From an uncultured Candidatus Bathyarchaeia archaeon (lineage in GTDB: Archaea; Thermoproteota; Bathyarchaeia; Bathyarchaeales; Bathycorpusculaceae): a stretch of 22,931 nucleotides of DNA. Shown in pieces: positions 1-22,931 of this stretch. Both the position numbers and the translations under genes were made by a program. The DNA lies in NCBI GenBank assembly GCA_964450845.1, contig CAYVGZ010000009.1, positions 1-22,931 of the forward strand, read 5' to 3'. The notes under the pieces are model-generated. The model did not search any database. It was not told the DNA's origin and worked only from the letters and a program-made list of their open reading frames with translations. Each line of letters begins with the position of its first letter. Position 1 is the stretch's first letter.

Positions 1-29
1 ACAATTGTTAGAGCATATGCTTAATAATC

Positions 30-42
30 TTGAATTTTTCAA
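30..42. promoter_or_regulatory. Inverted repeat TTGAA-N3-TTCAA next to the TATA-like TTAATAAT (21-28) of the copA promoter
   Basis: Read directly from the sequence; operator function is inferred. Confidence 0.35.
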
Positions 43-64
43 TTAACGGTTGAGGTGGAGATTT

Positions 65-2149
65 GTGGCAAAGGATCCCATATGTGGAATGTACGTTGAC
101 GAGAGGACTGCTCAATACAGAGTCACTGTTAGGGGTACTACATACTACTTTTGCAGTCAGACTTGTATGAAAGAGTTTATGGCGCCTGAAGTAGAAATCA
201 GAAGGCTAAAAATGTCCGTGATTCTGGGAGTAATAGTTAGCGTTCCCATAGTTTTTTTGACTTATGTAAGCCTTTTCCCAATGGATGTTAACAATTATAT
301 TCTTCTGATCCTAGATACGCCCATTCAATTTGTTTTTGGATGGCGATTTTACAGAGGTACATATGATGCTATTCGGAACAGGATGGGAAATATGGACACC
401 TTAATAGCTTTAGGTACAAGTGCAGCTTGGGCGTACAGCACTGTTGTTACATTTTTTCCGTCATTCTTTCCTTTCAGCGGAGTATACTTTGACACAGCTG
501 CAGTCATAATTACCCTAGTGCTTACTGGCAGATTTCTTGAACACTTAAGCAAGGGCAGAGCTTCTGAAGCTGTAAGAAAACTCATGGATCTTCAACCCAG
601 ACTTGCACATGTGATAAGGGGTGAAAAAGAAATCGAAATACCTGTCGAACAGATAGAGGTGGGCGACATGTTCGTAGTGCGTCCTGGAGAGAAGGTTTCG
701 GTCGATGGCATGGTTGTCGAGGGACACTCTTCAGTGGATCAATCTATGATTACGGGAGAAAGCATTCCCGTCGAGAAGAACCCAAATGATGAGGTTATAG
801 GCGGCACGATAAACAAAACTGGCATGCTTAAGGCTAGAGCTACAAAAGTAGGGCAAGACACTACATTAGCACAGATAGTGAAACTCGTCGAAGAGGCTCA
901 GATTGGGAGAGCACCAATACAAAGGCTTGCAGACCGCGTAGCAACATACTTTGTTCCAGCAGTGATCATTATTGCCCTAAGCTCAGCCTTGGCTTGGTAT
1001 TTCATTGGAAACATCGGACTACAATTCTCACTCCTCGCATTCGTGTCAGTAACGGTAATAGCTTGTCCATGTGCCCTTGGAATAGCCACTCCTGCAGCCC
1101 TATTGGTGGGTACGAGTAAAGGTGCCCAAAATGGTATCTTGATTAAAGGTGGGGATCATTTGGAAATCGCCCACAAGACAACAACCGTTGTTTTCGATAA
1201 GACTGGGACACTAACTGTGGGTGAGCCTTCAGTTACTGATGTGATACCGTACAGCAAGCATACTGCTGATACCGTTCTCATGTTTGCAGCGTCAGTTGAA
1301 AAAGGCTCTGAACACCCATTGGCTGAAGCAATTGAAAAGGAAGCCGCCTCACGTTCTCTCGAATTGGTGAACCCGTCTGAATTTGAAGCGATTCCTGGTA
1401 AAGGTGTGAAAGCGGTGGTTCAAGGTAAAGAAATCCTTCTTGGCAACAGAAAGCTAATGGCTGAAATTGGGGTGAACCTTTCTAAAATTGAAGAAAAGAC
1501 GAAAGAACTTGAGGAAGATGGCAAAACGGTCATGTTCGCAGTGGTCGATGGAAAACTTGCTGGTGTGATTGGTGCAGCCGACACCCTGAAAGAATACGCT
1601 GCAAATGCAGTGGCGGAGTTAAAGAAGATGGGCATCGAGGTCATAATGCTTACTGGCGACAATGAGACCACCGCCAAGGCGATCGCAAAAAAGCTTGGTA
1701 TAGAAAAAATCTTTGCAGAGGTCTTACCTCAGCAGAAAGAAGCTCTCATAGAACGCCTCCGAAATGAGGGAAAAATTGTAGCAATGGTTGGGGATGGGAT
1801 TAATGATGCTCCTGCCTTGGCCAAGGCTGATGTGGGAATCGCTATAGGTAGCGGAACCGACGTTGCTAAGGAAACGGGTGGAATCGTGCTTGTCAAAGAG
1901 GACTTAAGGGACGTTGTTACTGCTATAAAACTTAGCAGAAGCACTGTTAGAAAAATCAAGCAAAACCTCTTTTGGGCTTTTGCTTACAATGCGGCTCTTA
2001 TTCCCATCGCAGCCGGAGCGTTAGTTCCGTTCTTTGGGGCGCAGGTATACGAAGTGCTTCCATTCCTAGCAGCAGGGGCAATGGCTTTCAGTTCAGTAAC
2101 AGTGGTGAGTAATTCACTATTGCTTGAAAGGTTTAAACCCTCCTCTTGA
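65..2149 (+). CDS. copA: Cu(I)-translocating P1B-1 ATPase with N-terminal YHS/TRASH domain
   Basis: Motifs: [12 protein letters not shown] (CPC), [20 protein letters not shown] and MxxSS of Cu(I) pumps. The N-terminus KDPICGM...YYFCSQTC is a YHS domain. Start moved from TTG50 to GTG65 because GAGGTG (52-57) is an SD 7 nt upstream. Confidence 0.95.
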
Positions 2150-2164
2150 AAAATAGGCGATAAT

Positions 2165-2473
2165 ATGAGCGCTAGCAAAAAAGAGAACGAGCATGTATCT
2201 GACGAAAAGAAAGCGGAAGGCGAGAAAAGGGCTGAGAAATCTCGCCTGGTCGTCTCGGTGACTGGAATGGACTGTGCCACATGTGCCTTCGCAATTGAGA
2301 AGCAGGTTAAGAAAATGAAAGGGATAGATGATGTCAAGGCTGCAATAATGCTGAACAAGATCTTTATAGACTATAATCCTAAGCTCGTTGACTCAGCTAC
2401 GATCAGAAAAGCAATAGACAAAACTGGCTATAAGAGCTATATGACCATAGAGGAAAACCGCTCCCACAATTAA
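2165..2473 (+). CDS. copZ: Stand-alone heavy-metal-associated (HMA) domain protein, CopZ-like copper chaperone
   Basis: VTGMDCATC metal-binding motif in an HMA fold with a charged N-terminal extension; begins 15 nt after the copA stop. Confidence 0.85.
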   Translation: MSASKKENEHVSDEKKAEGEKRAEKSRLVVSVTGMDCATCAFAIEKQVKKMKGIDDVKAAIMLNKIFIDYNPKLVDSATIRKAIDKTGYKSYMTIEENRSHN

Positions 2474-2557
2474 ATTTCTCAAAATGCCCGCGCGCTTAAG
2501 CGAAAGACTAGTAATCGCAGATAAGAAAAGAGAATAGACATTGTCAATGTGCACGTT

Positions 2558-2704
2558 CTATTTACTGGCAAACTTCGATGGGTCTTTGTCGAATTTTGTC
2601 TTGCAGTATTGGCTGCAGAAATAGTAAGTCTTGCCTTTGTAATCTGATTTAAACTTTGCAGTTTTCTCGTCCACCGCCATACCACAGATCGGGTCCTTTT
2701 CCAT
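2558..2704 (-). CDS. Stand-alone YHS/TRASH-domain metallochaperone, 48 aa (not in ORF track)
   Basis: Manual translation MEKDPICGMAVDEKTAKFKSDYKGKTYYFCSQYCKTKFDKDPSKFASK*. Perfect SD GGAGGTGA (2713-2720, minus). 23 of 38 residues identical to the copA N-terminal YHS domain. Confidence 0.92.
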   Translation of the reverse strand: MEKDPICGMAVDEKTAKFKSDYKGKTYYFCSQYCKTKFDKDPSKFASK

Positions 2705-2820
2705 ACTTCCCTTCACCTCCTTCATCTCAAGTGAATGTTGCTCAAGAAAAATAACTGAGAATGAAGATCATGGTTGTTTGGCAATTCACTATGATTCAAC
2801 TGGCGCTGATTAATGCAGTT

Positions 2821-3315
2821 TTATCCCCCTGGAGCACCGTGGAATGGCACATTCTTCCAAAGGAGGTCCCACCAGTCAGCTTCTGTTATGGTTTCTCCTC
2901 GAACAAGAATTTCCAGCACCATTTTTAAGAGTTCATGATGTCTTTTCTCATCCGCTAAGATAGCGTTTAGAAGAAGCCTAACCTTTGCATTTTCGACTGT
3001 GGGCAGTACCTTCTTGATCTTTTTGATGAGCTCCTCTTCCATGCGTATGTGTTTTTCCACAAGTGCCCTTTGCTTGTCGAGATGTTCCTGTGAAAGGGCT
3101 TGAGAGACGCTTGTTAACAGTTCAGTGGCTGCAGCATACATTTCTGCATGCTTTACAGAATCTAGGGATATGCCCTTCAAAACTCCCCTTACAGGTGGAT
3201 TTTTCACATCAACCAAAGCGTTGTTTAGCGAGTCTACAATCTCGTTTTCAACCTTAATCTGCGCCTTCATGAAATTTATCAATTCGTCTTTTGGCTTCAA
3301 AATATTCGCCTTCAT
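2821..3315 (-). CDS. Ferritin-like (rubrerythrin/di-iron four-helix bundle) protein
   Basis: Two helix pairs with E...DSxKH and E...DEKRH carboxylate/His patterns; C-terminal WWDLLWKNVPFHGAPGG. Confidence 0.75.
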   Translation of the reverse strand: MKANILKPKDELINFMKAQIKVENEIVDSLNNALVDVKNPPVRGVLKGISLDSVKHAEMYAAATELLTSVSQALSQEHLDKQRALVEKHIRMEEELIKKIKKVLPTVENAKVRLLLNAILADEKRHHELLKMVLEILVRGETITEADWWDLLWKNVPFHGAPGG

Positions 3316-3328
3316 CCCTTAAAACATG

Positions 3329-3772
3329 TCAAGTTATATGCATAAGTCTTTCGGCAATTTCCTTTCCAAATTCCTTGCACTTTTCTAGTCCAGTTTGATC
3401 TGGCGTGTATCTGATTAGAAGTGGGGGTTCGATTACTTGCATTTCAAATTTGTTTTTTATGATTTCAAGAGCCAGTTTTGGTGCTTCACCGCTCCATCCA
3501 TAAGAACCAAAGGATGCTCCGATTTTACCTTTCAAGTTGACGTTTCTTACCGCTGCCTCTTCGAAAAGCATCTTTATGTCGACGGTCATATCGTGGTGAT
3601 AGGTGGGAACTCCAACTATTATGGAATCGAAGTTGTTTAGCGTTTCTGGTGCTACATAATAATTCAGTTCTGCTTCCATTTTTGGAACTGTCCTTGCTCC
3701 TTCTGCTACGGCTTTAGCCATTTTTTCAGTGTTTCCGGTTCGGCTGTAATAGAGGATAAGAATTTTAGCCAT
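3329..3772 (-). CDS. Flavodoxin (FprA-type flavodoxin domain)
   Basis: FMN phosphate loop YYSRTGNTEKMA, plus GVPTY and FGSYGWSGEA motifs. Confidence 0.9.
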   Translation of the reverse strand: MAKILILYYSRTGNTEKMAKAVAEGARTVPKMEAELNYYVAPETLNNFDSIIVGVPTYHHDMTVDIKMLFEEAAVRNVNLKGKIGASFGSYGWSGEAPKLALEIIKNKFEMQVIEPPLLIRYTPDQTGLEKCKEFGKEIAERLMHIT

Positions 3773-3829
3773 AGGGCATCATCACATTAGTTCCTTAGTG
3801 CAAGTAAAGAATATGAAACTTCTCCTTAC

Positions 3830-3901
3830 AGCCCGTGATGGGAGTTGATCCCCTAACATGTTGAGGCTAACGCTTTTCTTCTTTCTTCGGCTCGCATGGG
3901 T
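3830..3901 (-). pseudogene. Degenerate tRNA-like relic or att-like direct repeat of the tRNA-Cys 3' end
   Basis: 3837-3852 matches tRNA-Cys 6166-6181 at 15/16 nt in the same orientation (19/23 out to the discriminator). A 72-nt span has 5/7 acceptor and 4/5 T-stem pairs, but no D arm or anticodon arm forms. Confidence 0.45.
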
Positions 3902-4026
3902 TGTTGACTCCTTTGTTTTTTGAATAAAAAAGATTTTTGCAACATATTTTAGCCAAGAATCCAAAATCAAGAGTTGGCATTCATAATAGATATGCTCAAG
4001 CGAGGACATAAAAAGGAATAAGCCTA

Positions 4027-5673
4027 GTGATAAATTTGAAGAACGCCCTTGCTAAAACAAAATCGCTACTAGCTTTAGCATTGCTTGTGCTCGTAGTTTT
4101 CATGGGGAGTCTAGAATTGAAAGTCAAGGCATATACCTTTTTTCAGGAGTACCAAGAGTACGTTCACAACTACTTGAATTTTGGAGATTTAGGAAATTGG
4201 ACGTATGTGGAGAAACCTATGTTTCCAGTGTTATTCAATACCTCTCAGATACAGATAGGTCAAAACTGGAGCGTAATATGTCCACTCAGAATGAATCGTA
4301 GTTACCATATTTATTGTTATGGCGAATGGGTAAACAACGGGTCAGACCCCAAAACGGATTATGACATTTATGTTTACAATCCCTTGGGCGAAATGGAAGG
4401 CTATCACACTGAATCTGCTGGGCTACCTGAGCACTTGGGAACAACTGTAGATGAAGCTTTCTTTGTGCCGAAATATTCGGGAAACTATACTTTCGTCATA
4501 AACAACGACCCTAAAGAAAGCAACGGTGCTGAACAGGCGACATTTATGGTAATTGAAAATGTTGAATGCAATGTTTGGCATGAGCACTATGTGAAAGGAA
4601 AGGACAATGATAGTTTGCCTGTTTTGAACACGAGTTGGGCTTACGAATTCTTGACTGAAAGCAAGCATATAGAAGTGTGGGTTAAGGTTCCAGAATCATT
4701 AGACATGTACGAAGCTAGGGTTTATTTAATGGTTGATTCTAAGTCAAAAGAGCGAACTGTTTTGAACGGGGTTCCATTGGCTTGGGAGCCTGGACTTTAC
4801 GCCGAGAGAGACAAAAGCTATGGCGGCTATAACCTGGAAAGCAAGGAATATCGGGGCGTAGCCTTTTCAAGCTGCGAATTCCCTGGGCAAGACATGTTCT
4901 TGAACTACACTTCTCCAAATAGTGGAAAAAGCCTTTATCATCTAGTTATTATAGGCGAAGTCGGCTCGGGAACAATAGAATTCCTAGTAAAAACGGAATT
5001 TGATAATACATATCTGAAACCTTTGACTGTTCCTGAGAGAGTGCATGCAGATAATGACACCCTTGTTGCTTATGTCTCAAATTCGACGGACTTGGAAGGC
5101 GCAACCTTGGAATATTCAACTAATGGCTGGATAAACTCGACTGTAATCGAAATGGAGATTTTAGACAATAGAATCTGCACAGCAACAATTCCAAGGCAAC
5201 CTGCCGGCACAATTGTCAACTATAGGGTCGAAGCAAATGACACTCTGAAAAATGTTCTTGTTGCCAACAAAACTTATCCAGTTAAGAACGAACTAATGCT
5301 CAATCTGACTCTGGCTCAAGAGGTCGTCACTCTAGGCGAAAACGTAACCGTCTTGGGCAACGCGACAACAGTGAATAGAACAGTTCCTATAACAATCTAT
5401 TTTAGCTCAACAAACGGCACCAAGCAAATAGTCTGCTACACGAACGCAAATGGCACTTTCAGTGCAAGCTTTAAGCCTGAAGTCCTTGGAATGTGGGAAG
5501 TACAAGCAAGGTTCGATGGAGATGTTTTTTTGTATGAAAATGTGAGCCAATGGGTTTCAGTTGAAGTTAGGGAGCCATCCATATTGGTGAAGTATTCGCT
5601 CTATATAGGTGGAGGAATAGGTGCAGCAATCGTAGTGATTGCTATTGTTTTCTGGAGAAGATCAAAAGAATAA
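4027..5673 (+). CDS. Secreted, C-terminally membrane-anchored surface glycoprotein of unknown function (beta-rich/Ig-like domains)
   Basis: GTG start, signal-peptide-like N-terminus, C-terminal TM helix plus WRRSKE basic tail, about 20 N-x-S/T sequons counted by eye. Confidence 0.8.
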   Translation: MINLKNALAKTKSLLALALLVLVVFMGSLELKVKAYTFFQEYQEYVHNYLNFGDLGNWTYVEKPMFPVLFNTSQIQIGQNWSVICPLRMNRSYHIYCYGEWVNNGSDPKTDYDIYVYNPLGEMEGYHTESAGLPEHLGTTVDEAFFVPKYSGNYTFVINNDPKESNGAEQATFMVIENVECNVWHEHYVKGKDNDSLPVLNTSWAYEFLTESKHIEVWVKVPESLDMYEARVYLMVDSKSKERTVLNGVPLAWEPGLYAERDKSYGGYNLESKEYRGVAFSSCEFPGQDMFLNYTSPNSGKSLYHLVIIGEVGSGTIEFLVKTEFDNTYLKPLTVPERVHADNDTLVAYVSNSTDLEGATLEYSTNGWINSTVIEMEILDNRICTATIPRQPAGTIVNYRVEANDTLKNVLVANKTYPVKNELMLNLTLAQEVVTLGENVTVLGNATTVNRTVPITIYFSSTNGTKQIVCYTNANGTFSASFKPEVLGMWEVQARFDGDVFLYENVSQWVSVEVREPSILVKYSLYIGGGIGAAIVVIAIVFWRRSKE

Positions 5674-5928
5674 CGGTTCTCTTTGTTTGTATGCGTGCAA
5701 CAGCGTATAGCCCCTCTATTTATAGGCAAATATGGTCCTGTTAGGAAAACTCTAACATCTATGGGACTCATTAAGACGACTTACTGCGGATACTAAACAG
5801 GATATTTTGTCATTAGAGAACCTTGGAAAATCTAAGAACATAAAACTTATAGCTGAACCTAAAGAACTAATAAGAATTGTCAAAGGTGAAAAGACATAGA
5901 GAAGTTAGATAAGAAAGTAGAATATGTT

Positions 5929-6078
5929 ATGGGAAGCAAAACTGACAGATGGCATTGGTGTAAGAATTGCACACAATACCCCATGTATGTCTACCAAAGA
6001 CGCACTGGTTCTAGACCTCGTTCTAACCTCTGTAAACAATGCAAAGCAAAAGAAGACAACAAAGATTGCACAGCATAA
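5929..6078 (+). CDS. Cys-rich microprotein (WHWCxxC...CxxC...C), putative zinc finger, 49 aa (not in ORF track)
   Basis: Manual translation MGSKTDRWHWCKNCTQYPMYVYQRRTGSRPRSNLCKQCKAKEDNKDCTA*. Two CxxC pairs plus His and a terminal Cys. The frame stays open upstream to 5890. Confidence 0.72.
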   Translation: MGSKTDRWHWCKNCTQYPMYVYQRRTGSRPRSNLCKQCKAKEDNKDCTA

Positions 6079-6155
6079 AGACCTAACCTGGAGAATATTC
6101 ATTTAGACAGATTTTAAATTTGCATAAAAATCAGAACAAACTAGGGGTTCAATAT

Positions 6156-6231
6156 TGGAGCTGGGGATGGGAGTTGAACCCACATATAGCGGCTCTGCAG
6201 GCCGCCGCCTGAACCGTTCGGCCACCCCAGC
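6156..6231 (-). tRNA. trnC: tRNA-Cys (GCA), intronless, CCA encoded
   Basis: GCTGGGG/CCCCAGC acceptor, GCC/GGC D stem, GCGGC-CT[GCA]GA-GCCGC anticodon arm, GTGGG-TTCAACT-CCCAT T arm, U73 discriminator typical of Cys, then CCA. Confidence 0.97.
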
Positions 6232-6255
6232 ATCATAAAACTCTAACTCAAGACC

Positions 6256-6261
6256 TATAAA
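6256..6261 (-). promoter_or_regulatory. TATA box of tRNA-Cys
   Basis: TTTATA about 25 nt upstream of the tRNA 5' end. Confidence 0.6.
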
Positions 6262-6268
6262 TGTTTGT

Positions 6269-7309
6269 TCAGTCCATTCCAATCTTCTTGATGACTTCTC
6301 TGTAAACGTTCAAAGCTAATTTTTCATCGTCAACATTTTTTATTAGCATGCGTCCACCGTTGAAGAGGCTGACTTCAAAATTTTCATAATCAAAAATAAT
6401 TGCCAGCTGGGACTTTATGCGAACCTTAAAATGTCGTCTAACAGATTCGTAAACTTCGTTAAGATTCAATTTTAATGATTTTTCAGGGTTTACGTTAACA
6501 GTGTTTCGTCCGCACAGCCAAACAAGTTTTTCTTCCGTTTTTGGAAAAGCTATAGTGCCTTGGCATACTGGACAGTTTTCTCTTTTAAAAATGTCTATTG
6601 TGGTGAAGTACATGTCGCTGAAATCGCAAATCATTAGTTTGCCCTTCAAAGCAGAGCCTATTCCTGTCAAAACTTTTATGGTTTCCATAGCTTGCAAGGT
6701 TCCAATGATTCCGGGAGTAACTCCAAGCACACCTCGAACATCGCACGTTAACACATCACTGTCTTCGATGTTTGGAAGAACGCATTCTAGACACGGCGTC
6801 TCTGGTGGAGCAAAAACAGAAAGATTCCCCTCAATTCCTATGGCTGCCCCAAAAACATAGGGAATTCCAAGCTTTGCGCACGCGCGGTTAACCAAATAGC
6901 GGGTACGCATATTGTCCAAGCCATCAACAACACAATCCATTTTAGAAAGAAGTTGTTCAACATTTTTTGCGTTTAGGTTTTCAGGGATAGGCTCAACTTT
7001 CACTAGAGGATTGATTTTTTCAAGTCTCTTCGCCGAAACTTCAACCTTCGGATAATGCAAATCATCAGGGGTATACAGAACCTGCCTATGTAGATTATGC
7101 AATTCTATAGTATCTTGGTCTATCAAACGTAAGCATCCGACTCCAGAAAGAGCTAAATAAAGTGATGAAACCGTACCTAATCCACCAAGTCCGACAACAG
7201 CAACCCTTGACTTTGCAAGTTTTCTCTGCCCTTTCCTGCCGAGTTCTCTTAAAATCATTTGGCGACTATAAAATTCGTCATACATTGATTTTTTCTGTTT
7301 CTCAGGCAT
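6269..7309 (-). CDS. ThiF/MoeB/HesA family E1-like adenylyltransferase with C-terminal extension
   Basis: VVGLGGLG, D..ELHNLHRQ, DN...RY, Zn-binding CLEC and CPVC, catalytic-position Cys (TCDVRGV) and a C-terminal LCGRNTV domain. ATG7309 chosen because the SD GAGGAG lies upstream of it. Confidence 0.9.
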   Translation of the reverse strand: MPEKQKKSMYDEFYSRQMILRELGRKGQRKLAKSRVAVVGLGGLGTVSSLYLALSGVGCLRLIDQDTIELHNLHRQVLYTPDDLHYPKVEVSAKRLEKINPLVKVEPIPENLNAKNVEQLLSKMDCVVDGLDNMRTRYLVNRACAKLGIPYVFGAAIGIEGNLSVFAPPETPCLECVLPNIEDSDVLTCDVRGVLGVTPGIIGTLQAMETIKVLTGIGSALKGKLMICDFSDMYFTTIDIFKRENCPVCQGTIAFPKTEEKLVWLCGRNTVNVNPEKSLKLNLNEVYESVRRHFKVRIKSQLAIIFDYENFEVSLFNGGRMLIKNVDDEKLALNVYREVIKKIGMD

Positions 7310-7337
7310 TTCGCACGGTCTCCTCATTTAAATTTGC

Positions 7338-9032
7338 TCAATCAGTTTTATATCTACCCTTCTTCAAAAACTGCTTTTCATAGATTTCCCTAACCCTTTG
7401 CACAGTGTCTGCCTCTTCCGGACTTTTGTCTTCTCTTAAGCGGTTTATTCTCGCAAAACGCAAAGCCATCCCACACTTGTATTTCGGGCTTTTCTGAATC
7501 TCGTTGTATGTCACTTCAACCACTATTTTTGGAACCACAAACACTTTTCTAGGCTCTTCTTTTATGACTAGTTCTTTAAGCCGCTTAGTCATTTCGATAA
7601 TTTCCACATCTGTTAATCCCTTAAATGTTTTACCAACCGTCAAGAATTCACTGGTTTCAGCATCTCGCGCCGCCAAATAATAGTCTGAAAGCCACTCATG
7701 TCTTCTACCATAGCCGTACTCAGCCGCAACAATCACCAAATCTAAAGGCTCAAGAACTAGCTTTATCTTAAGCCAACGTTTTCCACGGGTTCCAGGCGTG
7801 TATGGGCTGTCAAGTTTTTTCGCCATAAGCCCTTCATGTCCAGCATCTATGGCTTTTTTTAGAAACTGTTCCGCTTCATCAGTCTTATCTATCACCATCT
7901 GTTCCGTTAGTGGTATTTCTCCAGCGTTTTCAGCCAATATCTGTCTTCGCTGTAAGTAAGGAACTGAAATTAGACTTTCACCATTAAGGTATAGAACGTC
8001 AAATAGGTAAAGCTTCACTGGAATTTTTTCAGTCATGTCCTCTATTGCGTGAACCCTTTTGAACCTGCGCATTAAATGTTGGAAGGGAATGGGAAGGCCA
8101 AGGTTGTCAACAGCTATGACTTCACCTTCTAATATCACTTCTTTTGCCCTAATGTTTTTTCTAGTTGTTTCGACGATTTCTGGTAAGCTTTCAGTTACAT
8201 CCGTTAGTCTTCTGCTAAAGATTCTCACTTCGTCGCCGAGCTTGTGAATCTGAACCCTAGCCCCATCCAGCTTGTATTCGAAGGCTGTTTTTCCATTATG
8301 CTCCTTCAAGGCTTCAGCAACGTCATCTGCCATCTGAGCTAGCATAAGCCTAACGGGCCTGAAAACTCTGAACCCAATTTTCAATAAACCTCCTTTGCCT
8401 TCCATTTTGGCTATGACAGCAACTTCTCCTATATCGCCAATAGTCATGCTTGCCTTCTGCACAACTTCCAAAGGAATTTGGAAGGCTTTGGAGACTGCCT
8501 GCTCCATTAATCCTTCATAGAAGCCAGTTCGCATCTCGCCAATGAAAATCTTGACCAAATATTTGGCTTCCGCTGGTGAGGCTAAGCTTAACAACGCTTC
8601 TATTAAACGCTCTTTCTTTTCCCTCGAACCATATCCAGTGGCTTCAGCTATAGCCTTTAAACTACGTCTTACCTCTGCTATCGTTAATGTTCTCTCGAAA
8701 AGCGTTGCTTGCCTCTTGACCTTGCTTTCTTCAAAAACAGCTTTTGTAGCTGAACCTACATCGCCGGTTTTACTGAAAGCTTCCATAAAAACGCTCCATT
8801 CAACCCCTGTTATGCGTTTTATTATTTCGCTTAGGGTTGCCCAACTAACCTCAAGGGTTTCTTGGCTCCATTTTGGGAAAGGTCTTCCAAGAATCATGGA
8901 AACGGCGGGCTCAACTTCCTGAGATTCCAAATTTTTTAGGAAATCTGCAACGAGGTCTATCATTATAAGTCGCTTACTTGTGGCTTCCAGTTTTTCGCAT
9001 AGTTCAGCCAGAGCTTTGAAAGGTGTTTGCAT
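7338..9032 (-). CDS. lig: ATP-dependent DNA ligase
   Basis: Motif I EYKLDG, III LEGEV, IIIa FDVLYLNG, IV EGLMAK, V WLKIK, VI LRFAR..R.DK. Confidence 0.96.
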   Translation of the reverse strand: MQTPFKALAELCEKLEATSKRLIMIDLVADFLKNLESQEVEPAVSMILGRPFPKWSQETLEVSWATLSEIIKRITGVEWSVFMEAFSKTGDVGSATKAVFEESKVKRQATLFERTLTIAEVRRSLKAIAEATGYGSREKKERLIEALLSLASPAEAKYLVKIFIGEMRTGFYEGLMEQAVSKAFQIPLEVVQKASMTIGDIGEVAVIAKMEGKGGLLKIGFRVFRPVRLMLAQMADDVAEALKEHNGKTAFEYKLDGARVQIHKLGDEVRIFSRRLTDVTESLPEIVETTRKNIRAKEVILEGEVIAVDNLGLPIPFQHLMRRFKRVHAIEDMTEKIPVKLYLFDVLYLNGESLISVPYLQRRQILAENAGEIPLTEQMVIDKTDEAEQFLKKAIDAGHEGLMAKKLDSPYTPGTRGKRWLKIKLVLEPLDLVIVAAEYGYGRRHEWLSDYYLAARDAETSEFLTVGKTFKGLTDVEIIEMTKRLKELVIKEEPRKVFVVPKIVVEVTYNEIQKSPKYKCGMALRFARINRLREDKSPEEADTVQRVREIYEKQFLKKGRYKTD

Positions 9033-9138
9033 AAACGTTGACCTTTAGAATACACTTAATTTTCAGTTATTAACTTAAAGAGATAAACATTGTTTTGACG
9101 GATAAGGGGAAAAAGAGGTTTTTGATGTTTTTTCTGTG

Positions 9139-9522
9139 TTAGAAAGAAGCTTCTAGCTTCGCTTTCACTTCTTTTATTTTCTTCTCCATTTCCTTGGCTT
9201 TCGCTTTTTTCTTCATGGCTGTGTAGCAGTCTCTTGCGTATTCTAGGGCGCTGGCTCCAAATCTGTCAAATCCTTTTTGGAACGACAGCTCGGCGGATTT
9301 CAGAAAATGTTCAACAGCCGTTTCATAATCCTTAAGGGCATACGCGCATTCACCAGCCTTGTAAAGCATGGATGTAGAGTCAAAATAGTTTTGTACTTTA
9401 TGATATAGCTCTGCGGTTCGCAGGAAAACTTCCTTAGCCTCTTTGTATTTGCCAACTTCGTAAAGTGTGTTAGCATCCTTATGCATTTTAACTGGGTCTT
9501 CTTTCACTTTTTCTTCACTCAT
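9139..9522 (-). CDS. TPR / SNAP-like all-helical repeat protein
   Basis: Repeats with A..LY..G.Y..A..F...A spacing; start placed at ATG9522 (TTG9531 is an alternative). Confidence 0.7.
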   Translation of the reverse strand: MSEEKVKEDPVKMHKDANTLYEVGKYKEAKEVFLRTAELYHKVQNYFDSTSMLYKAGECAYALKDYETAVEHFLKSAELSFQKGFDRFGASALEYARDCYTAMKKKAKAKEMEKKIKEVKAKLEASF

Positions 9523-9674
9523 GATTCTCAACTCGCAAGTTGCTATTTATCAGCATAGGACTTACATTTAGGCTTTCCCATTTCAAGCAGTTCAGACAAT
9601 ACTATTAAGAGGAATTAAAAACATTAAGATCTAGCGGCGATAATTATGAGACATGAAACCTTGGAGAAACACAT

Positions 9675-10394
9675 ATGAAAATTTGTGATGCCCACGTTCA
9701 TCTAGGAAAGTCAGGTCCTTGGCAACCATATGCCAATCCGACAATCTATGTGAATGAGCTCATTAGCCTCTTTGACAAATACAGCGTTGAAAAAGCAGTT
9801 GTTTTTCCAAACCCCAATGTAGGCGATGAATACCCCAAAATGAATAATTACATTGCAAATTGCGTAAATAAATATCCTAGGCGTTTTATCGGGTTTGGGC
9901 GTGTTGACCCGCGAAGAGAAGACGCTGTAAAAGAGTTAAAGCGTATAAAAAATGGTTTAGGCTTAACCGGGCTTAAGCTACATCCAATGGTGGAGTGCTT
10001 TAGGCCAGATCACCCGTTTTTCAGCAAGTTTTTCCAAAAAGTTAACGAATTAAGTCTTCCCACATTATTTCATTCGGGTGATGGCTTTTCATCAGTAGGG
10101 CTTATCTTAAAAATTGCTAAAAAATATCCAAAACTGCCCATAATTCTAGGTCATTTAAGGGAATCAGCCATCAATGCCTTAAAAGAATGCGAGAACGTTT
10201 ACGTTGAAACCTCTGGCACCTTACCTGAATTTATTGAATTCTCAGTGGACACAGACGAAGACAGGATACTGTTTGGTTCTGACGTTCCATATTATCGTTA
10301 TCCAACTCAAATAGCAATCGTTGAAGCTGCGGAAATTTCCCAAAAAGCTAAGAGAAAAATTTTCTTTGAGAACTTCCAGAAAATGTTTAGCTGA
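9675..10394 (+). CDS. Amidohydrolase family (Amidohydro_2-type) metal-dependent hydrolase
   Basis: DAHVH, KLHP, FHSG, GH and FGSD metal-ligand motifs of the TIM-barrel amidohydrolase superfamily; SD GGAGA. Confidence 0.88.
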   Translation: MKICDAHVHLGKSGPWQPYANPTIYVNELISLFDKYSVEKAVVFPNPNVGDEYPKMNNYIANCVNKYPRRFIGFGRVDPRREDAVKELKRIKNGLGLTGLKLHPMVECFRPDHPFFSKFFQKVNELSLPTLFHSGDGFSSVGLILKIAKKYPKLPIILGHLRESAINALKECENVYVETSGTLPEFIEFSVDTDEDRILFGSDVPYYRYPTQIAIVEAAEISQKAKRKIFFENFQKMFS

Positions 10395-10434
10395 AATAAA
10401 GGGGATTGACACCTTAATTTAATGGAGTAGAATC

Positions 10435-11835
10435 ATGGCTCTTAAATGTGTTAAATGTGGTCTAGAATTTCCATTGTTTCCTCCACAACACAAATGTGAA
10501 AGGTGTGGAGGAGCTTTAGAATACGAGCTTGATTTGCAAAAAGATAGTAAAATTAAATTTTCGGGTCAGATGCGCTTTTGGAGGTATAAACCTTTACTAC
10601 CGCCAGTAAAACATTTAATAAGCCTAGGCGAAGGAGGAACTCGGCTTCACAAGGCGGAAAGACTTGCTAAGACTATGGGCTTAACGGATTTGTATCTAAA
10701 GGATGAAACCCGAAACCCCACAAACTCCTATAGGGACCGTGCAGCCGCTCTCTTAACATCAAATGCTATGGACTTTCAATATGACACGTTAATCTGTGCG
10801 ACAAATGGAAATTTGGGCGCTTCTCTCGCTGCTTATTCTGCAAAGGCTGGGTTAACCTGCCATGTGATTGTGCCAAAGATTGTTGATGTTGGAAAACTGG
10901 CTCAAATGCTTGCATATGATGCTGCTATTGAAGAGTCTGGCGAGATTCTTGACGATTCCATACGCAAGGCTAACGCTCTGGCGAAGGAAACAGGTTGGTA
11001 TCAAGCAACTGCAGAGCTAAATCCTCTTGCAATTGAAGCGCAGAAAACAATTTCATATGAGGTAAGTGAACAGTTTGGTGTTCCAGAATGGTTTGTGGTT
11101 CCAATGGGAAGTGGCGGAACCATTTATTCTATTTGGAAGGGCTTCCAAGAGCTTGAGCAGCTTGGGATAACGAACTCTCTGCCAAAAATGGTTGGCGTTC
11201 AACCAGAAGGATGCGCATCCATAGCTAAAACATTCATGGGAGGACGCTCCAAATTGACAAAAACGCTGAACCCCTCCACTCATGCGCTTGCTGTTTTGGT
11301 GGCGGAACCGCTACAAGGTGAATTAGCAATAAAAGCATTAAAGGAATCGAGTGGTTTGGCTTTGACTGTTTCTGATTCAGAAATTTTTGCAGCGGAGCTT
11401 CAGATAGCCAAACTTGAAGGAATGTTTGCAGAACCAGCAAGTTCAGCCACAATCGCTGCTTTAAAAAAACTTGTGGCAGAAGGAAAAATGCGTAAGCACG
11501 ACAGCGTTGTATGCCTCATTACAGGAAGCGGGCTCAAAGCCACGGATGTGCTTCAAGGCTTAACCAAAAAGCAAAAAACGGCAGGCGTAGGCTTAGAGTT
11601 AAGCACAAAAGAGAAAATACTGCGAATCCTAAGCAAAAGAGACACATATGGCTATGATCTGTGGAAAAAACTCGGAAAAACCATGACCAGAGCCGCCATA
11701 TACCAACACTTGAATGAGCTTTCGGAAAAAGGATTAATTGCAGGCTACACAAAAAATGAGAGAAAATTCTTCAAGGTCACAGAACGTGGAAAAAGAGCTT
11801 TGCATGCGATTGAAGATTTGAAGCTTTTAATGTAA
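10435..11835 (+). CDS. Threonine-synthase-like fold-type II PLP domain (Schiff-base Lys replaced by Arg) with N-terminal Zn ribbon and C-terminal PadR-like winged HTH
   Basis: CVKC/CERC ribbon; KDETRNPTNSYRDR where ThrC has SFKDR; NGN, PMGSGG and TGSGLK retained; the C-terminus ILRIL...YGYDLWK...IYQHLNEL...GLI...RKFFKVTERG is a wHTH. Confidence 0.85.
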   Translation: MALKCVKCGLEFPLFPPQHKCERCGGALEYELDLQKDSKIKFSGQMRFWRYKPLLPPVKHLISLGEGGTRLHKAERLAKTMGLTDLYLKDETRNPTNSYRDRAAALLTSNAMDFQYDTLICATNGNLGASLAAYSAKAGLTCHVIVPKIVDVGKLAQMLAYDAAIEESGEILDDSIRKANALAKETGWYQATAELNPLAIEAQKTISYEVSEQFGVPEWFVVPMGSGGTIYSIWKGFQELEQLGITNSLPKMVGVQPEGCASIAKTFMGGRSKLTKTLNPSTHALAVLVAEPLQGELAIKALKESSGLALTVSDSEIFAAELQIAKLEGMFAEPASSATIAALKKLVAEGKMRKHDSVVCLITGSGLKATDVLQGLTKKQKTAGVGLELSTKEKILRILSKRDTYGYDLWKKLGKTMTRAAIYQHLNELSEKGLIAGYTKNERKFFKVTERGKRALHAIEDLKLLM

Positions 11836-11874
11836 TTTGAATGTTATTTCTCTCATTTAAAGGCGATAAATTAA

Positions 11875-11900
11875 AATAGTATAGTTATAACTAAACTATT
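11875..11900. promoter_or_regulatory. 26-bp near-perfect palindrome (candidate operator) over the ECF S-component promoter
   Basis: AATAGTATAGTTA|TAACTAAACTATT, 12 of 13 pairs, ending 16 nt before ATG11917. Confidence 0.6.
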
Positions 11901-11916
11901 CTCTGGAGGGAGCTGC

Positions 11917-12672
11917 ATGCTGTCTTCAAAAACTATGATGAAGAGTCCCATTCAGCTTGGAGTTACCGGTGTTTTTACGGCTCTCGTATGTGTGGTAACC
12001 ATGATTTTTTCAATTTACGTGCCAAGCACGAGAGGATTCTTTAACGTTGGCGAAACCATGGTGTATATAACGGCGTTGCTTTTTGGCCCATTTGTAGGCG
12101 CTTTCGCCGGTGGCGTGGGTTCAATGTTTGCCGATGTGCTTCTCGGCTACTACTACTTCGCACCAGCAACTTTGGTCATTAAAGCATTAGAAGGAGGATT
12201 GGTAGGTTTCTTAAGCCGCAAAAAACCTCTTTTCTCTAAGTATCACACAAGGCGCGAATGGAAAATCTTTACTCTTGAGATTGGAGTGCTTGTCGGAGCT
12301 CTAGTGAGCCTTATAGGTTTCCTGTACTACAGCGGCATCGTGGAATTATACTCTGGCATTCCTCCACCAGAAAGTCCCACATCGACAATTTTTATTCCAA
12401 TGGAATTCTGGCTGGGTTTGGGTGCTTTTGTTGCATTATTGATAGCAGTCATAGGCTTTGTTTCTGAACCAGAAATCGGATGGACGGTTATCTCCATAAT
12501 TTTTGGAGGGTTGCTGATGGTTTTTGGCTATTTTCTTTACGAACAGTTTTTCCTCGGAGTTTTGGCGGTCGCTGAAGTTCCTATAAACATCGGACAAATG
12601 ACAGTTGGACTAATCGTAGCAACACCAATAGTAAAAATCATTCAGCGTGCTTTGCCACAACTTAAAAGCTAG
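11917..12672 (+). CDS. ECF transporter substrate-specific S component (COG4720/HmpT-PdxU2-like) with extra membrane hairpin
   Basis: GFFNVGE...LLFGP..GA..GGVGS..AD...GY...AP.T..IK..EG signature and C-terminal GYF.YE...N..Q; SD GGAGGG. Confidence 0.85.
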   Translation: MLSSKTMMKSPIQLGVTGVFTALVCVVTMIFSIYVPSTRGFFNVGETMVYITALLFGPFVGAFAGGVGSMFADVLLGYYYFAPATLVIKALEGGLVGFLSRKKPLFSKYHTRREWKIFTLEIGVLVGALVSLIGFLYYSGIVELYSGIPPPESPTSTIFIPMEFWLGLGAFVALLIAVIGFVSEPEIGWTVISIIFGGLLMVFGYFLYEQFFLGVLAVAEVPINIGQMTVGLIVATPIVKIIQRALPQLKS

Positions 12673-12705
12673 CTATCTTTAAAACTCTCCTCAGAGGGCA
12701 GAAAA

Positions 12706-13740
12706 ATGAAGTTGCCATTAGGAAAAATCCCAATAGAAATTTTGAGGAATGTCATTTTCCAAAACCTAGGTTCAAAACGCAACGAAGTTGCTTTAGGCCC
12801 TTCTGCAGGATTTGACGGTGCAGTCATAAACGTTGGAAACAAGTCCTTAATTGTCTCCACGGATCCCATTACAGGAGCAATGGAGCAAATTGGCTGGCTT
12901 GCCGTAAACATTAATGCAAACGACATCGCCACCTTTGGTGTCGAACCAGCTTTCTTCCTTTCATGCATTTTGCTTCCTGAAAAAGAGAATAGGCAAATGG
13001 TTGAAACAATATCTGTCCAAATGGACAAAGCTGCTAAAAAATTGGGCATGGCTATTGTTGGAGGGCACTGCGAAGTAACTCCTGGACTGACTAACCCGAT
13101 AGTTGTAGGCTGCACAATGGGCTTAACAGAAAAAGGAAACTACGTGACAGCAGGAGGAGCTAAACTAGGAGACAAGCTTATATTAACAAAAAGCGCTGGA
13201 ATCGAAGGAACCGCAATTCTCGCGGCAGACAGAGAAGAGCAGTTAAAGAAGGCATTAAAGCCTAAAATGTTGCAGAATGCCAAAAAATTCTATGACAAAA
13301 TAAGCGTCGTTAAAGATGCACTTACAGCTTTCAAGACAGGCGGCGTAACTGCTATGCACGATCTGACAGAAGGAGGTGTAAGCGGGGGAATCCACGAAAT
13401 GGCAGACGCATCAAACCTAAGCGTAAAAATATTTGAAGAAAAAATCCGTATTCAACCAGAAACCAGCAAAATATGTGAATTTTTTCACATTGATCCCTTG
13501 CAACTCATTAGCTCAGGAGCGCTGCTCATTTCTGCTAAGCCAGAATTTGCAGACAGGATTATTGGAGAATTGGAGCAGAAGCAGATTCATGCTTCTATAA
13601 TCGGCGAATTTTTGGAGAAATCGCGTCGTCGCTTGATCGTAAGGGAAGACGGTGAAACTCGAGCTTTACCTAGACCAGTATCTGATCATCTTTGGCTTGC
13701 CCTTCATGGGGAATTTCCAGAATTTTTGTTCAAAACCTGA
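12706..13740 (+). CDS. AIR synthase (PurM)-fold ATP-dependent protein, PurM-like subgroup of unknown function
   Basis: G.D.AV, STDPIT, NDIA..G..P, GGHCE and MHDLTEGG motifs. No C-terminal PRIC cysteine, so not HypE. Confidence 0.85.
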   Translation: MKLPLGKIPIEILRNVIFQNLGSKRNEVALGPSAGFDGAVINVGNKSLIVSTDPITGAMEQIGWLAVNINANDIATFGVEPAFFLSCILLPEKENRQMVETISVQMDKAAKKLGMAIVGGHCEVTPGLTNPIVVGCTMGLTEKGNYVTAGGAKLGDKLILTKSAGIEGTAILAADREEQLKKALKPKMLQNAKKFYDKISVVKDALTAFKTGGVTAMHDLTEGGVSGGIHEMADASNLSVKIFEEKIRIQPETSKICEFFHIDPLQLISSGALLISAKPEFADRIIGELEQKQIHASIIGEFLEKSRRRLIVREDGETRALPRPVSDHLWLALHGEFPEFLFKT

Positions 13741-14453
13741 AGGAACCAATATAATATGAAAAATGGATAATAAAAGACGTATTTCGGAATATGTGAATAA
13801 GCCAAACCGCATCTCATTTCTAGGGAAGCCAGCGAAATGCTTTCCCTTAGAGTCCAGTCCGCACTTGGCCTAAAATGCAGGCAGTAAATGTCATCGCCTA
13901 CTACAACTTTGTAGCCCTTCTTTTTGATCCAGTTTGTGATATACGCATCTTCATAAGCATGTAATCGCTCTGGAATTCTAATATCCTTTACGAGTTCGTG
14001 GCGGATCAAGGTGTCATGCATACCACCACGAAGGTTGAAACATTCTCTTGCAATAAGAAGGAGTGATCTTAAAAATAGCTTGTTTTTAACGTTTGGGATG
14101 ACATCGATGTTTAATCCCCAAAGCGCCCCTAATTCTTTATCAATGTATTTTTCGGCTTTCTCAAACCAGCCCTCACAAAGAATAACGTCGCTGTCTACAA
14201 ACATAAACCACTCTGTTGTTACCTCTTCTATACCCCTTTCTCTCGCTTTAGCCCTTGAACCTTTTTCCGAAATAATTGTAACGTTCCCATATTTTCTGTT
14301 AAATTCATTCAAAATTTTCAATGTGTTGTCAGTTGAGAACCCATCAACAACTATTAAACGTTTAACAGGCACATTTTCATAAATTGATCTTAGGCTTTTA
14401 AATAGCAAATGCTCACTGTTCTTTGTAAGCATAACAACATCTATTGGTTCCAA
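13704..14453 (-). CDS. Glycosyltransferase family 2 (GT-A), soluble type
   Basis: IVVDGFSTDNT and FVDSD (DxD) motifs; TTG start with SD GGAGAGG. Confidence 0.88.
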   Translation of the reverse strand: MEPIDVVMLTKNSEHLLFKSLRSIYENVPVKRLIVVDGFSTDNTLKILNEFNRKYGNVTIISEKGSRAKARERGIEEVTTEWFMFVDSDVILCEGWFEKAEKYIDKELGALWGLNIDVIPNVKNKLFLRSLLLIARECFNLRGGMHDTLIRHELVKDIRIPERLHAYEDAYITNWIKKKGYKVVVGDDIYCLHFRPSADWTLRESISLASLEMRCGLAYSHIPKYVFYYPFFILYWFLQVLNKNSGNSP

Positions 14454-14668
14454 GTGATCCTCTCCATCACTTCTGGGTCAGGTGTTCAATGTCTAAACTA
14501 TGGTAATTTACCTTGTACATCACAGATTGCAAAGGATGTGGCATAATTGTCCATTTAAGCAATTGTAATATATACCTTTTTTATCAAATGCCCTCTCTGG
14601 ATATTTAATCTCTAACACATAATCTTATTTGGATGACAAGTAACTAATAAATCACAGGATGTGCACTA

Positions 14669-15742
14669 TTGGCTATAGGTTTGGAAAAGGCTGCCAGCAT
14701 TCTCGTTCGTTCTCTTACACCTAACAGGCCTTATCATGTGCAGTGGATGGTTACGAGGAAATGTAACTATCGTTGCAAAGGGTGCAATGTTTGGCGGGAG
14801 CAAGATACAAAGGAATTATCAACGGAGGAAATCAAAAAAGGTTTGGACATACTTAGGGAACTTGGAGTCATAGAAGTTGTCATATCTGGAGGAAACCCGC
14901 TTTTAAGAGAAGACATCAATGAGGTTATTGAATATGCTTCACGTTTTTTCGTTACCACAGTATATGATAATGGCAGTATGGCTGCAGAAAAAATTGATGC
15001 TTTACGTAGTGCAGATTTTGTTGCAATCTCTATAGACAGTTTGGACCCAAGAAAAAATGATTGTATTAAAGGAGTTAAAGGTGCTTGGGAAAAAGCCATG
15101 GAAGCCGTTGAGAAGCTGCATGAGGAAGGAATTTCTGTGAGTGTGTCACCAACAATATCGCAGCTTAACCTATACGAAATTGTTGATTTCACCAAATTTT
15201 TCTTGGGAAAAGGTATCCCGCTTTGGTATTGCTTATACTCCTATGATTCTTCTGAGGATGCAGGTCAGCTTTTTAAAATCGGTAGGAAAAATGACGAGTT
15301 TGTAATAACTGATAAAAAAGCAATGGTTGAACTCTGTGATTTCCTTATTGAGATGAGGAGAAAAAACAGCAACATTCTCATGACAACCAAAATACTAGAA
15401 ACTGTTAAGAATATTTACTCAGAAAGCAGAAGAACGTGGAAGTGCCGCGCACTTCAGAATTTCTTTGTGATAGATCATTTAGGCAATGTTGCTGGTTGCC
15501 ATCTTCATAAACCAGTAGCTTCAATTTTTGATTTGCCTAGGGTCTGGAACAGCGAGAAGTTTAATACCTTACGTAAAATTTACAGCGAATGCACTCAATG
15601 CACTTACCTTTGTTACATTTTTTATTCTCTTCATGGCAGTGTTCTCGGTAACCTACAGATAGCTCAAGATCAGTGGAAAAACGCGAAACTGTTTTTGAAG
15701 AGAAACAACCTTAAGCCTCTAGGTTTGGTAAAACAGCCATAA
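14669..15742 (+). CDS. Radical SAM protein with twitch/SPASM-type C-terminal domain
   Basis: CNYRCKGC (CxxxCxxC, 14762-14785); C-terminal C...IDHLGNVAGC...CTQCTYLC. Confidence 0.9.
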   Translation: MAIGLEKAASILVRSLTPNRPYHVQWMVTRKCNYRCKGCNVWREQDTKELSTEEIKKGLDILRELGVIEVVISGGNPLLREDINEVIEYASRFFVTTVYDNGSMAAEKIDALRSADFVAISIDSLDPRKNDCIKGVKGAWEKAMEAVEKLHEEGISVSVSPTISQLNLYEIVDFTKFFLGKGIPLWYCLYSYDSSEDAGQLFKIGRKNDEFVITDKKAMVELCDFLIEMRRKNSNILMTTKILETVKNIYSESRRTWKCRALQNFFVIDHLGNVAGCHLHKPVASIFDLPRVWNSEKFNTLRKIYSECTQCTYLCYIFYSLHGSVLGNLQIAQDQWKNAKLFLKRNNLKPLGLVKQP

Positions 15743-15998
15743 CATCCACCATTTTCTTAACAAGCATTTGATCGAATCCATGTATTTGATCGAATCCATG
15801 TTCTTCTTCTGCGTTTACGATTAGAACTGTTTGTCTCATTTTGGTTTGCATAACGGGGGCATCTTTCATTATTAATCTAGGTCCTGCATCCCTATGCTTT
15901 TTCAGTTCGAAAAGGGCGGGCAAAAACATAATGAAAATGAAGGTTGAAACTCCAAGAATTAAAACAATAAACGTTGTTAAAGTCGGAGTCGGAATCAT
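15711..15998 (-). CDS. Small single-pass membrane protein of unknown function
   Basis: Hydrophobic N-terminal helix then ELKK..DAGPR. ATG15998 lies 10 nt after the GT2 stop (ATG16046 is an alternative). Confidence 0.6.
   Translation of the reverse strand: MIPTPTLTTFIVLILGVSTFIFIMFLPALFELKKHRDAGPRLIMKDAPVMQTKMRQTVLIVNAEEEHGFDQIHGFDQMLVKKMVDVMAVLPNLEA
15766..15801. repeat. Exact 18-bp tandem duplication (in-frame HGFDQI/HGFDQM)
   Basis: ATTTGATCGAATCCATGT x2. Confidence 0.95.
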
Positions 15999-16008
15999 CC
16001 TAATCTTT

Positions 16009-17304
16009 TCAAGATTTATCTCGATTCGTAATATAACTGTTTCCATTTCCTAAGTGGACGGTTTTATCCCAGTGGTGATGGTTTTTTCGAGAGACTTTTG
16101 ATATAAGCAAGTCCACAAAGGCTTTTGTGCATATAGGAACATTGTATAAGAAAGTGAAGATTAACAAAGGAATTAACCATTGCGCTCTAGTTCTGCCGTC
16201 TAGATATGCACCGATTCCTACTTCGAAAAATGGAGCAAAATTCCCCACACAGCTGTAGAGCGAAATCGGTACTAAAGCCAAAAACATGCCCAACCATTGC
16301 GGAGATTTTAAGAAAAATAGTAGAACGCTTATGATCCACGAAAGTAGGACTAGAATCGGTATAAAATACACGTTCAATAGGAATAACCCATCAACCTTTT
16401 CTCTAAACCTTAAATTGTCGCTTTCTAAAACTTTTAGCGAGTGTTTGAAAGCACACTGCATATGTCCCTTAGCCCATCTGTATCTCTGCTTCCAATAAGC
16501 CCGCCAGCTTTCAACTGCTTCCTCATAACATTCTGCCTCATTGACATAACGAATCTTGTAACCTGCAAGATATAGACGAAAAGTTATGTCCGTGTCCTCT
16601 GCTAATATAAATTCATCCCATCTGCCCAACGATTCTAATAAGTCACGTCTGAATCCTGCTACAGTTCCTCCAAGCTGTGTGATTAATCCCAAGGTATCTC
16701 GCGCTTGTTGGTCAACACGGTATCCGCCTATCCTTTCTAGTGTGACAAGTCTTGTTACAATGTTTTGCGGTTCATTTAGAACAGTGACTCTGCCCTGCAC
16801 CGCCCCAACTTTAGGGTCAGCGAACTCCTTTGTAAGTTTTTCCAGAATATCCCTTTGCGGGTAATAATCTGCGTCGAAGCATAAGATGATTTCACCTTTC
16901 GCATGCTCCAATCCAGCGTTTAAGGTTGAAGCTTTCCCGCGCCCTCCTTCTTTCTCACTTCGGTGTATAACTTTAATGTGACTATATGCCTTTGAGTACT
17001 GTTCCGCTATTTTCCCTGTGTCATCTGTTGAGGCGTCATCAATGACTATTATTTCCATTTTATCTTTCGGGTAAGTCAGTTCACTCATTCTTTGAAGTGT
17101 TCTTCCGATAACTTTTTCCTCATCGAGCGCTGGAATCAGAATGGACACTGTTGGTTGATAGGCTGCGTTTCCTGCAGTCACATCCTTTTCACGCTTTTGA
17201 GGGTTTTTGAGAACTATTAGAGTGAAGATGTAATGTCGGATAAGGTAGGCTATCATTAGAGTCGCTAAAATTAGGAAAAATATTTCCAAAATTTGAATTA
17301 TCAA
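16009..17304 (-). CDS. Membrane-embedded processive-type GT2 (cellulose synthase/PgaC/IcaA-like)
   Basis: N-terminal TM, DDAS, GKA..LN, FDAD, AEDTD and QRYRW (QxxRW), followed by three C-terminal TM segments. Confidence 0.9.
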   Translation of the reverse strand: MIIQILEIFFLILATLMIAYLIRHYIFTLIVLKNPQKREKDVTAGNAAYQPTVSILIPALDEEKVIGRTLQRMSELTYPKDKMEIIVIDDASTDDTGKIAEQYSKAYSHIKVIHRSEKEGGRGKASTLNAGLEHAKGEIILCFDADYYPQRDILEKLTKEFADPKVGAVQGRVTVLNEPQNIVTRLVTLERIGGYRVDQQARDTLGLITQLGGTVAGFRRDLLESLGRWDEFILAEDTDITFRLYLAGYKIRYVNEAECYEEAVESWRAYWKQRYRWAKGHMQCAFKHSLKVLESDNLRFREKVDGLFLLNVYFIPILVLLSWIISVLLFFLKSPQWLGMFLALVPISLYSCVGNFAPFFEVGIGAYLDGRTRAQWLIPLLIFTFLYNVPICTKAFVDLLISKVSRKNHHHWDKTVHLGNGNSYITNRDKS

Positions 17305-17307
17305 ACA

Positions 17308-17700
17308 TCAGCCGCCTGCTTTTTGTTTTTTAGAGTTAGTTAACGCTGTTAGGCTTAAGGACCAGAACGAAACAATCCACACGAGATTTACGAAGGGACT
17401 CAAAATTATATATAAACTGTTGAAGAACCCTCCAAGATAGTAAGCAACCGTACAGGCAAACAAGGAAAACAGGTAATTCCAAAATAAACCAACAACATTA
17501 CCAATTAACAGCATGGATATTTTCCTCGTTAATGTCCCATCTAACGGAAAAGTCAATGAAACAAATAGGAAATTAAAAATTATAAGCATATAAACTGATT
17601 CGTTGCTGACGAAGAAAGAAAATAAAAGCACGTAGGAAATGATCGCTACTATGAAAAATCCAAAAAGTAAATGATCAATCCTCCAACTATTTTCTTCCAT
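17308..17700 (-). CDS. Small multi-pass (~4 TM) membrane protein of unknown function
   Basis: 130 aa, almost entirely hydrophobic helices; stop lies 3 nt before the GT2 TTG start. Confidence 0.75.
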   Translation of the reverse strand: MEENSWRIDHLLFGFFIVAIISYVLLFSFFVSNESVYMLIIFNFLFVSLTFPLDGTLTRKISMLLIGNVVGLFWNYLFSLFACTVAYYLGGFFNSLYIILSPFVNLVWIVSFWSLSLTALTNSKKQKAGG

Positions 17701-17720
17701 TCTGAAACCTACTTTTACAC

Positions 17721-17736
17721 TAACTTCACGAAGTTA
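17721..17736. promoter_or_regulatory. Inverted repeat TAACTTC-AC-GAAGTTA upstream of the membrane protein/GT2 operon
   Basis: Perfect 7-bp arms, next to the minus-strand TATA-like TTTCTATAA (17738-17746). Confidence 0.4.
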
Positions 17737-17772
17737 ATTATAGAAAAACAATATAGAAGATATTTCTAGAAG

Positions 17773-17786
17773 AGTTTTAAAACTTT
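17773..17786. promoter_or_regulatory. Perfect 14-bp palindrome AAGTTTTAAAACTT
   Basis: Read directly; lies between the cmk stop and the GT2-operon promoter. Confidence 0.35.
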
Positions 17787-17804
17787 CGCACGAATCCGTT
17801 AATT

Positions 17805-18437
17805 CTATGTTTTATCGAAAAATTTGCTGTTATTGGAATTAATGACGACATTACTTATTACTTTACACAGAACTTGGAACACTTCTTCGCTGTTCAAATT
17901 GCCTGTGTCCAAAATTAATTTGAATGGTGTGAAATCTTCTCCTAGGCTGAAGCCGTAAAGTTTTTTGTAAATAGTCTTTGTCTGCTTCTCCTTGTTTCTC
18001 AACGCTTTTAAGGCCTCCTCAAAGCTTATTCCGTCTCTATTGGCTATTCTTTCTGCCCTTTTCTCTGGAGAAGCCTCCAACCACACCTTAAAGCCTTCTT
18101 TGAGAAGCCATGGCATAGTCCAGCTATCTAAGATTACATTTCCTTCCTTTGCCAATTCTAAAAATTTCCTATCAACTGCCTCGTCAAATTTCGGGTCTTT
18201 ACCTCTTCTTTCTAGAAAGCGCATTCCTTCCTTGCTTTCCCACCATCCACGTTCAAGGTGTTTGTAGTTTTTTTCTATGGCTAAGGCTTTTAATGCGTTT
18301 CCGCCAGAACAGTATTTGAGCCCATATTTTTCAGCAAGCTTTTTCGCTAAAGTGCTTTTTCCGCTTCCAGCCAGTCCACAGATGCAAATAACTACATGTT
18401 CTTTGATTTTCTTTTTTGCTTTTTTACCTTGAATCAT
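17805..18437 (-). CDS. cmk: Cytidylate kinase (archaeal type)
   Basis: P-loop GLAGSGKST, D..VD, ILDSW, KVWLEAS...RA.RI..RD; canonical position after eL34. Confidence 0.93.
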   Translation of the reverse strand: MIQGKKAKKKIKEHVVICICGLAGSGKSTLAKKLAEKYGLKYCSGGNALKALAIEKNYKHLERGWWESKEGMRFLERRGKDPKFDEAVDRKFLELAKEGNVILDSWTMPWLLKEGFKVWLEASPEKRAERIANRDGISFEEALKALRNKEKQTKTIYKKLYGFSLGEDFTPFKLILDTGNLNSEEVFQVLCKVISNVVINSNNSKFFDKT

Positions 18438-18460
18438 CGATTTGCCTCAAAATTTAATGT

Positions 18461-18730
18461 TTAAATGGTTCTTGCAGCATGCTTTAGAGCGTTTTTAAGA
18501 CAGTTGTGACATATGTTTCCGCCGTAGAGGCGCCAAATCCTTCTTTTACTTCGGTTAAGTTTGCGTATTTCCACAGGGGTGAGATGTGCTATCCCAGTTA
18601 AGGGTTGGCCGCAAACACCGCATGAAGGCGTTGATGCCATTTCTTTTTTGTAGTAGATTCGGTTTCTGCCGCCTGGCGATTGTTTTTTCAGGCGTTTTTT
18701 GCTTCTGGTTCGTAAATGTGGTTGTGGCAT
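18461..18730 (-). CDS. rpl34e: 50S ribosomal protein L34e
   Basis: MPQPHLRTRS...PGGR...Y, CGVCG, YGGNICHNC. The true start is ATG18730; the ORF-track extension overlaps DUF106. Confidence 0.9.
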   Translation of the reverse strand: MPQPHLRTRSKKRLKKQSPGGRNRIYYKKEMASTPSCGVCGQPLTGIAHLTPVEIRKLNRSKRRIWRLYGGNICHNCLKNALKHAARTI

Positions 18731-18741
18731 TGTTTCGCTTC

Positions 18742-19221
18742 CTATTCTATTGGCATGATGCCTAGTACACGGGATGAAAGTGTTCCAAAGAGAAAAGAAC
18801 AGATGAAATACCACAAAAATACGGTTATTCCTCCAATGCCTGGAATATATGCCACAATATTGTCTCCATATATGGGCATCAGTATAAGCCACCAAACGAA
18901 GATGTAGCTGAAGGAAAGCCCAAACAAGACTAGCTGAGGTTTAGCCATTTTTTTCTGCATATTAAGGATTTGCGACTCCTTCTTTTTCAATTTTTCAACG
19001 AGTTTCTTATCATTCTTGCGCATTGCTTGAGTCATCTGGGCACGATATTCTGAAGTTTCTTTCTGCATTGTTCTATATTGTTCCCAGCCGACAAATCGGC
19101 TTATTAGAAGGCGGTTAATTGAGGAGTTTAGAAATGAAATAGTTATGCAAATTAACATTATTACAAAGGTGGCTACCGGTGCGGTGTCCGGCGTCAAGGA
19201 GAACAATCCAATGAAGTTCAT
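18742..19221 (-). CDS. DUF106 / EMC3-TMCO1 (Oxa1 superfamily) membrane insertase
   Basis: TM-coiled coil-TM topology, Q...M...Q.KP-like motif and WY..CS; SD GGAGAGGGAG; canonical position downstream of secY. Confidence 0.9.
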   Translation of the reverse strand: MNFIGLFSLTPDTAPVATFVIMLICITISFLNSSINRLLISRFVGWEQYRTMQKETSEYRAQMTQAMRKNDKKLVEKLKKKESQILNMQKKMAKPQLVLFGLSFSYIFVWWLILMPIYGDNIVAYIPGIGGITVFLWYFICSFLFGTLSSRVLGIMPIE

Positions 19222-19368
19222 TATCGCTCCCTCTCCATCATTTTAGGATTTCTTAGCCTTTCTTCTTCCTTTTGGCATTAATAACTATTTTCGTTGTTGT
19301 GCTTGTCAAAACTGCGAATTATTCAGTCGTAGCCTTGAAAACAGCAATCATTCTTTGAACGTCCAGCC

Positions 19369-19374
19369 AAAAAA
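19369..19374 (-). terminator. Putative oligo-T terminator after secY
   Basis: CTCTCTTTTTT on the minus strand about 40 nt after the secY stop. Confidence 0.35.
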
Positions 19375-19414
19375 GAGAGCGCTTCTGATTTTAGCGGCGC
19401 ACCCGTGGTTTTCA

Positions 19415-20836
19415 CTAGCCTCCGAATATTCGCCTAAAGGCTGGATACATTTCGGCTGCTCTTTCTTGCATTAATAGTTCATAATACTGATAAATTATTC
19501 CCACAGAAAGCAGAATACCCATTCCTGAACCAAAGACTCCGAAGAAATCTGAAACGCCTGCAACCAGCGCTACAATTATTGCACCAAGAACTGTGACAGT
19601 GGGAATATAACGTTTGAGAATCGATTCAACAGCTTTTCCAGATCGTCTATATCCAGGAATCTGCATGCCAGCGCCAACAAGCTGTTTAGCTATAGTTGAC
19701 GGTCCTAAGCCGCCAACCTCGAGCCAAGTAAGCGAAAAAATAATACAAAAAACACTAAGAATTCCAATGTAACCAAAAGCTCTATCTGGACGCGCCACGA
19801 CATCGGCGAGGCTGTGCGGTGAGGTTACATAGTACACGAGCCCTCCGACGGCTTCAGCTGTCTGTTCTGTGCTTCCTTCAGGAGTTATCCATTTATACTG
19901 TCCCAGAAGGTCAAGCCAGAAGTTTTGTCCAGGGGGAGGTTGTCCGTTCATATTCCAGAAGATTTGTGAGAACAAATATACATTAGCGAAGAGAGCGGAC
20001 GCAAAAATTACTGGAAGGTTAGATACATATAAGAGCTTTATAGGGTATCTGCTACGAAAACCTTTGTAACCAGCGTAGGATAATGGCAACTCTACTCTTA
20101 CTCCTTCCATATAGATTATGATTAGAAAAGCAACAATTGTAGCTATGAATCCCAATAAAGATGGATATGAACCTCCTCCAAATACCCACCAGTTTATCGA
20201 CTCGCTCCCAGTAAAAACTAATGTGAGAGCTCCGACGAATAAACCGGTTCCTGGGGAGAAGCATTGCCAGAGAATCTGCTGTGCAACGCCAGCCATGATG
20301 AAGAGGCTTATGCCGCTGCCGAATCCCCAACCCTTTTGAACAAGCTCATCCAATAGCATAATAATAACTCCGGCTGCCAAAAGCTGCATGAAAATAAGTA
20401 TTCTAGTTGTGCCTGACAAGTCACCGTACATTCCGCCGATTATGTAGGCTGATGCTTGAACACCAGTCAGAATTATTGAAAAGACTTTGCTTGCTGTTGT
20501 AAATAAGCCTCTGTCCTCAGGCTTTGACATGTCACACTCTATCATGGCGGAACCAACCAACAGCTGCAGTACTATTCCCGCCGTAACTATTGGACCTATC
20601 CCAAGCTCCGTTAACTTGCCCCTGCTAGAAGCAAAAATTATTGAAAGGGGAGCAAGTTGCTGGATTTGTGTAGTCGGTATACCTACAAGCCAAATCTCAG
20701 ACATTACCAAATAGACGATTAGCACAAGTGCTGTCCAAAAGATTTTCTCGTTAAAGCTGACTCGGCGTTCTGGGGCCTTAATTTCAGGAATACCCCTTGC
20801 AATGGGTCTGAACAGGCTTAAAAATCTACCAGCCAT
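19415..20836 (-). CDS. secY: Preprotein translocase subunit SecY (Sec61alpha)
   Basis: ELGIGPIVTA, GSGISLFI, YPIKLLYVSNLPVIF, IPGYR and GILL.VGI motifs. Confidence 0.98.
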   Translation of the reverse strand: MAGRFLSLFRPIARGIPEIKAPERRVSFNEKIFWTALVLIVYLVMSEIWLVGIPTTQIQQLAPLSIIFASSRGKLTELGIGPIVTAGIVLQLLVGSAMIECDMSKPEDRGLFTTASKVFSIILTGVQASAYIIGGMYGDLSGTTRILIFMQLLAAGVIIMLLDELVQKGWGFGSGISLFIMAGVAQQILWQCFSPGTGLFVGALTLVFTGSESINWWVFGGGSYPSLLGFIATIVAFLIIIYMEGVRVELPLSYAGYKGFRSRYPIKLLYVSNLPVIFASALFANVYLFSQIFWNMNGQPPPGQNFWLDLLGQYKWITPEGSTEQTAEAVGGLVYYVTSPHSLADVVARPDRAFGYIGILSVFCIIFSLTWLEVGGLGPSTIAKQLVGAGMQIPGYRRSGKAVESILKRYIPTVTVLGAIIVALVAGVSDFFGVFGSGMGILLSVGIIYQYYELLMQERAAEMYPAFRRIFGG

Positions 20837-20846
20837 AGGTTAACAT

Positions 20847-21284
20847 CTACGCTCCATGTTTTTGAACTTCCGTCAATATTTGTCCGCCAGCTTCTCTTAT
20901 TTTTTCGGCAGCCGAATTCGAGCATGATGGCACTTTAACGATCAGCGGCTTTGTGACTTTTCCAGTACCAAGAAGCTTAGTGTAACCGAGGCTTTCTAAG
21001 TTTATGAATTTTCCTTCTTCCTTCTCTACCCAAAATTTCTGAGCTATTTCGTCAAGTTTCCCGACGTTTATGACATTTACTTTTTGCCTAAGACTTTTAG
21101 GTGAAGTGAATCCTTTCTTGCCGAAATAATCTGGTTCGTATCTTAAAACGTAGCTCCATCCACCTTTGTGTCGTCCAGCCTTTCGGTATCCTTTAGATCC
21201 GGTGCCTCTATGTTGACCTACTCTGCCGTAGCCATGAGTTCTTGAACCGCGTTTCTTTCTGACTTTTCTGAGTCTATGTGGCAT
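20847..21284 (-). CDS. rpl15: 50S ribosomal protein uL15
   Basis: RKKRGSRTHGYG...HRG, GKKGF, INVGKL, KLLGTG, A.EKI.EAGG. Confidence 0.97.
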   Translation of the reverse strand: MPHRLRKVRKKRGSRTHGYGRVGQHRGTGSKGYRKAGRHKGGWSYVLRYEPDYFGKKGFTSPKSLRQKVNVINVGKLDEIAQKFWVEKEEGKFINLESLGYTKLLGTGKVTKPLIVKVPSCSNSAAEKIREAGGQILTEVQKHGA

Positions 21285-21747
21285 TTTCTAACCCAGCCAT
21301 TTTGCCTACGGCTTTTTCTTCGACACCTTTTTTTAACCTAATTTCAAGTACACCATTCTTATATGCTGTACGTATGCTGTTTGGAATCACTCCCGTAGGA
21401 AGATTTAAACTTTTATGGTATTTTCGATTCAAAGCCCTAGCGGTCAAAGTTAAACGTTGATTTCTTACGTGGACTCTTAGGTTTTCCCTGTTGAACCCTA
21501 CAAATTCAGCAACAATTATTACTTCGTCCTTTTCTTCGAGAACATCCACTAGGGGTTCCGGCTCCGTCCACTTTCTTTCTCTATAAATTTTCTGAACTTT
21601 ATATAGGTATGGATGTGGGTGTCTTTTAACTCTGGAATTTTTGATTCGGAATGTTTGAGAAGCTTTTTTATTCTCAACTCTTTTCAAGGCTTTAAAAATG
21701 TTGAGCCTTTTGGGATGTTTTTTGCTTCTTCGCCACTTCGCACTCAA
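21274..21747 (-). CDS. Hsp20/alpha-crystallin-domain protein with very basic N-terminal arm
   Basis: EPLVDV.E...V.IVAE..G...E.L.V...Y.K...LP......YKNGVLEI.L.K. TTG21747 follows SD GAGGAGG. The stop overlaps the uL15 start by 11 nt. Confidence 0.85.
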   Translation of the reverse strand: MSAKWRRSKKHPKRLNIFKALKRVENKKASQTFRIKNSRVKRHPHPYLYKVQKIYRERKWTEPEPLVDVLEEKDEVIIVAEFVGFNRENLRVHVRNQRLTLTARALNRKYHKSLNLPTGVIPNSIRTAYKNGVLEIRLKKGVEEKAVGKMAGLENAT

Positions 21748-21787
21748 TGTTTCCTCCTCCTCGGATACAATGGCATTCCAAAAGTAG

Positions 21788-21794
21788 TTATAAA
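21788..21794 (-). promoter_or_regulatory. Putative internal TATA box upstream of the Hsp20-fold gene
   Basis: TTTATAA in the 80-nt uL30-hsp20 gap, preceded by the T-rich TTTATTTT just after the uL30 stop. Confidence 0.45.
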
Positions 21795-21827
21795 GCATAT
21801 CGCAAACAAGCATGTTAAAATAAAGGC

Positions 21828-22313
21828 TTAGATCATTCGTTTTATCAGTTCGCTGATTTTTTCTCCTCGGTATCCTAACTCGCCGCCCGCGCCATAGCCC
21901 CTTTTTATTTTTCCTTTGAAACCCTTGCTTGGTGGGTGCAACTTAAAAACTGGCTGCACGCTTGGTAGCTTGCGATATTCAACGCTGCAGTTAAAAATTG
22001 CTTCTGCAAGTTCATCTAGCGATTTAAAGTTGGCAGTCTGCGCATATTCTTCTGTTAACTTCTTGTTTCCAACAAGTTTTCCTTTCTTTCTTATTAGTAT
22101 ATCCACAATTTCTTTTGATGCTTCACCCCACGTAATGAAATTCTGTGCTGTTTTCAACATTCCAAGGAATGATGGATGATTGTCGATTAACACAGCATAA
22201 TTATTTCTTGTTAAGTGAAGCATTTGCAGGGTTTCTCTAACATCCCGCGAGGCCCTAACTGTTCCACGAACTCTTACAGCACAAATGCATTTGCGTTCCT
22301 TAGTTTCAGCCAC
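21828..22313 (-). CDS. rpl30: 50S ribosomal protein uL30 (long archaeal form)
   Basis: AVRVRG, TL.MLHL, GML..A..FITWGE, FKLHPP.KGF, GGELGYRGE.I.ELI.RMI; GTG start directly follows the uS5 stop. Confidence 0.97.
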   Translation of the reverse strand: MAETKERKCICAVRVRGTVRASRDVRETLQMLHLTRNNYAVLIDNHPSFLGMLKTAQNFITWGEASKEIVDILIRKKGKLVGNKKLTEEYAQTANFKSLDELAEAIFNCSVEYRKLPSVQPVFKLHPPSKGFKGKIKRGYGAGGELGYRGEKISELIKRMI

Positions 22314-22931
22314 TTATTTCACCCAATCTACTGGAGTTATGAGGCTGTAAGTTTTCTTTAACGCGTCGAAAATGGCATATGCAAAGGAGGGAACAGTTCT
22401 TGTTGAACCATAACTTCTGGTCCAGCAGTCTTTTATGCCAGCAAGGCCTAGAATTACTTTGGCAACTTCGCTTGCGACCAGACCTAAGCCTCGTGGTCCA
22501 GGAACGATAATTATTTTTACGCTGCCACATTTTCCTTCAACTTGAAATGGTACTGAATGGGGGTTTCCACAGCCGCACTCCCAACTTCCACATCCCCGTC
22601 TTACCGGAACAATTTTCAAGCGGGCGTCTACTGCAGCTTTTTCTATGGCTGTTCGCACCTGGCTTGCCTTTCCAGCACCCAAGCCTATGTAGCCGTCTCT
22701 GTTTCCAACGGCAACTATTGCCTTAAACCTTGATTTTTCGCCCGCGTCTGTCTGTTTTTGAACTAGGTTTATGTTTATGACTTCTTCCTGTAAGTCTGGA
22801 AGTAGCGCATCCACAATTTGTGGTTCGCGTAATTGTAAGCCTCCCATAAAAACTTCTTCAATAGACGTAATTCTGCCTTCTTGAATCATTTTTCCTAGCT
22901 GGGTTCTAGGAACCCACTGCTCTAAACTTTC
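22314..22931 (-). CDS. rps5: 30S ribosomal protein uS5 (5' partial, runs off window)
   Basis: WVPRTQLGK is open to the window edge; QKQTDAGEKSRF, RGCGSWEC, PGPRGLGL. Confidence 0.97.
   Translation of the reverse strand, partial: ESLEQWVPRTQLGKMIQEGRITSIEEVFMGGLQLREPQIVDALLPDLQEEVININLVQKQTDAGEKSRFKAIVAVGNRDGYIGLGAGKASQVRTAIEKAAVDARLKIVPVRRGCGSWECGCGNPHSVPFQVEGKCGSVKIIIVPGPRGLGLVASEVAKVILGLAGIKDCWTRSYGSTRTVPSFAYAIFDALKKTYSLITPVDWVK

Follow-up and report, generated by a model that had tools for sequence, protein, structure and literature searches.

A 22,931-nucleotide stretch of a Bathyarchaeia genome from a hot spring (hereafter, the window) encodes what we judge, with slightly better than even confidence, to be a unit for taking up and salvaging vitamin B6, governed by its own repressor. 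From sequence comparison, the most likely role of its regulator is to sense vitamin B6 and to switch off the neighbouring gene for a B6-type importer; in the literature searched, we found no published description of the regulator/operator/importer unit, nor of an archaeal B6 regulator. The comparison set comprised 41 related genomes of the same order (G labels denote relatives and G000 the source genome), and since these genomes are kin, counts among them overstate independence. An earlier note on this DNA had described four co-oriented open reading frames, separated by 40, 81, and 33 nt, as a putative four-gene regulon. Recomputation returned the same gaps and placed all four frames on the plus strand, and the 26-bp palindrome reported ahead of the S-component gene was found again at 11875-11900; however, the amidohydrolase and regulator genes both lie 5' of this operator, which could therefore control only the S-component and PurM-like genes.

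Table 1. Features of the locus, with positions numbered from the first nucleotide of the window.
Feature	Position	Strand	Basis
Metal-dependent hydrolase or decarboxylase-like protein of the Amidohydro_2 family (PF04909), 239 aa	9675..10394	+	Pfam 92 bits
Regulator, 466 aa	10435..11835	+	PALP 247 bits and PadR 43 bits (Pfam)
Putative core promoter of the S-component gene	11866..11878	+	TATA-like element rich in A/T, in the AAATTAAAATA region; sequence reading
Operator, 26-bp inverted repeat	11875..11900	.	12/13 pairs; putative regulator site
ECF-type S component, PF07155/COG4720, 251 aa	11917..12672	+	Pfam 100 bits; putative B6-vitamer importer
PurM/AIR-synthase-superfamily enzyme, 344 aa, "paralog 1"	12706..13740	+	AIRS 65.8 and AIRS_C 89.9 bits (Pfam)

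The regulator combines an N-terminal zinc ribbon, a threonine-synthase-fold pseudoenzyme domain, and a C-terminal PadR-type winged helix, the last spanning residues 395-457 and scoring 43.2 bits against a PF03551 cut-off of 27. The lysine that forms the PLP Schiff base in ThrC is replaced by Arg100, which lies in an S-Y-R-D-R stretch matched in the alignment by S-F-K-D-R in threonine synthases of solved structure; the arginine is kept in all nine aligned orthologues. The substrate-phosphate arginine (NPxRxEGQKT motif) is also missing; the GSGGT glycine loop and the G-N asparagine of the cofactor pocket are kept. Read from these residues, the protein is most probably a dead threonine synthase that lacks the catalytic lysine and has gained a DNA-binding domain. 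It resembles bacterial regulators of the PdxR/MocR/GabR type, which couple a DNA-binding winged helix to a PLP-fold domain sensing B6 status and control B6 synthesis or uptake genes, including those for PdxU/PdxU2-type S components. MocR, however, joins an N-terminal GntR-type winged HTH to a fold-type I aminotransferase-like domain with its lysine kept, whereas the regulator here has (i) a fold-type II (threonine-synthase-like) domain with arginine in place of lysine, (ii) a C-terminal PadR winged HTH, (iii) an N-terminal zinc ribbon, and (iv) an archaeal host. Its fold-type II PALP domain and C-terminal PadR domain place it outside the MocR/PdxR family, and the two would be functional analogues from separate families. 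A further likeness is to the archaeal enzyme-derived regulators ThiR (HTH and ThiN-like domain, for thiamine) and RbkR (HTH and CTP-dependent riboflavin kinase), in both of which a one-component regulator has taken over the fold of a biosynthetic enzyme for sensing its ligand. Regulators of this type bind palindromes at vitamin synthesis and transport promoters (cited via PMC8305020); the present protein differs from them in sensor fold, DNA-binding domain, operator, and proposed vitamin. An RbkR-like gene adjoins another S component in the source genome.

The 22-bp core of the operator (11877-11898, TAGTATAGTTATAACTAAACTA) occurs once in the source genome, and the operator site, TAGTATAGTT-NN-AACTATACTA, directly adjoins the TATA box ahead of the PF07155 S-component gene. 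A purine-rich BRE-like stretch lies 5' of the TATA-like element at 11866..11878, and the palindrome reaches from the TATA box roughly to the position at which transcription is expected to begin, ending 16 nt 5' of the S-component ATG; the same order of BRE/TATA followed by operator recurs at orthologous loci and at pdxS promoters. The regulator is encoded in 21 of the 41 relatives and is missing from about half of them, including the same-genus G002. All 21 regulator-bearing genomes contain the operator, always directly upstream of a PF07155 S gene, whereas none of 10 regulator-less relatives (92-100% complete) does; a reversed control pattern gave no match across the 21 and one match among the 10, in G012. 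Among independent loci, the operator was present at 6/6 that bear the regulator and at 0/74 others. In G038 the regulator gene lies elsewhere, and in G040, G034, G033, and G027 the PurM-like gene does, yet in each of these genomes the operator is still 5' of the S gene. Judged by this distribution, the palindrome is not a chance feature, and comparative genomics shows a putative regulatory link among the regulator, the operator, and the S gene. The earlier proposal of a vitamin-uptake unit under a PLP-fold regulator that would act through the palindrome is supported.

As to the vitamin, the earlier guesses were B6 and a thiamine pyrimidine, and we favour B6 because the operator type also occurs on the pdxS-pdxT promoters of both relatives that have these genes. 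PdxS is encoded only in G006 and G007 (2/41 genomes), and in both an operator-type palindrome (TATTAAAGTTAGAACTTTACTA and TATTCAAGTTAGAACTTTACTA) lies ∼13 nt 5' of pdxS-pdxT in the BRE/TATA layout of the S-component gene; comparative genomics shows pdxST to be further predicted targets of the regulator. A standalone PdxK-type kinase was found in 0/41 genomes. The strong PF08543 matches, in 16 genomes, were all ThiD-ThiN fusions, and the remaining matches were weak and fell on sugar-kinase-like or Nnr-like open reading frames. By gene content, the order appears largely to lack both B6 synthesis and the known B6 kinases. According to published surveys, archaea rely on the PdxS/T route alone, and alternative B6 kinases still await discovery (PMC9997740).

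The S component matches PF07155 (ECF-ribofla_trS) at 100.5 bits, well within the family (cut-off 26.7). Members of PF07155/COG4720 include RibU, PdxU, and PdxU2/HmpT, and riboflavin transporters also belong to the family; riboflavin is already provided for in the source genome by another S component, adjoining an HTH-riboflavin-kinase gene. The sole solved relative of the S component is HmpT/PdxU2 of Lactobacillus brevis (PDB 4HZU chain S, E 1e-7), a group II S component of the same family that uses a shared EcfAA'T module. The similarity is weak (35 bits, with only residues 16-100 aligned), and the 251-aa protein is a long form with an insertion of ∼70 residues. HmpT/PdxU2 was initially predicted to import HMP and co-purifies with pyridoxamine, identified as the substrate that it binds (PMC4860826). 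An energising module is encoded on contig C4 of the source genome as an EcfA-EcfA'-EcfT operon, where CbiQ/EcfT (112 bits) has two ABC ATPase genes 5' of it, and EcfT is found in 40 of the 41 relatives.

The PurM-like protein contains both AIRS and AIRS_C, the two-domain fold that ThiL and HypE share, and is thereby a member of the superfamily; sources give it only the name "AIR synthase family protein." It falls below the cut-offs for HypE (130 vs 251.6 bits) and ThiL (99 vs 184 bits), lacks the C-terminal cysteine motif of HypE, and belongs to its own clade (SH-aLRT 98), in keeping with the earlier description of a subgroup with no assigned function. The true HypE and ThiL of the source genome are encoded on contigs C43 (371 bits) and C58 (272 bits), respectively. 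Thirty family members share invariant Asp, His, and Glu positions, as would be expected of an active ATP-dependent enzyme. Orthologues occur in 38/41 relatives, and in 29 of these 38 genomes, from several GTDB families, the gene adjoins the S gene, usually on the same strand and with a gap of 20-50 nt. ThiL is a vitamin-pathway kinase of the PurM superfamily, and we regard the PurM-like enzyme as a candidate B6-vitamer kinase; this uncharacterised, ATP-using protein may be the B6 kinase missing from these B6-auxotrophic archaea. The reaction proposed, in which salvaged B6 vitamers are phosphorylated at the expense of ATP, is that of PdxK/PdxY/ThiD2, from which the PurM-like enzyme is distinct, its fold being unrelated to the ribokinase-like PF08543; if the kinase proposal is true, it would be a non-orthologous replacement of these enzymes. 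The PdxK/PdxY/ThiD2 family has B6-specific and thiamine-pyrimidine-specific branches, and the PurM-like family may split likewise. No PurM-superfamily enzyme is known to phosphorylate an alcohol, which speaks against the kinase proposal.

In the model that we favour, (i) a regulator dimer would bind the palindrome at the S-component promoter; (ii) B6 in the regulator pocket, most likely reversibly bound PLP, would cause transcription to be blocked; (iii) the PdxU2/HmpT-like S component, together with the single shared EcfAA'T module of the genome, would import a B6 vitamer; and (iv) the S gene would share a transcript with the PurM-fold gene 33 nt behind it, whose product would phosphorylate the imported vitamer using ATP. 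We infer the effector (PLP), the direction of control (repression), the transporter substrate, and the kinase activity, and with them the order of import and then ATP-dependent activation.

The best-placed alternative, which we consider unlikely, is a thiamine-related unit, in which the S component would import thiamine or HMP, the PurM-fold enzyme, a relative of ThiL, would act as a kinase on thiamine, HMP(-P), or hydroxyethylthiazole, and the regulator would sense a thiamine phosphate or the PLP-like HMP-P. Every pathway link found for the PurM-like family is indeed to thiamine: relatives adjoin or are fused to ThiN (in Methanothrix, Methanocrinis, Methanospirillum, Thermofilum, Thermoplasmatota, Methanomassiliicoccales, and one bacterium), a paralog lies beside ThiE in G030, a sister paralog adjoins the thiamine S component ThiT in 16/17 genomes, and a CytX-like permease is encoded 5' of a relative at a Nitrososphaeria locus; among the members examined, no fused or adjacent B6 genes were found. 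The ThiN-, ThiE-, and ThiT-linked members, however, form a clade apart from paralog 1 (support 98 each), no operator was found at the ThiT operons, and a search of 25 bacterial loci for TPP riboswitches found none. ThiL as the nearest characterised kinase of the fold, and the finding of no ThiM in the 41 genomes, likewise speak for the thiamine-related unit; yet the PurM-like gene is present with or without a thiamine-phosphate synthase (ThiN in 16/41 genomes, ThiE in one), which excludes a precursor kinase as its general role. Thiamine supply, moreover, is already met by ThiT in most ThiDN-less genomes and, in the source genome, by CytX-ThiDN-ThiW for precursors plus ThiL. The first prediction for HmpT, HMP import (PMC4860826), favours the thiamine-related unit, as does G014, where another S component, followed by a bona fide ThiL, has a second perfect operator in front of it, an arrangement that is unexplained by a pure B6 model; the occurrence of the operator type on pdxS-pdxT promoters speaks for B6 instead.

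Somewhat less probable again is a B6 unit consisting of the regulator and the S component, in which the PurM-fold protein is not the kinase for the imported vitamin but would serve in some other ATP-dependent task, such as amide/carbonyl activation (as PurM and HypE do) or cofactor repair, and owes its place beside the S gene to inherited gene order. The wider family spans 857 representative clusters (E < 1e-30) in archaea and bacteria, with heterogeneous neighbours outside Bathyarchaeia, and the best family score of the protein is to HypE, itself no kinase. Further, at least five genomes, drawn from several families of the order, carry the PurM-like gene away from the S gene and with no operator found within 3 mismatches. 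Inherited order must nevertheless be set against the close, mostly same-strand adjacency to the S gene in 29/38 genomes across GTDB families and against the sister paralog, whose position next to ThiT means that the pairing of an S component with a PurM-fold enzyme recurs, while relatives fused to ThiN, or to a HAD phosphatase, suggest a connection with small phosphorylated metabolites. Very improbable is the reading of the 466-aa protein as a working threonine synthase with a moonlighting DNA-binding tail, in a unit for amino-acid rather than vitamin metabolism: all sources label it threonine synthase, and it scores above the TIGR00260 (thrC) cut-off (196.7 vs 167.1 bits) and below that of PRK05638 (408.6 vs 421), but these scores reflect fold and not catalysis, all orthologues carry Arg in place of the Schiff-base lysine, the Arg for the substrate phosphate is gone, about half of the relatives (same-genus G002 included) lack the protein, a separate lysine-bearing ThrC homologue is encoded elsewhere in the source genome, and the predicted targets are a vitamin-type transporter and pdxST.

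The comparison does not support the four-gene regulon in the form given in the earlier note: amidohydrolase orthologues occur in just 8/41 relatives and the regulator in 21/41. With orthologues in so few relatives, adjoining the S/PurM pair in 6/8, the amidohydrolase is, by its distribution and position, a sporadic accessory neighbour, upstream of the operator and beyond its reach, and the hydrolysis step formerly assigned to it is unsupported. The protein is a clear Amidohydro_2 member (92.2 bits against a cut-off of 26.4), and among solved structures its nearest relatives are decarboxylases of aromatic acids, LigW among them (E 2e-13).

The earlier note had described four co-oriented genes with short gaps and a 26-bp palindrome in front of the transporter gene, and both features were confirmed, the four genes lying on one strand at intervals of 40, 81, and 33 nt. 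The extension of this arrangement to a single four-gene regulon held only in part: the gene for the ECF S component (the S gene) and the gene for the PurM-like enzyme lie 3' of the palindrome, hereafter the operator, but the amidohydrolase gene lies upstream of it and has orthologs in only 8 of the 41 related genomes of the order. Judged from sequence, the locus is most likely a real and coherent putative B6 uptake regulon with a previously undescribed sensor-regulator. The names carried by near-identical proteins assign the window to Bathyarchaeia. The DNA data sets that best match the window are hot-spring metagenomes, so that a hot spring is its likely source; the data sets listed as matching were DNA metagenomes only, with no RNA data set among them.

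Features of the window (positions without prefix) and of related loci; L, examined locus; P, examined protein; G, genome (G000, the window's own; others, relatives of the same order); C, contig
Feature	Location	Strand	Details
Amidohydrolase ORF	9675-10394	+	Pfam Amidohydro_2
Regulator ORF	10435-11835	+	Pfam PALP + PadR
Inverted repeat, 26 bp	11875-11900		12/13 pairs; end 16 nt 5' of S-component start codon
S-component ORF	11917-12672	+	Pfam ECF-ribofla_trS (PF07155); long form
PurM-like ORF	12706-13740	+	Pfam AIRS + AIRS_C
GT2 glycosyltransferase ORF	13704-14453	-	convergent; 37-nt overlap (13704-13740) with 3' end of PurM-like ORF
Overlapping operator copies	L053:5377-5415; L058:5403-5441		regulator-S gene interval
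Regulator paralog, 507 aa	G016:C6:28482-30506		317 bits to PRK05638
Other palindrome, ATAGTATAGTCAATCTAGACTAT	L025, ~9790-9830 (G016)		upstream of S gene
Operator, S-component paralog, ThiL	L050:4257-6134 (G014, C32)		S-component paralog 301 aa; ThiL 238 bits
ThiN/PurM-like, fused or adjacent	L099:5347-7029; L122:5392-7029; protein P0249		adjacent genes in L098, L110, L115, L082
ThiT operon	L131:3734-6002 (G010); also L132-L137, L139, L140		ThiT PF09515, 166 bits; KaiC-like ATPase 236 aa; PurM-fold paralog L131:4989-6002
CytX, ThiD-ThiN fusion, ThiW	L035:3148-6979 (G000, C54)		CytX, HMP permease; ThiW, thiazole S component
Short S component (example)	L013:7438-7968
S component, GHMP-family kinase	L143:49-2654 (G000, C11)		256 aa (PF07155-type); 310 aa

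The operator, of the form TAGTATAGTT-NN-AACTATACTA, lies 5' of the S gene in every related locus that carries the regulator, a 466-aa protein combining a threonine synthase (ThrC) fold with a PadR domain, and is absent from the related loci that lack it. In whole-genome pattern matching, which allowed up to 3 mismatches and used the reversed operator as a control, the operator was found in all 21 genomes encoding a full-length regulator, each time just 5' of a PF07155 S gene, and the control had no match in these genomes. The same search returned no operator in 10 regulator-less genomes of 92-100% completeness, among which the control matched once (G012). An independent set of 80 public-genome loci contained the operator in six, and these were exactly the loci with the regulator. 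Further, the operator remains with the S gene where the regulator sits elsewhere (G038), as well as where the PurM-like gene does (G027, G033, G034, and G040). In regulator-bearing loci, it directly follows a purine-rich, A/T-rich stretch resembling a BRE/TATA element, and it covers the region between the TATA box and the approximate position at which transcription of the S gene should start, a geometry that points to an archaeal repressor site. Two public Bathyarchaeia genomes (loci L053 and L058) carry two operator copies that overlap with an offset of 17 nt, possibly a double operator.

Alignment of the regulator with solved threonine synthases showed that (i) the PLP motif is S-Y-R-D-R instead of S-F-K-D-R, with Arg100 in place of the lysine; (ii) the arginine of the N-P-x-R-I-E-G-Q-K-T motif, which in ThrC structures contacts the substrate phosphate, is replaced by alanine; and (iii) the glycine loop GSGGT is retained, as is G-N in the cofactor pocket. 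The Lys-to-Arg change is common to all nine aligned regulator orthologs, among which the PadR tail is nearly invariant, and a separate ThrC homolog with the motif N-P-T-G-S-F-K-D-R-G is encoded elsewhere in G000. The regulator is named "threonine synthase" everywhere because its score passes the NCBIfam thrC cut-off; by its motifs, it is a predicted pseudoenzyme with a lysine-less threonine synthase fold. A total of 1,743 relatives were scored, and the PadR domain is present in all of the best 120. The overall design of the regulator parallels that of bacterial PdxR and other MocR regulators, as well as that of archaeal ThiR and RbkR, whereas its fold (type II, lysine-less), its DNA-binding domain (C-terminal PadR), and its operator all differ from theirs. 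In the literature searched, we found no description of a ThrC-PadR regulator or of archaeal B6 sensing or regulation. In G016, a divergent 507-aa regulator paralog and a further short S component lie back to back, and the S gene of that genome's PurM pair carries a different palindrome, ATAGTATAGTCAATCTAGACTAT; the two may constitute a variant regulator-operator pair.

As the ligand, the earlier note had favored B6 or a thiamine pyrimidine, and the first of these guesses gained from the positions of the operator. Among the 41 genomes of the order, PdxS was found only in G006 and G007. In G006, a second operator-type site, TATTAAAGTTAGAACTTTACTA, lies 13 nt 5' of the pdxS ATG, with pdxT next and with the same BRE/TATA-operator layout as at the S gene, and the orthologous site before pdxS in G007, TATTCAAGTTAGAACTTTACTA, was missed by the pattern search because it has 4 mismatches. 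Strong matches to the PdxK/ThiD family in the order occur solely as ThiD-ThiN fusions, and the weak ones are ribokinase-like and Nnr-like ORFs; a 308-aa PfkB-like protein was rejected as a hidden PdxK, since it resembles ribokinase and adenosine kinase. According to a survey, PdxS/T is the sole route used in archaea, PdxU and PdxU2/HmpT (PF07155) are among the very few B6 transporters known, and alternative B6 kinases are still to be discovered (PMC9997740). HmpT/PdxU2, in which pyridoxamine was identified as the bound substrate (PMC4860826), is the sole solved relative of the window S component. G000 contains a shared EcfA-EcfA'-EcfT operon, and other genes serve thiamine (the CytX-ThiDN-ThiW cluster and ThiL) and riboflavin (an S component adjoining an HTH-riboflavin kinase gene) there; on the latter ground, riboflavin was set aside as the substrate of the window S component.

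Orthologs of the PurM-like gene are present in 38 of the 41 genomes, and the three without one are 58-64% complete. The conservation of the neighborhood, a check proposed in the earlier note, was borne out within the order, where the gene adjoins the S gene in 29 of these 38 genomes (same strand in 26, divergent in 3), but not outside Bathyarchaeia, where no recurrent partner emerged among 57 flanking proteins tallied; the gene contexts of three distant homologs were uninformative. The family counts 857 representatives (E below 1e-30) from many archaeal and bacterial phyla, with invariant Asp, His, and Glu positions. Because the gene lies downstream of a B6-type operator and beside a B6-type importer, in an order without PdxS (G006 and G007 apart) and PdxK, a B6-vitamer kinase is the most economical proposal. 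We consider the PurM-fold protein a well-founded, though unproven, candidate for the role of a new B6 kinase, the kinase step being one that we infer.

For this PurM-like branch, a thiamine role is just as compatible with the data, and thiamine is where all pathway links found for relatives of the enzyme lead. ThiN is fused with PurM-like relatives or adjacent to them in Methanothrix, Methanocrinis, Methanospirillum, Thermofilum, Thermoplasmatota, Methanomassiliicoccales, and one bacterium. A second Bathyarchaeia paralog, ~30-35% identical to the window protein, is the neighbor of ThiT, the S component for thiamine, in 16 of 17 genomes, usually in the order ThiT, KaiC-like ATPase, paralog, and lies beside ThiE in G030; it is almost confined to genomes without ThiDN, and its operon is a candidate thiamine uptake-plus-kinase module. 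Moreover, a second, perfect 22-bp operator in G014 lies ~8 nt before a distant PF07155 S-component paralog with an N-terminal extension, which is followed 64 nt further on by a bona fide ThiL. In this one genome, the ThrC-PadR regulon is thus connected with a thiamine kinase, and a pure B6 model does not explain the arrangement. A general role as an HMP or thiazole precursor kinase was rejected, since 24 of the 41 genomes lack both ThiN and ThiE. Substitution for ThiL or ThiD in the ThiN-linked archaea was likewise rejected, as those genomes keep both canonical enzymes. ThiM was not found in G000 or the 41 related genomes (weak matches only, on Nnr-like ORFs), and no TPP or other riboswitches were found near 25 bacterial homologs. 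Identity with ThiL itself (99 bits versus a cut-off of 184) or with HypE (130 bits versus 251.6, no C-terminal Cys) was dismissed, the genuine ThiL and HypE each being encoded on another contig.

In a quick maximum-likelihood tree (IQ-TREE), the ThiN-, ThiE-, and ThiT-linked members formed one clade (support 98) and the window's S-linked Bathyarchaeia proteins another (support 98), and a third clade, from Thermoproteota, had mixed ThiN, NCS1 permease, and PF07155 neighbors. We read this, by analogy with ThiD and PdxK, as a fold whose branches would serve different vitamins. Returning to B6 for the window's branch, we tentatively advance a joint proposal, which as a whole we hold to be possible rather than probable: the PurM-fold protein would act as a kinase on B6 vitamers (pyridoxal, pyridoxamine, or pyridoxine), the first one without the ribokinase fold; the ThiT/ThiN/ThiE-linked sister clade would contain the archaeal kinases for thiamine or thiazole that are still missing; the two would form a PurM-fold vitamin-kinase family coupled to ECF S components; and in Bathyarchaeia all would be governed by a lysine-less threonine synthase-fold PLP sensor, the first archaeal B6 regulator described. 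If true, such a family would supply the "alternative B6 kinase" that surveys of PLP salvage describe as missing. The locus offers a concrete candidate for the missing B6 kinase and, by analogy, would suggest candidates for the missing archaeal thiamine salvage kinases. The regulator, its operator, and its predicted targets (the importer and pdxST) are readable straight from genomes here, and many public "threonine synthase" entries would become regulators by re-annotation. With PdxS in 2 of 41 genomes, a large, uncultured, and globally abundant archaeal group would also be predicted to be B6-auxotrophic, a point relevant to cultivation and to the cross-feeding of vitamins in sediments and hot springs.

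The amidohydrolase gene is directly 5' of the S/PurM pair in six of the eight related genomes that have an ortholog, as well as in three more public loci. In most such loci it occupies the regulator's place, and the window is the sole case seen with both. Among solved structures, aromatic-acid decarboxylases of the ACMSD type are closest to it. A functional tie to the pathway is possible; the amidohydrolase is not a core member of the regulon.

The S components beside the PurM-like gene occur in a short form (~175-195 aa) and a long form (~250 aa) with a ~70-residue insertion, which in the window protein looks like two additional membrane helices; each form is found both in the presence and in the absence of the regulator. 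In G000 (L143), another S component is also paired with a kinase, which is of the GHMP family and follows it, and the divergent gene there encodes a 229-aa, RbkR-like protein with a CTP-dependent riboflavin kinase domain after a ~100-residue N-terminal extension. Other PurM-like fusions join the domain to a HAD phosphatase (P0169) or to NYN (P0176). At the 3' end of the window's PurM-like ORF, which overlaps the glycosyltransferase ORF, the orthologs align to about residue 334 only, and the last ~10 residues may therefore be lineage-specific.

Follow-up and report, generated by a model that had tools for sequence, protein, structure and literature searches.

One gene of the window (the whole stretch of 22,931 nucleotides that was analysed) encodes a protein of threonine synthase (ThrC) type that has lost the lysine forming the Schiff base with pyridoxal phosphate (PLP) and ends in a PadR-type winged helix-turn-helix (wHTH). 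This protein is likely to be a dimeric repressor, responsive to vitamin B6 or PLP, of B6 uptake and, where present, of B6 synthesis, although its binding of ligand and DNA is inferred. We observed the fused architecture, a family-wide loss of the lysine, the linkage to a putative transporter gene, and a candidate operator whose conservation, uniqueness and placement could be established. A sequence-only reading of this DNA had proposed that a ThrC-fold pseudoenzyme was reused as the ligand-binding domain for the wHTH. The comparisons below support that proposal, and the ligand was narrowed to vitamin B6, its binding still being inferred, because the lysine is lost across the family, a separate ThrC exists, a transporter S component is linked to the gene, and a palindrome lies at the S-component gene and, in genomes with pdxS, at pdxST.

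Domain architecture of the fused protein

The features of the locus are collected in Table 1. Solved threonine synthases were the top PDB sequence matches of the fused protein (HMMER alignments, E 1e-58, identity about 35%), and they also led the Foldseek search made with its AF2 model, with TM (target) of 0.85-0.89. The N-terminal zinc ribbon matched zf-ChsH2 weakly in Pfam, and the same element is found in the canonical archaeal ThrC paralogue of this genome. The model had a mean pLDDT of 93.7 and a disordered linker before the wHTH. The PadR-like wHTH claimed earlier for the C terminus was recovered as PF03551 at residues 395-457 (E 4e-11, 43.2 bits against a gathering cut-off of 27), and the model contained helices at 391-401, 406-412 and 419-431, wing strands at 435-448 and a further helix at 450-465. 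Thus, the score above the cut-off together with three helices and a beta-hairpin wing in the model met the test for a PadR-family wHTH.

The fused protein was predicted to form a homodimer with a value of 0.84 against 0.00 for the best control. Of the proteins solved as one-chain pairs, 20 of 30 reached the mark, as did 1 of the 23 solved as single chains. The contact agreement between runs was at least 61%, the partner pLDDT was at least 86 and the interface lay within the PALP domain. Because solved ThrC dimers exist, this predicted pass may reflect mere likeness to them.

Table 1. Features of the fused gene, its candidate operator and the downstream genes (positions in the window).
Feature	Position	Strand	Basis
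Fused-protein gene, 466 aa: zinc ribbon, Lys-less ThrC-type PALP domain and PadR wHTH	10435..11835	+	ORF, Pfam
Zinc ribbon, N-terminal CxxC...CxxC (C5, C8, C21, C24)	10447..10506	+	From translation
Fold-type II PLP-enzyme domain, threonine-synthase type, residues 62-364	10618..11526	+	Pfam PALP, E 2.7e-73
R100, codon AGG, in place of the PLP Schiff-base lysine	10732..10734	+	Sequence, alignment to ThrC structures
Flexible linker between sensor domain and wHTH, residues 377-387	11563..11595	+	pLDDT <50, AF2
PadR-type wHTH and C-terminal helix, residues 395-466	11617..11832	+	Pfam PF03551, AF2 model
22-bp palindrome TAGTATAGTTATAACTAAACTA, candidate operator	11877..11898	.	Conservation, PWM
ECF-transporter S component, 251 aa, HmpT/PdxU2-like, candidate for B6-vitamer uptake	11917..12672	+	PF07155, E 1.3e-28
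PurM-superfamily (AIRS/AIRS_C) protein, reaction unknown	12706..13740	+	Pfam

Loss of the Schiff-base lysine in the fused family

In the solved threonine synthases 2ZSJ, 2D1F and 6CGQ, the residue aligned by HMMER with R100 is the lysine of NPTGSFKDR, while the fused protein reads NPTNSYRDR. The sequence and the ThrC alignments thus confirmed the replacement reported earlier, and the protein fails the Schiff-base lysine criterion of a functional ThrC. In PLP chemistry, arginine can neither form the internal aldimine nor serve as the catalytic base. The other cofactor elements said to be kept were all found, namely NGN at 124-126, the PMGSGGT loop at 223-229 and TGSG at 363-366. We take N126, the glycine loop and T363 to have PLP-binding roles by analogy with ThrC structures.

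The conservation of this arginine, on which the earlier proposal depended, was examined in the close homologues. It was present in all 120 of those listed (74-100% identity, the protein of the window included), 118 of which were scored by motif search and the other 2 by visual inspection, and a read error or a private mutation behind the AGG codon was therefore excluded. Among 71 representatives of fused PALP+PadR proteins, taken from clusters at 50% identity, the lysine is left in only two. The others carry L, I, R, V, M, T, F and further residues at this position, and L, I, V, M, T and F account for most of the family. The unfused ThrC relatives have the lysine in 64 of 64. Of roughly 70 positions with a conservation of 80% or more in the unfused group, only the lysine is completely lost in the fused forms, which keep N126, G225/G227, T363, D101/R102, K204/T205, E209 and E333 as well as nearly all of the substrate-pocket positions common to the nearest unfused enzymes. 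The alignment contained no new conserved lysine in the PALP domain of the fused forms that could compensate. As judged from these alignments, the lysine has been lost across the family and only in the fused forms. The fusion family was found in Archaea only. Some fused members retain the lysine (P0121, P0125 and Promethearchaeia/Hermodarchaeota loci), and so its loss is not a requirement for the PALP+PadR architecture. Five further representatives of about 620 aa that seemed to combine the lysine with an HTH were alignment artefacts, and the one scanned with Pfam (P0217) has a LeuA allosteric domain and no HTH.

Annotation as threonine synthase

It had been expected that automated pipelines would call this gene threonine synthase, and they do. 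The fused protein scored 196.7 bits with TIGR00260 (thrC), above the cut-off of 167.1, and the source databases label its homologues with the same name. Two other profiles stayed below their cut-offs, NF006050 with 269.7 bits against 303 and NF004170 with 408.6 against 421. The latter (PRK05638, NCBIfam) models the entire fused architecture and spans residues 3-459. The fused protein is not the only candidate of the genome for the ThrC step, since a separate canonical ThrC of 369 aa with the lysine is encoded in it (NF005035, 441 bits against a cut-off of 301). The zinc ribbon, the PALP fold and nearly all of the conserved framework residues are shared with ThrC, whereas the missing Schiff-base lysine, the attached PadR domain and the true ThrC elsewhere in the genome set the fused protein apart. 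For these last three reasons, the name threonine synthase for NF004170 and the database homologues is probably a misannotation. Besides NF004170, at least 71 clusters at 50% identity bear it, and the misnaming inflates the calls of threonine biosynthesis when the metabolism of Bathyarchaeia, Asgard and Nitrososphaerota MAGs is reconstructed.

The downstream S component and PurM-family genes

When the family profile of the S component was compared with the PDB, chain S of 4HZU was the only match (E 5e-23). This chain is HmpT/PdxU2, whose substrate has been identified as pyridoxamine (PMC4860826), and PF07155 includes PdxU and PdxU2 (PMC9997740). Membership of PF07155 and HmpT as the closest solved homologue met the test for a PdxU2/HmpT-type protein. 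The alignment showed conservation of the residues corresponding to E41, Y120, N140 and Q143 of HmpT, and 4 of the 7 pocket residues were identical and 1 similar. The two proteins differ in the K found in place of H84 and the E in place of S136, and the archaeal one is longer (251 against 166 aa), an insert separating the two matched blocks. The relationship to HmpT is distant, and the best NCBIfam matches were weak and mixed (TIGR04002, FolT, RibU). The S component is given here as a candidate B6-vitamer transporter and regulated target, its transport being inferred without an assay.

A homologue of the S component adjoins the fused gene in Bathyarchaeia, Promethearchaeia/Hermodarchaeota, Thorarchaeota, Nitrososphaerota and Desulfurococcales, that is, in at least five archaeal lineages and in three different gene orders, and no such neighbour was found at about 40 loci having only an unfused ThrC. 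In Desulfurococcales, a gene for an EcfA-like double ABC ATPase comes after the S component. The PurM-family gene lies 3' of the S component in 10 Bathyarchaeia loci and one Nitrosopumilales MAG and is probably co-transcribed with it; its product scored under the cut-offs for HypE, ThiL and SelD. The Amidohydro_2 gene upstream (9675-10394) was rejected as a member of the module, as it was absent by tblastn from all the other fused loci.

A palindrome at the S-component and pdxS genes

An A/T-rich, TATA-like stretch immediately precedes the palindrome, which is 18 nt ahead of the ATG of the S component. The palindrome is conserved in 10 orthologous Bathyarchaeia loci, the flanks of which diverge, and it is unique in the 1.64-Mb genome, where its PWM scored 32.3 at this locus and 14.7 at the next-best position. 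In five relatives searched genome-wide with up to 3 mismatches, a site adjoins the fused gene in every case. The only two of these relatives with pdxS (G006 and G007) have a second site before it, ending 12 nt from the pdxS start in G006, where pdxT comes after pdxS, and about 15 nt from it in G007. The site immediately upstream of pdxST is the only other good match in either genome.

The Nitrososphaerales have a different palindrome and an Ile at the lysine position, and show the same link to pdxS. One genome (G028) contains exactly two sites, upstream of the fused gene and upstream of pdxS, and another (G029) has a single site, lying between the divergent fused gene and pdxS; reverse-pattern controls gave 0 matches in this group. 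The link between palindrome and pdxS in Nitrososphaerales is thus an independent replicate. It could not be replicated in Thorarchaeota, as no PdxS was found in the four genomes. In the lineages examined other than Thermococci, the palindrome adjoins the fused gene and its sequence changes with the clade of the protein, and a second copy of the module in a Thorarchaeota genome has its own copy of the site. The sites at a PF07155 S-component gene and at pdxST satisfy the criterion of a MocR/PdxR-type regulon, which is a functional likeness only.

Two extra weak matches were seen. One, in G007, lies at queT-queC, genes unrelated to B6, and the other is a Thorarchaeota match at an HTH_10/GNAT pair. 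Both are probably due to chance, because reverse-pattern controls gave 0-1 matches per genome.

Proposed regulation and alternative explanations

We propose that the fused protein acts as a one-component transcription factor and not as an enzyme. Its ThrC-fold domain, with the Schiff-base lysine lost and the rest of the cofactor pocket kept, would reversibly sense PLP or a closely related B6 vitamer, and a dimer formed through the ThrC-type interface would place two PadR wHTH domains on the palindrome. This site follows the TATA-like stretch and precedes the operon of the S component and PurM-family genes, from which it was drawn that the liganded protein would block transcription of this operon when B6 is plentiful. 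In the relatives that can make PLP, the same operator also lies ahead of pdxS-pdxT. That PLP is the ligand, that the fused protein binds DNA and that control is by repression are inferences without biochemical evidence; in particular, sequence-specific dimeric DNA binding has only the indirect support of the conserved palindrome and the homodimer prediction. It is possible, though we hold this more loosely, that the family is a general archaeal regulator of B6 homeostasis that arose independently of PdxR, with deletion of the lysine turning the enzyme into a reversible cofactor gauge, and that the PurM-family protein is an undescribed salvage enzyme for the imported vitamer.

The same target genes may be controlled by a signal other than free PLP, either an amino acid or phospho-amino acid (threonine, O-phosphohomoserine or 4-phosphohydroxythreonine) held as a stable external aldimine with non-covalent PLP, or PMP/pyridoxamine. 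The retention of nearly all ThrC substrate-pocket positions would suit such a signal, and without the lysine an external aldimine is not turned over, which is established PLP chemistry. Furthermore, in four Bathyarchaeia loci the fused gene has a divergently oriented canonical ThrC gene upstream of it, and the solved homologue of the S component carries pyridoxamine and not PLP. The operator, however, is found at B6 uptake and pdxST genes and not at threonine-pathway genes, and the canonical thrC of this genome, located on a different contig, lacks a site, so we regard a signal other than free PLP as unlikely, if the most serious of the alternatives. Among the ligands first suggested for the domain, B6 is thus favoured, and a phospho-amino acid is unsupported but not excluded.

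The assignment of the palindrome to the fused wHTH rests on co-localisation and co-variation, with no binding data. With no direct evidence tying the two together, the palindrome could be the site of another factor or a promoter element, the fused protein then serving in PLP storage or delivery or having other targets. The motif in Thorarchaeota and Nitrososphaerota is A/T-rich and TATA-like and could partly be promoter sequence. This explanation appears improbable in view of the co-variation with the protein clade beside the fused gene (Thermococci apart), of the one or two sites per genome, at the module or at pdxS (weak extra matches aside), and of the separate site at the second Thorarchaeota module. 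A working threonine synthase or other PLP enzyme that also binds DNA, bifunctional like RbkR or BirA, is harder still to reconcile with an arginine incapable of the chemistry, with the side chains at the lysine position in most of the family, with the absence of a compensating lysine and with the canonical ThrC of the genome. The passed TIGR00260 cut-off, the few fused relatives retaining the lysine and the archaeal enzyme-regulator RbkR as a precedent (PMC8305020) speak for it, and we nevertheless consider it very improbable. The B6/PLP-responsive repressor remains the preferred reading.

Relation to known regulators

The PdxR/MocR/GabR-type regulators of Bacteria resemble the fused protein in being one-component, in joining a PLP-enzyme fold to a wHTH and in having PLP as the proposed effector. 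MocR factors combine an N-terminal GntR wHTH with a fold-type I aminotransferase-like domain and retain the PLP lysine, whereas the fused protein has fold type II (ThrC), a C-terminal PadR-type wHTH and no such lysine, and its family was found only in Archaea. With its order of PALP then PadR, it does not meet the MocR/PdxR criterion of domain architecture. MocR factors are reported absent from Archaea, and the PdxR regulon, which comprises pdxST, pdxK and the pdxU transporter (PMC5320631), matches the inferred regulon of the fused protein in pdxST and a PF07155 S component. The resemblance is convergent and does not indicate membership.

Among archaeal regulators of vitamin pathways, ThiR, for thiamine, joins a pathway-related enzyme fold to a DNA-binding domain. 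RbkR, for riboflavin, is both enzyme and regulator (PMC8305020). The fused protein shares with them the combination of an enzyme fold and a DNA-binding domain, but they have other folds and serve other vitamins, and RbkR retains its enzyme activity. ThrC lies outside the B6 pathway, and the sensor of the fused protein would therefore recognise its own former cofactor. The PadR wHTH with a C-terminal helix is as in PadR/LmrR proteins, and the palindromic operator fits dimeric binding; classical PadR proteins, however, are small (about 110-180 aa) and hold the ligand at their own dimer interface, whereas here an enzyme-fold domain of 380 aa precedes the wHTH.

No description of a ThrC-PadR regulator and no B6-responsive regulator of Archaea were found in the literature searched. 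If the proposal is true, the gap of the missing archaeal B6 regulator would be filled, and B6 sensing would have evolved convergently, from fold type I in Bacteria and fold type II in Archaea. An enzyme that lost one residue, kept the rest of its pocket and became the sensor of its own cofactor would be a simple example of such a transition. The finding also points to a candidate archaeal B6 transporter, prokaryotic B6 transporters being an acknowledged knowledge gap (PMC9997740), and suggests that many of these uncultured lineages are B6 auxotrophs.

Vitamin B6 genes of the carriers and the Thermococci loci

Neither PdxS nor PdxJ was found in the genome of the window (93.5% complete), in which a Phos_pyr_kin kinase and EcfT are present. 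PdxS was also missing in 22 of 23 further carriers, MAGs of unknown completeness subject to the same confounding by kinship as the nearer relatives: most of the Bathyarchaeia relatives lack PdxS with or without the fused gene (11 of 12 without it, the twelfth being ambiguous). The absence of PdxS was therefore rejected as a marker of the module and its correlation was not used as evidence.

No palindrome was found near the fused gene in Thermococci, and an inverted repeat upstream of pdxS in a Thermococcus MAG was discarded as a regulator site, since no link to the regulator could be made. The sequence-only reading had mentioned similar Arg-bearing fusions in Thermococcales. This is supported in part, by an uncultured Thermococci MAG with a full-length Arg form (L033) and by a Thermococcus sp. 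MAG, the Arg form of which is cut by the contig end (L071). The fused gene of Thermococci follows the aCPSF1/FttA gene.

The fused gene encodes a threonine synthase-like protein without the Schiff-base lysine

The fused gene encodes a zinc ribbon, a PALP domain and a PadR-type winged helix-turn-helix (wHTH). The sequence-only reading had placed arginine at the position of the PLP-binding lysine of threonine synthase (ThrC), with the NGN, PMGSGG and TGSG elements kept and a C-terminal wHTH, and all of these claims were borne out. In HMMER alignments with three solved threonine synthases, R100 (NPTNSYRDR) stood opposite the Schiff-base lysine of NPTGSFKDR; the three elements were found and the wHTH matched PadR well above the cut-off. 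The AlphaFold2 model, with 73 homologues as input, was confident (mean pLDDT 93.7) and contained a disordered linker at residues 377–387, beyond which lie three helices, a beta-hairpin wing and a terminal helix. The best Foldseek matches to this model were threonine synthases (TM on target 0.85–0.89), and no solved chain in that search covered the added wHTH. The homodimer prediction scored 0.84 against 0.00 for the best control, with agreement between runs in at least 61% of contacts, partner pLDDT of at least 86 and the predicted interface within the PALP domain. Among proteins of solved structure, 20 of the 30 that are pairs of one chain pass the homodimer mark, as does 1 of the 23 that are single chains; because ThrC dimers are solved, the pass may reflect likeness only.

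Features of the fused gene, its surroundings and the divergent canonical ThrC genes
Feature	Position	Strand	Remark
Amidohydro_2 family gene	9675–10394	+	40 nt upstream of fused gene
Fused gene	10435–11835	+	ORF, 466 residues
Zinc ribbon CxxC...CxxC	residues 5–24 of fused protein
PALP domain	residues 62–364 of fused protein		Pfam, E 2.7e-73
R100 codon AGG	10732–10734	+	sequence
PadR domain	residues 395–457 of fused protein		Pfam, 43.2 bits, cut-off 27
22-bp palindrome TAGTATAGTTATAACTAAACTA	11877–11898		between fused gene and S-component gene
ECF S component	11917–12672		next gene after fused gene; PF07155, E 1.3e-28
PurM-superfamily (AIRS/AIRS_C) protein	12706–13740	+	follows S component
Canonical ThrC, locus L013	155–1432	-	divergent from fused gene
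Canonical ThrC, locus L015	4058–5314	-	divergent from fused gene
Canonical ThrC, locus L016	3876–5135	-	divergent from fused gene
Canonical ThrC, locus L017	144–1406	-	divergent from fused gene

Most fusions lack the lysine

Arginine was conserved in 120 of the 120 close homologues listed (74–100% identity; most are from Bathyarchaeia, and the protein of the window is counted), as the sequence-only reading required, and a read error or private mutation at R100 is thus ruled out. In an alignment of the best 150 matches from 1.84 billion cluster representatives, the lysine was present in all 64 unfused relatives. In the 71 PALP+PadR fusions the position held L (19), I (16), R (13), V (6) or M (4), in the remainder T, F, S, Y, A, N or H, and lysine was kept in only two (P0121 and P0125). 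Among approximately 70 positions with conservation of 80% or more in the unfused relatives, the Schiff-base lysine was the sole one lost outright in the fusions (3% retained); N126, G225/G227, T363, D101/R102, K204/T205, E209, Q256 and E333 were 90–100% retained, and no new conserved lysine was seen in the PALP domain when the two groups were aligned. By analogy with ThrC structures, we take N126, the Gly loop and T363 to be the contacts to O3', phosphate and N1 of PLP.

Five more apparent combinations of lysine with an HTH (P0217, P0241, P0244, P0247 and P0266) were alignment artefacts; these are Lys-bearing ThrC-type proteins of ~615–622 aa, which exceed ThrC by ~200 aa. Only P0217 was scanned against Pfam; it ends in a LeuA allosteric/dimerisation domain (PF08502) and is a different ThrC fusion, presumably an allosterically regulated enzyme.

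The tree of the PALP domain alone contained two supported fusion clades, one Arg-rich (19 rows, support 99) and one hydrophobic (51 rows, support 96), and these sequences still allow the fusion to have arisen once. P0121 and P0125 nest within the Arg clade, and some fusions with the lysine, these two proteins included, still adjoin an S-component gene (loci L025–L029 of Promethearchaeia/Hermodarchaeota, L019 and L020). Since Lys and Arg codons are one base apart, retention and reversion of the lysine are both possible.

Full-length fusions were found in Bathyarchaeia and Jordarchaeum, Promethearchaeia/Hermodarchaeota (Lys kept), Thorarchaeota (I/L), Nitrososphaerota (I/L/M), Methanomethylicota (M) and in one Thermococci and one Desulfurococcales MAG (R in each); none of the bacterial matches carried the PadR fusion, every one being unfused. 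The fusion was present in 8 of 20 relatives of the window's genome and absent from both same-genus genomes. At the Thermococci loci L033 (4010–5974) and L071, the fused gene lies directly 3' of the aCPSF1/FttA (beta-CASP, KH) termination-factor gene, with neither S component nor palindrome near it.

The fused gene adjoins a putative vitamin B6 transporter gene

With an HMM of the S component, homologues next to the fused gene were located in several lineages and gene orders: downstream on the same strand in Bathyarchaeia and Desulfurococcales, convergent in Promethearchaeia/Hermodarchaeota, and divergent in Thorarchaeota, Nitrososphaerota and one Ile-type Bathyarchaeia MAG. No homologue was detected at ~40 loci holding only unfused ThrC. 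A profile of 16 module S components, searched against PDB sequences at E up to 1, had 4HZU chain S as its sole match (E 5e-23); RibU, FolT, ThiT and BioY were not matched. This chain is HmpT/PdxU2, in which pyridoxamine was identified as the bound substrate (PMC4860826), and PdxU and PdxU2/HmpT, both PF07155, are among only three characterised prokaryotic B6 transporters (PMC9997740). HmpT residues E41, Y120, N140 and Q143 aligned with identical conserved residues in the archaeal S components, W76 with an aromatic residue, and H84 and S136 with invariant K and E.

The PurM-superfamily protein of the window did not reach the cut-offs of HypE, ThiL or SelD; at ten Bathyarchaeia loci and in a Nitrosopumilales MAG (L059), the S component has a PurM-family gene on its 3' side, which may encode a B6 salvage enzyme not yet described. 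In Desulfurococcales, the gene 3' of the S component encodes an EcfA-like double ABC ATPase. The upstream Amidohydro_2 gene, present at none of the other fused loci, is probably not a module member. In a Nitrososphaerota MAG (L064, 4359–6068, minus strand), a divergent AA_permease_2 family gene, not an ECF S-component gene, shares the palindrome with the fused regulator and may encode an alternative B6 or amino-acid carrier.

PdxS (PF01680) and PdxJ (PF03740) were not found in the window's genome (1.64 Mb), but a Phos_pyr_kin-family kinase and EcfT are present, and the host is therefore probably a B6 auxotroph that imports the vitamin. The absence is not proven because the assembly is 93.5% complete. 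PdxS was not found in 18 of 21 searched genomes of the window's Bathyarchaeia order, and the lineages without it are probably B6 auxotrophs. Most fusion carriers lack PdxS; this was not counted as evidence because non-carrier relatives lack it too.

A conserved palindrome marks the fused gene and pdxS

The palindrome is kept in ten orthologous Bathyarchaeia loci (consensus TAGTATAGTTATAACTATACTA) with diverging flanks, and a symmetrised PWM scored the window's copy 32.3 against 14.7 for the next best in the whole genome. It lies directly 3' of an A/T-rich TATA-like stretch (11866–11876) and ends 18 nt 5' of the ATG and 6 nt 5' of GGAGGG. Archaeal operators so placed typically block initiation, as established for other archaeal repressors; the same action here is an inference from position.

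Five relatives were searched genome-wide with up to three mismatches, and the palindrome was beside the fused gene in all five; reverse-pattern controls gave 0–1 matches per genome. Only two of 20 relatives (G006 and G007) have PdxS, both with the fused gene, and in both a second palindrome lies directly upstream of pdxS. In G006 it ends 12 nt 5' of the pdxS ATG, and the ORFs that come next encode PdxS (338 bits) and PdxT (147 bits); the arrangement in G007 matches. A three-mismatch match at the start of a queT-queC operon in G007 (L093, 1876–1897, contig C54) is probably chance; queT encodes another ECF S component, for queuosine precursor.

The pdxS link was independently replicated in Nitrososphaerales, which have Ile in place of the lysine and an inverted repeat of another sequence, ATATATAAG-N6-CCTATATAT, that also occurs at Thorarchaeota loci. 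Genome-wide with up to three mismatches (controls, 0 matches), one genome (G028) had exactly two sites, upstream of the fused gene and, on another contig, ~100 nt upstream of pdxS. The single site of G029 lies in the intergenic region common to divergent pdxS and fused gene, and that of G026 between the fused gene and a divergent S-component/PurM-type operon. Two copies of the module, each with a site, are present in one Thorarchaeota genome; the second (L094, 1247–3411, G022 contig C14) pairs a 497-aa PALP+PadR gene with a divergently oriented PF07155 S-component gene and carries a palindrome of its own.

A proposed B6-responsive regulator

Taken together, the missing lysine, the gene neighbourhood, the operator and its occurrence at pdxS supported the proposal of a ThrC-fold ligand sensor controlling a wHTH and narrowed it to vitamin B6. 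We consider it likely that the fused protein regulates B6 genes, and hold with less confidence that PLP itself is the effector. The protein would dimerise through its PALP domain, each subunit keeping a cofactor pocket in which covalent PLP tethering and substrate turnover would be impossible, and PLP occupancy would follow the free PLP pool. Once liganded, the dimer would use its two PadR domains to bind the palindrome, repressing B6 uptake and, where present, pdxST. The ligand, DNA binding and direction of control are inferences, and PMP or an amino-acid-PLP aldimine remains possible as the signal instead of PLP.

PdxR of bacteria likewise joins a PLP-enzyme fold to a wHTH and regulates pdxST, pdxK and pdxU, and MocR factors are reported absent from Archaea (PMC5320631). 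The likeness lies in the way of working; the fused protein differs in fold (type II instead of type I), in its C-terminal PadR wHTH instead of an N-terminal GntR domain and in the lost lysine, and is not a member of the PdxR family. It also parallels archaeal RbkR and ThiR. Enzyme-derived vitamin-sensing transcription factors are a known kind; the proposed ThrC-PadR form would be a new one among them, and no description of this family was found in the literature searched.

Canonical threonine synthase and annotation

The fused protein is not the cell's threonine synthase: the window's genome also encodes a 369-aa ThrC with SNPTGSFKDRGS and without an HTH (441 bits, NF005035 cut-off 301). As had been foreseen for annotation pipelines, the fused protein clears TIGR00260 (196.7 against 167.1) and public sources label its homologues 'threonine synthase', a name also borne by NF004170/PRK05638, which models the whole fused architecture. 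At four loci of Bathyarchaeia, the Lys-less fused gene has a canonical Lys-bearing ThrC gene (418–425 aa) divergently upstream; this arrangement could be left over from the duplication behind the regulator, or could mean that regulation extends to threonine synthesis.

Follow-up and report, generated by a model that had tools for sequence, protein, structure and literature searches.

A polybasic Hsp20-fold protein encoded ahead of uL15 and secY in Bathyarchaeia

Gene X and the unit it forms with uL15 and secY

The window, by which we mean the whole 22,931-nt stretch of DNA that was analysed, covers forward positions 1-22,931 of contig CAYVGZ010000009.1 from a Candidatus Bathyarchaeia archaeon (GCA_964450845.1). 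On its minus strand, uS5 (22314-22889; identified as an ORF with a Pfam match) and uL30 (21828-22313; PF00327, E 5.4e-10) are followed after 80 nt by a gene for a polybasic Hsp20 derivative, here called X, which was defined from its ORF, its translation and a match to PF00011 and which encodes 157 aa at 21274..21747 between a TTG start and a TAG stop. The start of uL15 (20847-21284, minus strand; PF00828, E 1.9e-16) overlaps the end of X by 11 nt (21274-21284, stop codon included), while secY (19415-20836, minus strand; PF00344, E 4.8e-70) is the third gene of the X-uL15-secY unit, and a Pfam search placed a gene for an EMC3/TMCO1-like insertase after secY at 18742-19221. These coordinates agree with the original prediction, made from the sequence of this stretch, that a 157-aa ORF with an Hsp20 fold lies between uL30 and uL15 and overlaps the uL15 start by 11 nt.

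The longest frame of X reaches position 21813 and corresponds to 179 aa. We take the TTG at 21745-21747 as the start because the conserved (M/L/V)SAKWRR N-terminus of its relatives begins there, because two relatives have a stop codon immediately ahead of it, and because a GGAGG-type Shine-Dalgarno sequence lies 5-8 nt upstream. In the window this Shine-Dalgarno-like sequence reads GAGGAGGAGG (21753..21762, minus strand) and ends 5 nt ahead of the TTG; GGAGG or GGGGG is kept at this distance in relatives, and TTG makes up 42 of 75 start codons. From this start, codons 1-61 (21565..21747, minus strand) encode a disordered polybasic arm that opens with MSAKWRRSKKxxKW(L/F)D and continues as a variable Lys/Arg-rich linker, codons 62-141 (21325..21564, minus strand) an alpha-crystallin domain (ACD) that AF2 and Foldseek describe as a seven-strand beta-sandwich with a short beta5-beta7 loop, and codons 142-157 with the stop codon (21274..21324, minus strand) a C-terminal tail that lacks an IXI/V motif and whose last 11 nt are those shared with the uL15 start.

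A search of a large protein collection returned 514 homologues of X, the best 120 of which share at least 58% identity with it over 87-100% of its length, arm included. Pairwise dN/dS values (130 pairs) were 0.12 for the domain and 0.30 for the arm; together with the number of homologues, these values establish that X is no chance ORF. Both parts are under purifying selection, the arm more loosely, as is expected of a charge-driven disordered segment. When 200 genomes from the window's class were surveyed, X was found at full length in 26 of the 27 genomes sampled from the window's own family, and the locus of the 27th is probably unassembled, since uL15 was also undetected there. One sister-family genome gave a further full-length match, and elsewhere in the 200 genomes the matches covered the domain only. 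Of the 26 family genomes with X, 25 have it ahead of uL15, and in the last one the contig ends inside the gene.

A scan with one genome per species yielded 80 loci, almost every one of them bearing the label Bathyarchaeia or Bathyarchaeota. In 80/80, uL15 comes directly after X, and the tblastn ends put the gap at -7 to +58 nt. The insertion is therefore not peculiar to a single genome, as it might have been, and the basic arm, for which a lack of conservation was the corresponding concern, is clearly conserved, as its charge, its first ~16 residues and its dN/dS all indicate. SecY follows uL15 in every X locus long enough to show it, while uL30 lies within 400 nt upstream of X in 45 of the 80 loci and is absent from the nearest 2.5 kb in 24; X loci without uL30 nearby are preceded by unrelated genes, for example an SMC-like ATPase or small toxin-antitoxin-like ORFs. 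As uL15 and secY are constant after X and the junction with uL30 is loose, the invariant unit is X-uL15-secY. Across these loci, identity to the window's copy is 41-80% for X versus 53-90% for uL15; X evolves faster than its ribosomal neighbours.

Upstream of X, 41 nt ahead of the start codon, lies a BRE/TATA-like element, GCGATATGCTTTATA (21789..21803, minus strand), which in sequence and spacing fits the BRE/TATA box of archaeal promoters and probably serves as one. The motif CGATAYNYTTTAWD is present in all of the X upstream regions (81/81), and from its 3' end to the start codon there are 36-49 nt (median 40), both in loci with uL30 upstream and in those that lack it there. In its stricter form, GCGATAYNYTTTAWA, it has a single occurrence in the 1.64-Mb genome, at 21789-21803, and thus gives X no link to heat-shock genes or to further ribosomal operons; membership of X in a shared regulon was rejected on this ground. 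Between the TATA-like box and the Shine-Dalgarno sequence there is a conserved stretch, TGCCATTGTATC or CGTTAGTTAATTGG, and from the position of the box the X transcript would start ~15-20 nt before the start codon, leaving a 5' UTR of ~15-20 nt. RNAalifold predicted 0 pairs and no consensus fold for 50 aligned X leaders, and the uL30-X spacer had no Rfam match near threshold. A GATACA/TGTATC stem spotted by eye upstream of X was discarded, being missing in half of the clade, and a scan with bacterial-type promoter and terminator models, which are not applicable to archaea, found nothing above shuffled controls. With a promoter of its own, X would be the first gene of an X-uL15-secY transcript, and coupling between its stop codon and the uL15 start would have the two proteins translated in a fixed ratio.

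Fold, remodelling and charge of X

X matches the Pfam HSP20 family PF00011 with 35 bits (E 1.6e-8; gathering cut-off 20.8) over residues 91-167 of the 179-aa frame, and HSP20 is the only Pfam family that it matches at E <= 0.01. AF2, supplied with 81 sequences, modelled residues 62-141 as a confident seven-strand sandwich (pLDDT about 90 or more) and the arm as disordered (pLDDT 43-56). The best Foldseek match to the domain was the ACD of Hsp20.1 from S. solfataricus (4RZK; 45% identity, TM 0.83, rmsd 1.5 A), and the top matches were all small heat shock proteins (sHSPs). The CS domain of Sgt1 ranked 37th (TM 0.75, 19% identity), and the CS profile was not matched by X in the Pfam search at E <= 0.01. 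The analogy with CS/p23 proteins (Shq1) in the original prediction is thus borne out as a related beta-sandwich fold and fails at the level of sequence, the nearest solved structure being that of the Sulfolobus domain; we retain it as a fold-level analogy only. A profile of the X clade searched against the sequences of solved structures gave 17 PDB matches, all of them sHSPs, and matched no chain of any solved ribosome. The arm alone retrieved nothing meaningful from the PDB sequences (best E 0.76), and the best score among its look-alikes in the ESM Atlas, 0.82, is below the useful range.

To define what separates X from a canonical archaeal Hsp20, we compared it with the Hsp20s encoded in the spc cluster of related lineages and with the NCBIfam equivalog for archaeal Hsp20, NF041800 (162-position profile, cut-off 140 bits). 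Three canonical spc-linked proteins tested scored 183-202 bits against this profile, all above the cut-off, whereas X scored 86.9 bits, below it, over profile positions 70-153 only, and members of its clade 85-88 bits over positions 67-155 only. In alignment A2, X is nevertheless homologous end to end with the canonical spc-linked proteins. It retains the alpha-crystallin core and the W-RRR-W motif, its MSAKWRRSKKxxKW(L/F)D start aligning with MSDWWxRRRRRxxWFxD(IF), and with Sulfolobus-type Hsp20s (NF041800; 4RZK; saci_0922) it likewise shares the core, the short beta5-beta7 loop and the W-RRR-W-(F/L)-D motif. Three elements of the canonical and Sulfolobus-type proteins are gone. The acidic amphipathic N-terminal helix is replaced by the variable basic linker; the GPDGKP segment has lost 17 residues in one block, so that the canonical YVYGFS-x-SIGPDGKP-x-IREFGN signature is absent; and a [IVL]x[IVL] motif occurs in the tail of 0 of 71 X clade members versus 9 of 9 canonical spc-linked proteins. 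Oligomers of sHSPs are built by docking of the IXI/V motif into the beta4/beta8 groove, and mutants of this motif are usually impaired in both oligomerisation and chaperone activity (PMC10474464). The three elements lost by X are those that make an sHSP a cage-forming holdase. Within the domain, canonical AELPGVEKEDI has become AE(I/F)(A/V)GFN(K/R)E-x-L in the X clade, and the window's copy reads AEFVG in place of the usual AELPG, as had been noted at the outset.

These losses are accompanied by a change of charge. As first noticed in the window, the 61 residues that precede the domain contain 22 K/R versus 2 D/E, and the mean net charge of the arm is +16.3 over 58 aa in the X clade (n=71) versus +1.7 over 82 aa in canonical spc-linked proteins (n=9). 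The domain has followed, with a mean net charge of +5.2 in the X clade and +4 in the window's copy, versus -3.2 in the canonical proteins, and the mean pI of the whole protein is 10.4 versus 7.0. The view that the arm differs from the usual N-terminus of an sHSP therefore holds for its charge and does not extend to the extreme N-terminal basic motif, which alignment A2 indicates is ancestral to archaeal Hsp20. One sister-family locus, L030, encodes an intermediate form that still has FDIFDDIEK, a portion of the middle segment and a tail reading I-V-L. By these sequence features, the derived clade is found in one Bathyarchaeia family, to which this intermediate form is added.

Canonical Hsp20s in the same slot

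The region upstream of uL15 was fetched from 40 genomes representing 29 other families of the class. In seven further families, a gene of ~175 aa immediately precedes uL15 or occupies the interval between uL30 and uL15, and the sister family with the intermediate form makes an eighth; uL30 and uL15 are contiguous in sixteen families, and the remaining families are ambiguous or show only a larger gap. Most copies of the slot protein share a single architecture, in which MSDWW-x-RRRRR-xx-WF-x-DIFDEFER-x-EEMMDEMM and YVYGFS-x-SIGPDGKP-x-IREFGN precede the domain and a tail leading to I-K-I-E. One family of the class has a shortened variant of the slot Hsp20. Outside the class, the slot is occupied by an Hsp20 in five further families of the phylum, three of them with the full uS5-uL30-Hsp20-uL15 order, and canonical Sulfolobus-type members share the position before uL15 with X. 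The related boxes CGATACATTTATAG and CGATACGTTTTATAA are found ahead of canonical Hsp20 copies in this slot in other families, which indicates that the upstream element is older than the remodelling of X.

A 2023 paper also describes an HSP20 gene that supplements the S10-spc cluster in Thorarchaeota and an Odinarchaeote, and suggests horizontal transfer (PMC10833476). The likeness to the present case is that an HSP20-family gene has joined a ribosomal cluster; that paper treats the Asgard case as an unusual horizontal acquisition in a few genomes, whereas here the arrangement extends over many Thermoproteota families, has a conserved upstream element and includes a remodelled protein. One premise of the original prediction has to be corrected in the light of these surveys. 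The order uS5-uL30-uL15-secY is not as generally uninterrupted in archaea as had been assumed, since an Hsp20 fills the slot in many of them and the exceptions, which form a large and old class, carry exactly this insertion; nor is the insertion a novelty of the lineage, as canonical Hsp20s already occupy the slot in many Thermoproteota and an Hsp20 in the Asgard cluster is published. On the comparison of gene orders and sequences, the slot before uL15 appears to have long been occupied by a canonical archaeal Hsp20, and this placement appears to be old and widespread in archaea.

The genome of the window encodes a second Hsp20, of a canonical kind that we call type-B, on another contig (G000 C2:42893-43414; 179 bits against NF041800). 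In a tree of 58 Hsp20 sequences, X and the intermediate form are monophyletic (99/93), and all copies of roughly 200 aa that are not spc-linked, including the window genome's own, form a separate type-B clade (100/100). This position of the second gene led us to reject the possibility that X is a recent duplicate of it. The canonical spc-linked type is unplaced between the X and type-B clades, and the tree alone is no proof of the descent of X because the X stem is long; we derive X from the spc-linked type on account of its location in the operon, the sequence of its N-terminus and the existence of an intermediate.

Possible functions of X

The slot by itself implies no ribosomal role, because canonical acidic Hsp20s sit there in many lineages; it is the basic, IXI-less protein now found in it that, to judge from its sequence, points away from an ordinary cage-forming holdase. 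The best explanation, to which we hold tentatively and at somewhat less than an even balance, is that X may be a neofunctionalised RNA- or ribosome-binding protein on the sHSP fold, made together with uL15. An Hsp20 ancestor in the slot would have given rise to X with a new function, and X would no longer build 12- or 24-mer shells and would instead work in monomeric or dimeric form as a polyanion binder. The likeliest polyanion is rRNA or the ribosome, in which case X would be a factor associated with the ribosome, a helper in its assembly or a ribosomal protein peculiar to the lineage; the general stress role would be left to the canonical paralog. That the fold can serve RNA recognition is indicated by E. 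coli IbpA, whose alpha-crystallin domain binds mRNA through a cation-rich region (PMC10474464). IbpA keeps its IXI motif, oligomerises and stays a sequestrase, whereas X is without those parts and far more basic, and the two are homologous at the family level only.

X also resembles ribosomal proteins that join a globular domain to a basic extension, such as uL15, in its size, its pI (10.65 in the window versus 10.41 for uL15), its content of K+R (24% versus 22%) and its disordered arm, as well as in its location in a ribosomal operon with probable translational coupling and its lineage-wide presence. Location, strong basicity and lineage-wide presence are circumstantial traits of a ribosomal protein, suggestive rather than defining, and X departs from such proteins in matching no chain of a solved ribosome and in evolving faster than its neighbours. 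We know of no ribosomal protein with an alpha-crystallin fold, and for Bathyarchaeia we know of neither a ribosome structure nor a ribosome preparation. The codon adaptation of X, with the eight ribosomal genes of the contig as reference, falls at percentile 37 of the genome and is uninformative on its expression because those ribosomal genes themselves span percentiles 6-80. We consider it unlikely, if attractive, that X is a lineage-specific component of the large ribosomal subunit of Bathyarchaeia or a constitutive ribosome-bound factor; in a variant of this proposal, the vacant beta4/beta8 groove of X could take up the IXI tail of the genome's canonical Hsp20, tethering sHSP activity to ribosomes.

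The alternative closest to the ancestral activity is that X is still an ATP-independent holdase, a dimeric or small-oligomer sHSP whose arm tunes its clients, perhaps in favour of acidic or nascent proteins; like the canonical Hsp20s of other archaea, it would be co-expressed with the translation and secretion machinery. Sulfolobus Hsp20, a member of the same family, is a 24-mer, a holdase and a membrane binder with no reported link to the ribosome, and the dimer is the reported active form of archaeal sHSPs (PMC9133787). An intact ACD core, 45% identical to that of Hsp20.1, the retained N-terminal W-RRR-W motif and the canonical Hsp20s in the same slot of many families are what this activity would lead one to expect; we nevertheless find it rather doubtful, given that all three accessory elements for assembly and client capture are gone, that the canonical paralog in the same genome already fills the role, and that the reversal of charge covers the domain surface as well as the arm. 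The membrane-binding and membrane-stabilising activity of the S. acidocaldarius protein (PMC9133787) also raises the possibility that X extends this role, with its basic arm lying on anionic lipids near SecY in association with the membrane or the translocon. The constant linkage to secY and the insertase gene that comes next are consistent with such a location, but uL15-secY is the standard archaeal spc order with or without an Hsp20 and so indicates no specific link, the coupling of X is to uL15 and not to secY, and the arm lacks any amphipathic or hydrophobic stretch, its hydrophobic (0.31) and aromatic (0.11) fractions both being below those of canonical copies. We therefore regard a membrane role as improbable.

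An RNA-binding role of a different kind, as an autoregulator that binds the leader of the X-uL15-secY transcript and sets the translation of the unit, would by analogy make X comparable to E. coli IbpA, which represses its own translation through the cationic region of its ACD and the 5' UTR (PMC10474464). The conserved upstream region, with its TGCCATTGTATC/CGTTAGTTAATTGG stretch, has X as its first cistron, and weak start codons dominate, as the TTG count shows; yet the leader has no conserved RNA structure (0 pairs) and no Rfam match, the 5' UTR would be only ~15-20 nt long, and a net charge of ~+21 is in our judgement beyond the needs of a specific operator binder, so that we give this possibility little credence. 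Known dedicated chaperones of ribosomal proteins are acidic and shield basic extensions with acidic surfaces. The suggestion in the original prediction of a chaperone dedicated to a ribosomal protein, whether uL15 or another, which X would escort until it is assembled, is in keeping with the chaperone-type fold, the invariant adjacency to uL15 and the overlapping start and stop codons, but is electrostatically unlikely with both X and uL15 strongly basic (pI >10), and we consider it highly improbable; a complex prediction for X and uL15, both supplied as alignments, scored 0.00, which is evidence neither way.

That an Hsp20 can lie in the spc cluster of Asgard archaea is already known (PMC10833476). 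What is new here is the invariant X-uL15-secY unit with its breakable uL30 junction and conserved TATA-like element, together with the two-paralog framework, the intermediate form, the figures for charge and selection, and the phylum-wide spread of the canonical arrangement. If a neofunctionalised RNA- or ribosome-binding protein is indeed what X has become, a chaperone would have been caught turning into such a protein with all stages alive: the canonical form in the slot of sister lineages, the intermediate form, and the fully basic form without IXI. Were X ribosomal, it would be the first ribosomal protein on an alpha-crystallin fold, drawn from a chaperone gene already resident in the spc operon before the Thermoproteota classes diverged. 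Because lineage-specific archaeal ribosomal proteins are still emerging, and because Bathyarchaeia are abundant and barely cultured, a candidate found by genomics only is useful. The published oddity of the Asgard Hsp20 would also be reframed, as an old and widely kept linkage between an sHSP and uL15-secY with its own upstream element, versus horizontal transfer, and the question would become why so many archaea co-express an sHSP with genes of the exit side and the translocon.

Start codons, upstream sequence and synonymous divergence of the polybasic Hsp20-derived gene

Non-AUG codons form the majority of the start codons in the clade made up of X, the polybasic Hsp20-derived gene lying between uL30 and uL15, and its close relatives. 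Across 75 members (window 21745-21747, loci L073-L152), translation is assigned to begin at TTG in 42, ATG in 25, GTG and ACG in three each, and CTG and TTA in one each. The ACG and CTG codons occupy a position identical to that of the start codon in other members of the clade and are preceded by the same Shine-Dalgarno sequence. Further upstream, between the uL30 stop codon and the conserved TATA-like box of X, the window carries an oligo-T tract (21804-21827; TTTATTTT). A run of at least four T within 45 nt upstream of the TATA-like box was found at 68 of 81 X loci, and a run of at least five T within the same distance at 25 of the 81. This tract may act as an archaeal terminator of the upstream unit.

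Comparison of the arm, the basic, predicted disordered N-terminal part of X, with the alpha-crystallin domain in a clade-wide codon alignment (A3) revealed that, within the same genome pairs, synonymous divergence of the domain is often far below that of the arm (for example, 0.13 versus 0.76). This could reflect either constraint on synonymous sites or noise in the alignment of the arm.

Surroundings of the ribosomal cluster

In the window, secY is followed downstream by a gene for a membrane protein resembling EMC3/TMCO1 (PF01956; 18742-19221), an open reading frame whose C-terminal part is similar to ribosomal protein eL34 (18461-18895), and a cytidylate-kinase-like gene (17805-18437). No adenylate kinase gene directly follows secY. 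At a locus from family f22 (L050, genome G031), uL30 (852-1328) and uL15 (1998-2417) are separated by a spacer of ~670 nt, in which the Hsp20 query matched nothing.

Other Hsp20-type genes in the genome and its relatives

The genome containing the window encodes a second Hsp20 of ~200 aa (C2:42818-43417; L001/L153), a canonical protein termed type B, which has an additional insert, VRERKLPDGS-x-REWGPFVYGYS, and the tail PINIE. Type B Hsp20s from across Bathyarchaeia families form a separate clade in the tree (support 100/100), and none adjoined uL15 among the loci seen. A third, weak alpha-crystallin match (C3:9334-9630; L155) lies within a 282-aa open frame and scored 27.6 bits against NF041800, the NCBIfam equivalog of archaeal Hsp20.

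Two variant proteins were found in relatives, both on long branches of the tree. The Hsp20 located before uL15 in family f8 (L053, G002:C19) is shortened to 146 aa, lacks the acidic helix and retains a reduced middle segment. In another genome of the window's family, a 239-aa Hsp20-domain protein (L159, G008:C66:29164-30318), whose branch is very long, has a long Lys/Pro-rich N-terminal region and is devoid of the C-terminal IXI tail; it may represent a second, independent basic-arm Hsp20 variant.
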